From: an uncultured Bacilli bacterium
GTDB lineage: Bacteria; Bacillota_I; Bacilli_A; RF39; UBA660
Length of the DNA: 64,000 nucleotides
NCBI GenBank assembly: GCA_947589535.1
Contig: CANQAS010000001.1
Location: forward strand, 12,101 to 76,100
Direction: 5' to 3'
Shown: one piece after another, positions 1-64,000 of the stretch
How the letters are laid out: every line of letters starts with the position of its first letter
How positions within the stretch are numbered: the first letter of the stretch is position 1
Made by a program: the position numbers and the translations under genes
The notes under the pieces: model-generated
What the model was told of the DNA's origin: nothing
Databases searched by the model: none
The model's input: only the letters and a program-made list of their open reading frames with translations

Positions 1-55
1 TTAGTAATTCAACAACTTTACCTTCAAGTTCAATAACATCTTCTTTTTTAGCCAC
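1..55 (-). CDS. infA: translation initiation factor IF-1, N-terminal end only (gene runs off window start)
   Basis: The minus strand reads GTG-AKKEDVIELEGKVVELL, the conserved IF-1 N-terminus. An SD-like AGGAGGGTGA lies at 61-72. The position downstream of adk is as in the usual operon. Confidence 0.8.
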   Translation of the reverse strand, partial: MAKKEDVIELEGKVVELL

Positions 56-87
56 TATAAATCACCCTCCTGCTTATTATCTGGCAA

Positions 88-744
88 TTAGTTTTCCTCT
101 AAAACTTTAATTGCTTCATCAAACGTATCATATTTACTTTTATGAGAATTGATGGTTTTTAACACACCTTTTGATTGATAATAATCAAATAAAGGCATAG
201 TTTTTTCCATATATTCATCATAACGTTTAACAAATGTTTCTTCTTGATCATCTGCTCTTTGGACTAATTCAGTTCCACAGTCATCGCAAATCCATTCAAC
301 TTTTGGTTTCATTTCACTAGAAACCTTATTATATATTCTCTTACATTTTGGACAAGTAATTCTAGATATAGATCTTTGAAGTGCTGCTTCTTTATCAATT
401 TTAATATATATTACAACCCCAAGATCTCTACCCATACTTTCTAATAGTTCATCATACTTTTCTGCTTGAACTTTAGTTCTTGGAAATCCATCTAATATAT
501 AACCATTTTCACAATCAGGTTTAGTTATACGATTAGCGATTAATTTTAATATTATATCATCAGTTACTAATTTTCCTGACTTCATTATGCCTTCAACTTC
601 TTTACCTAATTCTGTCCCGGCATTTATTTCTTCTCTTAATAAATCACCTGTTGAAATGTGACCATATCCATACTTACTAACAAGCATTTCAGATAAAGTA
701 CCTTTACCTCCATTAGGAGGTGCTAAAAATATAATATTTTTCAT
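88..744 (-). CDS. adk: adenylate kinase
   Basis: 218 aa with a P-loop (PPNGGKGT) and a zinc-knuckle LID (CPKC...CDDC). It directly follows secY with a 1-nt overlap. Confidence 0.95.
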   Translation of the reverse strand: MKNIIFLAPPNGGKGTLSEMLVSKYGYGHISTGDLLREEINAGTELGKEVEGIMKSGKLVTDDIILKLIANRITKPDCENGYILDGFPRTKVQAEKYDELLESMGRDLGVVIYIKIDKEAALQRSISRITCPKCKRIYNKVSSEMKPKVEWICDDCGTELVQRADDQEETFVKRYDEYMEKTMPLFDYYQSKGVLKTINSHKSKYDTFDEAIKVLEEN

Positions 745-2015
745 TATTTTCTATAATCCCTTTCATACTTTCTAGCTGATAAGCTACTTTCAATTTGGTT
801 ATAAGTTTCAAGTGCTACACCAACTACTATTAATAAACCTGTTCCTCCAACTGTTACTGAAGTAGGTAAACTACTTAAGTTTGAAACTAATATTGGAAGT
901 CCAGCTATGATAACCAAGAATATTGCTCCCAAGAATGTTGTTCTTGATAATACCTTGCTAATATAATTTTTAGTTTCATTACCAGGCCTTACACCAGGTA
1001 TATATCCACCTTGCTTATTTATATTTTCAGCAACTTCTTTAGGCTTTAATCCAGATGCCATGAACGTATATAAATAAGTAAATAATATAATAAGTAATAT
1101 ATATAATATAAAACCTGTTACCGTATTATAGTTAATATAACTATTTACGAATAATGAGAACGAATCTTTTTTTAAGAATGTTGCAATAAGTGATGGTATA
1201 GATACCAAACTTGATGCAAATATAACTGGCATAACTCCTGCAGAATTTAATCTAAATGGAATATATGTTTGTTTTGCTCCGTACGCTGTTGAAGTTCTAT
1301 TCGAATATTGAATAGGTACTCTTCTCTCAGATTTTTCAATAAATACAACTCCCACTACTATTGCTATATACACAAGTAAGAATAATATAAACTTAGTAAC
1401 GCCTAGTGCTACTTCTTGAGTAGTACCAGATACTACAAATGAACTAAACGCATCAACCATCATGCTTGGTGTACTAATTAATATACCAGCCATAATCAAG
1501 ATTGATACACCGTTTCCAACACCTTTTCTAGTTATTTGATCTCCTAACCATAACAAGAAACATGTTCCAGCTGTTAAAATTAAAGTTACTCTTAGATATT
1601 CCATCGACGTTGCTGTATCACCTAAAAATGAGAATGACATAACAAGTCCTTGAAGGAATGCTAATGCAATACCTAAATACCTAGTAATTTTATTTAATTT
1701 AGTTCTACCGGAATAACCTTCTTTTGAAAGATTAGAGAAATATGGAATTATATCCATTTGTAATAACTGAACGATTATTGAAGCACTAATGTATGGTGTA
1801 ACTCCTAATGCGAAGATTGAGAAGTTTTTTAAAGACCCACCACCCATTACGTTAAGTAGTTCCAAAAATCCTAAATCTTGTGTGATATTTTCAGTACCAG
1901 GAACGCGAACTGCTGTTCCTAATTTATAGATAAATAATATAAGCAGTGTGAATAGAATTTTATTTTTAATATCCTTGTTTCTGGCTGAAAAGATTTGTTT
2001 AATGGTTTTAAACAT
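744..2015 (-). CDS. secY: preprotein translocase subunit SecY
   Basis: 423-aa polytopic protein with typical SecY sequence (GGGSLKNFSIFALGVTPYISASII), in the operon position after rplO. Confidence 0.97.
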   Translation of the reverse strand: MFKTIKQIFSARNKDIKNKILFTLLILFIYKLGTAVRVPGTENITQDLGFLELLNVMGGGSLKNFSIFALGVTPYISASIIVQLLQMDIIPYFSNLSKEGYSGRTKLNKITRYLGIALAFLQGLVMSFSFLGDTATSMEYLRVTLILTAGTCFLLWLGDQITRKGVGNGVSILIMAGILISTPSMMVDAFSSFVVSGTTQEVALGVTKFILFLLVYIAIVVGVVFIEKSERRVPIQYSNRTSTAYGAKQTYIPFRLNSAGVMPVIFASSLVSIPSLIATFLKKDSFSLFVNSYINYNTVTGFILYILLIILFTYLYTFMASGLKPKEVAENINKQGGYIPGVRPGNETKNYISKVLSRTTFLGAIFLVIIAGLPILVSNLSSLPTSVTVGGTGLLIVVGVALETYNQIESSLSARKYERDYRK

Positions 2016-2016
2016 C

Positions 2017-2460
2017 TTAAATCACCTCAGCTTTTCCACCCTTAGCTTCTATTTTTTCTTTTGCTATATCAGAGAACTTATGAGCTCTAACAATTAATTT
2101 CTTTTCTAACTCTCCATTACCAAGTACTTTTATACCAGATAATTGTTTTTTTATTATTCCCATTTCGAATAATAATTCTGGAGTTACTTCTGTACCTTCT
2201 TCAAATCTATTTAAATCTGATACATTAATAACTGCATATACCTTTTTAAACATTGCATTTGAAAATCCACGTTTTGGAAGTCTTCTGTATAGAGGTAGTT
2301 GTCCACCTTCAAATCCAACTCTTACTCCTCCACCTGATCTTGACTTTTGTCCGTTTTCTCCTCTACCACTTGTTTTTCCAGTACCGCTACTAGAACCACG
2401 ACCTAATCTTTTAATATCCTTTTTAGAACCTTCGTTATATTTTAATTCATTTAACTTCAT
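2017..2460 (-). CDS. rplO: 50S ribosomal protein L15
   Basis: Gly/Arg-rich N-terminus ([22 protein letters not shown]) and spc-operon order. Its ATG overlaps the rpsE stop (TAATG). Confidence 0.97.
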
Positions 2461-2969
2461 TATCCTAAAATCTCCTCTACAGATTTTCCTCTTAATTCAG
2501 CAATATGTTCAACTGACTTTTGTGATTTTAGAGCTTCTATAGTTGCTCTTGCGGTATTTAATTTTGTGTTAGATCCAAGTGATTTTGAAATTATATCTTT
2601 TACTCCAGCTAGTTCTAGAACCATACGAACTGAACCACCGGCGATGATACCAGTACCAGCTTTTGCAGGTTTAATCAAAACCTTTGCAGCACCTGCTGTT
2701 CCGATAGCATCGTGAGAAACCGTTCTGTTTTCAACTAAATCAATTTTAATTATTCTGTTAGTTGCATCTTGAACAGCTTTTTTGATTGCATCTTGAACTT
2801 CGTTTGCTTTACCAGTTCCAAGGCCAACCTTACCTTTACCATCTCCAACTGCTACTGTTGCAGCAAAACGAAGACGACGTCCACCTTTGGTAACTTTAGT
2901 AACACGATTTACAGAAATAACAGTTTCGTTATATTCTTTTTCACGTGGTTTTCTTTCTCTTTTTTCCAT
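2460..2969 (-). CDS. rpsE: 30S ribosomal protein S5
   Basis: [24 protein letters not shown] motif and operon order. Confidence 0.97.
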
Positions 2970-2982
2970 CGTTACCCTCCTT

Positions 2983-3345
2983 TTAGAATTCTAATCCATT
3001 TTCACGTGCAGCATCAGCTAATGCTTGAACGCGTCCATGATATAAGTATCCGCCTCTATCGAATACTACTTTAGTAATTTTTGCTTTCTTTGCTTTCTTT
3101 GCAATTGCAGCTCCTACAAGCTTACTTGCTTCTACGTTACCACCGTTTTTAATATTTAAATCTTTATCTAATGAAGATGCACTTACTAATGTTACACCTT
3201 TTACATCGTCAATTATTTGAACGCTAATATTTTTTAAAGATCTATATACGCACATTCTTGGTAACTCACTAGTTCCGCTAACTTTATTTCTTATTCTAGC
3301 GTGTCTAGCCATACGAGCTTCATTACGTGATGTTTTTTTTATCAT
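2983..3345 (-). CDS. rplR: 50S ribosomal protein L18
   Basis: [12 protein letters not shown]...RMCVYRS pattern and operon order. Confidence 0.97.
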
Positions 3346-3366
3346 TGTAATAATCTCCCTTTCCTA

Positions 3367-3906
3367 TTATTTAGAAGCTTTCTTACCTTCTTTACGGCGA
3401 ACATATTCACCTTTGTAACGAATACCTTTACCTTTATATGGTTCTGGTTTTCTAACTTCTCTTATTTCTGCAGCAAACTTTCCTACTGCTTCTTTATCAA
3501 TACCTTTAACTACTATTTCAGTAGTACTAACCGCTTCGACAGTAAGTCCTTCTGGTACTGTTAATTCTACTTTATGTGAATAACCGGCATTAACTTCTAA
3601 TATTTTTCCTTTTGGGTTAAATCTATAACCAACACCAATTATTTCAAGTCCTTTTTCATAACCTTCTGATACACCAATTATCATGTTTTTTATTAATGCA
3701 TTAGTTGTACCATGCATTTGTTTCGTTTTTTTAATGTCACTATTTCTTGTAACCTTAACAATGTTTTCTTCAATCTTAACATCAATATTTGCATTTAATG
3801 TTAATGATAATTCACCTTTAGGCCCTTTTACAGTGACAATACCGTTTTCATTTGTAACAGTAACACCAGATGGTACTTTTAACTCTCTGTTTCCTATACG
3901 ACTCAT
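3367..3906 (-). CDS. rplF: 50S ribosomal protein L6
   Basis: MSRIGNRELKVPSGVTV N-terminus and operon order. Confidence 0.97.
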   Translation of the reverse strand: MSRIGNRELKVPSGVTVTNENGIVTVKGPKGELSLTLNANIDVKIEENIVKVTRNSDIKKTKQMHGTTNALIKNMIIGVSEGYEKGLEIIGVGYRFNPKGKILEVNAGYSHKVELTVPEGLTVEAVSTTEIVVKGIDKEAVGKFAAEIREVRKPEPYKGKGIRYKGEYVRRKEGKKASK

Positions 3907-3924
3907 CTTTAGTCCCTCCTTGAA

Positions 3925-4323
3925 TTACCATATGTATGCTAAAACTTCTCCACCAAGGTTTTCTTTCTTAGCTTCTTTACCAGTCATAATACCTTTTGAT
4001 GTTGAAATGATAGATATTCCAAGACCATTTAATACAGTAGGAATTTCTTCTGCTTTAGCATATACACGTAAGCCTGGTTTTGAAATTCTCTTTAAACCAG
4101 AAATTACTCTTTCTTTGTTTTTTCCGTACTTTAAAGTGATAATTATATTATCTTGTACTTCAACTTTTTCTGTCTTGTAATCAGTTATATAACCTTCATC
4201 CTTTAAAATTTTAACGATTTCCATCTTAACTTTTGATGAAGGCACTACAACTTCATTGTAACGCATTTGATTAGCATTACGCATACGCGTAAGTAAATCT
4301 GCGATTGGATCTGTTACTGACAT
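3925..4323 (-). CDS. rpsH: 30S ribosomal protein S8
   Basis: [13 protein letters not shown] motif and operon order. Confidence 0.97.
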
Positions 4324-4350
4324 ATAAATCCTCCTTCTCGTATCTTTATT

Positions 4351-4536
4351 CTACCAACTCGATTTTCTAACACCAGGTATTTCACCTTTATATGCTAGTT
4401 CTCTAAAGCAAATACGGCAGATACCAAATTTTTTCATTACTGAATGTGGACGACCGCATCTGTTGCAACGAGTATATTCTTGTACTTTATATTTTTTTGG
4501 TCTTTTGTTTTTTACGACCATACTTTTCTTTGCCAT
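4351..4536 (-). CDS. rpsZ: 30S ribosomal protein S14, zinc-binding type Z (61 aa)
   Basis: Short form with CNRCGRP...CRICFRE cysteine pairs, located between rplE and rpsH. Confidence 0.95.
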
Positions 4537-4554
4537 TTATTTCCTCCCATTTGC

Positions 4555-5094
4555 TTACTTTTTAAAAGGTAAATTAAAACCTTTTAATAAGTCTAATGCT
4601 TCTTCGTTAGTTTTTGCAGTTGTAACAAAAACAATGTCCATTCCACGTACTTTTACAACTTCGTCATAAACGATTTCTGGGAATATAGTTTGTTCTTTAA
4701 TTCCTAGAGTATAGTTTCCTCTACCATCAAATGCTTTGTTTGATATACCTCTAAAATCACGTACACGTGGTAACACAATCTTAACTAACTTTTCAAGGAA
4801 AGTATACATAACTTCTCCACGAAGTGTAACCTTACATCCAATTGCTTGACCTTCTCTTAATTTGAAACCAGCGATTGAGTGTTTTGCTCGTGTAATAACT
4901 GGTTGTTGACCTGTTATTTTTTCTAAATCAGATACTGCTGCATCCAATAATTTACTATTAGTTGTAGCATCCCCAACTCCCATATTAACTACGATCTTTT
5001 CTAACTTTGGTACAGCCATGACAGTAGTATAATTGTATTTTTTTGTTAATTCAGGAATTATTTCCTTAGTATATTGTTCTTTTAAACTGTTCAT
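4555..5094 (-). CDS. rplE: 50S ribosomal protein L5
   Basis: [20 protein letters not shown]-terminus and operon order. Confidence 0.97.
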
Positions 5095-5107
5095 AGTTAC
5101 CTCCTTA

Positions 5108-5410
5108 TTAATCTAAGCTAGATCCTGACTTGATAGAAATTCTAACTTTTTTACCGTCTTTGTCTTGCTTTTTTGCTATTCTGGTAGGTTTTTTAGTTTT
5201 AGGATCAATAATCATAACGTTTGATACGTGAATAGCTGCTTCCTTATCTATAATTCCACCTTGATCTTGTCCGTTTGGCTTAACATGTTTTTTAACCATA
5301 TTAATACCTTCAACAAAAACCTTTTCACCTTTCTTAGCGATGATTTTTCCTTCTTTACCTTTGTCCTTACCAGCAATAACAATTACTTTATCTCCAACTT
5401 TTAAATTCAT
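5108..5410 (-). CDS. rplX: 50S ribosomal protein L24
   Basis: KOW motif [18 protein letters not shown] and operon order. Confidence 0.97.
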
Positions 5411-5432
5411 GTTTTTTCCTCCTTACAAGGCC

Positions 5433-5801
5433 TTATAACACTTCTTTTGCTAGCGATACAATTTTCATGAAATCTTTATCACGTAATTCGCGTGCTACTG
5501 GACCTAAAACTCTTGTTCCAACTGGTGTCTTATCTTCTTTAATAATAACGCAAGCATTATCATCAAACTTGATATAAGAACCATCATCTCTACGCATTCC
5601 AAACTTACTTCTAACGATAACCGCTTTTACGACTTTACCGCTTGATATATTACCATTTGGAGTTGCTTTTTTAACTGTTCCAACTACGATATCACCGATG
5701 TTTCCGGTTTTTCTTTTACTACCACCAAGAACTCTAATAACCATTAGTTCACGAGCACCAGAATTATCAGCAACTTTTAAACGACTTTGTTGTTGAATCA
5801 T
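5433..5801 (-). CDS. rplN: 50S ribosomal protein L14
   Basis: [19 protein letters not shown]-terminus. Confidence 0.98.
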
Positions 5802-5832
5802 AAGTGTTTCCTCCTTCTTATTTGTAAAGTGC

Positions 5833-6090
5833 CTATAAAATTACGGCTTCTTCAACTATTTCTACTAAATTAAATCTCTTAGTTTTTGATAATGGTTTAG
5901 TTTCTACAACCCTAACTATATCTCCAACTTTAGCTTGGTTATTTTCATCGTGTGCTGTATATTTCTTAGAATATTTAACACGTTTACCATATTTAGGATC
6001 TTTTTTGTAAGTTTCTACTAAAATTGTTATTGTTTTATTGTTTTTTGAGCTTACAACCTTACCTAGTATTTCATGTCTTTTATTTTCCAT
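5833..6090 (-). CDS. rpsQ: 30S ribosomal protein S17
   Basis: 85 aa with [18 protein letters not shown], and operon order. Confidence 0.96.
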
Positions 6091-6101
6091 AGTAAACCTC
6101 C

Positions 6102-6293
6102 CTAAGCTTCCTTACGTTCAGCTAGAATAGTTTTCATTCTAGCAACATCTTTTCTTAATTCATGTATTCTTGAAGGTTTTTCTAAATTTCCGGTAGCTTG
6201 TTGCATTCTAAGCTTGAATATTTCATCTTTAGCTTCAATTATTTTAGCATTTATTTGTTCTGTGGTAAGTTCTCTTATTTCCTTAACCTTCAT
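6102..6293 (-). CDS. rpmC: 50S ribosomal protein L29
   Basis: [14 protein letters not shown] moved the start to the internal ATG at 6293, which has a GGTGGTGA SD inside the rplP 3' end. The ORF-track start at 6308 is probably too long. Confidence 0.93.
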
Positions 6294-6714
6294 TTTGTTC
6301 ACCACCATTTTCTTTAGTTACAAATTTACATTTGATTGGTAACTTGTGCATAGCTAGTCTTAATGCTTCACGAGCTACTTCTTCAGTTACTCCTGAAACC
6401 TCAAACATAATTTTTCCTTCTTTTACTACTGCAACCCAGCTTTCAGGATTACCTTTACCTTTACCTTGACGAGTTTCTAAAGGTTTTTTAGTTAATGAAA
6501 GGTGTGGAAATATATTGATATATACTTTACCACCACGTTTCATGTAACGTGTCATAGCAATACGAGCGGCTTCGATTTGACGAGCAGTAATCCAAGCACC
6601 TTCCTTTGCCATTAAACCATATTCACCAAAATGTAATTCAATGTTGCCTTTTGCTTTACCTTCATGATAAATTCTGTGAGGTTTACGATATTTAGTTCTT
6701 TTTGGCATTAACAT
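6283..6714 (-). CDS. rplP: 50S ribosomal protein L16
   Basis: [15 protein letters not shown]-terminus. The start is trimmed from 6756 to 6714 and overlaps the rpsC 3' end, as is usual. Confidence 0.95.
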
Positions 6715-7369
6715 CGCGAGCACCTCCATTTTTCTTCTTTGAAGGAAGTATTTCACCTTTATAAATCCATACTTTTACACCGATCTTACCATAAGTAGTA
6801 TCAGCTTCTGCTGTAGCGTAATCAATATCAGCTCTTAAAGTATGTAATGGAGTAGTTCCTTCATTATAACCTTCGCTACGAGCAATTTCAGCTCCATTTA
6901 AACGGCCTGAACATAAAGTCTTAATTCCTTTAGCTCCAGCTCTCATTGTATTTCTAATAGCTCTTTTTTGAGCCATACGATATGAACCTCTGTTTTCAAT
7001 TTGACTAGCAATATTGTTAGCAACTAACTGAGCATCCAAATCTGCGTTCTTAACTTCCATAATAGAAATTTGAACTTCTTCACCAACTAATTTGTTAAGT
7101 TGTTTCTTTAATTTTTCGATTTCTTCTCCACCGTGTCCAATAACAACGCCTGGCTTAGCAGTACTAATTTTGATTTCTAATTTCTTATTAGTTCTTTCAA
7201 TAGTTACGTTTGATACTGCTGCATTCTTTAACTTCTTTGCTAAGAAGTTACGGATTTTCATGTCATTTTCTAATGTTGCAGAGAAATCTTTACTTGGTGC
7301 ATACCATTTAGCAGACCAATCTTTGTTTATACCAAGTCTTAAGCCTGCAGGATTAACTTTTTGACCCAT
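6692..7369 (-). CDS. rpsC: 30S ribosomal protein S3
   Basis: [14 protein letters not shown]-terminus plus a KH domain. Confidence 0.97.
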
Positions 7370-7387
7370 TAGTTTTTCCTCCTTATA

Positions 7388-7720
7388 TTATCTTTCTGCT
7401 ACAACCACTGTAACATGACTTGTACGGTGATCGTTCTTAGCAATTCTTCCTCTTGAATCAGGTACAGATCTTTTAAGTACTGGACCATCATTTACATAAG
7501 CTTCTTTTACATATAACTTAGTTTTATCAAGATTATGATTATTTTCAGCATTAGCTACTGCTGATGTTAAAACTTTTTTAATAACGCGAGCGGCTTTGTT
7601 ATTCAAGTTATTTAGAATATTCATAGCTTCACTTACGTTTTTTCCGTTTATTAACCTCATAACTAAACGAGATTTTAAAGCGGAAATACGAACTGTCTTC
7701 GCAATTGCTTTCGCTTCCAT
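7388..7720 (-). CDS. rplV: 50S ribosomal protein L22
   Basis: 110 aa beginning MEAKAIAKTVRISALKSRLV, and operon order. Confidence 0.96.
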   Translation of the reverse strand: MEAKAIAKTVRISALKSRLVMRLINGKNVSEAMNILNNLNNKAARVIKKVLTSAVANAENNHNLDKTKLYVKEAYVNDGPVLKRSVPDSRGRIAKNDHRTSHVTVVVAER

Positions 7721-7739
7721 ATTTTTATCTCCCTTCTAG

Positions 7740-8012
7740 TTATTTCTTTTCCTTATTCTCGCCGTGTCCACCACATTTACGTGTTTGTGAAAATTCACCA
7801 AGTTTATGTCCAACCATATCTTCAGTTATATAAACTGGAATAAAATCTTTACCATTGTGAACCGCAAAAGTATGACCAATAAAATCTGGGAATATTGTTG
7901 AACGGCGTGACCATGTTTTAATTACTTCTTTTTTACCTTCTTCGTTTAATTTTTGAACCTTTTTAAGTAATCTAGGGAATACATAAGGCCCTTTTTTTAT
8001 ACTTCTTGCCAT
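7740..8012 (-). CDS. rpsS: 30S ribosomal protein S19
   Basis: [12 protein letters not shown]-terminus. Confidence 0.97.
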
Positions 8013-8031
8013 TTACATTTCTTCCTTTCTA

Positions 8032-8859
8032 TTATTTTTTACGGCTTACGATTAACTTAGTAGAAGCCTTTTTATTTTTACGAGTCTTCATACCAAGAGC
8101 TGGTTTACCCCAAGGTGTCATAGGTTGTTTACGTCCAATTGGAGCTCTACCTTCACCACCACCATGTGGGTGATCGTTAGGGTTCATAACAGAACCACGT
8201 ACTGTTGGTCTAATACCCATATGACGAGTACGTCCCGCTTTACCTAAGTTAACTAATGAATAATCTTCATTACCAACTTCACCTATTGTAGCCATACAAG
8301 TTCCAAGAATCTTTCTTGTTTCTCCACTTTTTAATCTTACTAATACATATTTTTCTTCGCGTCCAAGAATTTGAGCACTTTGTCCAGCACTACGTGCTAT
8401 TTGAGCACCCTTTCCTGGTCTTAATTCAATGTTATGAATTACAGTACCTACTGGTATATTCATAATTGGCATTGCATTACCAACTTTAACATCTACGTTT
8501 TCTCCGCTAACAATTATGTCTCCAACTTTAATTCCTTTAGGAGCTATAATATATTTCTTTTCGCCATCTTTATAATTGATTAATGCGATGTTAGCATTTC
8601 TGTTTGGATCGTACTCAATAGCTACAACCTTACCAGTGATATCAAATTTATTTCTTTTAAAATCAATTACACGGTATTTTCTTTGTGCGCCACCACCACG
8701 ATGTCTAACAGTTATACGTCCTACATTGTTGTGTCCGTTTTTCTTTTTCTTCTTACCAACTAAGCTTTTTTCAGGAGTCGATTTAGTTATTTCACTATTA
8801 ACCAAAACACTCATTTGCCTTCTAGAAGGTGTAGTTGGTTTCATTTTTTTAACTGGCAT
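8032..8859 (-). CDS. rplB: 50S ribosomal protein L2
   Basis: [18 protein letters not shown] and HPHGGGEGR motifs. Confidence 0.98.
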
Positions 8860-8876
8860 TTAATTCATCCTCCTTA

Positions 8877-9149
8877 TTAGCTTAAATCTAGGGTGCTACC
8901 TTCTGCTAAAGTTATAATTGCTTTTTTATAAGCTTTAGTAGTACCAGCATAGCGTCCTACTCTTTTTTTCTTAGGTCTTACATTTATAGTATTAACATCT
9001 TTTACCTTAACACCAAATGCTTCTTCAACCGCTTGTCTTATTTGTACTTTATTTGCATCTTTTGCAACTTTAAATACTACTTTCTTACCATCAGCTTGTA
9101 TACCAGCTGATTTTTCAGTAATTATTGGTGCTATTATTATATCTTTCAT
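8877..9149 (-). CDS. rplW: 50S ribosomal protein L23
   Basis: 90 aa with DIIIAPIITEKS, and operon order. Confidence 0.96.
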   Translation of the reverse strand: MKDIIIAPIITEKSAGIQADGKKVVFKVAKDANKVQIRQAVEEAFGVKVKDVNTINVRPKKKRVGRYAGTTKAYKKAIITLAEGSTLDLS

Positions 9150-9775
9150 TATTTAAGCACCTCCTCAACGTATTTTACAGCATCTTCTGTAATAATCATT
9201 TTATCTGCATATAAAACGTCGTATGTATTAATTTCATTTGCTAAAACTAAATTAACATTAGGAATGTTTCTAGTTCCTAAAATTAAGTTTTCAGTTAATT
9301 CAGTAACAACTACTAAAACTTTTCCTTCAACTTTTAATTCCTTTAAAAGATTTAACATATCTTTTGTTTTGTTTGTTTTTGCTTCAAATTTATCAACAAC
9401 CATTATAGCTTTATCATTAGCCATGTAAGTTAAAGCTGATTTTAAAGCTAAACGACGTTCTTTTCTATTCATCTTTTTAGTATAGTTTCTATCCTTTGAT
9501 GGACCAAATACTATTCCACCACCAACAAAATGTGGTGCTCTGATAGACCCTTGACGAGCATTACCAGTACCTTTTTGTCTCCATGGCTTTCTTCCACCAC
9601 CAGCTACTTCACTACGAGTTTTAACACTGTGTGATCCTTGTCTTTTATTAGCCATGTATAAGTTTATACTTTCATATATAACTTGATCATTTGGAGTTAT
9701 ACCCCAAACGCTATCATCTAATTTAATGTCTTTAATTTTTTCACCTTTTAAATTTAAAAGTGCTGTCTTTGGCAT
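9149..9775 (-). CDS. rplD: 50S ribosomal protein L4
   Basis: GGGRKPWRQKGTGNARQGS motif. The start is trimmed to the ATG at 9775, preceded by AAAGGAGG. Confidence 0.95.
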   Translation of the reverse strand: MPKTALLNLKGEKIKDIKLDDSVWGITPNDQVIYESINLYMANKRQGSHSVKTRSEVAGGGRKPWRQKGTGNARQGSIRAPHFVGGGIVFGPSKDRNYTKKMNRKERRLALKSALTYMANDKAIMVVDKFEAKTNKTKDMLNLLKELKVEGKVLVVVTELTENLILGTRNIPNVNLVLANEINTYDVLYADKMIITEDAVKYVEEVLK

Positions 9776-9827
9776 TTTGCATCCTCCTTTCATCACAAGT
9801 ATTAATCATAATATTTTGTTATTTAAA

Positions 9828-10571
9828 TTATTCTGCAGTTTCTTCTTGTGATGTTTTTGTTTCATCTGTAGCTGTTTCTTTAGTTTCTTCTGCTACTTCA
9901 GCAGCATATGATACTAATTCAACTTTTTCTTTTTTTACAGTTGACTTTTTAACAGCTGTTTTGATGATAACTAAAGACTTTTTAGGGCCTGGAACATTAC
10001 CTTTAATTAAGATTACATTTTCCTCTGGTATAACAGCTACAACTTCTAAATTTTGCATTGTTACACTAACATGTCCCATGTGTCCAGGTAATTTTTTACC
10101 TTTAAATACACGCATTGGTCTCATTGTTCCTAGAGAACCAACACCTCTATGATATTGAGATCCGTGTCCCATTGGACCTCTAGATTGATGGTAACGTTTA
10201 ATTACGCCTTGGTATCCTTTACCCTTCGATACACCGCTTACATCAACCATTTCGCCTTCTTCAAAAACTTCTACAGTAAGTTCTTGACCAAGGACGTATT
10301 TGCTAACATCTACTCCGCGGATCTCTTTTAAGAAGCGCTTAGGAGCGGTATTAGTTTTTTTCATATGACCTTGTTCTGCTTTGTTACTTAGTTTTTCTTT
10401 TTTAGTTTCAAAGCCTAATTGAATAGCATCATATCCGTCTGTTTCTGTTGTTTTAATTTGAGTAACAACATTAGGCTCTACTTCAACTACAGTAACTGGA
10501 ATTAGCTTACCATCTTTAGCAAAAACTTGAGTCATTCCTAGTTTACGACCTAAGATTCCTTTTCTTTCCAT
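9828..10571 (-). CDS. rplC: 50S ribosomal protein L3, with an extra acidic C-terminal tail
   Basis: [14 protein letters not shown]-terminus. At 247 aa it is roughly 35-40 aa longer than the L3 proteins I remember (about 210 aa). Confidence 0.96.
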
Positions 10572-10587
10572 TATTTCCTCCTGTTAA

Positions 10588-10890
10588 TTATTTAATTTGA
10601 ATATCAACACCACTTGGTAAATCTAGATGTTGTAAAGCATCTATTATATCCTTTGATGGTTCAATGATATCGATTAGTCTTTTGTGAGTACGCATCTCGA
10701 ATTGTTCACGAGAATCCTTGTATTTGTGAACCGCTCTTAAAATTGTGTACTTTTGAATTTCTGTTGGTAGTGGCACAGGCCCACTTACCTTCCCATCCAA
10801 ACGTTTAACTGTTTCAACAATTTTGCTAGCAGCTAAATCCAAAGAACGATGTTCATACGCCTTCAATCTAATTCTAATCTTGTTTGACAT
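10588..10890 (-). CDS. rpsJ: 30S ribosomal protein S10
   Basis: [14 protein letters not shown] motif. It is the first gene of the S10 operon. Confidence 0.98.
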
Positions 10891-11020
10891 ATAATTTGTC
10901 CTCCCTTCGCCTATATCTGGTATAGACTTGCTCCGAACGAATTAACCTGATTTTCCTTATGTTAAATTAACAACTTAACCTGGTGTATCAGCAACCTCGC
11001 ACATCATCGCAACTACACGC
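10891..11020 (-). promoter_or_regulatory. structured 5' leader of the S10 ribosomal-protein operon
   Basis: About 130 nt between the predicted promoter and the rpsJ ATG is visibly more G+C-rich than its surroundings. A 7-bp hairpin GTCTATA-ccaga-TATAGGC sits just 5' of the SD GAAGGGAGG. CAGGTTAA is repeated twice. A GTGTA...TACAC pairing encloses a GTTGC direct repeat. Confidence 0.4.
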
Positions 11021-11027
11021 AGTAACA

Positions 11028-11056
11028 ATTATAACAGAAGAATCCTTTTATTTCAA
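11028..11056 (-). promoter_or_regulatory. sigma-A type promoter of the S10 operon
   Basis: The minus strand reads TTGAAA (11056-11051), a 17-nt spacer, then TATAAT (11033-11028). A-tract-rich sequence upstream resembles an UP element. Confidence 0.55.
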
Positions 11057-11429
11057 GGGGTTTTGACAAGTTTTTCAACTTTTTTTCTTCTTATAAAATT
11101 TTATTATTTTTTGAATAATATATGTTTGTTTAGCAGTTTTTTTATATTAAAATTAAGAATGTTTATTTTTACACTTTTAAAAAGTTGGAAAGGAAAGCCC
11201 CTAGTGCAATACTAGTTGGATATAAAATAATAATTTTATAATTTTTTTATTTTTAAATATCTATAAAACACAGGCCAAATATTTCCTATATTAATTTTTA
11301 TATCAATATAAAAGGTATATCTTATTATCGTTAAAATAAAGACTTATACAAAAATAGGAAAACAGTTTATAAAAATTAGAAAGATTTTAAAAATAATGTA
11401 AACAAAAAAAGATATCATCTAAGATACCT

Positions 11430-12101
11430 TTAATCTCTTCTTTTTCCAAATAATTGAAGAAGTCTTAAGAAAATATTAATAAAGTCTAAATATAAATCAA
11501 GTGCTCCATATACAGCTACTTTATTTAATTCATCTTCATCATTGGCATAATAATTATATATTTCCTTTAAGTTTTGCATATCATAAGCAGTAAGTCCTAA
11601 AAAGACAACAATTGATATAACAGATATTACTATACCAAAAGTACCATTACCAATAAACATATTTATTAGTGACATAATTATTACTGTAAGAAGTGCAAAG
11701 ATAAGTACTTTACCAAATGATGATAAATTAGTTTTAGTTATGTAACCATAAGCTGCCATAAGTCCAAACATCAAAGCTGATGATAAAAATACCATACCAA
11801 TACTATCTAACCTATACACTAAAAATATAGATGATAACGTAAGACCGCTTATACCAGCATAAACTAAAAATAATATTTTAGCTACTAATGTTGATACTTT
11901 CCTTCTAAGTGCAGAAAATGCTATTACAACCACTAACTCTAATATCAAGAATAAGCTAAAATAATTATAGACTAATTCCCTAACACCAGTGGTTACCGAT
12001 GTGTAATAAGCAATTCCTCCAGATACTAATAAACCTACAAACATCCATAAGTATACTCTGGAAAAGAAGTTAGCCATTTTGTTCTCACTATTAATAATCA
12101 T
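11430..12101 (-). CDS. Bax inhibitor-1/YccA family membrane protein
   Basis: 223 aa with about 7 hydrophobic helices and the family-like layout, including a charged C-terminus (GKRRD). GGAGG SD lies 8 nt upstream, with a TGgTATAAT extended -10 further upstream. Confidence 0.6.
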   Translation of the reverse strand: MIINSENKMANFFSRVYLWMFVGLLVSGGIAYYTSVTTGVRELVYNYFSLFLILELVVVIAFSALRRKVSTLVAKILFLVYAGISGLTLSSIFLVYRLDSIGMVFLSSALMFGLMAAYGYITKTNLSSFGKVLIFALLTVIIMSLINMFIGNGTFGIVISVISIVVFLGLTAYDMQNLKEIYNYYANDEDELNKVAVYGALDLYLDFINIFLRLLQLFGKRRD

Positions 12102-12164
12102 ATATTACCTCCATTCATATTATACCATCTAATAAGAAAAAATATATCAAAAAAACAAAGATTA

Positions 12165-12959
12165 TTAACTTCTTTGTTTTGCATTATTAAATTCTAATCT
12201 CAACTTATCTGAGACGGTAACAATAAATTCACTATTAGTAGGTTTTGCTCTATCATAATCTACACTATGCCCGAATATCTCTTCCATTAAATCAATATCC
12301 CCTCTGTTCCAGCTTACTTCTATTGCATGGCGTATAGCTCTTTCAACACGAGATACCGTAGTATCAAAACGATTTGCTATTTCAGGATATAATTCTTTAG
12401 TTATTGCTCCAACAATATCTGGTTTTTCATACATAAGAATTACTCCTTCTCGAATATATTGATATCCTTTTATATGTGATGGCACTCCTAAACCGTGTAA
12501 TAATTTAGTAACCGATATTTCTAAACTATTATGATATACATTTATCTTTGAGTTTGACTCTGGCTTGTAATTAACAGCATCCATTATCTTATTTTCTAAA
12601 TCTAACATATCAAATGGTTTTAATACAAAATGTTTTGGACCATATTTAGATACCCTAGCTATTGTTTCATCCGCATTAAATGATGTCCCAATGATAATAG
12701 GTTTATTTATTTCCTTTTTCTTTAGTTCTTCTAATACATAAATCCCATCTTTCTTAGGCATGATCAAATCTAGTAAAATTACATCAAATTGATCTATCTT
12801 ACTTTCTATTAATTCAACAGCATCTAATCCATTATGGGCTTCTAGAACAACCTTTATCTTCTTATGTTCGCTAAAATATTCTTTCACCATATCAATTAAA
12901 CTTTCATTATCATCTACTACTAAAATTCTTACCATATCTTTTTCTTCTTTATCTTTCAT
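12165..12959 (-). CDS. spo0A: sporulation master regulator Spo0A
   Basis: N-terminal receiver domain (ILVVDDN...VILLDLIMPKKDG). The C-terminal domain carries Spo0A-specific sequences SHIKGYQYIREGV and TVSRVERAIRHAIEVSW. Confidence 0.9.
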   Translation of the reverse strand: MKDKEEKDMVRILVVDDNESLIDMVKEYFSEHKKIKVVLEAHNGLDAVELIESKIDQFDVILLDLIMPKKDGIYVLEELKKKEINKPIIIGTSFNADETIARVSKYGPKHFVLKPFDMLDLENKIMDAVNYKPESNSKINVYHNSLEISVTKLLHGLGVPSHIKGYQYIREGVILMYEKPDIVGAITKELYPEIANRFDTTVSRVERAIRHAIEVSWNRGDIDLMEEIFGHSVDYDRAKPTNSEFIVTVSDKLRLEFNNAKQRS

Positions 12960-13078
12960 ATTTCCTCCTTGTTAACTAATATGTATTATATTTCACTATT
13001 TTCAATAAAATTATCAAACTTTGTCGAATAAAAAAAGAATGTATTTTACTACATCCTTTAAATATATTTTTAATACTT

Positions 13079-13606
13079 CTATGCTGCTCTAGAAGCGTCC
13101 GCTTTGCCATTACTTTTAAAGTGATTGCCGTCTCTTAACACTTTAGAAGTGCCTTTTGATTCTCCATCAGTAAAGCCATCGTCTTGAGGATCCAATAGCT
13201 TTATTTCACTAGCTATTGCATCATTAGTCTTTTTTTCTAAAGAACTAACTAAATTAGGTTCATTTTCCTTTAATATACTACTTGGAGTAGACATATTTGG
13301 TAAATTATTTTTTACTGAAAGATATTCATCAAATATTTCATCAAGCCTTCTAGAAACTTCAAAATTATTGAATTCTGCCTTAGCATCACTTACCATAGCA
13401 CTAAAATCTTTTCTTGAAATAGTGTCAGAAATTTCTCTTTTTTCGGATAGTTTTTTATTAATCCCCTTTAATGCCAAAATAGTAGAATGTATGACAAATG
13501 CACGTGTGTTTTCTAAATTAGCATTTTGCTTAATATCGGCAGATTTAATAGGATTAGGCATATCATATAATTTTATACCTGAATTAGAAAAACCATTTTC
13601 TATCAT
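13079..13606 (-). CDS. hypothetical protein (175 aa from the SD-supported ATG)
   Basis: Long ORF in the same orientation as its neighbours. AAAGGGG SD lies 9 nt before the ATG at 13606. I recognise no motif. Confidence 0.5.
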   Translation of the reverse strand: MIENGFSNSGIKLYDMPNPIKSADIKQNANLENTRAFVIHSTILALKGINKKLSEKREISDTISRKDFSAMVSDAKAEFNNFEVSRRLDEIFDEYLSVKNNLPNMSTPSSILKENEPNLVSSLEKKTNDAIASEIKLLDPQDDGFTDGESKGTSKVLRDGNHFKSNGKADASRAA

Positions 13607-13659
13607 TACAAGCATCCCCTTTCTACTATTACAATTTTAGAATAACATAATATTAGCAC

Positions 13660-13692
13660 ATAAGAAAAGAAGAAAATGTCTAATTTTCTTCT
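13660..13692 (-). terminator. rho-independent terminator after tpiA
   Basis: 10-bp stem AGAAGAAAAT / ATTTTCTTCT with a 5-nt loop, followed on the minus strand by TTTCTTAT. Confidence 0.6.
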
Positions 13693-13700
13693 ACTTTACA

Positions 13701-14408
13701 CTATTTTATACATTTTACAATGTTATTAAGCTCACTAGCACTGGTACATGATGCTCCAACAAGGTATCCGTCTATTTCATCACTTAATATATCTTTTATA
13801 TTCTCACTCTTAACACTACCACCATATAAAATCTTGTAATTAGATATTTTCATATCATCTAAAACCTTTTTTATATATTTAAAGGTATCTTCTATTTCTT
13901 CTTTAGCAAGTGGGTTTGAAGATCCTATCTTATAAATAGGTTCATATGCTATTAACACAGGATAGCCATCTGACAAATCTACGCCAGATAAAGCTGTTGT
14001 TATCTGTTTCTTTAAAACACTACTAGTTTTTAACAATTCTCTATCTATCTTAGATTCTCCTATACAAATAATTGGTATGATGGAATTTCTAACACACGCT
14101 TTTACTTTTAAATTAATAATTTCATTTGTATCATACTTTCTTCTTTCGTAATGACCTAGTATAACATATTTTATTCCTCTTAGGTATAAATCATAAGGTG
14201 ATATTTCTCCAGTATATGCACCCTTATCTTCGTAAAAGCAGTTTTGTGCACCTAAATCATAATCACTAAAAAATTCGAAATTTAAATAGTTAGGACAAAC
14301 TATCAATTCTACATTTGAAAAATCAATTGTATTATAATCGTAAGATAAATTTATCGCTTCATCTTTTGTTAAATACATTTTTTGATTACATATTAATATT
14401 TTTTTCAT
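13701..14408 (-). CDS. tpiA: triose-phosphate isomerase (divergent)
   Basis: TIM layout with the catalytic Lys (CNQKMY), His (GHYERR) and Glu (AYEPIYKIGSS) contexts, plus YGGSV. The start is trimmed to the ATG at 14408, after AAAGGTGG. Confidence 0.75.
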   Translation of the reverse strand: MKKILICNQKMYLTKDEAINLSYDYNTIDFSNVELIVCPNYLNFEFFSDYDLGAQNCFYEDKGAYTGEISPYDLYLRGIKYVILGHYERRKYDTNEIINLKVKACVRNSIIPIICIGESKIDRELLKTSSVLKKQITTALSGVDLSDGYPVLIAYEPIYKIGSSNPLAKEEIEDTFKYIKKVLDDMKISNYKILYGGSVKSENIKDILSDEIDGYLVGASCTSASELNNIVKCIK

Positions 14409-15633
14409 CTTTACCACCTTTTTTTAATACTACTTTTACTTTATGAACAGCTTTTTTAAATATATTAGTATCCTTGTTTACTACTTTTTCATATATTTTA
14501 TACACACTTTTAGCATATACTAAAGGGCTATATTTTGCAGCTGTTTTAACTCCTGCTTCAGATAATCTTTTTCTAAGATTTTTATCTTTATATAACTTAA
14601 TTAATTGTTCTAAATATTCTTTTTCATTTTCAAAGAAAAGACCTTCCTTGTCATTAGTCATTACGTCTTCAAAGCTTTCATCTTTTATAGCTATAACTGG
14701 TTTTGCAGCACCCATCGCTTCTATAAGAGTTAACCCTTGAGTTTCAGTAGTAGATGATGTTGCAAAAACATCACATAAAGAATAATACTTTGGAACTTCT
14801 TCCCAAGGAACTCTACCAGCAAATATAACATTCTTATCTAATTTATTCTTATGAGCAAGTTCAATTAAATCCTTAATATCTGGCCCATCACCAACAATTA
14901 ACAGTTTTGCTTTAGGGATGTTTTTTACTACTTTCTTAAAGGCATTAATCTGAAAGTCTATGTTTTTTTCCTTAGCGATTCTTCCGACGTAAAGAATTAT
15001 AAAATCACTACGTTTAATCCCTAAATCTTTCTTAATTTGCTCTTTTTCCTTTATATTTATATTATTAGGATGAAACCTACTTGTATCTATTCCTGATGGA
15101 ATAATATGAACATCTCTTTTTACTTTATATTTTTCCTTAAATAATTCCTTAGCTTTTTTAGTAGGTACAATAAGTTCATCTATTGTTTTATCACACAAAA
15201 ACAAGGTCAAATATTCAACAAGTTTTTTAGAAGCACTATTAAAGTATCCTTTAGTTATATAATGAACATACTCTTCATACATAGTATGATAAGTATGAAC
15301 GAGAGGTATATTAAATTGTTTTGATAATAATCTAGCAAAAGAACCAATTCCAAATTCAGTATGGGTATGAATAATATCTAAATTCCATTTTTTTATTGTT
15401 TTTATTGCTCTAATAGGATATATACTAGTTAACCTATAATCGCATATCCCTATCGGAACACCTGGAATTCTTAAAACATGATCTTCTTTTTTATACGAAA
15501 AAGACTCATTATTAACCGTTACAACATAAACCTCATGTCCCATTTTTTCCAAACCTTTTTTTAACATCAAAACACTAGTTGATACACCATTTATAAACGG
15601 TGGATAAGTATCTGTAAATAACCCTATTCTCAT
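14386..15633 (-). CDS. GT4 glycosyltransferase, likely diacylglycerol glucosyltransferase (alMGS/CpoA type)
   Basis: The MRIGLFTDTYPPFINGVSTS N-terminus is characteristic of glycolipid GT4 enzymes. The C-terminal GT-B motif is TETQGLTLIEAMGAAKPVIA. Confidence 0.7.
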   Translation of the reverse strand: MRIGLFTDTYPPFINGVSTSVLMLKKGLEKMGHEVYVVTVNNESFSYKKEDHVLRIPGVPIGICDYRLTSIYPIRAIKTIKKWNLDIIHTHTEFGIGSFARLLSKQFNIPLVHTYHTMYEEYVHYITKGYFNSASKKLVEYLTLFLCDKTIDELIVPTKKAKELFKEKYKVKRDVHIIPSGIDTSRFHPNNINIKEKEQIKKDLGIKRSDFIILYVGRIAKEKNIDFQINAFKKVVKNIPKAKLLIVGDGPDIKDLIELAHKNKLDKNVIFAGRVPWEEVPKYYSLCDVFATSSTTETQGLTLIEAMGAAKPVIAIKDESFEDVMTNDKEGLFFENEKEYLEQLIKLYKDKNLRKRLSEAGVKTAAKYSPLVYAKSVYKIYEKVVNKDTNIFKKAVHKVKVVLKKGGKDEKNINM

Positions 15634-16616
15634 TTTTTATCTCTCCCTTTCTTTATTAGCAAAGTAATAAAACCAATTATCAAGCATGAAATATATGTAA
15701 CAAATCTCCACATAATCATAGCACCAGATAAAACTCTTCCAAGTATTATAATTCCAAATAATTGCATGAATCCATATTCAATTCCACCTATTCCACCTGG
15801 TAGTGGCACAAAATTTCCTATAAGCATTACAAGGGTTGTAATTGTTATTGAATCTATAATAGAAATATCTATATTAAAAGATTTAAAAATAAAACATGGA
15901 ATTGAATAAAGTATTATCAAGTAAATTAGGTTTAAAGTGATGCACTTTATAAAAAGTAACTTATTATTTTTAAGTTCCGACCCACTGGAATAAAAATTAG
16001 CTAGTGAACAATTTAATTTTTGTAATCTCTCATTTTTTTGTTTAAAAAAATTACATTTCATAAATTTATTAACCAATTTAGTAACTGGTTTCTTTCCAAA
16101 ACTAAAGAATAATAAAAATACTAATATGATTATATTTATTAATAAACCTCCTATTATTAAAAACCTAGTATGAAAGTTTACCGCCAATATTTTTTTTACG
16201 CTTATGATAACTGATAAAATTGCTAATAATAATAAAGCTATTTGATATGATATAAAATCTTTAAGAATAGAATTTGCTGAATCTGTTATACGAATACCAT
16301 CTTTTTTTAATAAATAAATTTCATACGGCTGCCCTCCCGTTTGAAATGGAGTTATACCATTGATAAATTGAACAATAATAGTTAAGCAAAAAGTCTTTGA
16401 TAATTTATATTTATGTTTAACCTGTAAAAATTTATTAACTGAGATGGACTTTATAAAAATTGCTAAAAAAAACAAAATGATTGCAAGTATAATTATAAAG
16501 ATATTAACTTTTTTTAATTCATGCATAACACCATTAAAATCATCTTTCAATGTAAAAAACATAACTATTGAAAGTGATGTAAACATAATTATTAAATTTA
16601 CTACCTTTTTTTTCAT
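15630..16616 (-). CDS. flippase-like membrane protein (UPF0104 / lysyl-PG synthase TM-region family)
   Basis: 328-aa polytopic protein with a PLPGGIGGIEYGF motif typical of this family. Its stop overlaps the GT4 start by 4 nt. Confidence 0.6.
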   Translation of the reverse strand: MKKKVVNLIIMFTSLSIVMFFTLKDDFNGVMHELKKVNIFIIILAIILFFLAIFIKSISVNKFLQVKHKYKLSKTFCLTIIVQFINGITPFQTGGQPYEIYLLKKDGIRITDSANSILKDFISYQIALLLLAILSVIISVKKILAVNFHTRFLIIGGLLINIIILVFLLFFSFGKKPVTKLVNKFMKCNFFKQKNERLQKLNCSLANFYSSGSELKNNKLLFIKCITLNLIYLIILYSIPCFIFKSFNIDISIIDSITITTLVMLIGNFVPLPGGIGGIEYGFMQLFGIIILGRVLSGAMIMWRFVTYISCLIIGFITLLIKKGRDKK

Positions 16617-16624
16617 AATAACCT

Positions 16625-17809
16625 CTATTTATTATCTATGAATTTTATACCAGGTAATTCTTTACCTTCAATAAATTCAAGTGATGCTCCGCCACCCGTT
16701 GATATATGGTCAAAATCGTCTTTATACCCCAAACTTATAACAGCGGCCGCAGAATCACCTCCACCTACTACAACTTTAGCATTAATATTTTTTAGAATTT
16801 CACATAGTGTTTTTGTACCATATTCAAAGTTTTTAAAATAATTTACACCAATTGGACCATTCCAAAAAACAGTATTACAATTAACTAAATACTTTTTATA
16901 CAATTCCAACGTCTTTGGACCTAAGTCTAACATCATTACTCCATCTTTGATATTATTAACATCTGAATAGTAAACTTCTAAACCATCTTTATACTCTTTT
17001 GAGCCATATCCATCTAATGGTAAGATTATTTTATTTTTATATCTGGACATTAGCATTTTTGCATGTTCTACACTTTCTTCATCGTATACTGAAGCTTTAA
17101 CATCTATTTTTTCTGCTACTAAAAAAGTATTTGCAATTCCTCCTCCTAAAAGAATGTAATCAGCTTTTTCTATTAACTTATCCATAACTTTAATCTTATC
17201 TTTCATTTTAGCGCCACCCATTATAGCGACATAAGGGCTTTTTGGGTTATCTAATAAATTTCCTAACATATCTAATTCTTTCGAAACTAAAAATCCAATA
17301 CCAGATGGTATGTTACTTGAAATACCTACGTTTGAGGCATGAGCCCTATGGGCTGTTCCAAAAGCATCATTAATAAATATATCTCCTAAACTAGCCCAAT
17401 ATTTTCCTAACTCCATATCATTAGAACTTTCCTTGTTATCTGGATAATCTTCATATCTTGTGTTTTGAACTAATATTATGTCGCCAAGATTCATATTATT
17501 AATAGCATTTTCGAGAACTAATCCACGTGTTTCATTAATAAATATAACCTCTTTACCTAAAAGAAGTGATAATCTATCTGCAACTGGTTTTAAAGTATTA
17601 TTTTTTTTATCTTCTTCTGATTTTATTCTTCCTAGATGAGAAAGTAAAATAATTTTCGCATTGTTATCTAATGCATATTTAATCGTAGCTAAGCTTTCTT
17701 TTATTCTGTTATCATCTAAAATAATTCCATTTTCAATAGGAACATTAAAATCACATCTAATTATTACTTTTTTACCCTCTAAATCAAAATCCGTTATTAC
17801 TTTCTTCAT
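16625..17809 (-). CDS. pgk: phosphoglycerate kinase
   Basis: RCDFNVP, SHLGR and GGGDSAAAV motifs. The start is trimmed to the ATG at 17809, after ATGGAGG. Confidence 0.96.
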   Translation of the reverse strand: MKKVITDFDLEGKKVIIRCDFNVPIENGIILDDNRIKESLATIKYALDNNAKIILLSHLGRIKSEEDKKNNTLKPVADRLSLLLGKEVIFINETRGLVLENAINNMNLGDIILVQNTRYEDYPDNKESSNDMELGKYWASLGDIFINDAFGTAHRAHASNVGISSNIPSGIGFLVSKELDMLGNLLDNPKSPYVAIMGGAKMKDKIKVMDKLIEKADYILLGGGIANTFLVAEKIDVKASVYDEESVEHAKMLMSRYKNKIILPLDGYGSKEYKDGLEVYYSDVNNIKDGVMMLDLGPKTLELYKKYLVNCNTVFWNGPIGVNYFKNFEYGTKTLCEILKNINAKVVVGGGDSAAAVISLGYKDDFDHISTGGGASLEFIEGKELPGIKFIDNK

Positions 17810-17892
17810 AAGAGCCTCCATTTTAATTATAACATGTAACAATAAAAAATAGGAATTAAATTTATATTATAAAAATATTATTTAACACTAAT

Positions 17893-17919
17893 AAAACCCT
17901 AGTATAAATCTAGGGTTTT
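17893..17919 (-). terminator. rho-independent terminator after the 925-aa gene
   Basis: 10-bp stem AAAACCCTAG / CTAGGGTTTT with a 7-nt loop, immediately after the stop at 17926. Confidence 0.6.
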
Positions 17920-17925
17920 ATCCTA

Positions 17926-20703
17926 TTAGCCAACTGGTTCATCGGAAATAGTTACTTTTTTATCTATTAGTTTTCCTTTTTCATTATAATATAATTCTAA
18001 GGTAAATTTGCAAGGATCAGTTGGGGCCTCAGCAATTGCGACTATTTTGTCATTTTTATTATGTACATAATACCAATTTGTACGATATACATTTGGATTT
18101 ATTTCTTTTACCTTTCCAAATACATAATCTACATGATTTAAATTAACTAAATCATTATAATATTTTATCTTCGTACCTGGATTATTCCTTAAGTATTTAT
18201 CTAAATCTGTTTTAGGAGTTGTATTTAATAATGTATCTATGATAGAGTATAAATATTCATTTTCTTTCCAATCTCCAATGTTTTTTGCCATATATAAATC
18301 TATTAACTCATCTACCATATGATATAAAAGATATGCTTTTTCTGTATTATCTTCTACTTTTTCATAATCAATTTTGTTTAAATCTGATAAAGCGTTAATC
18401 AAAGAATACGCCTTTTCATAATTATAATCAACCTTTTCTTTTAACATTTTATATAGAACATTTACTTTTGATGGTGAATATTGTAGCTCTACAAAATCAT
18501 CTTCTAATATATATTGTAATAAAATATATGCACGCATGTCTGTTTCATATGTCTTATAAGGTTCATTTTTATAAACAACAGTAGTAAAATATTCAGCACC
18601 AGCTTCCTCAAGAAGTCTATTATCATTATCAAAATACTCTACCTCACAAGATGATTGTTCCTTAATATCCATATCAATCACTTCATTATAGTTTTTTATT
18701 TTTCCCTTGCAATCATAAATATTAATATTTTCACCGGTTTTAGCAGAATATGATAGCATATGCATCATTTCATGTTCTATTGCATAATCATAATGATCAT
18801 TTAATATGTATATACTTGTTGTATCATCAGAATAATTACCAACGCCCCAGGGGATTATTTCGCTTGGCCTTTTATCAAATGCTTTAACCTCTAGCTTATC
18901 TATTTTATTTAGTAGTTTTTCTATTTTATTATATTTATTAAAATCTACTATAGCTTCAAACATACCTAACAGATGCTTTCTATCACTATTGGATAGTTTA
19001 TTATTGTTTGTTACATGATAAGCTACTTTTTTAAATAATTCCTCATTTTTATTAATTAATTCTTTTTTTAATTGTAAATTATATTTACTAATTATCTCAT
19101 CAGTTTTAATTACACTATAATCGGCCGTACCTTTTTCTTTTTCTTCATTAATGTTATTATCTTTTTTTAAAAAATCTTTATATTCTTTTAAATTTCCATA
19201 TTTGATTGATTTAGAATATGTTTTTCCATTATATTCCAAAATAATTATCGAATTCGTAATGGTTATCTTATCATATTTTTCATCTAATATCTTATTACCA
19301 TTTTTATCATACAATCCATATTTATTATTTGAATTTGTTACTATAATAAAATTATCTAGATTATATAAGACGTTAGAATATACCCCATCAATTATTTTAC
19401 CACTTTCATTATAAACATAGTTTACTTCATGCGTAGAAGAACAATTATATAAATCTTTATCTAAATGACTTAAATATTTACATTCTTTTATTTTTCTATT
19501 TCCTTTTTCATCTAAAACATAATAAGAATTTTCACTAGAATAATCAAAATCTCCGTACAAATTTGGATATATTCCTTCCATTTCAGAACCTTGCTTTTCA
19601 AATATTTTTTTGCCGTTATTGTATACGGTAAAAACATTTTTAGAATCTTTAACTATTATGCTGTTGTTATTTCTTACTATTTGATTACAACCATCTTTTG
19701 TTTTTTTATTGCCTTTGCTATCATATAAATCCCCATATGACATAAGCCAATCTTCAGAAGCACATTTGGTATTTGGAACTAACAATAACCCTTTTCCAAC
19801 TATATCATAATTATCATATTTATTATTAAATTGGGTTATGATTTTTTCATTCTCGTCTTTTAAAATAACTTTATTATTATCAGTTACAGCAACATAATTA
19901 TCGTTAATTGTTGCATAAGGATATTGTTTAGAAAATTTTTTGCTCTTAACAAAATATATTTTTCTTCCTTCTCCTGCTTTCATCAATATAAAATTATCAT
20001 TTAAATAATATCTTGTATCACCTTCAATATAATTTTCTATCAAATCAACATCTTTTAGTATTAATTCTAATTTTTCATTATAAACATCTTCTTTTTCCCC
20101 CACTGATGCTATAAAATAGTTATCTTGACAAATAATACTATCATAATTTTCTAATAAAATTTTACCATTTTTATCTATTAGTAAATCTTTATCATTTTTT
20201 CTTATAACAAAATGATCACTTGCGCAAGAATAATCACTAGCAGTGGCGTCTTTGATAACAACATTTAAATCTTTATCAAAAAAAACATCTTCATTCTCAT
20301 TAAAGGCTGTAATTAAATTCCCATATTTATTAAAACCATAGTAATTATAGTCAGTCTTTAAATTTCCTTGTGAATCCATAAGAGCGTAATTATTATTGTC
20401 ATTACTTACTACATAATATCCATTAATGTAATCACTAATTTTAACATCATTATGATCAATTGTTTCAGTTAGAATCGGATATTTATCATCTTCTTCTTTA
20501 ACTAAGATTTTAACATTATCTTTTAAAATAAATTTAAACAATACAATCAAAATAATTATAATAATCAATAAAACTATTGAAATTATTAAAATATTCTTTT
20601 TAGTGAAGAATCTTTTTTTCCTGGAATCATTCAAAACTTTTTCTTCCAATTTTACAGTCTCATTTAAATTTTTATTAACTTTTTCTTTTCTTTTAAAAAA
20701 CAT
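17926..20703 (-). CDS. membrane-anchored protein with WG-type beta-repeats and a C-terminal HExxH (zincin-like) domain
   Basis: One N-terminal TM helix (ILIISIVLLIIIIILIVLF). Many repeats of the KYGLYDKNGNKILDEKYDKI type. HEMMH motif in AIEHEMMHMLSY. Confidence 0.6.
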   Translation of the reverse strand: MFFKRKEKVNKNLNETVKLEEKVLNDSRKKRFFTKKNILIISIVLLIIIIILIVLFKFILKDNVKILVKEEDDKYPILTETIDHNDVKISDYINGYYVVSNDNNNYALMDSQGNLKTDYNYYGFNKYGNLITAFNENEDVFFDKDLNVVIKDATASDYSCASDHFVIRKNDKDLLIDKNGKILLENYDSIICQDNYFIASVGEKEDVYNEKLELILKDVDLIENYIEGDTRYYLNDNFILMKAGEGRKIYFVKSKKFSKQYPYATINDNYVAVTDNNKVILKDENEKIITQFNNKYDNYDIVGKGLLLVPNTKCASEDWLMSYGDLYDSKGNKKTKDGCNQIVRNNNSIIVKDSKNVFTVYNNGKKIFEKQGSEMEGIYPNLYGDFDYSSENSYYVLDEKGNRKIKECKYLSHLDKDLYNCSSTHEVNYVYNESGKIIDGVYSNVLYNLDNFIIVTNSNNKYGLYDKNGNKILDEKYDKITITNSIIILEYNGKTYSKSIKYGNLKEYKDFLKKDNNINEEKEKGTADYSVIKTDEIISKYNLQLKKELINKNEELFKKVAYHVTNNNKLSNSDRKHLLGMFEAIVDFNKYNKIEKLLNKIDKLEVKAFDKRPSEIIPWGVGNYSDDTTSIYILNDHYDYAIEHEMMHMLSYSAKTGENINIYDCKGKIKNYNEVIDMDIKEQSSCEVEYFDNDNRLLEEAGAEYFTTVVYKNEPYKTYETDMRAYILLQYILEDDFVELQYSPSKVNVLYKMLKEKVDYNYEKAYSLINALSDLNKIDYEKVEDNTEKAYLLYHMVDELIDLYMAKNIGDWKENEYLYSIIDTLLNTTPKTDLDKYLRNNPGTKIKYYNDLVNLNHVDYVFGKVKEINPNVYRTNWYYVHNKNDKIVAIAEAPTDPCKFTLELYYNEKGKLIDKKVTISDEPVG

Positions 20704-20829
20704 ACTACACGCTCCTACTATTTTTTATTTATCATATCTTTATTATAAAGTGTATCGTATACATTAATAATATCATAATACTACCTCTAGTTGTCAATAA
20801 AATATACTGTGGAAAACAAAAGTTTTACA

Positions 20830-20858
20830 TAAAAAAAATAGGAAATACATTTCCTATT
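20830..20858 (-). terminator. rho-independent terminator after the 431-aa gene
   Basis: Stem ATAGGAAA / TTTCCTAT with loop TACA, followed on the minus strand by T8. It overlaps the TAG stop. Confidence 0.65.
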
Positions 20859-22149
20859 TCACAACTACTGTAATTCTAGCTGATTTATTATCTGCACCTT
20901 TTACAACAACATAAGTACTTCCCTTTGAAACAGCTCTTATCGTGCCATTTGAAACTGTTGCTACCCTTGTATTTTCACTACTCCAAGAAATACTTTTATT
21001 TGTAGCATTACTTGGAATGTATCCAACAATAATAGTAATGCTTTTGCCTACGGATAAACTAACACTATTTGGAGTTACCGTTAAACCTTGTAATGCTATA
21101 TAATTTGAACTTACTTTAACTGTTCTTGTTTTAGATGCGTAATTTCCATAAGCATCAGTTACTGAATATTTAATAGTATAAGTACCTGCCACATTAGTAT
21201 TAACTGAACCTGATACTGAAACTCTAGATGTTATATCATTTCCAAGTGCATCTCTTGCGGAGTAGCCAGGTTCTTGGTACCAATTACCAACAGATATATT
21301 TATATAGGTATTTCCACTCAAAATAATACTAGGTGGTGTTGTTATTCTTCGAGTTGTAGTTATAACTGGTTTAGTAGTTGTTTTATAACTAGCTTTAGTA
21401 GTACTTTTGGTCGTATTCTTTTTTGTGGTTGTTTTTGTTGTGGTAGTAGCTTCAATAACTTTAACTGTTCTTACATCTTCAGCGGTATTTCCAGCTTTAT
21501 CAGTTACAGTATAAGTTATTTTGTATTCACCAACTTTATTAGGTTCAAGCTTATTTGATGTTTTTATCTTGGATGTTATATCACCATCAATATTATCAGT
21601 TGCTTTTGCACCTTCATCTTTGTATTCTGAACCTTTTTCTATTGTTATCTCTTTTTCTCCTATTATGGTTATAATTGGTTTTTCAGTATCTTTTACTTTT
21701 GTAGTTTTTTTCTTCGTAACAGTCTTTTCTTCTTTATACCCATCAGTTGTATAATATTTTCCGCATTTTATATAAGGTTCATATACAATGGTGTCATTCT
21801 TATATGCATAAACATATCCTTCACATACTTTAGCTGCTACTACTTTATTAGGATCTATTGCACCGCCTGCTTGAATTAGTAAATCATCTAATTTTATCTT
21901 TGTAATCTCACTTGTAAGTTCTTTATTTTTCTGAAGTAAATAAGTTGATGCCTCTTCTTTCATTCTAGTTTCTAAATATTTGAAATCATCAACAGTATAT
22001 TCTGGTTTCCTGCTCTGAATAATATTTAAAATTATTAAGATTATTATAATTAAAACAACTAAGGCTAAAACTGCTAGTATAACCATACCTCTTGTAATTT
22101 TAAACTTTTTTTCTTCTTCAACATAATCTTCTGCATAATTATTATCCAC
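20854..22149 (-). CDS. membrane-anchored surface protein with Ig-like (DUF5011-type and Big_2-type) domains
   Basis: GTG start after AAGGAGGTGA and one N-terminal TM helix. Two DNIDGDITS / DALGNDITS-type Ig-like modules are separated by a Thr/Lys-rich linker. The C-terminus has a Big_2-like LTVTPNSVSLSVGKS...VATVSNGTIRAVSKG. Confidence 0.6.
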   Translation of the reverse strand: MDNNYAEDYVEEEKKFKITRGMVILAVLALVVLIIIILIILNIIQSRKPEYTVDDFKYLETRMKEEASTYLLQKNKELTSEITKIKLDDLLIQAGGAIDPNKVVAAKVCEGYVYAYKNDTIVYEPYIKCGKYYTTDGYKEEKTVTKKKTTKVKDTEKPIITIIGEKEITIEKGSEYKDEGAKATDNIDGDITSKIKTSNKLEPNKVGEYKITYTVTDKAGNTAEDVRTVKVIEATTTTKTTTKKNTTKSTTKASYKTTTKPVITTTRRITTPPSIILSGNTYINISVGNWYQEPGYSARDALGNDITSRVSVSGSVNTNVAGTYTIKYSVTDAYGNYASKTRTVKVSSNYIALQGLTVTPNSVSLSVGKSITIIVGYIPSNATNKSISWSSENTRVATVSNGTIRAVSKGSTYVVVKGADNKSARITVVVK

Positions 22150-22193
22150 AAGAGATCACCTCCTTAGATTAACGTAATACAATTATAACATGA

Positions 22194-22228
22194 TTCTAAA
22201 AAAAACACTAGATTATATTAATCTAGTG
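22194..22228 (-). terminator. strong rho-independent terminator after gap
   Basis: 11-bp perfect stem AACACTAGATT / AATCTAGTGTT with a 5-nt loop, followed on the minus strand by T8. Confidence 0.8.
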
Positions 22229-22230
22229 TT

Positions 22231-23235
22231 TTACTTTGTAACAAAGTATTTTGCAGTTCTAACCATCTGCGCAGAATAACTCATCTCATTATCATACCAA
22301 GCAACTATTTTAACTAATTGCTTACCTTCTACTTCTATAACGTTAGTTAAAAGTCCATCAACTAATGATCCACAGTCAATTCCAATGATATCACTTGATA
22401 CTATTGGATCTTCCGTGTATTTAATTGTTTCGTTTTGATTATTTTTAAATAAGCTATTTAGTTCTTCCTTTGTAACATTTTTACTTAATTCTAAAGTTAA
22501 ATCAATTACTGAACCTGTAGTAACTGGAACACGCATTGCCGTTCCATCTAATTTACCTTTTAGTTCTGGTATTACAAGTCCGATTGCACTAGCAGCTCCT
22601 GTCGATGCTGGTACTATGTTCGCAGCAGCAGCACGACCTCGTCTTGCCATATGTCCTTTTTTATGCGCAACATCTAAAGTTGATTGATCATTTGTATAAG
22701 CGTGAACCGTTGTCATAAATCCTTTTTCGACACCATAATTATCACATAATAATTTCATAACTGGCGCTAAACAATTTGTAGTACAACTAGCAGCACTTAT
22801 AACTTTTTCTTCGCCTGTTAAAACATCATTATTAACATTATAGACGATTGTTTTTAAATCTCCCTTAGCAGGTGCTGAGATAATTACTTTCTTGGCTCCT
22901 GCCTTTATATGACTACTCGCTGAATCTAAACTTGTAAAAAAGCCTGTACACTCAAATACAACATCAACATCTAAATCTCCCCAAGGTAGATTTTCTGGAT
23001 CTTTTTCAGAATATATTCTTATTTTCTTTCCGTTAATTATTATATTTTCATCATCATTAGAAATTTCTTCAGTCTTATATCTTCTGTGAGAAGTATCATA
23101 CTTAAGTAAGTATGCAAGTTGTGATGCATCTGTTAAATCATTTATTGCAACAATATCAAATGTCGGATCATCTTGCATTATTCTAAATACCAATCTACCT
23201 ATTCTACCAAATCCATTTATAGCTACTTTTATCAT
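22231..23235 (-). CDS. gap: glyceraldehyde-3-phosphate dehydrogenase
   Basis: INGFGRIGR NAD-binding motif and ASCTTNCLAP active site. Confidence 0.96.
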   Translation of the reverse strand: MIKVAINGFGRIGRLVFRIMQDDPTFDIVAINDLTDASQLAYLLKYDTSHRRYKTEEISNDDENIIINGKKIRIYSEKDPENLPWGDLDVDVVFECTGFFTSLDSASSHIKAGAKKVIISAPAKGDLKTIVYNVNNDVLTGEEKVISAASCTTNCLAPVMKLLCDNYGVEKGFMTTVHAYTNDQSTLDVAHKKGHMARRGRAAAANIVPASTGAASAIGLVIPELKGKLDGTAMRVPVTTGSVIDLTLELSKNVTKEELNSLFKNNQNETIKYTEDPIVSSDIIGIDCGSLVDGLLTNVIEVEGKQLVKIVAWYDNEMSYSAQMVRTAKYFVTK

Positions 23236-23261
23236 TTTCTTCCTCCTATATTAATATTATA

Positions 23262-24923
23262 TCATTTATATTTTTTAAAACAACTTTGTCCAATAAATTC
23301 CCTTATTATTGAATCGCTTGGAACTTCCTCGCTTGGTATACCAAGTATCATTCTAAATATATTAATTAATCTTTGGGCATTATCATAATTTTTATCTGTT
23401 TCTAATACCGAAAATAATAATGGCTCTGCATAAGTTTTTAAAACCCCTAACTCATATACTAAAGAACTATTAAATATTGCATCTGCTTGTTTTCTATAAG
23501 GTATTATTAAATCTTCCTCAAAGAGTCTTATTTGTTCCCACGTCTTAAGAGTTTCTGAAGCACTTTTACCATTTATTTTATTATTTACTACAATTTCTCT
23601 TAATAATCTATTATCAGTTTCTTTAAATAAATTATGATTATCTATATTCAAAGGTGTAATTGGTGATATATAAATCTTATACTTATTTTTATCCGGAATC
23701 ATTTCGGTTAACTGTTCATTAAACGCATGAATTCCCTCTATAACAATTATTCCATTTGATAGAAGTCTAACTTTATTTTCCTCTTTAAGTTGCTGTTTAC
23801 CTTCCTCGAAATTATATTTTGGTAAAATAACTTCTTTTCCTTCAAGAAGCTCTGATACTTTCTTATTAAATTGATTTGTATCAATCATATCTATCTTTTC
23901 CACCTTAGAATTTCCATCTTCATTTAATACTCTATCTTTTAAATCTAAATAAAAATCAGATATTGATATCAAAATAGGTTCATATCCTTTCCACTTTAAA
24001 TAAGATGTTATCTTTTTGGAAACAGTAGTCTTTCCAGAGGCAGTAGGGCCAGTTAATAATACTAACTTTATGTCTTTATTTTTTGATATGTTATCTGCTA
24101 TATTTAATAGCTGACTATTTTGAATATTTTCAGACATACGTATAACATCGCCATATTCACCAGTTGATATTAACTTGTTAAGATCTGATGAGAAGTTAAT
24201 TTTAATATTTTCTAAATATTTATTCTGAACCTTTATTTCGTCTATTATTTTATCGTTTTTTTCAAATTTTAATTTTTCATCTGATTCATAGCTAATAGGA
24301 GGCAATAAAATAACTTTATTATCATCTATGTATTTTAAATTAAAATTATTTATATAACCAGTTTTACATGGTAAAACACCGTAAAAATAATCTAAAGAGT
24401 CATCCAACCTGTATAAGCTAATTGTAGAATTACTTATGTACCTTAATGATGATGCTTTGTCCTTTTGATTAGTCCTAGAAAAATAATCAATGGCTTCTAC
24501 TCTTGAAACCATTAACTTATTTATAGGTAAATTAGCTTCATTTAATTCACGCATTTTTATTTTAATTTTTTCGACAGTTACTTCCGATATTAAATTATTA
24601 GTTAATAACTCACAATATATTCCTTTACTTACGAAATACATTATTTTAACATCACATTTTAATACTTCTTTTACCGCTTTTACAAATAAAAAGCATAGTC
24701 CTCTTATATACGTTCTTCGTCCTAATATATTAGTAACATCAAAAAAATCTATGGCCGAATCTTTACTTATCTTTTTTTCTAGGGATGTTAATCTATTATC
24801 TACTGTTGCAACTATTATGTCTTTTTTATAATTTTCTTCAAAGTCTTTAGAAACGTCTAACAAACTTACGCCTTGAGCATATTCATATACATTATCTTTA
24901 TAAGTAATTTTTATATTAGCCAT
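23262..24923 (-). CDS. uridine/nucleoside kinase family protein with N-terminal ThrRS-like TGS domain
   Basis: The N-terminal about 60 aa are TGS-like (ITYKDNVYEYAQGVSLLDV). The C-terminal half has the P-loop LLTGPTASGKTT and a uridine-kinase-like layout. Confidence 0.6.
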   Translation of the reverse strand: MANIKITYKDNVYEYAQGVSLLDVSKDFEENYKKDIIVATVDNRLTSLEKKISKDSAIDFFDVTNILGRRTYIRGLCFLFVKAVKEVLKCDVKIMYFVSKGIYCELLTNNLISEVTVEKIKIKMRELNEANLPINKLMVSRVEAIDYFSRTNQKDKASSLRYISNSTISLYRLDDSLDYFYGVLPCKTGYINNFNLKYIDDNKVILLPPISYESDEKLKFEKNDKIIDEIKVQNKYLENIKINFSSDLNKLISTGEYGDVIRMSENIQNSQLLNIADNISKNKDIKLVLLTGPTASGKTTVSKKITSYLKWKGYEPILISISDFYLDLKDRVLNEDGNSKVEKIDMIDTNQFNKKVSELLEGKEVILPKYNFEEGKQQLKEENKVRLLSNGIIVIEGIHAFNEQLTEMIPDKNKYKIYISPITPLNIDNHNLFKETDNRLLREIVVNNKINGKSASETLKTWEQIRLFEEDLIIPYRKQADAIFNSSLVYELGVLKTYAEPLLFSVLETDKNYDNAQRLINIFRMILGIPSEEVPSDSIIREFIGQSCFKKYK

Positions 24924-25032
24924 AACATCACCCTTTTATTCTAATAATATTCTATCAGAAAGTAAGAAAAAAGTCACATTTTTTTACTAATAAATAAAAA
25001 TATGGATCACATAATATTATTAGGTGATAAAA

Positions 25033-25602
25033 ATGAATTTGATTCCAAGTGTCGTAGAAAAAACTCATAATGGAGAAAGAGTATATGATATATACTCAAG
25101 ATTACTCAAAGATAGAATTATATTTATAAGTGGTGAGATTGATGATGATTTAGCTAATTCAGTTATAGGGCAACTTCTTTTTTTAGACTCAAAATCAAAT
25201 GATGACATTTGTTTATATATTAACAGTCCTGGTGGAAGCATAACTGCTGGTATGGCGATATATGATACAATGAATTTTATTAAAAGTGATGTTTCAACAA
25301 TATGCGTTGGTATGGCTGCCTCTATGGCATCTTTATTACTTACTAGTGGTGCTAAAGGCAAGAGATATATATTACCTAATAGTGAGGTTATGATTCATCA
25401 ACCGTTAGGAGGAGTAAATGGACAAGCAACAGAAATAAAGATAGTGGCTGATAGAATTCTTTATTTAAGAAATAAACTAAATTTAATACTTGCAGATAAA
25501 ACAGGAAAAGATATAAGTATAATAGAAAAAGATACAGAAAGAGACCATTATTTAAGTGCTAAAGAAGCCTTAGATTATGGGCTTGTAGATAAAATATTAT
25601 AA
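25033..25602 (+). CDS. clpP: ATP-dependent Clp protease proteolytic subunit
   Basis: Catalytic Ser context GMAASMAS and His context MIHQPLGG. I prefer the ATG at 25033 after AGGTGA over the GTG at 25024. Confidence 0.96.
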
Positions 25603-25703
25603 AAAATTAATCAATTTTTGTTTTATCACGGTTTAATGTAAAGTTTCCGTTTTGCTTAAAATTACAAAATTAAATATATTGGACAATTTAATTTATTTAT
25701 AAT

Positions 25704-25743
25704 AAGACACCATATAATAGATTTTGCTATTACATGGTGTCTT
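25704..25743. terminator. bidirectional terminator between the convergent clpP and Nudix genes
   Basis: 10-bp perfect stem AAGACACCAT / ATGGTGTCTT (25704-25713 and 25734-25743), with T/A-rich flanks on both sides. Confidence 0.65.
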
Positions 25744-25762
25744 ATATTTGTATAAAATTTAT

Positions 25763-26191
25763 CTAATTGGTATTAAATACATCTTCGATTGCATCAATAT
25801 TTGTTTTTCTAATCCCATTTTTAAAAATTAAATCATAAATTTCTTTTTTTGAAAGATATGAAACTTTTTCTACTTCATCATCTTCTAATTTTATCATACT
25901 TAAATCAATATCTTTATGGATAATATAAACATCTTTAAAAGCATTTTCGTATTTGTAGGTCTTGAATAATTCAATATCTTTTATTGCAACGTCTATTCTC
26001 ATTTCTTCGATCATTTCCTCGTGAATAGCTTCTATACTAAATTGTCCACTTTTAACATGACCTCCAGGTAAAGCCCAAAAGCCTTTTTTTCTTTGGAAAG
26101 TTTTTTGAACCAGGTAGTTTCCTTTCGAATCTTCTATAAATGCAATACAACTATTGTATATCTTCCTTTTGGAGGAATCGCTTTTTTTCAT
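25763..26191 (-). CDS. Nudix hydrolase (main body; the N-terminal segment is in a different frame, see next feature)
   Basis: Nudix box GGHVKSGQFSIEAIHEEMIEEMRI. There is no SD before the ATG at 26191. Confidence 0.8.
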   Translation of the reverse strand: MKKSDSSKRKIYNSCIAFIEDSKGNYLVQKTFQRKKGFWALPGGHVKSGQFSIEAIHEEMIEEMRIDVAIKDIELFKTYKYENAFKDVYIIHKDIDLSMIKLEDDEVEKVSYLSKKEIYDLIFKNGIRKTNIDAIEDVFNTN

Positions 26192-26259
26192 TTTTTTCTA
26201 AATATTTTTTCACCAGTTAATTTTTTATTTTCATCATATAAATCTGTATATTCTCCCAT
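26188..26259 (-). other. 23-codon ORF encoding the displaced N-terminus of the Nudix hydrolase (frame +1 relative to the body; ATGA overlap)
   Basis: AAGGAG SD lies 8 nt before the ATG at 26259. The peptide MGEYTDLYDENKKLTGEKIFRKK matches the (E/D)xYDxxxxxTG N-termini I remember for this Nudix subgroup. The ORF ends in A7-TGA, overlapping the body ATG. Confidence 0.55.
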
Positions 26260-26435
26260 TTGTTTAAGCTCCTTATATATTTTGTTAACTTTGTGATATA
26301 TTTATGATTTTTAATATTTTTTTATTTATGCTTATCATTTTACTCATTTTCATCAAAAAACAAGGATTAATGTAAATTAAACCTTTTTATTATGAAATTA
26401 TATTATATACTACGTTTTATTATTTTGATAATATT

Positions 26436-26942
26436 CTATTTTTTCTTTTTTACTATAAAAGTTTTAGTACAATCAAATATAAATAAAATTATAAATATTA
26501 TAGTTACCCATATAGGTATTTTCTTAATAAACCCCTCTAATAATGGATTAATAATATATATAAACAAGATGCTAATTGCTCCCCAAACAAGTGTCATTTC
26601 TAAAGATATATAATGTCCTATATGAAACTTTTGTGAAGAATAGTCCCAGAAAACTTCTCCAAATATTTTTTCTATTAAAACTCCACCTAATGCCTCTAGT
26701 GTTGATAAAACAATTGCTACTACAAAAAACATAATAATAGTTTCCCAAAATCTATGCATGTGTAAGTTTTTAAATAAATACTCGGATACAAATAAAATAG
26801 TTACTGCACCTATTCCATAAACTGGTGTCCACCAACCATATAAAAAGCCACTTTTAAAACCATTTTTAGTTATTAATGCAGTAACTGTTTCTAATAAATG
26901 CCCAAGAATGGAGTATATAAAAAAACAATTTAAATAATACAT
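26436..26942 (-). CDS. small polytopic membrane protein (resembles the family annotated as putative ABC-transporter type IV, PF06541)
   Basis: 168 aa with about 5 TM helices. The N-terminus FIYSILGHLLET and WWTPVYGIG resemble that family. Called from memory only. Confidence 0.4.
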   Translation of the reverse strand: MYYLNCFFIYSILGHLLETVTALITKNGFKSGFLYGWWTPVYGIGAVTILFVSEYLFKNLHMHRFWETIIMFFVVAIVLSTLEALGGVLIEKIFGEVFWDYSSQKFHIGHYISLEMTLVWGAISILFIYIINPLLEGFIKKIPIWVTIIFIILFIFDCTKTFIVKKKK

Positions 26943-26993
26943 AATATCACCAGTATTAGTATGTATTATTAAATTATTTTTATGTAAAATTTA

Positions 26994-28394
26994 TTATTTT
27001 ATTATAGACCAAACAGTTCCTTCTCTTGTATCCTTAAGTTCAACGCCTTTATTCAACAAATCATTTCTTATTTGATCGGCCTCATCAAAATTTCTTTTCT
27101 TTTTAGCATCTGCTCTAAGTTTTATTTGTTGTTCAATATATTTAACTAGTTCAGCATCTACAGTTGTTTTTTCTTCTTTTAATAAATCAAGCGATAATAC
27201 TTTATCAAAAGAACCTATTAATGCAATCTTTGTTGCATCATTTAATTTTTCACTTTTTAATACATCATATAAAACCGTTAAACCACTTGAAGTATTCATA
27301 TCATCATTTATACATTCCTTAAATTTATTATTATATAAGTCATATAATTCTTTAGAAACTTCACCAGTATTATTTAACTGTATTACTCTTTGCTTTAACT
27401 TCTTATAAGTCTGTTCTGCATTGTCTAAATTTTCAAATGTGAATATCAATTGTTTGCGGTAATGAGATTGTAAACACATTAATCTATAAGATAATGGATT
27501 ATAACCTTTTTTTTCTAATAATGAAACAGTTAAAAAGTCTCCATTACTTTTACTCATCTTTCCATTTTTATCATTTAAATGTTCACAATGCACCCAGTAA
27601 TTACACCACTTATGCCCCAAATATGCTTCACTTTGTGCAATCTCATTAGTATGATGAGGAAAAATATTATCAACCCCACCGCAGTGTATATCAAGGTATT
27701 CTCCGCAGTGCTTCATACTTATACAAGAACACTCTATATGCCACCCTGGATATCCAAGTCCCCAAGGAGAATCCCATTTTAATTCTTGATCTTCAAATTT
27801 TGATTTAGTAAACCATAGAACAAAATCTGCTTGATTACGTTTGCTATCATCATATTCAACACCGTCTCTAACTCCTACAACCATATCATCTTCTTTATGA
27901 TTAGTTAAAATATAATAATCATCTAGCTTAGAAGTATCAAAATAAACATTACCACCAGATATATATGCAAAATTTTTTTTAAGCAAATCTTTTATTAAGT
28001 TAATGTATTCAGGTATTAAATTAGTAGCAGGTTCAATTGTTTCTGGTCTTTTAATATTTAATTTTTTAAAATCTTCTAAAAATGCATCAGTATAAAATTT
28101 AGCAATATCTAAAACAGTCTTTTTTTGCTTTTTAGCACTACTAACCATCTTGTCTTCCCCAGAATCTGAATCACTACTTAAATGTCCTACGTCAGTAATA
28201 TTCATTACTCTGTTTACCTTATACCCATTATAAATAAGAGTTTTTTCTAGTATATCTTCCATTATATAACTTCTTAAATTTCCTATGTGAGCATAGTGAT
28301 ATACCGTTGGTCCACAAGTATACATATTAACCTTATTTTCATCGTTTGGAATAAATTCTTCTATTTTTTTTGTTAACGTATTATATATTTTCAT
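26994..28394 (-). CDS. cysS: cysteine--tRNA ligase
   Basis: HIGN (HIGH-type) and KMSKS motifs, plus the zinc-site WHIECS. Confidence 0.96.
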   Translation of the reverse strand: MKIYNTLTKKIEEFIPNDENKVNMYTCGPTVYHYAHIGNLRSYIMEDILEKTLIYNGYKVNRVMNITDVGHLSSDSDSGEDKMVSSAKKQKKTVLDIAKFYTDAFLEDFKKLNIKRPETIEPATNLIPEYINLIKDLLKKNFAYISGGNVYFDTSKLDDYYILTNHKEDDMVVGVRDGVEYDDSKRNQADFVLWFTKSKFEDQELKWDSPWGLGYPGWHIECSCISMKHCGEYLDIHCGGVDNIFPHHTNEIAQSEAYLGHKWCNYWVHCEHLNDKNGKMSKSNGDFLTVSLLEKKGYNPLSYRLMCLQSHYRKQLIFTFENLDNAEQTYKKLKQRVIQLNNTGEVSKELYDLYNNKFKECINDDMNTSSGLTVLYDVLKSEKLNDATKIALIGSFDKVLSLDLLKEEKTTVDAELVKYIEQQIKLRADAKKKRNFDEADQIRNDLLNKGVELKDTREGTVWSIIK

Positions 28395-28527
28395 TTTTGT
28401 AACCTACCTTCTTTTATTTTCACTTTATAATTTGGTAGAAGCAACATCGTTTTAAATTATTAATCACTAACATCACGCTCTTTCAATATAAATATATTAT
28501 ACAACAAAAGAAAAAAGAAGCAAAGGG

Positions 28528-30771
28528 TTATATTACGATGCTTCTTTCTTTATAAGATATAGTTATATTGTTGTCACCTTTTAAAATATCATCTAATATT
28601 ATATTATCCATATCTTTTTGTATAAATGAATTTATCTCTTTTATATTGTCCTTATTTTTAAATTTATTATATATAAACTTATAATAACTTTCATCTACGT
28701 TAATCTTAATTTTTCCATAACTGGTTATTATATCATTAATTTTTAAGTTAATAATCTTTTTCTTTGTTTCATAATCATAAGGTTTTATTTTGACACCTAC
28801 CAACACTCTTTTTTCCAATTCATTTTCTTCAATATTTTCATCTTTTTTAAAACCAACACTAATATTTTCTGATAAGTTTTGGGTGAATATAAGAATTGCG
28901 TTGGTAAAGTCTATTTTATTACCACTTCCATCTTCTATATAACCGTTTTCCAAAATTCTGTTAAATACATATTGAACTTCATAACAAGCCATGTCATAGT
29001 TTTCTATTAATATACCAACTGATGGATTCGTTCTAACTTTCTCAAAAACATTATTTTTATTATCATATCCTGTGTACCCTGCGGTAGTTCCTATTAATTT
29101 ACTTACTGTATAATATTCTTTGTATTCTGATAAGTCTATTTTAATTATATCTTTTTTAGACATTATCTCACTTAATAAGGACTCAGCTATATAAGTTTTA
29201 CCAGTACCAGTTTTACCTGAAATTAATATAGAATATACTTTTTTTATAGAAGAAATGTCTTTTTTTATTAACGACTTAATTATTAAATCTATATTTTTTT
29301 CTTGATTTATTATTTTATTATTCAAGTTAGACTTAAGTTTCATATAAAACTTATCTTTTGATAAAGAAATCAGTTTAATATTCCCCTTATTTTTTATAAC
29401 TTGAATAATATCTTTTTTATTAACTTCTTTTCTATCATCTTTTATTTTCTTTATATCATTTAATAAATGATATTCATCACTTTTTAAATCACTTGCTTTC
29501 TTAAAATCACCTTTCGATATTGCTTCTAGCTTTTGTTTCTTTATAACAGCAATTCTATCTTGTAAGCTTTTTTTCTTTTTTTCAGAAGCCGATGGTAAAA
29601 AAGAGGTCTTAACACACACTTCATCTAAAATATCAATTGATCTATCTGGTTCAAATCTATTACTAAGATATTTATCTGATAGATAAACAATATCTTTTAT
29701 TAATTCATCAGAAATTTTAATATTATGATACTTTTCATATAAAGGTTTTATTCCACTTAAAATTTTAATTACCGAATTGCTATCAGGTTCTTCTACAATA
29801 ACTTTTTGAAATCTTCTAGCTAGTGCAGCATCTGGTTCTATATATTTTTTATATTCATCTAAAGTTGTTGCACCTATTATTTTTATCGAACCCCTTGCTA
29901 ATGTAGGTTTAAGTATGTTAGATGCATCTATTGCTCCTTCTGCACCTCCTGCTCCCACTATGGTATGAATTTCATCTACAAATAAAATTATATCAGGATT
30001 TTCTTCTAATTCTTTTATTACACTTTTCATTTTTTCTTCGAACTCTCCACGGTACTTAGTCCCAGATACTAAAGAAAATATGTCTAAAGATATTATTTTC
30101 TTATTTTTTAAATGAAATGGACATTTATCACTTTCAAGAAGAGATGCTATTCCTTCTATTATAGCCGTTTTTCCAACTCCTGCCGGTCCAACTAATATAG
30201 GATTGTTTTTTTTCCGTCTTAAAAGAATTTCGATTGTACTATTAATTTCTTTTTCCCTTCCAATTACAGGATCAATCTTTTTATCTATTGCAAGTTTGTT
30301 TAGATTAGTTCCTAGTTCATCTATTAGTAATTTTTTCATTCTCTTTTTATTTCCTTTTTTTCTTCTTAAATCAAAATATAATTTATCTATGTTTATATTC
30401 ATACTTTTTAAAACACTATATGCAACACCATTTTCTTCATCTAGAATTAATATAACTATGAGTTCTGGACTAACTATTTTATTATTTTGCTCTCTAGCTT
30501 CAATTACTGAATTTTCCAGTATTCGTTTTAAAAAAGGCGTATATAAAATAAAATCATTCTTTTTACTTCCTATACCAATTAAACTTACTAACTTTTCTCT
30601 AAATTTATCATAAGTAATTTTATTTTTTTTAAATATATCTATTAATCTGCTATCTTTAAGCATTGATAAAAATAAATGCTCACTTCCAACGTATGGGTGC
30701 TTTAGCTCATCTCTTTGTATTTCTGCCTGTTTTAGTATACGTTTTACCTCTTCGCTAAAATTAACAAACAT
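28528..30771 (-). CDS. ClpC-like AAA+ unfoldase with a degenerate second nucleotide-binding domain
   Basis: Clp_N repeats. D1 has Walker A GPAGVGKT and Walker B ILFVDEIH. A UVR-like linker follows. D2 has Walker A GKTGTGKT, but its Walker B position reads ILIENYDMA. A VGF ClpP-docking tripeptide is present. The start is either 30771 (SD AAGGGGA) or 30792. Confidence 0.75.
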   Translation of the reverse strand: MFVNFSEEVKRILKQAEIQRDELKHPYVGSEHLFLSMLKDSRLIDIFKKNKITYDKFREKLVSLIGIGSKKNDFILYTPFLKRILENSVIEAREQNNKIVSPELIVILILDEENGVAYSVLKSMNINIDKLYFDLRRKKGNKKRMKKLLIDELGTNLNKLAIDKKIDPVIGREKEINSTIEILLRRKKNNPILVGPAGVGKTAIIEGIASLLESDKCPFHLKNKKIISLDIFSLVSGTKYRGEFEEKMKSVIKELEENPDIILFVDEIHTIVGAGGAEGAIDASNILKPTLARGSIKIIGATTLDEYKKYIEPDAALARRFQKVIVEEPDSNSVIKILSGIKPLYEKYHNIKISDELIKDIVYLSDKYLSNRFEPDRSIDILDEVCVKTSFLPSASEKKKKSLQDRIAVIKKQKLEAISKGDFKKASDLKSDEYHLLNDIKKIKDDRKEVNKKDIIQVIKNKGNIKLISLSKDKFYMKLKSNLNNKIINQEKNIDLIIKSLIKKDISSIKKVYSILISGKTGTGKTYIAESLLSEIMSKKDIIKIDLSEYKEYYTVSKLIGTTAGYTGYDNKNNVFEKVRTNPSVGILIENYDMACYEVQYVFNRILENGYIEDGSGNKIDFTNAILIFTQNLSENISVGFKKDENIEENELEKRVLVGVKIKPYDYETKKKIINLKINDIITSYGKIKINVDESYYKFIYNKFKNKDNIKEINSFIQKDMDNIILDDILKGDNNITISYKERSIVI

Positions 30772-30859
30772 AAAAATCCCCTTTCTATACATTCTATGTT
30801 CGTTATGGGTAGTTTATTTGATTTTTATACATTAAAAAAGAAGCATTTCTGCCTCTTTC

Positions 30860-32557
30860 TTAAACTAATACAAATACTATAATTGCTGATACAATTACCA
30901 AAACAAATAATGATAATAAAACTTTCCAAATGTATTTAAACCATTTACCATAAGGAATGTTTAAATAATATAAACCTATTATTAATCCTACTGATGTAGG
31001 TGCAATAATCATCATTAAATAGTAAATACTTTGTGCTATTAGAGCAATAACACCATGAAGATTTGTATCACTTACTATACTAGTAAATATTGAAGCTACA
31101 GATGATACGAAGTAGTAAAAATCTGCAGTTAACACACTACCTACGATTGTTGATAAAGTGATCGTAGCAATATTAAATCCTTTTGTTAAAGTTGCAATCC
31201 AATTACATATTGTAATATTTATTCCTGTAGTAACAGATATTACAAGAACAATGCTAATTAACATAGCTGTAATTGCTACTGGAAGTACCTTCTTTATACC
31301 ATTAGTAGTAGATGATATGAATTCATCTAATTTAACTTTTTTACATATTGCTATTACCGCGGTAATTATGAATAAGAAAATAGCCATATCAGTCATTGAC
31401 CAAGATCCTATAGCACTAATTACTCCAGTTGTTGAACCAGTTGTACTATCAGTTATCATTGGAGAACCAATCACATTATTAAATATTTCATAGTTTCCTA
31501 TTTTTAAGTTTGATAACCAAGTATTAAGATCTGAAAATACAGTAAATTTAGTAAATAATGATTCCCAAGGAATAATTGTACATAATGTAAATAGTACGAA
31601 TAAAACTAAGCTAGTTGCAAATAAGACGTTTTCTCTTCTGCTACTATTAACAGAAATATTACCATCTTTATCAGCTTTTTCAGTTAAAACGGTTATAAAT
31701 TCTGCAATCGATAATATTGTAGGTATTAAAGTCCAACAGAAAATAATATTTAAAATTCCGGCTTTTACTTTACCAGCATAAAATTTATTAATACCAATAG
31801 TTCCTAATAATATAGTTAGAACTGCATAAATAATTTTATTAACTTTTCTTTCTTTTGATGACTGCTTTTTAACGGTTTTAACCGTTGTGCTTTTAGTAGT
31901 TTCCTTAATTATATTCTTATCCGAAGCTTTTTTTACAGTCTTCTTTTTCTTATTCGAATAATTAACTTTTTTTGGTGCAGTAAAGAAAATTAAGATTGCT
32001 AATGATAATACTAACACTATTAGTTTAACTAATAATAAAGTATTTACTTTTAAATTGAACATGGTAAATAAAGTATTATCATAAATACCATTCATAGCTC
32101 CAACAAATGTAGCTATTATAGTTGATGATAAAATAACTTTTTTATCAATTTCTAATGTCTTCATAACTTGATAAATAAATGGCATAAACATAATTAATAT
32201 CATTGCATCTTTTACCAAGCAAGCTAAAATTCCAAATACTATTATAGTAATAGTAACTAATAAGCCTTCTTTATTCTTAAAAATAGCAGCTGTATTATTA
32301 ACAAATTTGTTATATACATCTAATTTGTTCATTATTGCGTAAAAACAAGCAACAGCTATTAAGAATACCGCAATACCATTAAAATATGATATTGAAATGC
32401 TTAAATTAGATAATAAACCGGCAATACCAACACCACTTACCGTATCAGTAACTACATTACCATTATAATCTAAGTATGATGCGGGTATAAATAAGGTCAA
32501 AAGCCAAGTTACAATAACTGTTATTGCAAGCACTTTGAATAAATTATACTTTTTCAT
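30860..32557 (-). CDS. polytopic permease-like membrane protein with an internal Lys-rich linker and TM2 domain
   Basis: More than 10 TM helices, with flanks that loosely resemble YfcC/IT-superfamily permeases. The central segment ILLGTIGINKFYAGKVKAGILNIIFCWTLIP fits the TM2 domain pattern. The start is trimmed to the ATG at 32557, after GGGAGG. Confidence 0.5.
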   Translation of the reverse strand: MKKYNLFKVLAITVIVTWLLTLFIPASYLDYNGNVVTDTVSGVGIAGLLSNLSISISYFNGIAVFLIAVACFYAIMNKLDVYNKFVNNTAAIFKNKEGLLVTITIIVFGILACLVKDAMILIMFMPFIYQVMKTLEIDKKVILSSTIIATFVGAMNGIYDNTLFTMFNLKVNTLLLVKLIVLVLSLAILIFFTAPKKVNYSNKKKKTVKKASDKNIIKETTKSTTVKTVKKQSSKERKVNKIIYAVLTILLGTIGINKFYAGKVKAGILNIIFCWTLIPTILSIAEFITVLTEKADKDGNISVNSSRRENVLFATSLVLFVLFTLCTIIPWESLFTKFTVFSDLNTWLSNLKIGNYEIFNNVIGSPMITDSTTGSTTGVISAIGSWSMTDMAIFLFIITAVIAICKKVKLDEFISSTTNGIKKVLPVAITAMLISIVLVISVTTGINITICNWIATLTKGFNIATITLSTIVGSVLTADFYYFVSSVASIFTSIVSDTNLHGVIALIAQSIYYLMMIIAPTSVGLIIGLYYLNIPYGKWFKYIWKVLLSLFVLVIVSAIIVFVLV

Positions 32558-32693
32558 ATATCCTCCCATAATTATATTATTTGATTTGTGAGACAAAATT
32601 ATGACAATTAGCACCATATGTATAATTCTGCCCTACATATAAATTATACCATATTTTACCATTATATAATAAAAAAAAACTAAAAAGTCTTTT

Positions 32694-33665
32694 TTATAAT
32701 GTAGCAATATAACTTTCTATTGTACTTATAAATTCTTCCTTAGTTTTTATTTCGTATAATTTTTTCTTTATACTAACACTATTTGGTAGTCCTTTTAAAT
32801 ACCATGCTCCATGGGTTCTCATTTCTAACACTGCTACCTTTTCGGGTTTTATTTCAAGTAAATACTCAAAGTGCTTTAAACATGTTTTTAATTTTTCTAC
32901 TGGCGTTTGATCAGGTATTATAATACCTTTTTCTAAATAAGTAACAATTTGTTTTATTAGGTATGGGTTACCAAGTGTACCTCTACCAATCATAACCGCA
33001 TCACAACCCGTTTCATCAAACATTCTTTTAGCGTCATATATTGTTAATATATCTCCATTACCAATTACAGGAATACTTATATTTTCTTTAATTTCTCTTA
33101 TAATGCTCCAATCTGCTTTGCCTGCGTACCCTTGGCTGCGTGTTCTAGGATGGATAGCTATAGCATCAGCTCCTGCTCTTTCGCAAACTTTAGCTACTTC
33201 TACAGCATTAATAGAATTATTATCCCAACCACTTCTAATTTTAACAGTAACAGGAACATTAACCACTTCCTTAACAGCACTTACTATGTCATAAATTTTA
33301 TCTAAATCCTTTAGAAGTGCTGACCCTGCTTGTGATTTAACAGCAACTTTTGGAACAGGGCATCCCATATTTATATCTATAATATCGGGGTGCATTGTTT
33401 CCTCTATTATCTTAGCGGCCTTGACAAAACTATCTTTATCACTACCAAATATTTGCTGGGTAATAGGTCTTTCTTTTTCTGTCATATAAAGCATCTCTTT
33501 AGTTTTTTCATTATCATAAACAAGTGCTTTATCACTAACCATTTCGGCATATAATAATCCACATCCCATTTCTTTTACTATTCTTCTAAAAGCACTATTA
33601 CAAACTCCTGCCATCGGCGCTAAACAAACGTTGTTTTTAATTTCTACATTTCCTATCTTAAACAT
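32694..33665 (-). CDS. dusB: tRNA-dihydrouridine synthase
   Basis: LAPMAGV, DINMGCP and IGNGDI motifs. The start is trimmed to the ATG at 33665. Confidence 0.9.
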   Translation of the reverse strand: MFKIGNVEIKNNVCLAPMAGVCNSAFRRIVKEMGCGLLYAEMVSDKALVYDNEKTKEMLYMTEKERPITQQIFGSDKDSFVKAAKIIEETMHPDIIDINMGCPVPKVAVKSQAGSALLKDLDKIYDIVSAVKEVVNVPVTVKIRSGWDNNSINAVEVAKVCERAGADAIAIHPRTRSQGYAGKADWSIIREIKENISIPVIGNGDILTIYDAKRMFDETGCDAVMIGRGTLGNPYLIKQIVTYLEKGIIIPDQTPVEKLKTCLKHFEYLLEIKPEKVAVLEMRTHGAWYLKGLPNSVSIKKKLYEIKTKEEFISTIESYIATL

Positions 33666-33690
33666 GCCAATCACTTCCAAACTAAATTAA

Positions 33691-33727
33691 TTATATAATA
33701 AAAAGAAACATTTTTATAGTTTCTTTT
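33691..33727 (-). terminator. rho-independent terminator closing the three-gene cassette
   Basis: 9-bp stem AAAAGAAAC / GTTTCTTTT (33701-33727) with a 9-nt loop, directly after the TAA at 33728. A U-rich tail follows on the minus strand. Confidence 0.6.
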
Positions 33728-33901
33728 TTAATTTCCAATACGTTTAGTTTTAATCTTTGAATAACCTTTAGAATCTTTTTTACAATTTAAATCAGTGAAT
33801 TTTGAATAAGATTTACTATTTTTCTTTTCTTGTTCGTTCGCATATTTAATAATATTTTCTATCTTAGTATTTTGTTGCTTTTTAATACTACTACTTTTCA
33901 T
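33728..33901 (-). CDS. small lysine-rich basic protein (57 aa), unknown function
   Basis: ATG at 33901 preceded by AAAGGAAA. The ORF-track TTG start at 33958 has no SD. It is the third gene of the cassette. Confidence 0.4.
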   Translation of the reverse strand: MKSSSIKKQQNTKIENIIKYANEQEKKNSKSYSKFTDLNCKKDSKGYSKIKTKRIGN

Positions 33902-33987
33902 TATACTAATTTTCCTTTCATGTAATTGATATTGTAACATATTAATAAAATAAATCAACTAAAATACTTAAATATTATTAATTATTT

Positions 33988-34269
33988 TTATTGTTTAGAA
34001 ATCAAATACTCTCCAACCATATTTTTTATCATTTCAAAATATACTAACATCGCTTCTAAATAATCATCTTCGCTTAAATTAGCATTGAATAAGTCTTTTA
34101 TTTCTCTGTTCTGTAAATAGTGTAACTCTATTCCATCTTGATTTGCTAATTCAACAATACTATTACCTAAATTCATCAAAGAGTCGTATAATTCTTTTCT
34201 CTTACCATTCGTATCTAATTTTTTAACTTCGTTCATGTAGTTTTCAAATGCTTGATTTATCTCTTCCAT
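33988..34269 (-). CDS. small acidic, probably all-helical protein (93 aa), unknown function
   Basis: TAGGAGA SD, and only a 10-nt gap after the upstream gene stop, so it is probably co-translated in an operon. Confidence 0.55.
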   Translation of the reverse strand: MEEINQAFENYMNEVKKLDTNGKRKELYDSLMNLGNSIVELANQDGIELHYLQNREIKDLFNANLSEDDYLEAMLVYFEMIKNMVGEYLISKQ

Positions 34270-34279
34270 TATATATCTC

Positions 34280-35788
34280 CTATCTTTTAATCGAGCTATC
34301 TGAAGATAATTTATTTTTTCTCATTTTTTCCTTAGCTTTTTCCAGAAATGATTTTTCTTTATATTCTTGCTTTGCTTGCTCTTTTTCTAACTCTAATCTA
34401 TTTTCTAAATCTTTTAATTTTTGTAATTCATTTTCATGCATTCTTAACGAAGCTTCCGCCTTTTCTAGTTGTTCTTGAGCTGCAACTAAATCTTCTTTTG
34501 AATGACCAACTATTATATCCCTTGTTTTTTCATCATGAATATATTCTTGATGCTCTGGAATTATTTTCCTATCGACAGGCCCATCTCCAGGAGCTCTATT
34601 TGTACTTACTTCAACAACTTTTTCTTCAACATATTTAGTTTTATAAGCCTCTGCCTCTTTAGTATCATGTATAAATTTTAGATGACTTTGGTTTTTTCTT
34701 AAATTTTCTACTTCATCAATTAATCTTTTAACAATTTCTTCTTTATTTTTAATTTGTTGGCGTAAATCATCTATTTTTCCCTGTTTATTAATCTCTTGTT
34801 CTATCTTTTCTACTTCTTTTTTCTTTGGATCAAATGATTTATCATTTATTTTTTCTTCGCATTTCTGAACTTCTTTTTTGTACCTTTCTTCAAGTGCAGG
34901 TAAAGTTTTGGCAAATGAATCAAAATATTTTGATGTATAATTCAAACTTTCAATAATATGTTTTAGTTCTTGGCAATTATATAAATTAAATTTTGCATTT
35001 TGTAATTCAACATATTCCTTTCTAGCTGAAGATAATTTGTTCCTATCTTTTTGACTTTCAGTTTTACGCATTAAATCATCTATTTTTCCTATTTCGGGAA
35101 CAATCCATGGATGAAAATTATCCGTGCCTTTTATCATTTCCATTTGATTTATTTTATTACTATTTTGGGCATTTACTTTTTTAGCATTTTTTTCCAAATA
35201 AAATGAAGAGAAAGTATGATGCGCCTGATTTATAATTTCACTTTCATGTCCTTTTCTAATACCAAAATCAGATAAAAGAGAGTCAACATATGTGTAGTAA
35301 TTTGAATCTCCAGGTTTACCTTTTAAAATATATTTTCCTTTTTCTATTTCGTTACCATATTCATCATATGATGGTAATTCACCAGAAATTCTATAATGAC
35401 ATTTATAATTTTCTCCATATTTTTCAAGTATCCTAATAACTTCTGTTAATTGAGCTTTAGCATCAGAAAAAACTTTTTTTCTAATTCTATCTAAATCAAA
35501 GTTTCTACTTTCTGATAAATTATTTACTAAATTATTTATTTTATTAGAAAAATTTTCATATTCAGACAGAAGATTATTAGCATAATCAATAAGATGTTCT
35601 GCCTTTTTCATTTCTTCATCCATTTTACTATAATTTTGTAAATCCCTATCAGACATAGATGATGTTTTTATTTTACTAACTCGCTTTTGTATTATAAATT
35701 TAATCAATGCTAGTTGATTATCTGTTGTGTAATATAAACTATTATCATATACATCAGCTGATTTTACTGATGAAATCTTTATTTTCAT
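34280..35788 (-). CDS. 502-aa coiled-coil-rich cytoplasmic protein, unknown function
   Basis: AGGTGA SD 6 nt before the ATG. No signal peptide, TM helix or P-loop. Long K/E-rich heptad-like stretches flank a central globular region (residues about 125-260). Confidence 0.6.
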   Translation of the reverse strand: MKIKISSVKSADVYDNSLYYTTDNQLALIKFIIQKRVSKIKTSSMSDRDLQNYSKMDEEMKKAEHLIDYANNLLSEYENFSNKINNLVNNLSESRNFDLDRIRKKVFSDAKAQLTEVIRILEKYGENYKCHYRISGELPSYDEYGNEIEKGKYILKGKPGDSNYYTYVDSLLSDFGIRKGHESEIINQAHHTFSSFYLEKNAKKVNAQNSNKINQMEMIKGTDNFHPWIVPEIGKIDDLMRKTESQKDRNKLSSARKEYVELQNAKFNLYNCQELKHIIESLNYTSKYFDSFAKTLPALEERYKKEVQKCEEKINDKSFDPKKKEVEKIEQEINKQGKIDDLRQQIKNKEEIVKRLIDEVENLRKNQSHLKFIHDTKEAEAYKTKYVEEKVVEVSTNRAPGDGPVDRKIIPEHQEYIHDEKTRDIIVGHSKEDLVAAQEQLEKAEASLRMHENELQKLKDLENRLELEKEQAKQEYKEKSFLEKAKEKMRKNKLSSDSSIKR

Positions 35789-35821
35789 ATTACGTCACCT
35801 GCACTTTCCTATGTTAATAAT

Positions 35822-35848
35822 AACATAACACCCCCCCCCGGATGTCAA
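35822..35848 (-). promoter_or_regulatory. sigma-A type promoter with a G9 tract in the spacer
   Basis: The minus strand reads TTGACA (35848-35843) tccGGGGGGGGGtgt TATGTT (35827-35822). TG is in the extended -10 position. The spacer is 15 nt. Confidence 0.5.
35831..35839. repeat. C9/G9 homopolymeric tract
   Basis: Nine consecutive C on the plus strand. The next-longest G/C runs I found in the window are 5 nt. Confidence 0.95.
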
Positions 35849-35883
35849 GCGAATCAAACTGTGGAAAAGAAAAAATGTAAACC

Positions 35884-35910
35884 ATAAAAAAAGATAGAAA
35901 CTTCTATCTT
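35884..35910 (-). terminator. rho-independent terminator after the femAB-family gene
   Basis: 8-bp stem AAGATAGA / TCTATCTT with a 4-nt loop, overlapping the TAG stop. T7 follows on the minus strand. Confidence 0.65.
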
Positions 35911-37145
35911 CTTGCTCTTATAAATTTTAAAATTTTCATACCTAAATTAAATAATGCGTAATAAAACTTATTTATAACTAAATCGTATTCTCCAACTAAT
36001 TCTAATACGTTGGGATTAAATTTTGACTTAAACGTTGATAAATGATCTTCTAAAGAACCATCTACCCCACCTAAATCACAATAATCACAACCTCTTTCTA
36101 AGCAATAACATAATCTATAAAACATAAGACCATTAGTTATTTTTAAAGATGGTAATATTTTTGTATTAGTACCAGCATATAGGAATGATGCAGTTTTAAT
36201 TCCACTTTCGCACGAAGGCATCATAACGATTGTCGCTCCAGCAAGTGGTTTTGGACCAAATTCCTTTTTTATATTTTCAGCTTCCATTATTTGTTTTTTG
36301 CAAAATTCTTTTTTATTTTCATGTTCTTTCATATCTTTCTTTAAAAACGAAATATATTTATCTATGTCCACTCTCGCAAAAAACAAAACAGCATTGTCCG
36401 GAAAACATTCCATTACTTTTTTAAAATAATTTTCACTTCGAAGTGCAATGTGTTGCCTTTCTTCCGTACAACGAAGAACACTTACTAAATCTCTAACGTC
36501 CTTTGGATCAGTTGAAAAGCTAAATTCCACACCACGTTCTTCTTGATAAGAACCAATATAATTTCTAGTATTTTTAGGAAAACTTCTTCTTAATTCTTCT
36601 TTATCCAAAGCATTTCCATTAATATCCTTTAATGAAATAACCATGGTGTATCTTGGCTGTATATATGCGTTAACTTCCTTTTTAAATCCCCCATGAATAA
36701 AACCTAAACTCTTTAAATTAGATGTTATTTCTTCAGCTCCCTTAGTGAAACTTTTTCTTATTTCAATACCCTTATTTTTCTTAATGTTTTGAATATTATC
36801 CTCATTAAAGCATATAAATGGATCTATTTTAATGTCTATTGCACCATTTTTTTTAGCATATTTTTTTAATTCTAATATAAACATTTCAAGTAAATTCTTA
36901 TTCATATAATCAATTACAAAACCTCTTGGAATATAAAATAATTTTTTACCTAAGAACAAGTTCCTTTTTAATATCATTGCGGCGCATACTATCTTATCTT
37001 TATCATACATACCAACTAAATCATGTTCCCAAGCAGTTTTAACATCTGCCCAACTTGACGTTTGCATAAAAGATGTTGACGGAAAATTTTTTACAAATGA
37101 ATCATATTCTGCTTTATTAATACCAGATTTGAATTCATATCTCAT
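35904..37145 (-). CDS. FemAB/MurM-family peptidoglycan interpeptide-bridge aminoacyltransferase
   Basis: 413 aa. The N-terminus FMQTSSWADVK...LFYIPRGF is typical of FemAB-family proteins. Confidence 0.7.
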   Translation of the reverse strand: MRYEFKSGINKAEYDSFVKNFPSTSFMQTSSWADVKTAWEHDLVGMYDKDKIVCAAMILKRNLFLGKKLFYIPRGFVIDYMNKNLLEMFILELKKYAKKNGAIDIKIDPFICFNEDNIQNIKKNKGIEIRKSFTKGAEEITSNLKSLGFIHGGFKKEVNAYIQPRYTMVISLKDINGNALDKEELRRSFPKNTRNYIGSYQEERGVEFSFSTDPKDVRDLVSVLRCTEERQHIALRSENYFKKVMECFPDNAVLFFARVDIDKYISFLKKDMKEHENKKEFCKKQIMEAENIKKEFGPKPLAGATIVMMPSCESGIKTASFLYAGTNTKILPSLKITNGLMFYRLCYCLERGCDYCDLGGVDGSLEDHLSTFKSKFNPNVLELVGEYDLVINKFYYALFNLGMKILKFIRARR

Positions 37146-37157
37146 ATTATCACCTTA

Positions 37158-37724
37158 TTATTCTATTATTAAATCTGCTTCATCCCCATTTTTGATTAAA
37201 AAAGCATTCGCATCATCAGTGTCTAAATGTACTTCATAAGCAAAAGAATCATTAATTCTAACATAAACATTTTCTAATGTTCCTGGCTTTTCACCATCTA
37301 CTTTTAGGGTAACAAATTCTTTATCAATTATACCTAATTTTTTTGCATCTTCTGTATTAATATGTAAGTGTCTTGAAGCTATTATTGCAGCATTTTTAGT
37401 TATTTTCCCTTGCGGCCCAATAACTGTTATTTCAGCCGCACCTTCTAAATCTCCAGAATTTCTAACTGGAGGTTTAATTCCTAATGTAAAAGAATCGGTT
37501 TTTGATATTTCAACTTGGGTCTTATCTCTTTCAGGTCCTAAAATCCTTACTCTTTCAATTTGTCCTTTTGGACCTTTTATCGTTACTTGTTCATTGCAAG
37601 CATATTGTCCAGGCTGTGATAAATCAACTTTTTTTGTTAATTCTACTCCTTCACCAAATAGAATCCTTAAGTCTTCTTTTGTTACATGAACGTGTCTTGC
37701 TGATACTCCAATACCCACTTTCAT
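37158..37724 (-). CDS. pduL: phosphate acyltransferase PduL
   Basis: Duplicated PduL modules with SARHVHV and SRHLHI motifs. The start is trimmed to the ATG at 37724. Confidence 0.85.
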   Translation of the reverse strand: MKVGIGVSARHVHVTKEDLRILFGEGVELTKKVDLSQPGQYACNEQVTIKGPKGQIERVRILGPERDKTQVEISKTDSFTLGIKPPVRNSGDLEGAAEITVIGPQGKITKNAAIIASRHLHINTEDAKKLGIIDKEFVTLKVDGEKPGTLENVYVRINDSFAYEVHLDTDDANAFLIKNGDEADLIIE

Positions 37725-37816
37725 ATATATCATCTCCTTACTTCATCATTATAACACGTATAAATTAATTCGTTAAGTCATATATTTAAATGAATTAAAA
37801 AAAAAGGAGAATTAAA

Positions 37817-38230
37817 ATGAATACAAATTATTACCCAAATCCTACATATCCGAATTTAGGTACAAACCCTATACAATTAACTCAATCTGGAGGTGTTGCA
37901 ACAAGCCCTAGCCAAAATACTAATAACATTAGCAATAATAATTTAGCTAATATCCAGGCAGCTAATAATATGTTAGCATTAGAGCAATCATACATAGAAA
38001 ACATATTAAGGCTAAATAGAGGTAAACTAGCAACCTTTTACATGTCTTTTCCTGATTCAGTAGACTGGCGTGATAAAACATTTACCGGAATAATTGAAGC
38101 GGCAGGAAGAGATCATATAATAATTAGTGAGCCCAAAACTGGTAAATGGTACTTACTAGAAATGATCTATCTGAACTACGTTGAATTTGATGAAAAAATA
38201 AATTACAGTCCAGAATATTATCCAAATTAA
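37817..38230 (+). CDS. gerQ: spore coat protein GerQ-like
   Basis: A low-complexity N/Q/P-rich N-terminus is followed by SYIENILRLNRGKLATFYMSF...GIIEAAGRDHIIISEP...YLL...Y. This closely matches my memory of the B. subtilis GerQ (YwdL) C-terminal domain. The upstream CATATATT (37779-37786) resembles a mother-cell sigma -10. Confidence 0.7.
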   Translation: MNTNYYPNPTYPNLGTNPIQLTQSGGVATSPSQNTNNISNNNLANIQAANNMLALEQSYIENILRLNRGKLATFYMSFPDSVDWRDKTFTGIIEAAGRDHIIISEPKTGKWYLLEMIYLNYVEFDEKINYSPEYYPN

Positions 38231-38289
38231 TTGTCTTGTAAATATCTATTTCTTTTGCTATAATTTACTTAAGAATAGAGGTAGATATT

Positions 38290-38820
38290 ATGGTAATAAT
38301 TATAGTTATATTAGTAATAGGAATAATAATAGTACTTTATAACATATATTATGATAAATTAAATTTTGTTATTTCAAAGCTAGATAATATAGAAGAAAAA
38401 CTAAAAAGTACTTTGCTAAAAAGAAAAGAACTTATTAAAGATGCAGAAAAACTTATTAAAGAAAAGCTTAAAACGGAAAAAGTCATATTTGATGGTTTAG
38501 AAAATCTAAAGGACAATGCAAATATGATGGAATTAGATAGAAAACTACTAATATACATAGGTGAATTTCATCTTATAAAAGAAAAATATGCAAAACTTAA
38601 TAAAGATGAAAACTTTCAAAAAATCGCCTTTGCGATTGCAGAAACAGAAGATTTACTTAATGCGTATAAAGAATATTACAATGATAATGCTAGTAAGTAT
38701 AATAAGATAATTAAAACATTTCCTTTGATTATAACTACTATTTTAAAAAGAAGAAAAGAAAAATTATTCTTTGATAATAAATCAATTAATGATATAGATT
38801 ATTCTGATTTTAGATATTAA
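38290..38820 (+). CDS. LemA-family-like membrane-anchored protein
   Basis: N-terminal TM helix followed by a helical domain of LemA-like size and layout. Motif conservation is weak. Confidence 0.45.
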   Translation: MVIIIVILVIGIIIVLYNIYYDKLNFVISKLDNIEEKLKSTLLKRKELIKDAEKLIKEKLKTEKVIFDGLENLKDNANMMELDRKLLIYIGEFHLIKEKYAKLNKDENFQKIAFAIAETEDLLNAYKEYYNDNASKYNKIIKTFPLIITTILKRRKEKLFFDNKSINDIDYSDFRY

Positions 38821-38827
38821 AAAGAGA

Positions 38828-39478
38828 TTACCAATTAATCTCTTTTTTATTAATCTTTTTTAAATATTCATTTGATTTTGAAAAAGGCTTACTTCCAAAA
38901 AAACCATTATATGCGGAAAGTGGCGATGGATGAGCTGACTCTATTACATAGTGATTAGGGTTAGTTATCATTCTTTTTTTATCTCTAGCTTGTCTTCCCC
39001 AAAGTATAAATACTACATTATCTAATTTATCATTTATCTGTTTTATAACAAAGTCAGTAAATATCTCCCAGCCAATATCTTTATGAGAATTAGCCTTATC
39101 CTTTTCTACCGTTAAAACCGTATTTAGTAAAAATACACCTTGTTTAGCCCAATCTGACAAATCAGTATCACACCTATCTATACCTAAGTCATCATGCAAT
39201 TCTTTAAATATGTTTCTAAGTGAAGGTGGAGTTCTAACACCTCTTCTTACCGAAAAAGATAATCCCATTGCTTCTTTTTCACCATGGTAAGGATCTTGTC
39301 CTAATATAACAACTTTAATGTTATTAAAATCAGTTAGTTTGAATGCATTAAATAAATCCTGAGCTGGCGGATATATGGTTTTTGAAAGTCTCTCGTTTTT
39401 AACAAACTCTTTTACATACTTAAAATAACTTTTTTGCATTTCATCTTGCAAAATTTCATCCCAACTATTATGAAACAT
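38828..39478 (-). CDS. ung: uracil-DNA glycosylase
   Basis: GQDPYHG and HPSPLS motifs. Confidence 0.96.
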   Translation of the reverse strand: MFHNSWDEILQDEMQKSYFKYVKEFVKNERLSKTIYPPAQDLFNAFKLTDFNNIKVVILGQDPYHGEKEAMGLSFSVRRGVRTPPSLRNIFKELHDDLGIDRCDTDLSDWAKQGVFLLNTVLTVEKDKANSHKDIGWEIFTDFVIKQINDKLDNVVFILWGRQARDKKRMITNPNHYVIESAHPSPLSAYNGFFGSKPFSKSNEYLKKINKKEINW

Positions 39479-39493
39479 AAAATCACCTCAGCT

Positions 39494-40240
39494 TTATTTT
39501 TTTCTAGCTATATGAGTTATTGTTGGATAATGATCACTTGGTGCAATACCATTATACTTATTTGTATCAAATTCAGCATTAACTATATCAAAATCAGAAT
39601 CTGGTACAAAAATATGATCAATTGGCTCTTTCATATTAAATTTTCTAAATGAACTTCCAAGATCTTTTGGTACGGTATCAACTAATTTATTTTCTTTTTC
39701 AAATTTCTTTAAGTCACCAGTTAAATGCATATTAAAATCACCCATTATTATAATGTCTTCATCTGAATTTTTCTCTTTTTTAATAATATTAGTTAATACC
39801 TCTAATTGATGCTTTCTATTACTAGCAAATAAATTATCTAAGTGTGTGTTAATAATTAAATATTTATGATCTTCATATATGACATGCGCTATAGTACATA
39901 TTCTTGGAAATAAATCTAGCAAAAATTTACTTCCTTTTTTATAAATATCATTTGACAAAGCATATGTTTGAGTTTCAAGTAATTCAAATACTGATTTTTT
40001 TAATAAAATACTATTATATTCATCCGATATACTAGCGCTTCCTCTAGATTCTCCAACAAATATATATTCACTCAATTCCTTTTCAAGATACTTTTTTGCT
40101 CTTGGGGTTAACTCTTGAGTTCCTATTACATCCAATCCTCTTTTTCTAATTAGTTCTGATGCGGAGTCTGCCCTTTTTATCCAATTTTTAGAAGGTGCTG
40201 GAGAATAAGAATTTTTCATATTAAGAGTTGCAATTATCAT
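39494..40240 (-). CDS. endonuclease/exonuclease/phosphatase (EEP) family protein
   Basis: GTQE near the N-terminus, GDFN, and a C-terminal SDHYP motif. Confidence 0.65.
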   Translation of the reverse strand: MIIATLNMKNSYSPAPSKNWIKRADSASELIRKRGLDVIGTQELTPRAKKYLEKELSEYIFVGESRGSASISDEYNSILLKKSVFELLETQTYALSNDIYKKGSKFLLDLFPRICTIAHVIYEDHKYLIINTHLDNLFASNRKHQLEVLTNIIKKEKNSDEDIIIMGDFNMHLTGDLKKFEKENKLVDTVPKDLGSSFRKFNMKEPIDHIFVPDSDFDIVNAEFDTNKYNGIAPSDHYPTITHIARKK

Positions 40241-40299
40241 TTAAAAACCTCCCATCATTTATATGATAGCATTTATATTATATTTAATCAAATAAAAAG

Positions 40300-40746
40300 C
40301 TACTTATGGTAGCTTTCATTATTCATTATCTTAAATGATCTATATATTTGTTCAAGTAATATTATTCTAAATAATTGATGTGGAAAAGTTAAATCTGAAA
40401 ATGAAAAAGAATAATTAGATCTACTAAGTACATCTTCTGATAGACCGTTAGATCCGCCTATCACAAAAACTATGTTTTTAGACATATTTTTATTAATAAA
40501 ATCAGATAGTTCTACTGAATTTATTTTTTTACCTAAAATATCTAGAGTAACAACAAAATCATTTTCTTTAATCTTAGATAATATATTTTTCCCTTCTTCT
40601 AATTTAGTTTTAATAACATCATAATTATAATCTGGTAATTCTATTATTTCTAATTTAATATACTTTCCAAGTCTTTTTTGATACTCTTTTATAGCATCTA
40701 TAAAATACTTTTCCTTTATCTTTCCAACACAAATTATTTTTATCAT
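40300..40746 (-). CDS. rlmH: 23S rRNA (pseudouridine1915-N3)-methyltransferase RlmH
   Basis: 148-aa SPOUT-type protein beginning MIKIICVGKIKEKY, with a C-terminal HQLFRIILLEQIYR. Confidence 0.85.
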   Translation of the reverse strand: MIKIICVGKIKEKYFIDAIKEYQKRLGKYIKLEIIELPDYNYDVIKTKLEEGKNILSKIKENDFVVTLDILGKKINSVELSDFINKNMSKNIVFVIGGSNGLSEDVLSRSNYSFSFSDLTFPHQLFRIILLEQIYRSFKIMNNESYHK

Positions 40747-41510
40747 ACTTCCATCAAATCCGTTCTTTGTTTTTGCTTTGCAATTAATATGTTTTTAACT
40801 GATTTATTCTTTGATGCTAATGCACTTTTTATTGACTCTAAAGCTTTATCATAAGTATTATTATCATCGCTTAAATGCGCCAATATTATGGTATTTGTAT
40901 CATCCCCGACAAATCCAGATAAATAGTAAGATGAATCAACGTTTGATAAATGTCCTTTATCACCAACAATTCTTTGCTTTATATGAAATGGATATCTTCC
41001 ATTCATTAACATTTCAACATCATGATTACTTTCAAAGATATACATATTTTTATTTGTTAAAACATCATAGTATCTTTTGTTTATATATCCAGTATCAGTA
41101 ATGTATACTAATGATCTTTGATTATTTTCTAAAACAAATCCAACTGATCCATCAGCATCATGAGAAGTTTTTATAACCTTAACATTAATATCATCAATAT
41201 TAAAAACTGCTGTTTCATAAATCTCGTAATCAAAATCATCAATATACTCATGAAGCAAATTTAATATTACTTTATTAACATATAATTTTGGATGATATTT
41301 TTTTAAGAAAACTTTTAAACCCTGTATATGATCCACGTGGGTGTGTGTTATTAGTATCGCTTTTATTTCATTTGGATCCGTATCTAATTCTCTTAATTTT
41401 TCTTCTACATAAGATTTTGTAACACCAAGATCTATTAAAATCTTGGTGTTATCTGTTTTTACTAATACACTATTTCCTTTACTACCACTTGATAAGACTG
41501 AGACTTGCAT
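40743..41510 (-). CDS. MBL-fold metallo-hydrolase (YycJ/WalJ type)
   Basis: SSGSKGNS N-terminus and THTHVDH motif. It overlaps rlmH by 4 nt. Confidence 0.7.
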   Translation of the reverse strand: MQVSVLSSGSKGNSVLVKTDNTKILIDLGVTKSYVEEKLRELDTDPNEIKAILITHTHVDHIQGLKVFLKKYHPKLYVNKVILNLLHEYIDDFDYEIYETAVFNIDDINVKVIKTSHDADGSVGFVLENNQRSLVYITDTGYINKRYYDVLTNKNMYIFESNHDVEMLMNGRYPFHIKQRIVGDKGHLSNVDSSYYLSGFVGDDTNTIILAHLSDDNNTYDKALESIKSALASKNKSVKNILIAKQKQRTDLMEV

Positions 41511-42988
41511 TATTTATATAAAGTCATCGGATCCATAGGAATACCATCTCTATATGGCATACCATTTCTATATAAACCAAAATGTAAGTGCGTACCAGTT
41601 GCAAAACCAGTGTGACCCATGGTTCCTATTTGTTGACCTTTTTGAACCGTTTGTCCAACTTGTACAAGTCTTGAACTCATATGAGCATAAAGTGTGTAAT
41701 AACCATTATCATGTTTAATAGTAACATGATTACCCAAACTTCCTTTATTTTGAGATGTTACAACGACTCCAGGGCCTGCTGCATAAATTGGAGAACCTTC
41801 ACCACTACCAGCTATATCTAATGCTTCATGAACTTTACCCCAACGATAACCAAAGTAACTTGAAATATAGTATTGAGAGATTGTAGGCCATGCCCAGCTT
41901 CCTGACATAATAGGAGCAGTTCCTCCACCAGCATATAATTGTTTTGTACCAACTTTTACAACTTTATCAACTGATGGTGTTATAGTTTCAGAACTTACTA
42001 TTACTACGTTAGTTTCTTCTCCATTTACTGATTTTATCTTAGTTGTTAATCTATCTATACCGTTTTGGCCTTCTGTTACAATACTTTGGCTACCAACATA
42101 CATAGATGAATCTTCTTCTTCAACAGTCTTATATTGACTTTCTTGGTCCATTACGTTATGCGTTTCTACTACTACATCTACAACTGGATTAATTAAACCA
42201 ATCTTTACCTGTTGTCCTACCGATAATATATTATTTGAACTTGTAAACTCAGGATTAACAATTAAAAATTCTTCGGTTGCAAGTTTGTTATTATATGCAA
42301 TAGAATCTATCGTATCACCTTCTTGAACAGTATAGTACTGATCTTCTTTAACTTCTCCAAACATTAAATATTTCGTTAAGGTTTTTTCGTCAGTAAATAT
42401 TTCCTCATCAGTTGATATATATCCATGCTTTATAGTTATATCTTGATCAATATAAATATCTTCTATTAATCTTCCAGTTTCCTTTATTTCTGGTTGTGTA
42501 TCATTTTCATAATTTTTAATATCATCACTACTTACAAAAGCTCCTACTACAGATTTCATAGCTTTATCAAACATATCTTTGTCTAAAACATAAAGTATTA
42601 TATCATTTTCATCTTTACTGTTAGACTTAATGGTTATTTTATAACCTTCTACTGTGAATGGTTTTTCTTCTTTTATAATATTATGAACTTGTTTTGCAGT
42701 TAAAATATTATTGTCATAAGTAGTATATTTTTGTATATCTACCCCCTCTGGTATATATACTTTATCTACATTATATTTTTCTTTCAGGTCTTTTTGTTCT
42801 TCATTTATATATTCTTCTAATTCTTCTTTGTCAGAAATATTACCAACAGCTTTTCCATCTAAATAAACTTTATATACTTCCTTAGGATTTAAGCTATATC
42901 TACCTGCAAAATTAACAAAGAAAACAATCGCAGCTGCTAACGCTACTGAAACAATATACATTAACCCCGTTTTTATTACCTTCATCAT
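41510..42988 (-). CDS. M23 peptidase with LysM and G5 domains
   Basis: N-terminal TM helix, LysM (YTVQEGDTIDSIA), a G5-like segment, and M23 motifs HEALDIAG and HLHFGLY. Confidence 0.8.
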   Translation of the reverse strand: MMKVIKTGLMYIVSVALAAAIVFFVNFAGRYSLNPKEVYKVYLDGKAVGNISDKEELEEYINEEQKDLKEKYNVDKVYIPEGVDIQKYTTYDNNILTAKQVHNIIKEEKPFTVEGYKITIKSNSKDENDIILYVLDKDMFDKAMKSVVGAFVSSDDIKNYENDTQPEIKETGRLIEDIYIDQDITIKHGYISTDEEIFTDEKTLTKYLMFGEVKEDQYYTVQEGDTIDSIAYNNKLATEEFLIVNPEFTSSNNILSVGQQVKIGLINPVVDVVVETHNVMDQESQYKTVEEEDSSMYVGSQSIVTEGQNGIDRLTTKIKSVNGEETNVVIVSSETITPSVDKVVKVGTKQLYAGGGTAPIMSGSWAWPTISQYYISSYFGYRWGKVHEALDIAGSGEGSPIYAAGPGVVVTSQNKGSLGNHVTIKHDNGYYTLYAHMSSRLVQVGQTVQKGQQIGTMGHTGFATGTHLHFGLYRNGMPYRDGIPMDPMTLYK

Positions 42989-42990
42989 AT

Positions 42991-44334
42991 CTACTCACCA
43001 TTCTCTCTTTGGAAATTAACAAAAGTACTTGTATCTTTTTTAAATAGTAATTCAATCGTTGTAGTAGGACCACTTCTGTTTTTCCCAATTATAAATTCAG
43101 TTATACTTGCATTATCATCACGTCTAGCTTCTTTATTATAATAGTCATCCCTGTATAAAAATGAAACTATATCAGCATCTTGTTCTATAGAACCTGATTC
43201 ACGAAGGTCACTCATTATTGGCCTTTTATCTTCGCGAGATTCAACTGCACGGGATAACTGTGCTGCTGCGATTACTGGAACCCCGAGTTCCATGGCCATT
43301 GTTTTTAAACTTCTTGATATATCTGATACTTCTTGTTGTCTACTTGATATAGAACTAGCTGGACCTGATATTAACTGTAGGTAGTCTATTACTACTAGTG
43401 ATAAACCTTTATCAGAATTTGCAAGTCTTCTACACTTAGATCTTATCTCACCAATTGTTATACCAGGTGTATCATCCAAATAAAGGTTCGCATCTGATAA
43501 TTTGCTAATTGCTTCATTAAGTCTTTTCCAATCGTTATGTTCAAGACGCCCGGTACGCATTTTAGTACCAGATATTTGACCTTGAGATTGTAATATTCTG
43601 TTAGCTAACTGCTCAGCACTCATTTCTAAGTTAAATACTGCAACAGCTTTATCACTATGCATTGCTGCATAAGTAGCCAAATTAAGTATGAATGAGGTTT
43701 TCCCCATAGCAGGTCTTGCTGCAATTATAATAAACTGTGTTGGCTGAAGACCTGCTGTTAATTTATCAAACTCATAAAAACCAGTTGCTAAACCAGTTAT
43801 ATCTGAACCTTGTTCTGCTAATTTTTCAAGGTTGGCTTGTTCTCTATACGCAACATCTTGAATTCTCTGAAACTCAGTAACCTTTCGCATATTACCTATT
43901 CTAAGCATTTTCATTTCGGCGGCATCTAAAACTTCATAAATAGAATCTTCTGATGCGTATGCGTCATTAGCTATTTCAGTTGCTGTTTCAATTATCTTTC
44001 TACCAACCATTTTTTCTTTTACTATACCAATATAATAATCAACGTTTGAAGCACTTGGTACAGAATCAATTATTTCTGATAAATATTCTACGTTACCAAC
44101 CCTACTAAGTATTTTTTTATCATTTAATTTATTTGTAACTATCGTTATATCAATAGGTGTTCCTTCATCATTTAACTCACGCAAAACTTCAAAAATCTTT
44201 GCATTTGCTTCACTATAAAAATGTTCACTTGATAGCTCGTCACATATTTTTTGTAGTGCTGTCTTAGATAAAAAAGCAGATCCAAGTACAGCTTTTTCAG
44301 CATCTATTGACTGTGGTATTTTTCTTTCTGCCAT
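42991..44334 (-). CDS. dnaB: replicative DNA helicase
   Basis: PQSIDAEKAVLGS N-terminus, Walker A ARPAMGKTS, and Walker B-like VVIDYLQL. Confidence 0.96.
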   Translation of the reverse strand: MAERKIPQSIDAEKAVLGSAFLSKTALQKICDELSSEHFYSEANAKIFEVLRELNDEGTPIDITIVTNKLNDKKILSRVGNVEYLSEIIDSVPSASNVDYYIGIVKEKMVGRKIIETATEIANDAYASEDSIYEVLDAAEMKMLRIGNMRKVTEFQRIQDVAYREQANLEKLAEQGSDITGLATGFYEFDKLTAGLQPTQFIIIAARPAMGKTSFILNLATYAAMHSDKAVAVFNLEMSAEQLANRILQSQGQISGTKMRTGRLEHNDWKRLNEAISKLSDANLYLDDTPGITIGEIRSKCRRLANSDKGLSLVVIDYLQLISGPASSISSRQQEVSDISRSLKTMAMELGVPVIAAAQLSRAVESREDKRPIMSDLRESGSIEQDADIVSFLYRDDYYNKEARRDDNASITEFIIGKNRSGPTTTIELLFKKDTSTFVNFQRENGE

Positions 44335-44353
44335 TTTATCACTCCTTTAACTT

Positions 44354-44794
44354 CTATTTAACTAACTGTACAGTTACAATACCTACTACTTTTTTGTGTA
44401 AATTTATTTTAACTTCATGATATCCTAAAGAATTAATTGGAGTATCTAAAGCTATTTTTTTCTTATCTATTTTATATCCTATTTTTTCAAGTTCTGATGC
44501 TATTTGTTTACTAGAAATAGTACCAAAAACCTGATCTTCTTTTCCAGTTTTTACTTTAAATACCAAAACTCTATCTTTTAGTTCGTTTTTTATTTTCTCA
44601 CAGTTTTTTATATCAGTAGCTTCTTTATCTGCCTTGTTCTTATTTTCAATGTCTAAGATTTCTTTACTCCTAGATGTATAAGCAACAGCATAACCTTTTC
44701 TTATTAAAAAGTTTTGTGCATATCCATCTTTTACCTCTTTTATTTCTCCTGCTTTTCCTTGACCTTTGACGTCTTTTGTAAATATCACTTTCAT
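44354..44794 (-). CDS. rplI: 50S ribosomal protein L9
   Basis: MKVIFTKDVKGQGKAGEIKEV N-terminus. Confidence 0.96.
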   Translation of the reverse strand: MKVIFTKDVKGQGKAGEIKEVKDGYAQNFLIRKGYAVAYTSRSKEILDIENKNKADKEATDIKNCEKIKNELKDRVLVFKVKTGKEDQVFGTISSKQIASELEKIGYKIDKKKIALDTPINSLGYHEVKINLHKKVVGIVTVQLVK

Positions 44795-44852
44795 AATTAG
44801 TCCGCCTTTCTAATTAATCTGTACGTATATTATAACATAATTTATATTTATT

Positions 44853-44890
44853 TAAAAGAAAAGAAAGCATACATCTTTTCACATGCTTTC
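44853..44890 (-). terminator. rho-independent terminator after rpsR
   Basis: 8-bp stem GAAAGCAT / ATGCTTTC with a 12-nt loop, followed on the minus strand by TTTTCTTTT. Confidence 0.65.
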
Positions 44891-44896
44891 TAATAA

Positions 44897-45112
44897 TTAT
44901 TTTGTAAATGGAAGTATTGCTATCATTCTAGCTCTCTTTACTTGTTGTGCTATATGTCTTTGGTGCTTAGAACAAGCTCCTGTTACTCTTCTAGGTAAAA
45001 TTTTACCTTTTTCATTTATATATTTTTTTAAGATTTCAGGATCTTTATAATCTACATTTTTACCAGCACACATTTGACATATTTTCTTTTTCTTTCTATA
45101 AAATTCTGCCAT
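44897..45112 (-). CDS. rpsR: 30S ribosomal protein S18
   Basis: 71 aa with [12 protein letters not shown]...[10 protein letters not shown]. Confidence 0.96.
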
Positions 45113-45137
45113 TTGTATAACCTCCTTATTTATTAAA

Positions 45138-45602
45138 TTAGAATGCTATATCATCATCTGATATTTCAATTGAACTACCGAAATCAGCAAATACATCATC
45201 AGAAACATTAGTTTCTTTAGCAGTACTTTCAGTTTGGAAATCAGCTGGTGATACATCATTTTCAGCTTCTATATTATTACCTGAATTTCTAGAATCAAGA
45301 AATTGAACACGATCAGCTACCACTTCAGTAACATAAACGCGCTTACCATCTTTATCTTCATAATTTCTAGTTTGAATTCTTCCATCTACCGCTACTAAAG
45401 AGCCTTTACCAACGTACTTTTTAATATTCTCAGCTTGTTTTTGAAAAGCTACTATATTAATAAAATCTGTTTCTCTTTGCCCTTGAGTATTAGTATATTG
45501 TCTATCAATAGCAATAGAAAAATTTACTATTGCTGCATTACTTGAAGAATATCTTAATTCAGGATCTCTTGTTAATCTTCCTATTAAAAATGCTTTATTC
45601 AT
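45138..45602 (-). CDS. ssb: single-stranded DNA-binding protein
   Basis: OB-fold N-terminus [18 protein letters not shown] and an acidic C-terminal tip DDDIAF. Confidence 0.96.
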
Positions 45603-45620
45603 TTTTTATCCTCACTTTTA

Positions 45621-45905
45621 TTAGTCTTCTTTTACGATTAAATGACGAATAATATCTTCACTAATTAATGCTAAACGATCAAATTCATTGATTGCTTTTG
45701 CATCAGTTGATTCAATGTTAATTAAGAAATAGTAACCAGTCTTATGACCTTTTATTTCATATGCTAATTCTTTTTGCCCTAAATCTTTAGAAGATACTAC
45801 TTTCGCACCGTTATCTGCTAAAACTTTTTCGAAGTTTTTAGCAACTTCTTTAACACCTGTTTCTTCTAGATTTGGTCTAACAATGAACATAATTTCGTAT
45901 TTCAT
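45621..45905 (-). CDS. rpsF: 30S ribosomal protein S6
   Basis: MKYEIMFIVRPNLEE N-terminus, in rpsF-ssb-rpsR order. Confidence 0.96.
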   Translation of the reverse strand: MKYEIMFIVRPNLEETGVKEVAKNFEKVLADNGAKVVSSKDLGQKELAYEIKGHKTGYYFLINIESTDAKAINEFDRLALISEDIIRHLIVKED

Positions 45906-45980
45906 ATTTTTTACCTCCTCTTTTGGTCTTTAATGGCCCTTAATCTTGAGTTAAGAGCAAGAGAGTAATTCCATTACTCG
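45906..45980 (-). promoter_or_regulatory. rpsF 5' leader with two hairpins (candidate S6:S18-binding leader)
   Basis: Hairpins GAGTAAT-nnn-ATTACTC (45963-45979) and CTTAA-n7-TTAAG (45939-45955) lie between the predicted promoter and the SD GAGGAGG. Structured rpsF leaders are described in Bacillota. Confidence 0.4.
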
Positions 45981-45986
45981 CTTTGT

Positions 45987-46015
45987 ATTATAACAAAAAA
46001 GAAGATTAATGTAAA
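45987..46015 (-). promoter_or_regulatory. sigma-A type promoter of rpsF-ssb-rpsR
   Basis: The minus strand reads TTTACA (46015-46010), a 17-nt spacer, then TATAAT (45992-45987). Confidence 0.55.
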
Positions 46016-46145
46016 CCTTCTTTTATTAAAACATATTCAAATTAATAATTTATAATACTTATTATTTTAAAGCAGATTATAATTATTACTTTTTATAAGT
46101 TTGTTTTAGCTTTTTAATGATATTCTAATAAAAAGTTTTTGTAAA

Positions 46146-47243
46146 TTAATTATTAAACCTAAATAAGCAAACGTCTCCGTCTTGCATTTGGTATTCTTTA
46201 CCTTCACTTCTAAGTTTACCTGCTTCTTTTGCGCCTTTTTCACCTTTATATTTTTCATAATCTTCAAATGAGATTACTTCTGCTCTAATAAAACCTTTTT
46301 CAAAATCACTGTGGATAATTCCAGCGCATGCAGGCGCTTTCATACCTTTTTTAAAGGTCCAAGCTCTAACTTCTTTAGGGCCAGCAGTAAAATATGTTTG
46401 AAGCCCTAAAAGTGAGTAAGATGCTTTAATTAACTTGTCAAGACCGCTTTCTTCTATTCCTAAATCATTTAAAAAAGCTTGTTTTTCTTCGTCATCAAAT
46501 CCACTTAATTCATCTTCTATTTTTGCACATAAGGTAATTACTTCAGCATTATCTTTTTTAGCATATTCTTTTACCTTCTTAACATAATCATTATCTGTTC
46601 CTATTTCATCTTCTTTAATATTTGCAACATAAATAACTGGTTTCATTGTAAGAAGATTAAATGCCTTAAGCATTTTTAAATCATCTTCTGAATATTCTAA
46701 CTTTCTAGCTGGAATATTATCCTCTAATGCTACTTTAATACGTTTTAAAAGTTCTACTTCTTTTAACGCATCTTTATCCTTTGTAGATACTGCCTTTTTT
46801 TCTATTCTTGCAAGTCTATTATTAATCACTTCTAAATCACAGAAAATAAACTCTACATCTATGATTTCTATATCTCGTAAAGGATCGGGTTCTCCTTCTA
46901 CGTGGGTAATATTTGAATCATCAAAACATCTTATTACTTCAACAACTGCATCAACTTCCCTTATGTGTGATAAAAATTTATTTCCTAAACCTTCACCATG
47001 GGATGCACCTTTAACTAATCCAGCTATATCAGTAAATTCAAATGTTGTTGGAACTAAACTTTTAGGCTTAATAAGTTCGTTTAAAAAATCTAATCTTTTA
47101 TCTGGTACTGTAACCATACCAACATTTGGTTCTATAGTCGCAAATGGATAATTTGCTGCTAATATATTTTTCTTCGTAATTGCATTAAATAACGTTGATT
47201 TACCCACGTTTGGTAATCCTACTATACCCGCTGTAAGTGGCAT
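46146..47243 (-). CDS. ychF: redox-regulated ATPase YchF
   Basis: GIVGLPNVGKSTLFNA P-loop and a C-terminal TGS-like domain. Confidence 0.95.
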   Translation of the reverse strand: MPLTAGIVGLPNVGKSTLFNAITKKNILAANYPFATIEPNVGMVTVPDKRLDFLNELIKPKSLVPTTFEFTDIAGLVKGASHGEGLGNKFLSHIREVDAVVEVIRCFDDSNITHVEGEPDPLRDIEIIDVEFIFCDLEVINNRLARIEKKAVSTKDKDALKEVELLKRIKVALEDNIPARKLEYSEDDLKMLKAFNLLTMKPVIYVANIKEDEIGTDNDYVKKVKEYAKKDNAEVITLCAKIEDELSGFDDEEKQAFLNDLGIEESGLDKLIKASYSLLGLQTYFTAGPKEVRAWTFKKGMKAPACAGIIHSDFEKGFIRAEVISFEDYEKYKGEKGAKEAGKLRSEGKEYQMQDGDVCLFRFNN

Positions 47244-47296
47244 ATAATCACTTCCTTCTTTTGGTATTATAACATAATTAAAAAAACAACGAAATA

Positions 47297-47812
47297 TTAA
47301 ATCGTTGTTTTTGCTTTAGACTCATAAGCTAAATCAGCATATATAACTGGAGTAACAGAATAGTTTAATCCTTGGATTATTTCGTTTTTTATATACGTTG
47401 CATTAAGATCAATCAAACTATAATTTTCACTAACTATTGGCATCAAATCAGAATCATCAAGAGACATTCTTGCCATAAACTTTTCAATTCCTACCTTTGA
47501 TTGAGAAAAACTTAGATTTACAGCATCGTTTAAGTTAAATGAAGCAAAATCATCATTTTTATTTAATTGCATCCAATCCTTTACAGGAATTAAAATTTGC
47601 TCGTTATGATTACTTAATCTTACAAATACAACTACTGAATCTCCAGAAATAAATTCACCTTTTTCATTTTTTTTGCTATTTTCAGCTGGAATTATTTCTT
47701 TATACTTAAAAACGCCTAATGGAGCATCTAATTTCTTTTCAGATCCATATGATAATACTAACTTAAGAGTATCATCTTTTAGAGTTTCTTCTATTTTTTC
47801 TATTTTTTTCAT
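47297..47812 (-). CDS. hypothetical protein (171 aa)
   Basis: ORF with AAGGAAGTGA SD before the ATG at 47812. I recognise no motif. Confidence 0.5.
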   Translation of the reverse strand: MKKIEKIEETLKDDTLKLVLSYGSEKKLDAPLGVFKYKEIIPAENSKKNEKGEFISGDSVVVFVRLSNHNEQILIPVKDWMQLNKNDDFASFNLNDAVNLSFSQSKVGIEKFMARMSLDDSDLMPIVSENYSLIDLNATYIKNEIIQGLNYSVTPVIYADLAYESKAKTTI

Positions 47813-47953
47813 TTTTGTCACTTCCTTAGTCATATATATTAACAAGAAAAAATTTTTAAATCAATATATTTTAAAGTTTTTTATTAATTTTGTTTTTTTT
47901 AATAATATATTATTCATATAAAAAGAAATTATTATAATTTATCAAACTTGGTC

Positions 47954-49492
47954 TTATACCGTAGGATATATACCTGGACCCATAGGTAAACCAATTATAT
48001 ACCAACATACTATCATTAATATCCATATTATTGCTATTCCTAAGAAATAAGGAAATATAGTTTTGTAACATTTTTTTATACTAAAATCTGCTTTATTTTT
48101 CATATATACTTCAACAAAACCTATAAATATAACAAAATATGTGAATAATGGTGTTATCGAATTTGTTATTGAATCACCTGCTCTAAACACTAGTTGGGAA
48201 AATTCTGGAGTTATATTTGCTTTCATAACTACAGGCATAATATTAGGAGCTAAAATTGCCCACTTAGCAACTGATCCAGGAAGTAATATATTAGCTATCA
48301 TCGTAAATATAAGTATTAATAATACTAATGGTATAAATGCAAAATCAGACGCAGATATTAAATTTGCCAAAGATCCAGTTACAACAATGCCAATATTTGA
48401 TTCTGTCAAAAGTGCATTTAATTGCGCTGCAAAAAATATAAGTACAAATATTCCGCCAATACTTTTTAAATAATCTGTAGAAAAATTCACCATATCTCTT
48501 ATTCGTTTTATTGTTCCAGTTGTTATTCCAAATACAAAACCTTGTACTGCGAATATAAATGATACTATTCCTACCAAATTAGTCATTAAAAGCGAATCAC
48601 TTGAAAACAACATCTTAGAATATACATCTTGAGACTTATCAAGTAATAAACCAAAAATACCATTACCAACAGGTAATATCATAATAATAATAGGTATTAA
48701 ACATATTATTGTTACTATTAAAGTAGCTAAAAGGCCTTTTTTCTCTTTAGCTTCTTCTAGTACGTACTCATCATCTTCTTCAATGGTATTTCTACCAAGT
48801 TTTTTAGAAACTATCTTTTCTGTAATAAACGTACATAATCCTGCAATTAATAACGAAGCTATTACCGTAAATATAATATTCCCGCTTTGTAATACAGTAT
48901 AGTCAACATCTAATAATTTAGCACTAGCTTCAGTATAACTAGTTAAATTATAATCTAGAGAAGTAATAAATAAACCAGCCCCGTGACCTGACGCAATAGA
49001 TGCAAAGCCTAAAGCTAAACCACCAATTGGATTTCTGTTCATAGACATAAATAAAACAGCGCCAAGTGGTAATAATAATACGTATCCCACATTATTATCA
49101 ATACTTGCTAAGATGCATAGTAAAGAATAGATAAATATAATAAGTGTTCTTGGAACTTTATTTGTTATCTTATTACATAATGTTTTTAAAAACCCAGATT
49201 TAGATGCTATACCAAAAGATATCGCAGCTATTAGTAATGCTCCAAAAGGAACAAAATCTATTAAGTTATTATAAGCAGATGTCATTAAGAATTTTATTCC
49301 ATCAACGCTTAGTAAAGAATTTACTGATATGGTAGTTGATTCTACTTCACCTGCTATAGTAGTTAGCTTATCATATGTAACTTGGAAATTTAAAGCATTT
49401 GCTATACCACTTACAATTATGACAAGTAATGATAGATATATAAAAAACATAACTGGGTGTGATGATCTTTTTAACTTTTTAGGATTAAACAT
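47954..49492 (-). CDS. AbgT-family transporter
   Basis: 512-aa polytopic protein. The N-terminal region with SLLSVDGIKF...FVPFGALL matches the AbgT-family pattern. Confidence 0.75.
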   Translation of the reverse strand: MFNPKKLKRSSHPVMFFIYLSLLVIIVSGIANALNFQVTYDKLTTIAGEVESTTISVNSLLSVDGIKFLMTSAYNNLIDFVPFGALLIAAISFGIASKSGFLKTLCNKITNKVPRTLIIFIYSLLCILASIDNNVGYVLLLPLGAVLFMSMNRNPIGGLALGFASIASGHGAGLFITSLDYNLTSYTEASAKLLDVDYTVLQSGNIIFTVIASLLIAGLCTFITEKIVSKKLGRNTIEEDDEYVLEEAKEKKGLLATLIVTIICLIPIIIMILPVGNGIFGLLLDKSQDVYSKMLFSSDSLLMTNLVGIVSFIFAVQGFVFGITTGTIKRIRDMVNFSTDYLKSIGGIFVLIFFAAQLNALLTESNIGIVVTGSLANLISASDFAFIPLVLLILIFTMIANILLPGSVAKWAILAPNIMPVVMKANITPEFSQLVFRAGDSITNSITPLFTYFVIFIGFVEVYMKNKADFSIKKCYKTIFPYFLGIAIIWILMIVCWYIIGLPMGPGIYPTV

Positions 49493-49682
49493 CTTGCACC
49501 TCCTCTAATACCTTTTTGATCTTTTTGTTAAAATCTACTCTTGAAAGCATAATTGTTCTACCGCAATTTATGCATTGTATTTTTATATCAACACCTACTC
49601 TTGTGATTTTAAATTTATTAGAACCACATGGATGTTGTTTCTTCATTTCTACTATTGAACCTAAGTTATAGTTATTTTTCAT
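49485..49682 (-). CDS. DUF951-family small protein
   Basis: 65 aa with HPCGSNKF...CINCGR, typical of DUF951. It overlaps both flanking genes. Confidence 0.6.
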   Translation of the reverse strand: MKNNYNLGSIVEMKKQHPCGSNKFKITRVGVDIKIQCINCGRTIMLSRVDFNKKIKKVLEEVQDV

Positions 49683-50478
49683 TATGCACCTCCAATTGAG
49701 GATATGGAATTTTAATTCCGTTTTTATCCAAGGTGTTTTTAAGTTCTTTTCTCATTGTTCTTGCTACTGCATAATGCGAAGCAGGCTTACATTTGCCAAC
49801 AATTCTAAACGTAACCGCCGAATCAGCTAGCTCTTCAACCCCTAAAACTTCAGGTTCACTAATTAATTCTGGTATTTTATCTTGCATCGTTGCACAAGCT
49901 ACTTTAAGTATTTTTTCTACTTTATCAAGTTTTGACTCATACGCTACTGATAAGTCTACAATAGCTAGTGTTTCTTCTAAACTATAGTTAATTACCGAAG
50001 ATATATTTCTATTAGAAATTATTCTAACTTCTCCACTATATGACTTAATTCTAGTTGATTTTAAACCTATACTAGTTATAAAACCAGTAAAATCATCTAT
50101 CTTTACAAGATCCCCTATGGCATACCAATTTTCAAAAAGAATAGTTACACCTGCTAAAATATCTTTTAACATATCTTGAAAAGCTAATCCTACTACCAAA
50201 CTTACAACACCAAGACCAGTTACTAGTGCCGCAGTATTAACACCATATAATCCTAATAATGATAATACCGCAAATATCCAAATAACATATTTTATTATAC
50301 TGCATATTAAACTACTTAATGTTCTAGCTTTCCTTTGATCAAAATTCTTAGGCTTCATTTTAGGATTAAAAGAATATTTAACTATGTTTTTTAATACCTT
50401 TTCTAGGACAAAAGCTACTAAAACTATTATAATAGTCATATATATTTCTTTTGCTATAGTAAAGCCGAATATTTTCAT
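49672..50478 (-). CDS. MscS-family mechanosensitive channel
   Basis: Three TM helices followed by the beta-domain GDLVKIDDFTGFITSIGLKSTRIKS. Confidence 0.8.
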   Translation of the reverse strand: MKIFGFTIAKEIYMTIIIVLVAFVLEKVLKNIVKYSFNPKMKPKNFDQRKARTLSSLICSIIKYVIWIFAVLSLLGLYGVNTAALVTGLGVVSLVVGLAFQDMLKDILAGVTILFENWYAIGDLVKIDDFTGFITSIGLKSTRIKSYSGEVRIISNRNISSVINYSLEETLAIVDLSVAYESKLDKVEKILKVACATMQDKIPELISEPEVLGVEELADSAVTFRIVGKCKPASHYAVARTMRKELKNTLDKNGIKIPYPQLEVHNEK

Positions 50479-50488
50479 ATTATCCCCT

Positions 50489-51385
50489 CTATTCTACTTC
50501 AATATCTAGTATTTCTAAGATACGGTTTAAATCTTCCTTGGTAACAAAAGAAATCTTTATTTTATTTCCAGAAATGGAAACCTTTGTTCCTAATTTTTCT
50601 TTCATTGCATCTTCTACGTATTTATATTCTTTGGTCTTAGATTTTTTTAATGTTGGGACCTTTCTAGTGAAATCTTCTGGTATAGTTAATTCTTCAAGAT
50701 CTCTAACACTAAGATTTTCATTTACAACTTTATTTGCTAATTCTTCTATTTGTTCTTTACTTTCTAATTTACTAAGAACTCTTGCATGTCCCATAGAAAG
50801 TTTATTATACAAAATCATATCTTGAACTGATAATGGTAGTCTTAAAAGACCTAACATATTGGTAATATGACTTCTTGACTTACCTAATTTTTTAGCCAAT
50901 TCTTCTTGTGTTAATCTTAATGATTCTATAATTGACTTATAAGCTTTAGCTTCCTCAATTGCAGACAAATCTTCCCTTTGAAGATTCTCTAGCAATGCTA
51001 CTTGCATCATCTCTTCATCAGTAAAGTCCCTTATTATTGCTGGAATTTTAGTTAGACCGGCTAACTTTGATGCTTTTGCACGTCTTTCACCTGCAATTAT
51101 GTTATATCCTCTAACACTTTTTTTTACAATTATAGGTTGAAATACCCCATGTTCCTTTATTGATTCAGATAATTCTGTAAGAGATTCTTCATCAAAAACT
51201 TTTCTAGGTTGATAAGGGTTACTCATCAACTCATCAATGTTAATTTCTACTATTTCATCTTTTGGAGTTTCCTCTACTATTTTATTTTCTACCTGATCAA
51301 AGTCAAGCATTTCAGTATTAAATAATTGTTCTAACCCCATTCCTAAAGCTCTTCTTTTACTGTTGTCTTCTTTCATTTTGTTCAA
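50489..51385 (-). CDS. parB: chromosome partitioning protein ParB/Spo0J
   Basis: ParB box IIAGERRAKASKLAGL plus an HTH. The start is uncertain: TTG at 51385 or ATG at 51376. Confidence 0.9.
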   Translation of the reverse strand: MNKMKEDNSKRRALGMGLEQLFNTEMLDFDQVENKIVEETPKDEIVEINIDELMSNPYQPRKVFDEESLTELSESIKEHGVFQPIIVKKSVRGYNIIAGERRAKASKLAGLTKIPAIIRDFTDEEMMQVALLENLQREDLSAIEEAKAYKSIIESLRLTQEELAKKLGKSRSHITNMLGLLRLPLSVQDMILYNKLSMGHARVLSKLESKEQIEELANKVVNENLSVRDLEELTIPEDFTRKVPTLKKSKTKEYKYVEDAMKEKLGTKVSISGNKIKISFVTKEDLNRILEILDIEVE

Positions 51386-52151
51386 TTACCTCCTTTGCTA
51401 AATTAAGGTATGCTTCAGTACCACGGCTCATTGGATCATATGCTACGATTGGCTTACCGTGAGATGGTGCCTCAGTTAATCTTATTAATCTTGGAATCAA
51501 AGTATTATATACTCGTTCCTTAAAAAAGCCTCTTATTTCTTCTACTACTTCTAATCCTAAATTAGTTCTAGAATCAAGCATAGTAAGAAGTACTCCTTCT
51601 ATTTCCAAAGTAGGATTTAATTTTCTTTGTGCTAACATTATAGAATTTAATAATTGCATAATTCCTTCTAGTGCAAAAAACTCACATTGAACAGGTATTA
51701 ATACTGAGTTAGATGCAGTAAGCGCATTTGTAGTTAATAAACCTAAAGATGGCGGACAGTCAATTATAATAAAGTCATACTCATTTCTAAGGTTTTGTAA
51801 TGCAATTTTTAACTGCATATTCTTTTGAAAAGTACTATCTTGTTTTGCTTTTTCAATTAATTCTATATCAGCGCCTGCTAAATTTATAGTAGCTGGAATT
51901 ATACTTAAATTCTTAAAATTAGTTTTAATTATAGCCTCATTTGGATTACATCTTCCTAATAACAAATCATATATACTCTTAGATACATCTCCCTTATTAA
52001 TACCTACACCAGTAGATGCGTTTCCTTGAGGATCTAAATCTATTAACAATACTTTTTTATTTTGTACTCCTAGTGAAGCTGCTAAGTTAATACTAGTTGT
52101 AGTTTTACCTACGCCACCTTTTTGATTTACTAATGCTATTACCCTTCCCAT
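51357..52151 (-). CDS. parA: chromosome partitioning ATPase ParA/Soj
   Basis: Deviant Walker A NQKGGVGKTT. Confidence 0.95.
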   Translation of the reverse strand: MGRVIALVNQKGGVGKTTTSINLAASLGVQNKKVLLIDLDPQGNASTGVGINKGDVSKSIYDLLLGRCNPNEAIIKTNFKNLSIIPATINLAGADIELIEKAKQDSTFQKNMQLKIALQNLRNEYDFIIIDCPPSLGLLTTNALTASNSVLIPVQCEFFALEGIMQLLNSIMLAQRKLNPTLEIEGVLLTMLDSRTNLGLEVVEEIRGFFKERVYNTLIPRLIRLTEAPSHGKPIVAYDPMSRGTEAYLNLAKEVIEQNERRQQ

Positions 52152-52243
52152 TTTGCTTCACTTCTTTCTACTCTCATTTTTATTTTTAACTATAATATCA
52201 TTCTATCAAAAAAATACTTTTTTTTAAACCCTTTAATAAAATA

Positions 52244-53176
52244 TTAATATTGATTTCTTATTTTGTCAGCAAATTCCTTTATTTTTCTAAATCTATGGTT
52301 TAAACAAGATTTACTTATATTAGTACCAGTTTCAAGTGTCATTATTTTACTAAGTTCTAACAATGAAGTTTCTGGATATTTAACTCTATACTCAGCACTT
52401 TGTCTTACCTTTTCATCTAGTAAGTCAAGCATATCTTTTTCTTTTATAAAATTTATTTCCTTAATAAGGTCATTGGCAGTTTTAACCATCTTTTCTACAT
52501 TAGCTTGCTCACAATTATTAAGACGGTTAGTCATGTTTATTTTTTCACGGTATACCCTTATTTCCTCATAATACATAACACCGTTATACGCTCTTATAAT
52601 TCTTAGAAAGTCGCTTATTTTTTCAGCCTCTTTAATATATACCATATACCCTTTTTTACGGTGAAGAATTTTACTATTTAAATTATTATCATTTAATAAT
52701 TTATTTAAAAATTTTGCATACTCAGTATTGTTTATTAAAAACTCTAAATGATATCTAGATGTTTTTGGATCATTTAAACTACCAGAGACCATAAATACTC
52801 CTCTTAAATATGCTCTAGTAAGTTCTTCATCATCAAGTAGCGATTCGCTTGGAATTCTTAAAAGCTCGTTTTTCTCACTAATAATACCTAAATCTCTAAG
52901 AACTTTAAGGGTATCTTTCTTTAATTCTAATACGTATATTTCATTTTTCTTAAAATTATAATTTTTTCTTAAAGATATATTTAGATTGATGTCGTAAAGA
53001 ATCTTAAACAAACCGAATATTCGATTTGCAACAAATTTATTTTCAGTTTGAATTTTAATATTATATATTTTTATTTCAGCAGCCGTTCTAATGATTCCTG
53101 ATAATTCAGATAAGTATTCAGCCCTAGTACACTCAGTTGTACTTATTTCTTTTTTTATCTTACTAGAAAATGTCAT
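52244..53176 (-). CDS. whiA: DNA-binding protein WhiA
   Basis: MTFSSKIKKEIS N-terminus, LAGLIDADG-like middle (YLRGVFMVSGS), and C-terminal HTH ISKSCLNHRFRKI. The start is trimmed to the ATG at 53176. Confidence 0.8.
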   Translation of the reverse strand: MTFSSKIKKEISTTECTRAEYLSELSGIIRTAAEIKIYNIKIQTENKFVANRIFGLFKILYDINLNISLRKNYNFKKNEIYVLELKKDTLKVLRDLGIISEKNELLRIPSESLLDDEELTRAYLRGVFMVSGSLNDPKTSRYHLEFLINNTEYAKFLNKLLNDNNLNSKILHRKKGYMVYIKEAEKISDFLRIIRAYNGVMYYEEIRVYREKINMTNRLNNCEQANVEKMVKTANDLIKEINFIKEKDMLDLLDEKVRQSAEYRVKYPETSLLELSKIMTLETGTNISKSCLNHRFRKIKEFADKIRNQY

Positions 53177-53501
53177 TTTATCACATCCTACCAGACAGAT
53201 TATATCAAATAAAGACTTTTTTTTCAACATATCCAGGAGTTTTTATTTATAAAATACTTATTAATAAAATAACTTTGAACTTTTTTGTTGTAAAGCACTG
53301 ACTTAAAATGTACTTTATATTAAAATATAACTATGTTAGGTGTAGTGTGTGAATTTCAAGTTATATTTAAAAAGAAGATAAATTTAAATATGCTTATACA
53401 AGCGATTTATTAATATTCTAAAAAAAACTAAAATAAAAATAATGTCTATGGTAATGGCATTATTTTTTTATTTAATTATACTTATTTTTAAAAAATTGCA
53501 A

Positions 53502-54299
53502 TTAAGCCCTTTCTTCTTTAGAAATATTATAATTTTCACATTTAATCTTGGTTACTATAAATATAACTATTCCTATTATAACCATTATTATAGATATAAC
53601 TTGTGCCATCTTTAGACTACCTAACATTAAGCTATCAGTTCTAAGTGATTCGATAAAGAATCTTAAGACTCCATACCAAATTAAATATAAGGCAGTTATA
53701 TTACCTAGTTTTATACATTTCATTTTCCTAATTAAAACTAATATAATAAAACCTAAAACGCAAAATATCGATTCGTAAAGAAAAGTTGGGTGATAATAAT
53801 AAGCACCTATGTGCATCCCATTAATTATAAATTCTGGTAAGTGTAAGTTTTCCAAAAAACTTCTAGATACAATTCCACCATGAGCTTCACTGTTAAAAAA
53901 ATTACCCCATCTTCCAATTCCTTGAGCAAGCAACACATATGGTGCTGATATATCCATCATTCTTAAAACATTAACATTATTTTTTTTACAATATATAAAA
54001 AGTGTTATTATACCAGCTATTAAACCACCGTGAATTGCAAGTCCACCATTCCATATTTTTATTATTTCTGTCGGATATAATGAGTAATAATCTAAGTTAA
54101 ATATTACATAATATACCCTCGCACCTAATATCCCAAATATCATGCACCAAAATATTAAATTAAATACGAAATTAGTTTCTATGTTATGTTTTTTTGCTTC
54201 TTTACAAATTAAAATACCTGCTAATATTATACCTGTTAAAATACAAATTGAATACCACGTAATTGTTAGGTTACCCATAGCTATCGCGATTGGATTCAT
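53502..54299 (-). CDS. lgt: prolipoprotein diacylglyceryl transferase
   Basis: Polytopic protein with the GRWGNFFNSE signature. Confidence 0.9.
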   Translation of the reverse strand: MNPIAIAMGNLTITWYSICILTGIILAGILICKEAKKHNIETNFVFNLIFWCMIFGILGARVYYVIFNLDYYSLYPTEIIKIWNGGLAIHGGLIAGIITLFIYCKKNNVNVLRMMDISAPYVLLAQGIGRWGNFFNSEAHGGIVSRSFLENLHLPEFIINGMHIGAYYYHPTFLYESIFCVLGFIILVLIRKMKCIKLGNITALYLIWYGVLRFFIESLRTDSLMLGSLKMAQVISIIMVIIGIVIFIVTKIKCENYNISKEERA

Positions 54300-54300
54300 A

Positions 54301-54738
54301 TTATTTTTTACACCTCTCTATCATTGGTTTTATTATTAGATTATCTAATAATAAGTTTGCAACACTTATAAAGATAGCAACTATAACTGGAGATAGAACA
54401 CCAGTCATATAAAAATGTTTACCAAGTATTAAGTTTACGATCAACAAAATAATAACATTTATAACAAAATAAAATAAACCTAATGACATACCTATAAGAG
54501 GAAGTGATATTGTAATTAAAATTGGTTTAATAGTTTTATTTAATACATAAATAATTACTGCTCCTAAAAAGCCATATAAGAAATTTTCTACGTATAAAGA
54601 CCTAAACAAATTAGATGCTAATAATAGTACTATTGCATAACAGACCATATATATAAGCCACTCTACAAATAAATTAAGCCTATATTCTATTTCTTTATTA
54701 TTTTTCTTTTTTTTACCATCAACTACTATTACTCTCAT
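54301..54738 (-). CDS. small 4-TM membrane protein (phage holin 4-2 / YvlD-like family)
   Basis: About 145 aa with four hydrophobic helices. GAGGTGG SD precedes the ATG at 54738. The family assignment is from memory. Confidence 0.4.
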   Translation of the reverse strand: MRVIVVDGKKKKNNKEIEYRLNLFVEWLIYMVCYAIVLLLASNLFRSLYVENFLYGFLGAVIIYVLNKTIKPILITISLPLIGMSLGLFYFVINVIILLIVNLILGKHFYMTGVLSPVIVAIFISVANLLLDNLIIKPMIERCKK

Positions 54739-54802
54739 ACTTACCACCTCATATAAGAACATTATAGCACATAATAAATGTTTTATTTTAGATATTTTTA
54801 TC

Positions 54803-54824
54803 GAAAAAAACCTTAAACTAAGGT
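54803..54824 (-). terminator. rho-independent terminator after the 56-codon ORF
   Basis: Stem ACCTTA / TAAGGT with a 3-nt loop, followed on the minus strand by T7. It overlaps the TAG stop. Confidence 0.5.
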
Positions 54825-54988
54825 CTTATTTTTTTATGAACTTCATATGAATCATCAATAATTATAATGTAATCATTATTTTTTAATATATCCTCATGAA
54901 TTAGATTGTTATTTACATCATATAGTTTTTCGTCTTTCTTTATAAGTATCAAAAAACCAGGATAAATTGTTCTTATTTTATTTATCAT
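54818..54988 (-). CDS. unannotated 56-aa ORF translationally coupled to the ArpU-like gene
   Basis: The ATG at 54988 lies 11 nt inside the upstream gene, preceded by GAGGAA. It reads MINKIRTIYPGFLILIKKDEKLYDVNNNLIHEDILKNNDYIIIIDDSYEVHKKIRP and is followed directly by a terminator. It falls below the ORF-track size cutoff. Confidence 0.4.
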   Translation of the reverse strand: MINKIRTIYPGFLILIKKDEKLYDVNNNLIHEDILKNNDYIIIIDDSYEVHKKIRP

Positions 54989-55397
54989 TTATTTCCTCAA
55001 CTCCTAAAGAATATGCAAATCTAATCAATGTTTCTTTTTTCTTTATATAATAGTAACCAAGTGAAAAACCAAGGTTATTTGCAATAAATCTATCATCATA
55101 ATTATTTTCTTTATCAAGATATGTCCAATATATTATTTTTCTTTCTTCAGTAGTAAGTTTGTTAAATGAAAATCTAACATAATTAATAAAATCTATTCTC
55201 TTTTTTATTTCATCTTCACTAAGCTTGATATATGAACTAAATTTTTGATCCCAATGTATTTTTTCTAATATAAAAGAGTCCGATATGACAGAAGTAGAGT
55301 TGCTATCAACCGATAAACTATAGTAAATATACTTAGATATTATATTTTCTACATTCTTTTTAGTTTTAGCCCATAATACACTTATCGATTTAATCAT
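54978..55397 (-). CDS. ArpU-family-like (sigma region-4-like) transcriptional regulator
   Basis: The C-terminal LTTEERKIIYWTYL...IANNLGFSLGYYYIKKKETLIRFAYSL resembles ArpU / phage late regulators. Confidence 0.4.
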   Translation of the reverse strand: MIKSISVLWAKTKKNVENIISKYIYYSLSVDSNSTSVISDSFILEKIHWDQKFSSYIKLSEDEIKKRIDFINYVRFSFNKLTTEERKIIYWTYLDKENNYDDRFIANNLGFSLGYYYIKKKETLIRFAYSLGVEEINDK

Positions 55398-55473
55398 AAA
55401 ATAACAACTCCTTTCTTAAATATTCTATCATTTTTAAAGTTATAAAAGTTAAGGTTAAAATAATCAAAAAGTC

Positions 55474-55511
55474 ATAAAAAAATAAAGTAAAGATTATATT
55501 TATCTCTACTT
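55474..55511 (-). terminator. probable terminator after uvrA
   Basis: Imperfect stem AAAGTAAAGAT / ATCTCTACTTT with one mismatch, followed on the minus strand by a T-rich run. Confidence 0.4.
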
Positions 55512-55551
55512 TATTATTATCTACTTTTACTAAAATACCCCTAGATTTTTG

Positions 55552-58365
55552 TTATTTTAATATTTTTTTTAAATATTGCCCTGTATATGATAATTCACAT
55601 TTAGCTACTTTTTCTGGGGTTCCTTCACAAACTATGGTTCCTCCACCATCTCCACCTTCAGGTCCTAAATCGATTATATGATCAGCGACTTTTATAACAT
55701 CAAGGTTATGTTCAATAACAATTACCGTATCTCCATTATCAACTATTCTGTTTAAAATAGTAAGCAACCTTTTAATATCGTGGCTATGTAGTCCAGTTGT
55801 TGGTTCATCTAGTATGAATATGCTCTTACCAGTAGGTTTCTTTTGTAATTCTTTAGCAAGTTTAACGCGTGAGGCCTCACCACCAGATAAAGTAGTAGCA
55901 CTTTGACCTAGTTTTATATATCCAAGACCTACATCCATCAACACTTGTAATTTTCTTTTAATCTTAGGATGATTTTCAAAAAATTCTAAAGCTTCTTCTA
56001 CCCTCATTTGAAGAACATCGTAAATAGTTTTACCTTTATATTTAACTTCTAGAGTTTCTTTGTTAAATCTTGTACCACCACATACTTCACATGGAACGTA
56101 TACATCTGGTAAGAAGTTCATGGAAATTTTCTTAACTCCATCTCCCCAGCAAGCTTCACATCTTCCGCCCTTGACGTTAAATGAGAACCTTCCCTTTTCA
56201 TAACCTCTTATCTTAGCTTCTTTAGTATTTGCATAAACATCTCTTATATCATCAAATACACCAACATAAGTAGCAGGATTACTACGTGGTGTTCTTCCTA
56301 TTGGATCTTGTGTTATATCTATTACTTTATCCACGTTTTCCAATCCTTTTATACTTTTATGTTTTCCTGGAATAACTTTAGAGCCATATACGTTTAAGGC
56401 AAGAGCCTTGTATAGTATCCCGTTAATCAAGCTACTTTTACCGGATCCCGATACACCAGTTACTAAAATTAATTTACCTAAAGGAAACTTAACGTTAATA
56501 TTTTTAAGGTTATTTTCTTTGGCACCTTTAATTTCGATAAATTTACCATTACCTTTTCTACGTTTTTTAGGAACCTCTATTTTTTTTCTTCCACTTAGAT
56601 AATCTCCAGTTAAACTATTAGTGTTTTGCATAACTTCATCTGGTGTTCCATATGCTACTACTTTTCCACCATGATCACCCGCACCAGGTCCAATATCTAC
56701 TAAATAGTCAGCTTGAAGCATAGTATCCGTATCATGTTCTACAACAACTAAGGTATTACCTAAATCTCTCATCTTTAGTAAAGAATCAATAAGTCTTTGA
56801 TTATCTCTTTGGTGAAGTCCAATACTAGGTTCATCAAGTACGTATAAAACACCTGTTAATTGTGAACCTATTTGCGTTGCAAGTCTTATTCTCTGCGCTT
56901 CTCCACCTGATAAAGTTCCTGCACTACGAGATAAAGTTAGATAACCAAGTCCGACATTATGTAAAAATTCTAATCTAGATTTTATTTCCTTAATAAGAAG
57001 TCTTGCTATCTCTTCTTTTTCTTTACTTAGTTTTAATTTATCAAAGAAGTCGTATAACTTATCTATGTTCATATCAGTTAAATCAATTATATTTTTCTTA
57101 TTTATTAAAACTGATAAAACACTTTCTTTAAGTCTCTTACCATTACAAGTTGGGCAAGTAAGTTCTACCATGTATTTTCCTAGCCATTCTCTAATAAATT
57201 CACTATTAGTTTCAAAGTATCTTCTTTCTAAGTTATTTAATATTCCTTCATATGGTTCAAAGCTATTCATTTCATTACCACTTCTAGTTTTAAACTTAAA
57301 CTCAATTGGCTCCTTAGTACCACGAAGAATTATATCTAATTCCTTTTTAGTAAAATCTTTCATTTTTTTATTCATATCTATATTAAACTTATCACAAACA
57401 ATTTCTAGTTTTTTAATATATATATTTTGATCATCCATACCCGAAAGCGGTTCTATTCCACCTCTTCTTAAAGTTTTATCTTTATTAGGTATGATTAACT
57501 GCTCGCTTATTTTTTGTTTGAAACCTAAACCCTTACAATCAGGGCATGATCCATAAGGTGCATTAAATGAAAACATTCTAGGCTCTAACTCTTCTAGTGA
57601 AAAATCACAATGAGGACACGCAAAAGACTCGCTCATTACTATTTCTTCTCTTCCTGGTATTTCTACAACAGCTTTTCCCTTAGATAGCTTGCAAGCTAAT
57701 TCTATCGCCTCATATATTCTGCCTCTTGATTCATCTTTTTTTACTATTCTATCTATAACAACTAAAATATTATGTTTTTTATTTTTATCTAAAACAATAT
57801 TTTCACTTAGATCTTTTGTTTCATCATCTATTTTAACTCTAACATAACCATCTTTTCTTAAGTGATCAAGCAAGTCCTTAAATGTACCCTTTTCACCGTA
57901 TGCTACAGGCGACATAACAATAAGCTTTGTGCCATCGTCTTCATTCATTATCTGAGTAGTCATTTCCTCAATAGATTGACTTGATATTGGAATATTATGA
58001 TTAGGACAATATGGTACACCAATTCTTGCAAATAAAAGTCTAAAGTAATCATATATTTCCGTTACCGTTCCAACCGTTGATCTTGGATTATTATTTGTAG
58101 TTTTTTGATCTATTGAAATAGATGGAGAAAGTCCTTCTATTGAATCAACGTCTGGTTTTGATGTTCCACCTAAAAACTGTCTTGCATACGCACTTAAAGA
58201 CTCAACATATCTTCTTTGCCCTTCTGCGTATATAGTATCAAAAGCAAGTGATGACTTACCACTTCCTGATACACCAGTCATAACGGTTAATTTATTCTTT
58301 GGTATTTCTATATTTACGTTTTTTAAATTATTTTCTCTAGCACCTTTTACTATTATTTTATCCAT
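55552..58365 (-). CDS. uvrA: excinuclease ABC subunit A
   Basis: 937 aa with two ABC modules (GVSGSGKSS twice) and zinc-finger cysteine pairs. Confidence 0.98.
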   Translation of the reverse strand: MDKIIVKGARENNLKNVNIEIPKNKLTVMTGVSGSGKSSLAFDTIYAEGQRRYVESLSAYARQFLGGTSKPDVDSIEGLSPSISIDQKTTNNNPRSTVGTVTEIYDYFRLLFARIGVPYCPNHNIPISSQSIEEMTTQIMNEDDGTKLIVMSPVAYGEKGTFKDLLDHLRKDGYVRVKIDDETKDLSENIVLDKNKKHNILVVIDRIVKKDESRGRIYEAIELACKLSKGKAVVEIPGREEIVMSESFACPHCDFSLEELEPRMFSFNAPYGSCPDCKGLGFKQKISEQLIIPNKDKTLRRGGIEPLSGMDDQNIYIKKLEIVCDKFNIDMNKKMKDFTKKELDIILRGTKEPIEFKFKTRSGNEMNSFEPYEGILNNLERRYFETNSEFIREWLGKYMVELTCPTCNGKRLKESVLSVLINKKNIIDLTDMNIDKLYDFFDKLKLSKEKEEIARLLIKEIKSRLEFLHNVGLGYLTLSRSAGTLSGGEAQRIRLATQIGSQLTGVLYVLDEPSIGLHQRDNQRLIDSLLKMRDLGNTLVVVEHDTDTMLQADYLVDIGPGAGDHGGKVVAYGTPDEVMQNTNSLTGDYLSGRKKIEVPKKRRKGNGKFIEIKGAKENNLKNINVKFPLGKLILVTGVSGSGKSSLINGILYKALALNVYGSKVIPGKHKSIKGLENVDKVIDITQDPIGRTPRSNPATYVGVFDDIRDVYANTKEAKIRGYEKGRFSFNVKGGRCEACWGDGVKKISMNFLPDVYVPCEVCGGTRFNKETLEVKYKGKTIYDVLQMRVEEALEFFENHPKIKRKLQVLMDVGLGYIKLGQSATTLSGGEASRVKLAKELQKKPTGKSIFILDEPTTGLHSHDIKRLLTILNRIVDNGDTVIVIEHNLDVIKVADHIIDLGPEGGDGGGTIVCEGTPEKVAKCELSYTGQYLKKILK

Positions 58366-58474
58366 AAAACATCACACCTTCAATATTTATATTCTATCAT
58401 AAAAATCATATTTTTTAAATAAATAATAGAACAAATGTATTATATATACACCTGATGTCATCTATTTTACCATA

Positions 58475-58510
58475 CAATATAAAAAATGGTTATGTAAATT
58501 TTAACCATTT
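58475..58510 (-). terminator. rho-independent terminator after the DUF3419-like gene
   Basis: 9-bp stem AAATGGTTA / TAACCATTT with a 9-nt loop, followed on the minus strand by TTTTTATATT. Confidence 0.6.
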
Positions 58511-59428
58511 TTACAAATTCTTATAAAGTGTAAGTATTTTATCCTCTTCTTCTATATCAAATAAAACATTACCATGAGCATCAACAAACTCTTTGTTTAC
58601 TCTATTTTTTCCGAGTATTTGTAAACCCGGGATTGCAGAACCATATCCAAATTGAACTAAAGAATCGGGTTCAAGATTAACTTTTATTTTATCTAATAAT
58701 ATTAACATACGATTAAGTTTTTCTTCATCAAAATAACTTGTAATATTTGAAAATACCATCGATGAATATTTTTTATTACCTATATGTTTTTTCAAATCAA
58801 ATATATCACAATCATAGTAATTTATATTTTCAACGTTTTTTAGTTTATCCTTAAGTTCATAATATTTTTCTTTTTGTAAATATCCACTGTAAGCTGGAAT
58901 AAAATTATAATTTATTAGTACGGCAACTTTAGTATTTATACTTCTTATAAAATCATAAAATAACTCAAAAAAATAAGCGTATAAATCTGGCATATTTAAA
59001 AGGATTTTATCAAAATAAGTAATATTTATATTTTGAAGAAAATTTAAGTTTTTCTTTATGTTTATAGGATTTAGATCATTTATTTTATAAAACTTTTTAA
59101 ACTGTTTATAGCTCAATGATTTTATTGCCGCTATTTTTAATTCTGAAAAATATTTTGCTAATTTATTTTTATCAAAGCAATCTATTTTTGTAGCTCCATT
59201 TAATATAGCAAATAAAGATTGATCACCTGATGAAGTTACCGTAAGTATTCTATTACTTAAATCTAAATATTTAAAGATTATTTTTAGCTTTTCATTAGTA
59301 AACGGATATATATAGCCGTATTTTGAAAAACTCTGTTCAACATCATACGGAATAAGTGATTCAAAAAAAGATACCCTTATTTTAAGATTATTAATATCAT
59401 TTATAACATCTTCTTTTGTTATATTCAT
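58511..59428 (-). CDS. DUF3419 / BtaA-like SAM-dependent-transferase-fold protein
   Basis: ILTVTSSGDQSLFAILNGATKIDCFDKN...ELKIAAIKSLSYKQFKKFY fits my memory of the DUF3419 pattern (itSaGdn.L...DlNp.Q..LleLK.aa...L.y.eF). Confidence 0.5.
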   Translation of the reverse strand: MNITKEDVINDINNLKIRVSFFESLIPYDVEQSFSKYGYIYPFTNEKLKIIFKYLDLSNRILTVTSSGDQSLFAILNGATKIDCFDKNKLAKYFSELKIAAIKSLSYKQFKKFYKINDLNPINIKKNLNFLQNINITYFDKILLNMPDLYAYFFELFYDFIRSINTKVAVLINYNFIPAYSGYLQKEKYYELKDKLKNVENINYYDCDIFDLKKHIGNKKYSSMVFSNITSYFDEEKLNRMLILLDKIKVNLEPDSLVQFGYGSAIPGLQILGKNRVNKEFVDAHGNVLFDIEEEDKILTLYKNL

Positions 59429-59454
59429 CTTTCAACACTCATTTCTAAAAATAT

Positions 59455-59483
59455 ATTCTATTAAAAAGAGCATTAACTGTCAA
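59455..59483 (-). promoter_or_regulatory. sigma-A type promoter of the DUF3419-like gene
   Basis: The minus strand reads TTGACA (59483-59478), a 17-nt spacer, then TAGAAT (59460-59455). Confidence 0.5.
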
Positions 59484-59585
59484 TTATTTTCACTAATTAT
59501 ATATTTATTTTAATTGCATTTATTTAATATCTATAAAAGCTATTAAATATTAATTAATCATAATTTTTTTAAGTTTTATATAATT

Positions 59586-61538
59586 TTAGTTTACCTTCAT
59601 TTCAAATATAATATCTCGAAGTTCCATAGCACGTTCAAAATCTAATTCTTTTGCAGCCTTTTGCATTTCTTCTTCTAGCTGTTTAATAACTTTTTCATTA
59701 TGTATTTTCTCACGTTTATTATGTTTTTTATCCTTATATGAATCATCACTTACACTTACTACATCCATTATTTTCTTCTTAATAGTTTGGGGAACAATAC
59801 CGTGTTCTTCATTATATTTAATTTGTATAGCACGTCGTCTTGCTGTCTCGTCAATAGCTGTTTTCATAGCTTCACTTACAATATCACCATACATGATTAC
59901 TCTACCTTCAGAATTTCTTGCACATCTACCAATTGTCTGAATAAGACTTCGATGGCTTCTTAAAAATCCTTGTTTATCTGCATCTAGTATTGCAACTAAA
60001 CTAACTTCCGGAATATCAAGTCCTTCTCTTAAAAGATTTATTCCAACTAAAACATCATACTTACCTTCTCTTAAATCATGTATTATCTTAAGCCTTTCTA
60101 ATGTCTTTACCTCACTATGAAGGTAAGCAACTTTTATATTTAAATTTTTTAAGTAAGAAGTAAGTTCTTCAGCCATACGAATAGTTAAAGTTGTGACTAA
60201 CGTTCTATCTCCTTTACCTATTTGATTTTGTATTTCTTCTATCAAATCATCTATTTGATTTAAAGATTCTCTTACTTCTATTATAGGATCAAGAAGTCCA
60301 GTTGGTCGTATTATTTGTTCTACAACATGATTATTAACTTTTTCTAGTTCTTCATCACCTGGTGTTGCTGAAACATAAATTATTTGATTTATTTTTTCTT
60401 CGAATTCTTCATATCTAAGTGGTCTGTTATCTAAAGCACTTGGTAGTCTAAACCCATAATCAACAAGCATTTGTTTTCTTGCTCTATCTCCATTATACAT
60501 TGCCTTAACTTGTGGTAAAGTTACGTGTGATTCATCTACAACCATTAAAAAATCATCCGGAAAAAAATCTAAAAGACAAGTAGGAGTTTCACCTTCTTGT
60601 TTTAAAGCTAGGTGTCTTGAATAATTTTCTACTCCTGAACAAAAACCTGTTTCTTCAAGCATTTCAAGGTCATACTTACACCTCTGTTCCAGGCGTTCAG
60701 CTTCTAATAATTTACCATTTTTTCTAAAAAATTTTAATCTATCATCTAATTCTTTTTTAATATTAACAATTGCCTTCTTTAATTTTTCTTCCGACGTTAC
60801 GAAATGAGAAGCTGGCATTATTGATATAAATTTTTTATCATGAACGACTGCTCCTGTTAATACGTCAAATTCAGATATCCTATCTATTTCATCCCCAAAT
60901 AACTCAATTCTAATTCCATGACTTTTTTCATAAACAGGAATAACTTCTATAACGTCACCTTTCGCTCTAAAAGTACCACGTACTAAATCAATGTTATTTC
61001 TTTCGTACATCATATCAACTAACTTAGACAATACTTCGTTTCTATTTATTTCCTGTCCAACTTTTAAAGTAAGCATATGGTTTTCATATTCCTCTTTATC
61101 ACCAATACCATATATACATGAAACAGATGCAACTACTATTACATCTTTAGTATTTATAAGCGAGGAAGTCGCATAATGTCTTAATTCATCAATTTCATCA
61201 TTTATTGAAGAATCCTTCTCTATATAAGTGTCACTTGATGGAACATATGCTTCAGGCTGGTAATAATCGTAATAGGAAACGAAGTAACAAACTTGGTTGT
61301 TAGGAAACAACTCTTTTAACTCTGAATATAATTGGCCTGCAAGGGTTTTATTATGTGCTAAAACAAGAGTTGGTTTATTAACTTCTTTAATTACATTGGC
61401 AATTGTAAAAGTTTTACCAGTACCTGTTGCACCTAGTAAAACTTGATACTTCTTACCATTTTTTATTCCATCAGAAAGCTCTTTTATTGCTTCAGGTTGA
61501 TCTCCAGATGGTTTAAATTTCGATACTAAATCAAACAT
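59586..61538 (-). CDS. uvrB: excinuclease ABC subunit B
   Basis: GATGTGKT Walker A, DESH box, and a C-terminal UVR domain ([12 protein letters not shown]). Confidence 0.98.
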
Positions 61539-61745
61539 AATGCCCTCCTCATTGTGATTATCATAAACCTAAAAATTTGGTTGATAAAGATAAATACATC
61601 TAAAATATGCATTTTTGCCATAAATCCACTAAATAACACTAACCAACATTGGTCAATTTACTTTAACTTATTCTATCATTTATTTTATAAGAAAACAATA
61701 TGCCTTAATATTTTTACTCTATTTAATACTAACTATTACAAATAA

Positions 61746-61776
61746 AAAAGTTTATACTTTTTTTGTATAAACTTTT
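61746..61776 (-). terminator. 12-bp perfect hairpin terminator
   Basis: AAAAGTTTATAC-T7-GTATAAACTTTT overlaps the stop of the small interrupted ORF. Confidence 0.6.
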
Positions 61777-62002
61777 ATTGTACTTCACAAGTAAAGCCAT
61801 CTGATTCGGCAGACTTTTTATTATTTCCTAAGGTACTATTATCATCTGATAAATTTTCAAATCCATGTACTTTTAGTGCCTCTTTGCTAGCATTTTCTAC
61901 ATCAATATCTAAAGTAACTTTATACTCATAATTTTAATCATCTTTAGTTACATTTAAACTAACACCATCTTTATCTCTATAACTATTAAACTGATCTAAC
62001 AT
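61775..62002 (-). pseudogene. 75-codon ORF interrupted by an in-frame TAA at codon 23
   Basis: GGGGAG SD, then ATG at 62002. It reads MLDQFNSYRDKDGVSLNVTKDD-TAA(61936-61934)-NYEYKVTLDIDVENASKEALKVHGFENLSDDNSTLGNNKKSAESDGFTCEVQ-TAA. I verified the frame codon by codon. Confidence 0.4.
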
Positions 62003-62035
62003 AAAACTCCCCTAAACTTAAGTTATATATAATTA

Positions 62036-63250
62036 TTATGCCTTATACCGTTTTGCACTTTCTTTTACAATTCCTATTAATATATCACTTTCTGCTTGCA
62101 TATCCTCATAACAAACATATTCATAAACGCTATGGAATGCATCTCCACCAATACCTAAATTAGGGCAAGGAATTCCATTACTAGATAGTCTAGTACCATC
62201 AGTGCCACCTCTTGTTAGAACTGGTTTCATTTCTACTCTTACTTTTTCTGTTGCCGCCAATGCATTTTCTATAATATAAAAATTATCTTTAATAACTTCA
62301 TACATATTATAATAAGAATCTTCTATATTAATTTTTATTTTAATACCATATTTTTTACATAATTTATCTACTATATTTTCTAAAACTTTTTTTCTATCCT
62401 TAAAACTTTTAAAATTGAAATCTCTAATTAAATAATCCATACTTGATTTAGAAGAACTACCATTAATATGATATAAATGATAAAAACCTTCAGCTCCCTC
62501 AGTATTTTCAGGTCTTTCATTAGGAAGCATAGAATCTAATTCTTGTGCTACTCTTAAAGCATTCACCATTTTTCCTTTAGCAGTTCCAGTGTGAGTATTT
62601 ATACCTTCTATTTCTATATAAGCAGTTGCTGCATTAAAATTATTATAAGATATCTCTCCTGCAGCATACCCATCTACAGTATAAGCATAATCTACTGGGA
62701 ATTTTTCATAAGAAAAATTTTCTACTCCATTCCCTATTTCTTCGTCTGGTGTAAAACATACATAAATATCTCCATGTTCGCATTCATTTTTTGAAAAATA
62801 TTCAAGCATATTCATTATTTCTGCAATTCCTGCTTTATCATCTGCTCCTAATAAACTAGTACCATCAGCAGTAATTATAGTTTTACCAATCTTTTTCTTC
62901 AAACTTGGATATGATTCTGGATCAATTATTATTTCGTTTTCTAATTTTATTATAGATCCATCATAATTATAATGAATTATTGGGTTTATTTTATCCGATG
63001 AAACATCTTCCGAGGTATCTAAATGGGAAATAAATCCTACTTTAGAATATTTTTCATTACCTTTTAAAACTGCATAAATATAACATTTTTCTTTATCATA
63101 ATATATATCATTAATTCCTAAATCTTTTAATTCCTCGTATAACAAATTTGCTAATAAAAATTGAGAATTAGTGCTAGGACTTGTTTTGCTTTTTGAATTA
63201 GATGCGGTAGGTATTTTAACATATTTTAAAAATCTATCTAATAATTCCAT
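62036..63250 (-). CDS. pepT: peptidase T (M20B tripeptidase)
   Basis: LLDRFLKYVKIPT N-terminus, with HLDT, GADDKAG and DEEIG metal-site motifs. The start is trimmed to the ATG at 63250, after AAGGAAGGTGA. Confidence 0.9.
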   Translation of the reverse strand: MELLDRFLKYVKIPTASNSKSKTSPSTNSQFLLANLLYEELKDLGINDIYYDKEKCYIYAVLKGNEKYSKVGFISHLDTSEDVSSDKINPIIHYNYDGSIIKLENEIIIDPESYPSLKKKIGKTIITADGTSLLGADDKAGIAEIMNMLEYFSKNECEHGDIYVCFTPDEEIGNGVENFSYEKFPVDYAYTVDGYAAGEISYNNFNAATAYIEIEGINTHTGTAKGKMVNALRVAQELDSMLPNERPENTEGAEGFYHLYHINGSSSKSSMDYLIRDFNFKSFKDRKKVLENIVDKLCKKYGIKIKINIEDSYYNMYEVIKDNFYIIENALAATEKVRVEMKPVLTRGGTDGTRLSSNGIPCPNLGIGGDAFHSVYEYVCYEDMQAESDILIGIVKESAKRYKA

Positions 63251-63398
63251 AATATCACCTTCCTTATCAAATATTATACAATACAAATATAATATCTAAT
63301 CATTATTTTCTAACAAATTTAATCTTAGGAACTAACCGTCCATTTTCAAAACTATTTTCAACACTCATAAATATCCCCTCTGAATAAATAATGAGAAT

Positions 63399-63426
63399 AT
63401 TATATCAATTTTAAATATAAAATCAA
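63399..63426 (-). promoter_or_regulatory. candidate promoter upstream of pepT
   Basis: The minus strand reads TTGATT (63426-63421), a 16-nt spacer, then TATAAT (63404-63399). Confidence 0.4.
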
Positions 63427-63427
63427 G

Positions 63428-63459
63428 TAAAAAACAAAACAGTCATTAGACTGCTTTGT
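63428..63459 (-). terminator. rho-independent terminator after the partial surface-protein gene
   Basis: 11-bp stem with one mismatch, ACAAAGCAGTC-taat-GACTGTTTTGT on the minus strand, followed by T6. Confidence 0.6.
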
Positions 63460-63463
63460 TATA

Positions 63464-64000
63464 TTATTTATTTCTTTTTTTATCATTTATAGTTCTAAGT
63501 ATTCCGATTAAGCTTGATAAACTTACTATTAAAATTACAATAATCACAAACCCAATAGAACTTGATTTTTTAATATTTAATGTATAAATTCTAGAGCTTT
63601 TATCTATTCCCTCTACTTCTATTGTTACTTTACTACCATTTTTAAGATTATTATTACCTTTTATTGTTATTTTAGCATCTTTATCTTCAGCTACTACTTT
63701 TAAATTAAGTTTTTTTGTTTTACTATCAATTTTAATGGTATAGTCTGTTTTTCTCTTATCTAATAATATATTTGAATTTTCTACTTCTAATTTAGTTAAA
63801 AAATTATTAGCTCTAAGTCTGTTAACAATTATCGTATAAGAATAATGCTCATTTAAATTATCCGTTACAATTACGGTTATTTCGTTATCCCCATAAGTTA
63901 ATTTTTGTCCACCATATACTTCGTATTTATATTTATCATTATATAAACCAACATCAACGCTAACTGATGAAATATTAGATTTTACAGTTAACTTAAGTTT
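63464..64000 (-). CDS. C-terminal part of a surface protein with cadherin-like beta-sandwich repeats and a C-terminal TM anchor (5' end outside the window)
   Basis: An open frame runs from the window edge to the TAA at 63466-63464. Repeats of the L..L.V......Y...V......I.V type are present. It ends in IGFVIIVILIVSLSSLIGIL-RTINDKKRNK, with no LPXTG motif. Confidence 0.5.
   Translation of the reverse strand, partial: KLKLTVKSNISSVSVDVGLYNDKYKYEVYGGQKLTYGDNEITVIVTDNLNEHYSYTIIVNRLRANNFLTKLEVENSNILLDKRKTDYTIKIDSKTKKLNLKVVAEDKDAKITIKGNNNLKNGSKVTIEVEGIDKSSRIYTLNIKKSSSIGFVIIVILIVSLSSLIGILRTINDKKRNK

What the first reader, a model, noticed from the sequence alone, without database searches (positions are those of the whole stretch)
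33691..35788. Self-contained three-gene cassette of uncharacterised proteins (502-aa coiled-coil, 93-aa acidic, 57-aa basic)
The unit is cleanly delimited. The upstream femAB-family gene ends in its own terminator (35884-35910). The cassette has its own promoter (35822-35848) and ends in its own terminator (33691-33727), before dusB.

- **Gene 1, 502 aa.** It has no signal peptide, TM helix or P-loop. Long K/E-rich coiled-coil stretches flank a globular core of about 135 aa (CHYRISGELPSYDEYGNEIEKGKYILKGKPGDSNYYTY...).
- **Gene 2, 93 aa.** It follows after 10 nt with its own SD, and is acidic and helical-looking.
- **Gene 3, 57 aa.** It is very lysine-rich.

I recognise no family for any of the three. 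An acidic small protein paired with a basic small protein, behind a large scaffold-like protein and under a potentially switchable promoter, resembles the layout of accessory systems such as defence, toxin/immunity, or sporulation-associated assembly factors. That comparison is speculation.
Basis: inference. Interest (0 to 1): 0.6.

Follow-up and report, generated by a model that had tools for sequence, protein, structure and literature searches.

The report
Phase-variable two-gene module plus bystander
The "three-gene cassette" is a two-gene accessory module of unknown function (a fast-diverging coiled-coil protein with a conserved tail, plus a conserved small acidic partner) behind a slippage-prone poly-G promoter, one of well over a hundred near-identical such promoters in an uncultured gut Bacilli clade; the third gene is an unrelated resident small gene.

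Summary
The unit is not a three-gene cassette.

**Module (g502 + g93).**
- g93 (93 aa, pI 4.4) is a clade-restricted, strongly conserved protein: 41 clusters, all at least 61% identical.
- It almost always lies next to a highly variable K/E-rich helical protein. These partners fall into three families that are otherwise unrelated.
- All three families end in the same basic tail of about 30 aa (…YKKKSFLEKxKxKLKxK…DSMKM). A tail HMM finds only these proteins among 19,062 ORF segments.

**g57.** It belongs to a small basic protein family that sits upstream of dusB in most relatives, with or without the module, and it has its own promoter.

**Promoter.**
- It carries a G9 tract between the −35 and −10 elements. 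The tract is G8, G9 or G10 in strains 99.8–99.9% identical, and it is the only indel in 3.6 kb.
- The same promoter module recurs at least 128 times in related MAGs. Most copies sit upstream of envelope or secreted proteins, and some upstream of WXG100 clusters.

**Function.** No homology or fold match was found.

**Best reading.** This is a phase-variable contingency locus. Its small acidic protein docks on the shared tail of polymorphic client proteins. The docking is inferred, not shown.

The parts
35884..35910 (-). Intrinsic terminator of the upstream femAB-family gene. It marks the upstream boundary of the variable slot.
   Evidence: Hairpin plus U-run, -10.1 kcal/mol, z -3.8. Conserved in relatives.
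35859..35868 (-). Conserved upstream promoter element TTTTCCACAG, about 10-14 nt upstream of the -35 hexamer.
   Evidence: Present at more than 50% per-position conservation in 125 copies of the promoter module across the clade. Coordinates. Its function is unknown; a regulator or UP-like site is inferred.
35843..35848 (-). -35 hexamer TTGACA.
   Evidence: Sequence. Conserved in all module copies.
35831..35839 (-). Poly-G tract (G9) in the promoter spacer: a slipped-strand, phase-variable element.
   Evidence: G8, G9 or G10 in 9 assemblies that are 99.7-99.9% identical, and the only indel in 3.6 kb. G9, G10 or G11 in a second species. G8 and G10 in two more. The only G/C run of 6 or more in the window.
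35817..35825 (-). Extended -10 element TGTTATTAT (TGn + TATTAT).
   Evidence: Conserved TGnTATTAT/TATAAT in all related promoters. Spacer to the -35 hexamer is 20 nt at G9, against 16-17 nt in 77% of the 128 family copies.
35804..35816 (-). Conserved TAACATAGGAAAG box, the probable transcription start region and 5' UTR start.
   Evidence: (N)AACAT is part of the search pattern, and AG(G/A)AA follows it in most copies.
34280..35788 (-). g502: polymorphic K/E-rich helical protein (family A), the client of the module. RBS AGGTGA at 35795-35800.
   Evidence: An exhaustive HMMER search of 1.84e9 representatives gave only 3 true relatives at 34-35% identity, plus one compositional hit. The AF2 model is long helices, pLDDT 71, with no PDB fold match. 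It holds 8 of the 10 within-species SNP sites in 3.6 kb.
34283..34369 (-). Conserved C-terminal tail of g502 (aa 474-502, QEYKEKSFLEKAKEKMRKNKLSSDSSIKR; pI 9.9). It is the only region shared by all partner families.
   Evidence: Alignments. hhalign family A against family B aligns only the tail, E 3e-7. The tail HMM hits only g93-adjacent proteins. Synonymous codon differences indicate protein-level constraint.
33988..34269 (-). g93: conserved small acidic helical protein, the core of the module. Its RBS overlaps the g502 stop codon (TAGGAG).
   Evidence: 41 clusters, all 61-100% identical, with 31 invariant columns. AF2 gives four helices, pLDDT 71. No Pfam, PDB sequence or fold match. Zero SNPs among strains.
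33931..33958 (-). Independent sigma-70-type promoter of g57 (TTGATT-16-TACAAT with TG).
   Evidence: Promoter scan. g57-family genes stand alone after the femAB terminator in relatives.
33728..33901 (-). g57: resident small basic protein of the dusB-upstream family. It is not part of the module.
   Evidence: The family is aligned across 16 loci with the motif SKSYPK(F/Y)xDxNxK(P)NTKGYSK. The profile search gave 33 clusters, all unnamed. Present without g93 or g502 in at least 12 loci.
33691..33727 (-). Intrinsic terminator after g57, before dusB.
   Evidence: -8.3 kcal/mol, z -3.4.

Best explanation
The region holds two evolutionary units.

**Unit 1 (35868-33988, minus strand).** This is a phase-variable, bicistronic accessory module.
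- A sigma-A-type promoter has a poly-G tract as its -35/-10 spacer. The tract changes length by slipped-strand mispairing, so transcription is switched or tuned stochastically.
- The first gene (g502 here) is a rapidly diversifying and exchangeable helical 'client'. Its only constant feature is a ~30-aa basic amphipathic C-terminal tail.
- The second gene (g93) is translationally coupled to the first. It is a conserved acidic four-helix protein that most likely docks on that tail as a dedicated chaperone or adaptor.
- The same promoter cassette mainly drives envelope, secreted, pilin and WXG100/T7SS-type genes elsewhere in the clade. The client is therefore most likely delivered to, or acts at, the cell envelope or surface as part of a variable repertoire.

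**Unit 2.** g57 is a resident monocistronic small basic protein gene upstream of dusB.

**Shown:** the anatomy; the polymorphism; the shared tail; the tail/g93 co-occurrence; the tract-length variation; the promoter family.

**Inferred:** tail-g93 binding; the effect of tract length on transcription; an envelope destination.
For: **Variable slot and mosaic structure**
- The content of the femAB-dusB slot differs among 29 related species.
- DNA is conserved only at the promoter (~100 nt) and at the tail + g93 block (76-90% identity). The middle cannot be aligned.

**g93 and its partners**
- g93 is 80-90% identical in loci where the partner is 31-35% identical or unrelated.
- A tail-bearing partner lies next to g93 in 10 of 11 lineages and in two genomic contexts.
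- Families A, B and C share only the tail.
- The tail HMM hits nothing else in 19,062 ORF segments covering 1.7 Mb.
- The tail is kept by synonymous codons, and also where it does not abut g93.
- Charges are complementary: g93 pI 4.4, tail pI 9.9.

**Poly-G tract**
- G8, G9 and G10 occur among 99.8-99.9% identical strains, and the tract is the sole indel.
- G9, G10 and G11 occur in a second species.
- Promoters without a tract are invariant.

**Promoter family**
- At least 128 near-identical poly-G promoters were found in clade MAGs. Spacers are 16-17 nt in 77% of them.
- 84 of 116 first downstream ORFs have an N-terminal hydrophobic anchor.
- Five copies head WXG100/DUF4176 clusters.

**Precedent**
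- Promoter homopolymer tracts alter transcription in Bordetella fim genes (PMC1891110).
Against: - No experiment or co-fold shows that g93 binds the tail. AF-multimer was not available.
- Tail and g93 are adjacent in the DNA, so their co-inheritance alone does not prove an interaction.
- With G8-G10 the window promoter has a 19-21-nt spacer. All sampled alleles may therefore be weak or OFF, and the ON length is unknown.
- g502 has no signal peptide, so the envelope association rests only on shared regulation.
- 18 of 116 genes downstream of these promoters are cytoplasmic-looking.
- Both AF2 models have modest confidence (pLDDT 71).
Confidence: 0.55

Rival explanations
1. The module is a type VII secretion (T7SSb) substrate with 'reverse' organisation. 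The variable N-terminal body is an effector. The C-terminal helix and tail, together with the small helical partner g93, form the composite targeting signal. Variable genes after g93 in some loci would be immunity genes.
For: - Relatives carry WXG100 + DUF4176 clusters headed by the same poly-G promoter.
- The client is helical and has no signal peptide, and a ~93-aa helical partner is encoded next to it.
- Reverse T7 substrates with small helical partners that bind a C-terminal helical domain exist: TslA with TlaA1/TlaA2 (PMC10730906) and TslM (PMC13560087).
- Extra variable genes follow g93 in L036 (176 aa), L061 (544 aa) and L060 (136 aa).
Against: - g93 has no Trp and no WXG motif, and gives no WXG100 Pfam hit in 18 members. 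A genuine clade WXG100 protein scores above the cutoff.
- There is no LXG hit and no YxxxD/E or FxxxD motif in the tail or in g93.
- The shared region is only ~30 aa.
- The bodies show no toxin domain.
- The window cassette has no candidate immunity gene.
- No tail or g93 relative lies in any of the T7SS-type loci.
- The four genomes in which those clusters were seen lack g93.
- T7SS in the window's own genome is unverified.
Confidence: 0.15
2. The client is an intracellular coiled-coil scaffold, like the coiled-coil-rich or intermediate-filament-like proteins of other bacteria. Its C-terminal amphipathic helix tethers it to the inner face of the membrane, as in MinD/FtsA-type targeting sequences. 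g93 regulates its assembly.
For: - The AF2 model has long helices, including 246-383 and 430-494.
- 26% of residues are K+E.
- The tail has hydrophobic residues at i, i+1, i+4 and i+8, flanked by Lys. From general knowledge, it resembles the MinD targeting sequence KKGFLKRLF.
- The nearest Foldseek matches are generic long-helix and F-BAR proteins, none significant.
Against: - Housekeeping scaffolds are not normally patchy (3 of 185,579 species), swapped between unrelated families, or placed behind phase-variable promoters.
- The polar ...DSMKM end after the helix and the strict linkage to g93 remain unexplained.
Confidence: 0.15
3. The pair is a toxin-antitoxin or anti-phage (abortive infection) module. 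The basic amphipathic tail, or the client as a whole, is harmful. Acidic g93 neutralises it.
For: - Distribution is patchy and the site is a variable hot spot.
- The genes are tightly coupled, and the upstream partner is fast-evolving.
- A full-length tail-bearing protein was never seen without g93, whereas g93 occurs without a partner in L023.
- Phase variation is common for defence genes (general knowledge).
Against: - No PADLOC, Pfam or NCBIfam hit.
- No phage, plasmid or viral-contig relatives.
- The neighbours are housekeeping genes, not a defence island.
- In TA pairs both partners usually co-vary. Here one is nearly invariant and the other is replaced outright.
- L023 looks like decay, with a promoter deletion and a shortened g93.
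Confidence: 0.1
4. The tract-length differences are assembly or sequencing artefacts of a homopolymer, and the promoter is constitutive.
For: - The contigs have only ~5.6-6.2x coverage.
- Homopolymers are error-prone.
Against: - The ENA assemblies and the independent Logan assemblies give matching tract lengths on matching SNP haplotypes, for example L053 = L031 with G10 and L052/L056 with G8.
- Tract length varies in two species, while promoters without a tract are invariant.
- 128 further copies keep an uninterrupted G8-G11 tract in 28%-GC genomes. This argues for selection for mutability.
Confidence: 0.07

Closest known systems
Promoter-located homopolymeric-tract phase variation. Examples: Bordetella fim2/fim3/fimX 'C-stretch' promoters (PMC1891110); from general knowledge, Neisseria porA/opc and Mycoplasma hyorhinis vlp.
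   Same: - An uninterrupted homopolymer lies between or next to the -35 and -10 elements.
- Single-base length differences occur among closely related strains.
- Many loci per genome are involved, most encoding surface proteins.
   Different: - The host is an uncultured gut Bacilli lineage.
- One ~70-nt promoter cassette is reused at least 128 times with conserved flanking boxes (TTTTCCACA upstream, AACATAGRAA downstream).
- An effect on transcription has not been measured.
- The window copy has an unusually long 19-21-nt spacer.
Reverse-orientation T7SSb substrates with small helical partners: TslA + TlaA1/TlaA2 (PMC10730906) and TslM (PMC13560087).
   Same: - A variable N-terminal body is joined to a C-terminal helical region.
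- A small helical protein is encoded alongside.
- There is no Sec signal.
- The clade has WXG100 clusters under the same promoter type.
   Different: - No sequence or motif match to WXG100, LXG or Lap families.
- The conserved region is only ~30 aa.
- No toxin domain or immunity gene is present.
- There is no linkage to T7SS genes.
Export chaperones of flagellar and type III systems (FliS, FliT, FlgN): small acidic helical proteins that bind C-terminal helices of coiled-coil clients.
   Same: - Size, acidity and all-helical fold.
- Adjacency to a coiled-coil client with a conserved C-terminal segment.
- FliT appears among the non-significant fold matches.
   Different: - No Pfam hit to FliS, FliT or FlgN.
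- The best Foldseek E-value is 2.3.
- No flagellar genes were seen in any locus.
Shared C-terminal targeting peptides on unrelated cargo, such as encapsulin cargo-loading peptides and MinD/FtsA membrane-targeting helices (general knowledge).
   Same: A short conserved C-terminal peptide is the only common feature of otherwise unrelated proteins.
   Different: - No encapsulin or HK97-fold shell gene is present.
- The receptor candidate is a 93-aa helical protein.
- Membrane binding is untested.
Polymorphic toxin / immunity cassettes.
   Same: - A hot-spot locus with conserved ends and a swapped middle.
- A small gene lies immediately downstream.
   Different: - The polarity is inverted: the end next to the small gene is the conserved part, and the small protein is nearly invariant.
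- No trafficking or toxin domains are detected.

Membership tests
Phase-variable (contingency) promoter with homopolymeric tract | Uninterrupted homopolymer within the core promoter (between -35 and -10) | tested here: met
   TTGACA-TCC-G9-TGTTATGT-TATTAT at 35848-35817.
Phase-variable (contingency) promoter with homopolymeric tract | Tract length differs among otherwise near-identical strains | tested here: met
   G8, G9 or G10 in assemblies 99.7-99.9% identical, and the only indel in 3.6 kb. G9, G10 or G11 in a second species.
Phase-variable (contingency) promoter with homopolymeric tract | Tract length changes transcription; mixed lengths within a population | not testable with these tools
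No expression data are available.
WXG100 / ESAT-6 family (PF06013), for g93 | Pfam WXG100 match and a central W-x-G motif in a ~100-aa helical hairpin | tested here: not met
   No hit at E of 5 or below in 18 family members. g93 has no Trp. A true WXG100 protein of the clade scores 32.6 bits against a cutoff of 27.3.
T7SSb substrate (LXG or reverse LXG-like), for g502 | LXG or LXG-like helical targeting domain; export motif (YxxxD/E or FxxxD); linkage to T7SS genes | tested here: not met
   No LXG Pfam hit. The motifs are absent from the tail and from g93. No tail or g93 relative lies in the WXG100 loci.
T7SSb substrate (LXG or reverse LXG-like), for g502 | T7SS-dependent secretion | not testable with these tools
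   This needs an experiment.
Toxin-antitoxin or known anti-phage defence systems | Match to a known TA or defence protein model | tested here: not met
   PADLOC gave 0 hits for all three proteins. Pfam and NCBIfam gave nothing above cutoff.
Flagellar / T3SS export chaperones (FliS, FliT, FlgN), for g93 | Sequence or fold match to the family | tested here: not met
   No Pfam hit. The best Foldseek E-value is 2.3; the FliT entries have E above 7.
Flagellar / T3SS export chaperones (FliS, FliT, FlgN), for g93 | Binds the C-terminal helix of its client | not testable with these tools
   No multimer prediction was available. Binding is inferred only from co-occurrence and charge complementarity.
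MinD/FtsA-type C-terminal membrane-targeting sequence, for the tail | Short amphipathic helix at the C-terminus that binds membrane | tested here: inconclusive
   The hydrophobic pattern is S-[FL]-[LF]-x-x-[AILM]-x-x-x-[LMVIF], flanked by Lys. AF2 keeps a helix to residue 494. It is followed by 8-14 polar residues. Membrane binding is untested.
   g57 has its own promoter. The g57 family occurs without g93 or g502 in at least 12 loci, and g93 modules occur without it.
Small acid-soluble spore proteins or other named small basic proteins, for g57 | Pfam or NCBIfam match | tested here: not met
   No consistent hit among 11 family members. All 33 database clusters are unnamed.

The most novel reading that the evidence does not exclude
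The ~30-aa tail and g93 may form a previously unrecognised targeting pair, that is, a peptide signal plus its dedicated receptor or chaperone. This pair would route interchangeable, fast-evolving coiled-coil proteins to a secretion machine or to the cell surface in an uncultured gut Bacilli lineage. The locus would be one output of a clade-wide 'phasome', in which a single conserved poly-G promoter cassette, reused more than 100 times, stochastically switches most of the organism's surface, pilus and T7SS repertoire.
Probability: 0.2. Interest if true: 0.8.

Novelty: new variant of a known kind. Interest (0 to 1): 0.62.

Why it matters
**The protein pair.** If the reading holds, two orphan proteins become a defined system. 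A short conserved tail marks otherwise unrelated proteins as clients of one small conserved partner. This is a testable new protein-protein recognition module.

**The promoter family.** This uncultured, reduced-genome gut Bacilli clade appears to rely on homopolymer slippage at one reusable promoter cassette. That cassette sits upstream of dozens of surface and secretion genes per genome. A contingency-locus strategy on this scale is known from Campylobacter, Neisseria, Haemophilus and mycoplasmas. In a brief literature search I found no description of it for gut commensal Bacilli.

**Practical uses.**
- The promoter motif gives a simple sequence handle for cataloguing phase-variable genes in these MAGs.
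- It also warns that single-base homopolymer differences in such assemblies may be biologically meaningful.

Tried and rejected
**Homology and fold**
- Pfam, NCBIfam, PADLOC and PHROGs gave nothing for the three proteins.
- Pfam on all members of the g93 and g57 alignments gave nothing consistent.
- PDB sequence profiles for families A, B and C and for g93 gave nothing.
- Foldseek against PDB found no match for either AF2 model. The best E-values were 0.9 and 2.3, all generic long-helix proteins.

**Collection searches for relatives**
- g502 has no relative in the GTDB genomes.
- The word-indexed search found one near-identical hit only, probably swamped by K/E-rich words. The exhaustive search found three real relatives.
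- P0004 (1784 aa, 15 repeats) matches only the C-terminal coiled coil. I treat this as compositional.
- g93 is absent from JGI metagenome contigs, IMG/VR, phage records and plasmids.
- The tail alignment was too degenerate for a collection scan.

No read-level or RNA evidence was available, and read laying was not attempted.

**Ideas rejected**
- Mobile element or inverton: no flanking inverted repeats and no GC anomaly.
- Riboswitch or sRNA: Rfam gave nothing.
- Sporulation sigma promoter: the hexamers are sigma-A-like.
- A TraG/VirD4-like identity that I suspected for the 544-aa gene after g93 in L061: no Pfam or PDB support.
- A DnaA-box reading of TTTTCCACA: it is part of the repeated promoter cassette, so this is unlikely.
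Full report
**1. What is at the coordinates**

The minus strand carries three ORFs in series:
- g502 at 35788-34280 (502 aa);
- g93 at 34269-33988 (93 aa), which starts 10 nt after the g502 stop, with an RBS (TAGGAG) overlapping that stop;
- g57 at 33901-33728 (57 aa).

Upstream lie a femAB-family gene (35904-37145) and a PduL-type phosphotransacylase. Downstream are dusB and a TM2/transporter gene.

There is no terminator between g93 and g57.

The protein descriptions hold:
- g502 has no hydrophobic segment and no P-loop, and 26% of it is K+E.
- g93 has pI 4.4 and g57 has pI 10.0.
- None of the three matches Pfam, NCBIfam, PADLOC or PHROGs.

**2. The organism and the slot**

The femAB neighbour has orthologues at 71-88% identity in 29 GTDB species. 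All are MAGs of an uncultured gut Bacilli lineage, labelled Candidatus Aphodocola, Clostridium sp. CAG:594, 'uncultured Bacilli/Mollicutes' and similar.

PTAC-femAB-...-dusB-TM2 is syntenic in these genomes, but what lies between femAB and dusB varies:
- nothing (50-120 bp);
- only a small basic ORF;
- unrelated membrane, zinc-ribbon or secreted proteins;
- g93 with various large partners.

So the cassette sits in an accessory-gene hot spot. Its GC content is not atypical. It has no flanking inverted repeats.

**3. The three genes are not one unit**

*g57.* It belongs to a family of 45-71-aa basic proteins (motif ...SKSYPK(F/Y)xDxNxK(P)NTKGYSK...). These lie directly upstream of dusB in most relatives, with or without g93 or g502. 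A profile search found 33 clusters, all unnamed. Further copies turned up in loci fetched for other reasons. g57 has its own TG-extended promoter, TTGATT-16-TACAAT. It is a resident gene that the module happens to abut.

*g502.* Its family is tiny.
- The word-indexed search found only a 99% identical copy.
- An exhaustive HMMER pass over 1.84 billion representatives found three real relatives at 34-35% identity. One of them is a truncated 208-aa remnant. A fourth hit was compositional.

*g93.* It is strongly conserved. All 41 clusters are 61-100% identical, with 31 invariant columns, including GKRKELYDS and SEDDxLExMLVYxExxKNxxGEYL. It is rare: 3 of 185,579 GTDB species carry it. It is absent from JGI metagenome contigs, IMG/VR, phage records and plasmids.

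**4. The real module: g93 plus a tail-bearing partner**

In 11 lineages g93 lies in one of two contexts: the femAB-dusB slot, or rpsP-khpA-[partner]-g93-NUDIX. It almost always lies next to a K/E-rich helical protein of 189-502 aa.

These partners fall into three families with no detectable similarity in their bodies:
- A: g502, L003_492, P0002, P0003, and the N-terminus of L036_469;
- B: L045_438, L014_449, L036_328;
- C: L042_254, L044_189, L048_213.

All of them end in the same ~30-residue tail: Y-K-K-x-S-[FL]-[LF]-E-[KR]-x-K-x-x-[LM]-K-x-K-(polar)-[DN]-S-M-K-[MIL].

Evidence that the tail is a distinct protein-level module:
- Profile-profile comparison of A against B aligns only the tail (probability 93%, E 3e-7). 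A against C also aligns only the tail (E 1e-3).
- A tail HMM hits only these proteins, always at the extreme C-terminus (E 1e-9 to 1e-13), among 19,062 six-frame ORF segments from 1.7 Mb of clade DNA. The next best hit has E 6e-3.
- The tail codons differ synonymously between loci.
- The tail is kept where the gene does not abut g93, as in L036_328 and the L014 gene downstream of g93. It is therefore not a by-product of g93's translation start.

At the DNA level the loci are mosaics. About 100 nt of promoter and a 3' block of tail + g93 are conserved (76-90% identity), and the middle cannot be aligned. Within the window's species, 8 of the 10 SNP sites in 3.6 kb fall in g502 (5 non-synonymous, 3 synonymous). 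None falls in g93 or g57.

Two loci look like decay:
- L005 has a truncated family A gene with no tail and no g93.
- L023 has g93 without a partner and a promoter deletion.

**5. Structure**

- AF2 on a 4-sequence alignment models g502 as long helices: 47-127, 182-216, 246-383 and 430-494. Residues 134-161, 197-226 and 386-417 have low confidence (pLDDT 71 overall).
- The family's invariant residues cluster at 105-235. A conserved non-coiled-coil core is therefore plausible but was not modelled.
- g93 is predicted as four helices (pLDDT 71).
- Neither model has a significant PDB match.

**6. The promoter**

*Layout.* TTGACA (35848-35843), TCC, G9 (35839-35831), TGTTATGT, and TATTAT with a TG extension (35825-35817).

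*Rarity of the tract.* The G9 run is the only G/C run of 6 or more in the 64-kb window, which is 28% GC.

*Variation within the window's species.*
- Nine assemblies from several samples are 99.7-99.9% identical over 3.6 kb. They carry G8 (2), G9 (4) or G10 (3), and the tract is the only indel.
- ENA and Logan assemblies with the same SNP haplotype agree on tract length. This argues against assembler noise.

*Variation elsewhere.*
- A second species, with a family C partner, shows G9, G10 and G11.
- Two more lineages carry G8 and G10.
- Loci whose promoter lacks a tract are invariant between samples.

**7. The promoter is one copy of a clade-wide family**

Every G/C run of 8 or more in the first ~0.9 Mb of clade sequence lies in the same module. 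About 0.24 such runs are expected by chance. The module reads (TTT)TCCACA-N10-14-AAAAAnC-TTGAC(C)-G8-13-N7-9-TATTAT-N-AACATAG(G/A)AA.

- Nearly all are in MAGs of this lineage.
- One MAG has at least 14 copies. The window's closest GTDB relative has at least 7.
- Tandem arrays reach six copies.

Tract lengths are G8 (23), G9 (70), G10 (29) and G11 (6).

The -35/-10 spacer is 16 nt in 69 copies, 17 nt in 29, 15 nt in 12, and 19-21 nt in 15.
- In the canonical form, one G more or less moves the promoter in or out of optimal spacing.
- The window copy belongs to the long-spacer subclass, with 19-21 nt at G8-G10. The sampled alleles may therefore be low-activity states.

Of 116 first downstream ORFs, 84 have an N-terminal hydrophobic anchor. 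Groups among the 116 include:
- a large family with ...VGYAxFSxxLTINGTA... after the anchor;
- 'VGRP + TM' families;
- prepilins;
- five copies that head clusters of WXG100 (Pfam 32.6 bits, cutoff 27.3) and DUF4176 proteins, meaning T7SS-type loci;
- sigma-70 proteins with long C-terminal extensions;
- 18 ORFs that look cytoplasmic.

Promoter homopolymer tracts are an established mechanism of phase variation, for example in Bordetella fim promoters (PMC1891110).

**8. Interpretation**

*Shown.*
- A two-gene accessory module, with a conserved small acidic protein and a replaceable partner.
- The partner's only constant part is a basic amphipathic tail.
- The module lies behind a hypermutable poly-G promoter of a family that mostly drives envelope and secretion genes.
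- g57 is a bystander.

*Inferred.*
- g93 docks on the tail. This rests on strict co-occurrence, adjacency and translational coupling, opposite charge, and joint conservation against a variable background.
- Tract length tunes expression.
- The client acts at the envelope.

I rank a generic chaperone/adaptor-client reading first (0.55). The more specific rivals:
- A reverse-orientation T7SS substrate with a targeting partner, by analogy with TslA/TlaA (PMC10730906). This is attractive because the clade has WXG100 clusters under the same promoters. Every sequence-level membership feature failed, however, and no linkage to T7SS loci was seen (0.15).
- A membrane-tethered coiled-coil scaffold (0.15).
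- A toxin-antitoxin or defence pair (0.10).
- A homopolymer artefact (0.07).

**9. Limits**

- No multimer prediction was available.
- Both AF2 models have moderate confidence.
- The genome-wide count of promoters is a lower bound.
- Presence of T7SS in the window's own genome is unknown.

**10. Verdict**

The 'three-gene cassette' and the 'acidic plus basic small protein' pairing are not supported.

What is there is a new, clade-restricted protein pair of unknown function with an unusual modular logic. It is embedded in a large and apparently undescribed poly-G contingency-promoter system. That makes it a new variant of a known kind of regulation, driving novel proteins.

Noticed in passing
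window 35804-35868; loci L001-L176 (for example L004:14834, L004:20995, L157 with six copies, L098, L172): A ~70-nt promoter cassette, TTTTCCACA-N-AAAAAnC-TTGAC(C)-G8-13-TATATGA-TATTAT-nAACATAGRAA, recurs at least 128 times in MAGs of this clade. One MAG has at least 14 copies. Every G/C run of 8 or more seen in the first ~0.9 Mb lies in it.
   Followed up: partly
L069:58-7870, L073, L075, L118, L154 (downstream of the poly-G module): These are T7SS-type clusters in relatives: an 82-aa YukD/EsaB-like ORF (not confirmed by Pfam), four or five ~95-104-aa WXG-motif proteins (one confirmed as PF06013), DUF4176 (PF13780), and large proteins of 477-688 aa. All sit under a poly-G promoter.
   Followed up: partly
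L076:4350 onward (689 aa); similar N-termini in L144 (731 aa); also L142, L148, L160 (742-806 aa): Poly-G promoters also drive a sigma-70-family protein (regions 1.2, 2, 3 and 4 confirmed by Pfam) with a ~290-aa K/E-rich C-terminal extension. That would make a sigma factor itself phase-variable.
   Followed up: partly
L157:1133-6082, L172, L098, L062, L127, L171: There are tandem arrays of ~210-250-aa paralogues. Each has its own poly-G promoter and an N-terminus of the form K-rich + TM + (V/I)G(Y/F)(A/S)xF(S/N)xxLxIxGTA. From memory this resembles TasA/SipW-type signals. Pfam gave no hit for one member.
   Followed up: partly
L001:10236-11531, L007:11395-12072, L013:9945-10373, L024:11334-13435, L027:3110-4195: In other species the femAB-dusB slot holds unrelated cargo: a 431-aa secreted-looking protein, a zinc-ribbon/RDD membrane protein, a lipoprotein, and others. 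It is a general accessory-gene hot spot.
   Followed up: partly
L032:196-2935; L049:1161-2222: A second variable slot lies between the uracil-DNA glycosylase and LemA genes. One species has an S24/S26 peptidase-like gene plus a 527-aa gene there. Another has a 353-aa gene with a G11 promoter. The slot is empty in the window (38820-38828).
   Followed up: no
L036:6303-6833 (176 aa); L061:4842-6476 (544 aa); L060:1885-2295 (136 aa, equal to the N-terminal part of the 544-aa protein): In some lineages additional variable genes follow g93. They have no Pfam or PDB match, and the L060 copy is truncated. They could be further module components, for example immunity-like genes.
   Followed up: partly
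L030:12109-13085 (= L053:3605-4468): In one strain dusB is called as 287 aa, and the tblastn match is split (1-291 and 287-328). This suggests a frameshift or an assembly error near its 3' end.
   Followed up: no
intergenic region after the femAB terminator in L003, L005, L036, L045, L048, L014; window ~35876-35883: A palindrome, TTTACA-N6-TGTAAA, directly follows the femAB terminator in relatives. Only the first half (GGTTTACA) remains in the window. It may be an operator.
   Followed up: no
P0004 (1784 aa): This is a very large protein with about 15 tandem ~92-aa repeats that resemble the C-terminal coiled coil of g502 (residues ~346-486). I judged the similarity compositional. Its origin is unknown.
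   Followed up: partly
window 30860-32617 versus L036:8075-9843, L045, L048: The 585-aa TM2-domain/transporter gene downstream of dusB is a single ORF in the window. In several relatives it is split into two genes, a CitMHS-like gene of ~254 aa and a TM2 gene of 334 aa.
   Followed up: no
window 33665-33680: The mechanical dusB ORF starts at a TTG (33680). Orthologue alignments begin at residue 6, so the real start is probably the ATG at 33665 (MFKIGN...).
   Followed up: no

Follow-up and report, generated by a model that had tools for sequence, protein, structure and literature searches.

Why would a DNA with 27-33% G+C carry nine consecutive guanines just ahead of a gene, and could the length of that run matter to the gene behind it? 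The question is raised by the window, a 64-kb stretch from an uncultured Bacilli bacterium in which a G9 homopolymer (C9 on the plus strand) precedes the gene for a 502-aa protein. The original prediction read the run as a phase-variable switch, set in the spacer of a near-consensus promoter and open to lengthening and shortening by slippage. Here we ask whether the run stands out from chance, whether it varies, what surrounds it in related genomes and which distance it would adjust.

The G tract and its surroundings

On the minus strand, positions 35848-35822 read TTGACA-tcc-G9-tgt-TATGTT (fuller reading, gcTTGACAtccGGGGGGGGGtgtTATGTTattattaacataggaaagtgcAGGTGAcgtaatATG). The window holds no other G/C run of more than 5 nt; the next longest are three C5 runs, and there is no G5 run. 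C runs of at least 9 nt are expected 0.008 times (independent bases) to 0.016 times (first-order Markov) in 64 kb, and G runs of at least 9 nt 0.0001 to 0.0005 times under the same two models. The tract is thus unlike chance, as had been argued, with ~0.01 such runs expected. The rarity stands, although the figures first attached to it do not: 14% C and an expectation of 10^-3 had been assumed, and the true C content, 17.5% of the plus strand, brings the value to ~10^-2, still far below 1.

The features around the tract are collected in Table 1. The original prediction described this layout well. The homopolymer does separate a -35-like TTGACA from a -10 element, and it lies 3' of the femAB terminator and 5' of a Shine-Dalgarno sequence and start codon; the 15-nt distance from TTGACA to TATGTT and the TG ahead of TATGTT are both correct on the minus strand; and the AGGTGA and ATG of the 502-aa gene are present downstream, ~30 nt beyond the cassette. 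The femAB terminator separates the cassette from upstream transcription. Further, the TAACAT element and an upstream ATGTTA form a short palindrome that spans the -10.

Table 1. Features of the poly-G promoter region, its gene unit and the second cassette in the window
Feature	Position	Strand	Remarks
Second cassette, gene	17926-20703	-	925 aa, N-terminal membrane anchor, HEMMH motif
Second cassette	20764..20840	-	TTGACA-ACTAGAGGTAGTATTATGA-TATTAT; interrupted G tract (CTAGAGGTAG); 19-nt spacer
Unit-ending terminator	33700..33727	-	AAAAGAAAC..GTTTCTTTT
57-aa gene, third	33728..33901	-	Lysine-rich; own TTGATT-16-TGtTACAAT site
93-aa gene, second	33988..34269	-	Starts 10 nt past the 502-aa stop
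502-aa gene, first after cassette	34280..35788	-	ATG at 35788
Shine-Dalgarno AGGTGA	35795..35800	-	6 nt before ATG at 35788
TAACAT	35811..35816	-	Conserved nAACAT element directly 3' of the -10
TGT-TATTAT	35817..35825	-	Family-conserved, inferred extended -10; TG 35825-35824, TATTAT 35822-35817
TATGTT	35822..35827	-	Earlier candidate -10; 15 nt from TTGACA at G9
G9 homopolymer (C9 on + strand)	35831..35839	-	Variable element of the putative promoter cassette
TTGACA	35843..35848	-	-35-like hexamer, last of the phased TTnACA boxes
TTCCACA box	35860..35866	-	Start to -10 start 43/44/45 nt for G8/G9/G10
TTTACA box	35876..35881	-	33 nt upstream of the TTGACA start
femAB terminator	35886..35913	-	Hairpin AGATAGAA..TTCTATCT, then T run; 12-nt arms, 92% complementary
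femAB-family gene, upstream	35904-37145		Pfam E 1e-72

Downstream of the cassette, the 502-aa and 93-aa genes are closely spaced, and the latter is kept at the femAB-dus locus in related species. An 86-nt gap between the 93-aa and 57-aa genes holds the TTGATT-16-TGtTACAAT site, and dus follows the unit-ending terminator with its own TATATAAT promoter. Given this gene order and the femAB terminator, the region that holds the tract is the only promoter that could plausibly serve the two or three genes of the unit. The original prediction placed all three genes under its control. The pairing of the cassette with the 502-aa gene family is kept across three species; dependence of the 57-aa gene on the G-tract promoter is uncertain because that gene has a promoter-like site of its own.

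Length variation and a recurring cassette

The contigs encoding a six-member cluster of the 502-aa protein (99% identity) were compared, and the strain comparison comprises nine sequences of one species (the window and eight related contigs), the only ones of that species in the collection and all of one run series. Tract length, which had been expected to differ between related genomes, does differ among these near-identical assemblies, with G8 in L005, L006 and L007, G9 in the window, L001, L002 and L008, and G10 in L003 and L004; the assemblies have ~6x coverage, and ENA and Logan contigs probably share reads, so that the nine sequences represent ~5-6 independent observations. The remaining 130 intergenic bases hold one SNP among the nine. 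Across a 7.5-kb alignment of the species' contigs there are ~30 SNP columns and two length differences other than in G, a 7-bp deletion in dus of L003 and a T9/T8 difference in L001. G8 is found on two or more SNP backgrounds, and one of these also carries G10: L007 has four SNPs in common with the G10 contigs, and L005 and L006 have others in common with the G9 contigs. Tract length is therefore uncoupled from the flanking haplotype, as recurrent slippage predicts.

In low-coverage Illumina assemblies, length differences of a homopolymer could be errors of sequencing or assembly. The low coverage speaks for such a reading, as does the T9 run, which differs too, in one assembly. However, ten of the eleven A/T runs of at least 7 nt are invariant, the L001 run being the only one that varies; two assemblers concur for what are apparently the same samples (L001/L002, L003/L004 and L005/L006); and the same one-or-two-G differences recur across studies, in four or five orthologous groups that are unrelated to one another. 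We consider it very unlikely that error accounts for the variation.

The tract is part of a larger, recurring unit. This cassette, ~90 bp long, runs in the order TTKACA boxes, TTTTCCACA, an A-rich stretch, TTGAC(N), G7-10, a linker, TATTAT and nAACAT. Relative to the start of TTGAC, the TTKACA boxes stand at about -43/-44 and -33 and TTTTCCACA at about -22; the linker between the G tract and TATTAT measures 6-8 nt and ends in TG plus one base. TTGAC is kept in every family member. TATTAT and the TG upstream of it are each present in 20 of the 21 aligned modules, the exception being L009 (TATAAT, without TG), and the near-constant TG points to an extended -10.

Metagenome contigs were scanned with the pattern TTCCACA-N10-18-TTGAC-N12-24-TATTATNAACAT, in which no G is specified between the promoter elements. 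Thirty-four contigs matched, 26 of 23-38% GC and eight of 39-50% GC. Directly after TTGAC(N), 25 of the 26 low-GC contigs carry G7-G10; the other, L039, has an interrupted, G-rich tract. The eight contigs of higher GC, all without a tract, are taken as chance matches. Of the 34 G/C runs of at least 7 nt in 582 kb (the window and related loci of low GC), 32 fall within the cassette spacer. Orthologous groups differ internally by one or two G, as in {G10,G9,G10,G9}, {G9,G9,G10}, {G9,G10,G8} and {G8,G9,G9,G9}. The tract thus varies between near-identical genomes, and the cassette and the position of the tract within it are conserved across species and loci.

The family is also seen without recourse to the pattern. 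A genome scan with the femAB protein retrieved 29 loci from uncultured gut Bacilli, including Clostridium sp. CAG:594, Ca. Aphodocola and MAGs from the gut of mouse, rabbit, chicken and human; identity peaked at 88%, which indicates that the representative genomes do not include the species of the window. Gene content of the femAB-dus interval differs between species. Five of the loci fetched in this way (L012, L015, L019, L024 and L032) carry the cassette, and in the first four the tract is G8-G9 and the cassette lies at the femAB-dus position or a few kb off. L009, L011 and L013 have interrupted G-rich spacers in the same promoter architecture, and the TTCCACA box is visible in L009-L031 independently of any search pattern. 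No cassette match was found in a viral contig collection, and a phage origin of the cassette was dropped on that account.

Several genomes appear to hold more than one copy. The window has two, the second of which, with an interrupted tract, is the second-best match in the window to a sequence-only model, R1 (24.7 bits, E ~1e-6). L041 has two copies, both G9, and L045 and L046 have two each; further, several cassette-bearing contigs come from one metagenome and show similar coverage. The copies with interrupted tracts in the window, in L011 and at L045:2632 all stand before intact genes. Taken at the sequence level, this looks like a multi-copy promoter family of the vlp/vlhA type, with each copy before its own gene.

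The first open reading frames after the cassettes encode mostly membrane-anchored or secreted proteins. Among them are proteins that combine a basic N-terminus and a single transmembrane helix with a GYALFSQxLxIxG-like motif, proteins bearing a signal peptide and a C-terminal anchor, two membrane proteins (one Zn-ribbon/RDD, one DUF2628) and an LRR protein. Each of the two tandem paralogues in L041 has a G9 cassette before it. In L040 the cassette is followed by a 93-aa ORF without a family match, a WXG100 protein (TIGR03930, E 2.7e-13) and a similar 97-aa ORF; here the cassette is read as driving the first genes of a WXG100 (type VII secretion) locus. The G9 copy of the window departs from this pattern in standing before genes for soluble proteins; none of the 502-, 93- and 57-aa products has a hydrophobic segment. 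Cytoplasmic targets had been singled out as the unusual point of this switch, which is true of the window copy but not of the family, whose other cargo is mostly of the classic anchored or secreted kind.

The 502-aa protein is predicted to be a soluble, all-helical coiled coil lacking a transmembrane segment and a signal peptide. Its AlphaFold model (pLDDT 71) is built from long helices, with no match in the PDB at E <= 0.001, and neither the 502-aa protein nor the 93- and 57-aa proteins match a family in Pfam, NCBIfam, PADLOC or PHROGs. A word-index search with the 502-aa protein returned nothing beyond its own cluster, and an exhaustive phmmer search of 1.8 billion representative proteins found only three true relatives, making this a very small family. 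Orthologues of the 502-aa gene are ~35% identical. One of 498 aa (35% identity) is preceded by a G10 cassette in L078, directly after femAB, and another of 481 aa by a G8 cassette in L079. The Logan contigs L004 and L079 both begin 10-20 nt upstream of the tract, which may hint at mixed tract lengths within a population. Where the 502-aa gene is broken (L013), the tract has decayed to G5, and where the gene is absent (L031), the cassette has decayed.

Which distance the tract would set

It had been proposed that TATGTT is the -10, that the spacer is two short of 17 nt and that gain of one or two G would bring it to the optimum. This part of the original prediction is not supported by comparison with the family. 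TATGTT lies in the variable linker and is absent from L078, whereas TGnTATTAT-nAACAT is found in 20 of the 21 aligned members. L078 reads TTGACA-GCT-G10-CGAATGG-TATTAT-CAACATAGG, with CGAATG at the place where a TATGTT-like hexamer would stand, and L079 reads TTGACC-G8-TTACATGC-TATTAT. Because these orthologous promoters keep TATTAT, we infer that the -10 of the window is TGT-TATTAT at 35825-35817. The spacer from TTGACA is then 19, 20 or 21 nt for G8, G9 or G10, in place of the 14, 15 or 16 nt counted to TATGTT, and gain of G moves it away from 17 nt. TATGTT may possibly serve as a species-specific alternative or second -10. As for other -35 elements, the hexamers ACATCC and ACAGCT at 17 nt from TATTAT bear no resemblance to a -35, and a SigB-type reading (GTTTAA-N12-15-GGGTAT) was set aside on inspection, as nothing like GTTTAA stands at the distance that it requires.

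In its spacer length the window copy is in the minority. Most members (class A) have a TTGACN-TATTAT spacer of 15-17 nt, with a mode of 16. Class B consists of the window copy, L078, L011 and the window's second cassette, in which TTGACA stands 3-4 nt further upstream; in alignment A3, 4 nt are deleted before TTGACA and 4 nt inserted behind it. TTCCACA nevertheless lies 44 nt from the -10 in L078, 43 nt in L011 and 42 nt in the second window cassette, within the 39-45 nt of the family (mode 43). The compensating deletion and insertion suggest selection on this distance.

We propose a model where the G tract is a hypermutable repeat within a conserved, sigma-A-type promoter cassette and its length switches expression, a reading that we hold to be correct with a probability of about two in three. 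Slipped-strand mispairing at replication would add or remove one G at a time. Each change would make the DNA from the upstream elements, namely TTGACA and the phased TTnACA/TTCCACA boxes, to the extended -10 longer or shorter and would shift its helical phase. Cell lineages would then transcribe the 502-aa/93-aa unit, possibly with the 57-aa gene, at heritably different and reversible levels. A polymorphic tract, with G7-G10 at the same place in related species, is the expected signature of a slipped-strand contingency promoter, and the sequence places the homopolymer in what reads as the -35/-10 spacer of the promoter of the gene to be regulated. We infer the cassette to be a promoter from its conserved elements; that tract length sets expression is suggested by its likeness to Neisseria porA/opc, Mycoplasma vlp and Bordetella fim. 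The original prediction of a phase-variable switch is thus retained for its variable and conserved tract, but not for its spacing arithmetic through TATGTT.

Promoters of the sigma-70 type use spacers of 16-18 nt well. The 19-21 nt of the window copy fall outside this range, and a simple -35/-10 spacing switch is therefore a misfit here. This could be resolved in three ways: the tract may set the phasing of the boxes against the -10, TATGTT may be used in the window's species, or the extended -10 may act alone with a neutral tract. On the first of these, the controlled distance would run from the upstream boxes to the extended -10, with a putative activator on the boxes and the tract setting its register with RNA polymerase. 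In non-redundant modules the boxes are spaced by ~11 bp (TTKACA at about -43 and -33, TTCCACA at about -22, TTGAC at 0), and in class B TTGACA is displaced by 3-4 nt, yet the TTCCACA-to-(-10) distance stays at 42-45 nt (mode 43). Against this, conservation of the boxes may reflect only common ancestry of the cassette, TTCCACA belonged to the metagenome search pattern, no protein is known to bind the boxes, and the window's TTTACA moves together with TTGACA, so that no single reading frame fits all boxes. We regard activator phasing as a tentative possibility, less likely than not. It seems improbable, in turn, that the working promoter is TTGACA-(14/15/16 nt)-TGt-TATGTT, with G8 and G9 poor and G10 and G11 switching it on as the spacer nears 17 nt. 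The sequence permits this arrangement, TATGTT has the critical A2 and T6 with TG before it, and alleles of 14-16 nt come close to the 15-17 nt of class A; however, TATGTT sits in a non-conserved linker, its counterpart is missing from L078, L011 and the second window cassette have only TATTAT, at 19 nt, and the conserved TGnTATTAT-nAACAT block lies 5 nt downstream.

Extended -10 promoters can function without a -35, so the tract could also be neutral. It would then be a mutational hot spot with no regulatory effect, the extended -10 driving the gene regardless, or a G run kept as a protein-binding or DNA-stiffness element. The interrupted copies that persist before intact genes fit such a reading, but pure G7-G10 tracts in at least 20 non-orthologous cassettes do not, found as they are in genomes of 23-31% GC that are otherwise nearly devoid of such runs. 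Further, an element of fixed function would be expected to gain interruptions, halting slippage, and the cargo is enriched for surface proteins. A tract without effect on expression is in our view doubtful. Two structural readings carry a negligible chance and were rejected. An invertible promoter is suggested by L012 and L038, where an inverted repeat of 12-13 nt surrounds the cassette; neither the window nor 19 of the 21 modules has such flanks, the best match being no better than in shuffled sequence, and every copy faces its gene. A terminator or attenuator hairpin that includes the tract is suggested by a consensus scan, which flagged a terminator-like hairpin at 35847-35826, and by folding of the region at -12.7 kcal/mol (z-score -2.3); this fold is modest and absent from other members, and femAB already has a proper terminator, 40 nt upstream. 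Rfam gave no match at E <= 1 in 35500-36100.

Returning to the slippage-driven switch, it is tempting to speculate that the clade possesses a genome-wide set of independently switching genes on one portable ~90-bp cassette, in which poly-G sets the register between boxes and -10 through a putative activator. We think this conceivable, though rather unlikely in so complete a form. If true, surface proteins would be switched along with a type VII secretion locus and the conserved operon of the soluble coiled-coil protein. The clade concerned, made up of uncultured gut Bacilli of low GC, is related to Clostridium sp. CAG:594 and Ca. Aphodocola.

Relation to known switches

The cassette is most likely, judged by its sequence and conservation, a slippage-driven expression switch of a known type, one not described before in this lineage; our literature search found no description of such a switch in these bacteria, nor of this cassette. 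Phase variation by promoter homopolymers has been documented mainly in pathogens (Neisseria, Haemophilus, Bordetella and Mycoplasma), and the mechanism class is established at porA, opc, vlp, fim and hif. The present data provide comparative evidence for this strategy in an uncultured lineage of gut commensals of animals and humans. Two aspects appear to go beyond the textbook cases, namely a portable cassette that precedes unrelated genes in several species and a geometry suggestive of activator phasing.

Beyond the locus itself, the cassette is recognisable and can be searched for in metagenomes, which offers a way to list the predicted variable surface proteins of organisms not yet grown and allows within-host switching to be measured from read data. 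The coiled-coil operon has kept its cassette, and with it presumably this form of control, through deep divergence. The copies with a displaced TTGACA constitute a natural test of -35/-10 spacing versus activator phasing.

In Neisseria meningitidis, porA and opc carry poly-G or poly-C tracts of ~9-13 nt between -35 and -10, and their products are surface proteins. The cassette shares with them a G/C homopolymer in the promoter spacer and, by prediction, a geometry changed by one-nucleotide slippage. Unlike porA and opc, which are individual loci of a Gram-negative pathogen, it stands before many unrelated genes in several species of Bacilli; it also differs in its extended -10 and in the window's TTGACA spacer of 19-21 nt. 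The vlp genes of Mycoplasma hyorhinis have poly-A in the spacer of each gene's promoter, and these tandem paralogues switch independently. Likewise, the cassettes occur in low-GC genomes of the Bacilli/Mollicutes radiation and provide several genes each with its own conserved promoter and homopolymer, and the two adjacent paralogues of L041, with a G9 promoter each, recall the vlp tandem arrangement. The vlp tracts are poly-A and serve a single lipoprotein family, whereas here the tract is poly-G and the cargo heterogeneous.

The fim2, fim3 and fimX promoters of Bordetella pertussis hold poly-C between BvgA sites and the -10. As at fim, a promoter type is common to several genes, and the phased boxes and the kept TTCCACA-to-(-10) distance resemble fim logic; unlike the BvgA sites, the boxes may be no more than inherited sequence, and the organisms and the sigma-factor context differ. 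The vlhA genes of Mycoplasma gallisepticum carry GAA repeats upstream of a conserved promoter (PMC6258824). They share with the cassette a multi-copy family of conserved promoters set apart by an embedded simple repeat, but the vlhA repeat is a trinucleotide upstream of the core promoter, in contrast to a homopolymer inside the spacer (PMC6258824). In Campylobacter jejuni, contingency loci of G8-G11 are mostly within coding sequence and act by frameshift (PMC3025981). They resemble the cassette tracts in being the only long G runs of a low-GC genome, several per genome, that vary within and between populations, and differ from them in lying in coding sequence, where the cassette tracts lie in promoter spacers (PMC3025981).

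Cargo between femAB and dus and its genomic setting

The interval between femAB and dus (window 33700-35900; downstream of femAB in L009-L037, loci of related gut Bacilli) is a variable-cargo site. Among the L009-L037 loci compared, femAB directly adjoins dus in some species, and in others the interval houses unrelated genes or the 93-aa and 57-aa genes alone. In one of these loci, L013, the 502-aa gene is present in the interval in broken form.

On a larger scale, the minus strand carries almost all ORFs of at least 180 aa, and the whole window (1-64000) has negative GC skew; we therefore place the window within one replichore. The region at ~2000-6700, without a long ORF and with raised GC content, probably holds rRNA genes.

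Length differences and contig ends

In one assembly (L003 / L074), dus carries a 7-bp deletion (CATGGAG) at window 32807-32813, leaving a shortened product of 287 aa. The dus terminator includes a T9 run (window 32681-32689), immediately upstream of the TATATAAT promoter of a TM2-domain gene. This run is T8 in L001, a related contig of the window species, and is the sole variable A/T homopolymer across 7.5 kb.

In two Logan contigs the break falls just upstream of the G tract: L004, from the window species, begins 2 nt before TTGACA, and L079, which carries a G8 cassette, begins 20 nt before the tract. These breaks may reflect graph branching from heterogeneity, with a C/T SNP adjacent in L004, or a G run that is poorly covered.

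Further cassettes and their repeats

Cassettes recur in the window and in other loci, some in unusual form (see table). On either side of the 925-aa gene lie pgk and a gene whose 431-aa product has a hydrophobic segment at its N-terminus. The C7 run of L024 stands where the cassette's usual TTKACA box would be.

Cassette-associated features in the window and other loci
Feature	Location	Strand	Remarks
Second promoter cassette copy	window 20764-20840	minus	G tract interrupted; TTGACA-ACTAGAGGTAGTATTATGA-TATTAT
925-aa membrane-anchored protein gene	window 17926-20703	minus	HEMMH motif; driven by cassette at 20764-20840
Two G9 cassettes, one per gene	L041:2281-2361 and L041:3143-3219		neighbouring paralogous anchored-protein genes
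C7 run	L024:10499-10505		30 nt upstream of G9 tract, within same cassette

In the L012/L038 subgroup, and nowhere else, the cassette sits between the arms of a 12-13-nt inverted repeat (TCCACAATTTTTC / GAAAAATTGTGGA; L012:10831-10915, L038:10827-10925), and this repeat overlaps the downstream gene's GTG start.

A short palindrome spans the -10 in the window (35811-35827, ATGTTA-TTAT-TAACAT), as does another in L038 (10862-10885, ACATGTTA-TTAT-AAACATGT); the (C)ATGnT ahead of the -10 is mirrored by the conserved nAACAT. This symmetry could represent an operator, or could arise as a side product of the TGn and the start region.
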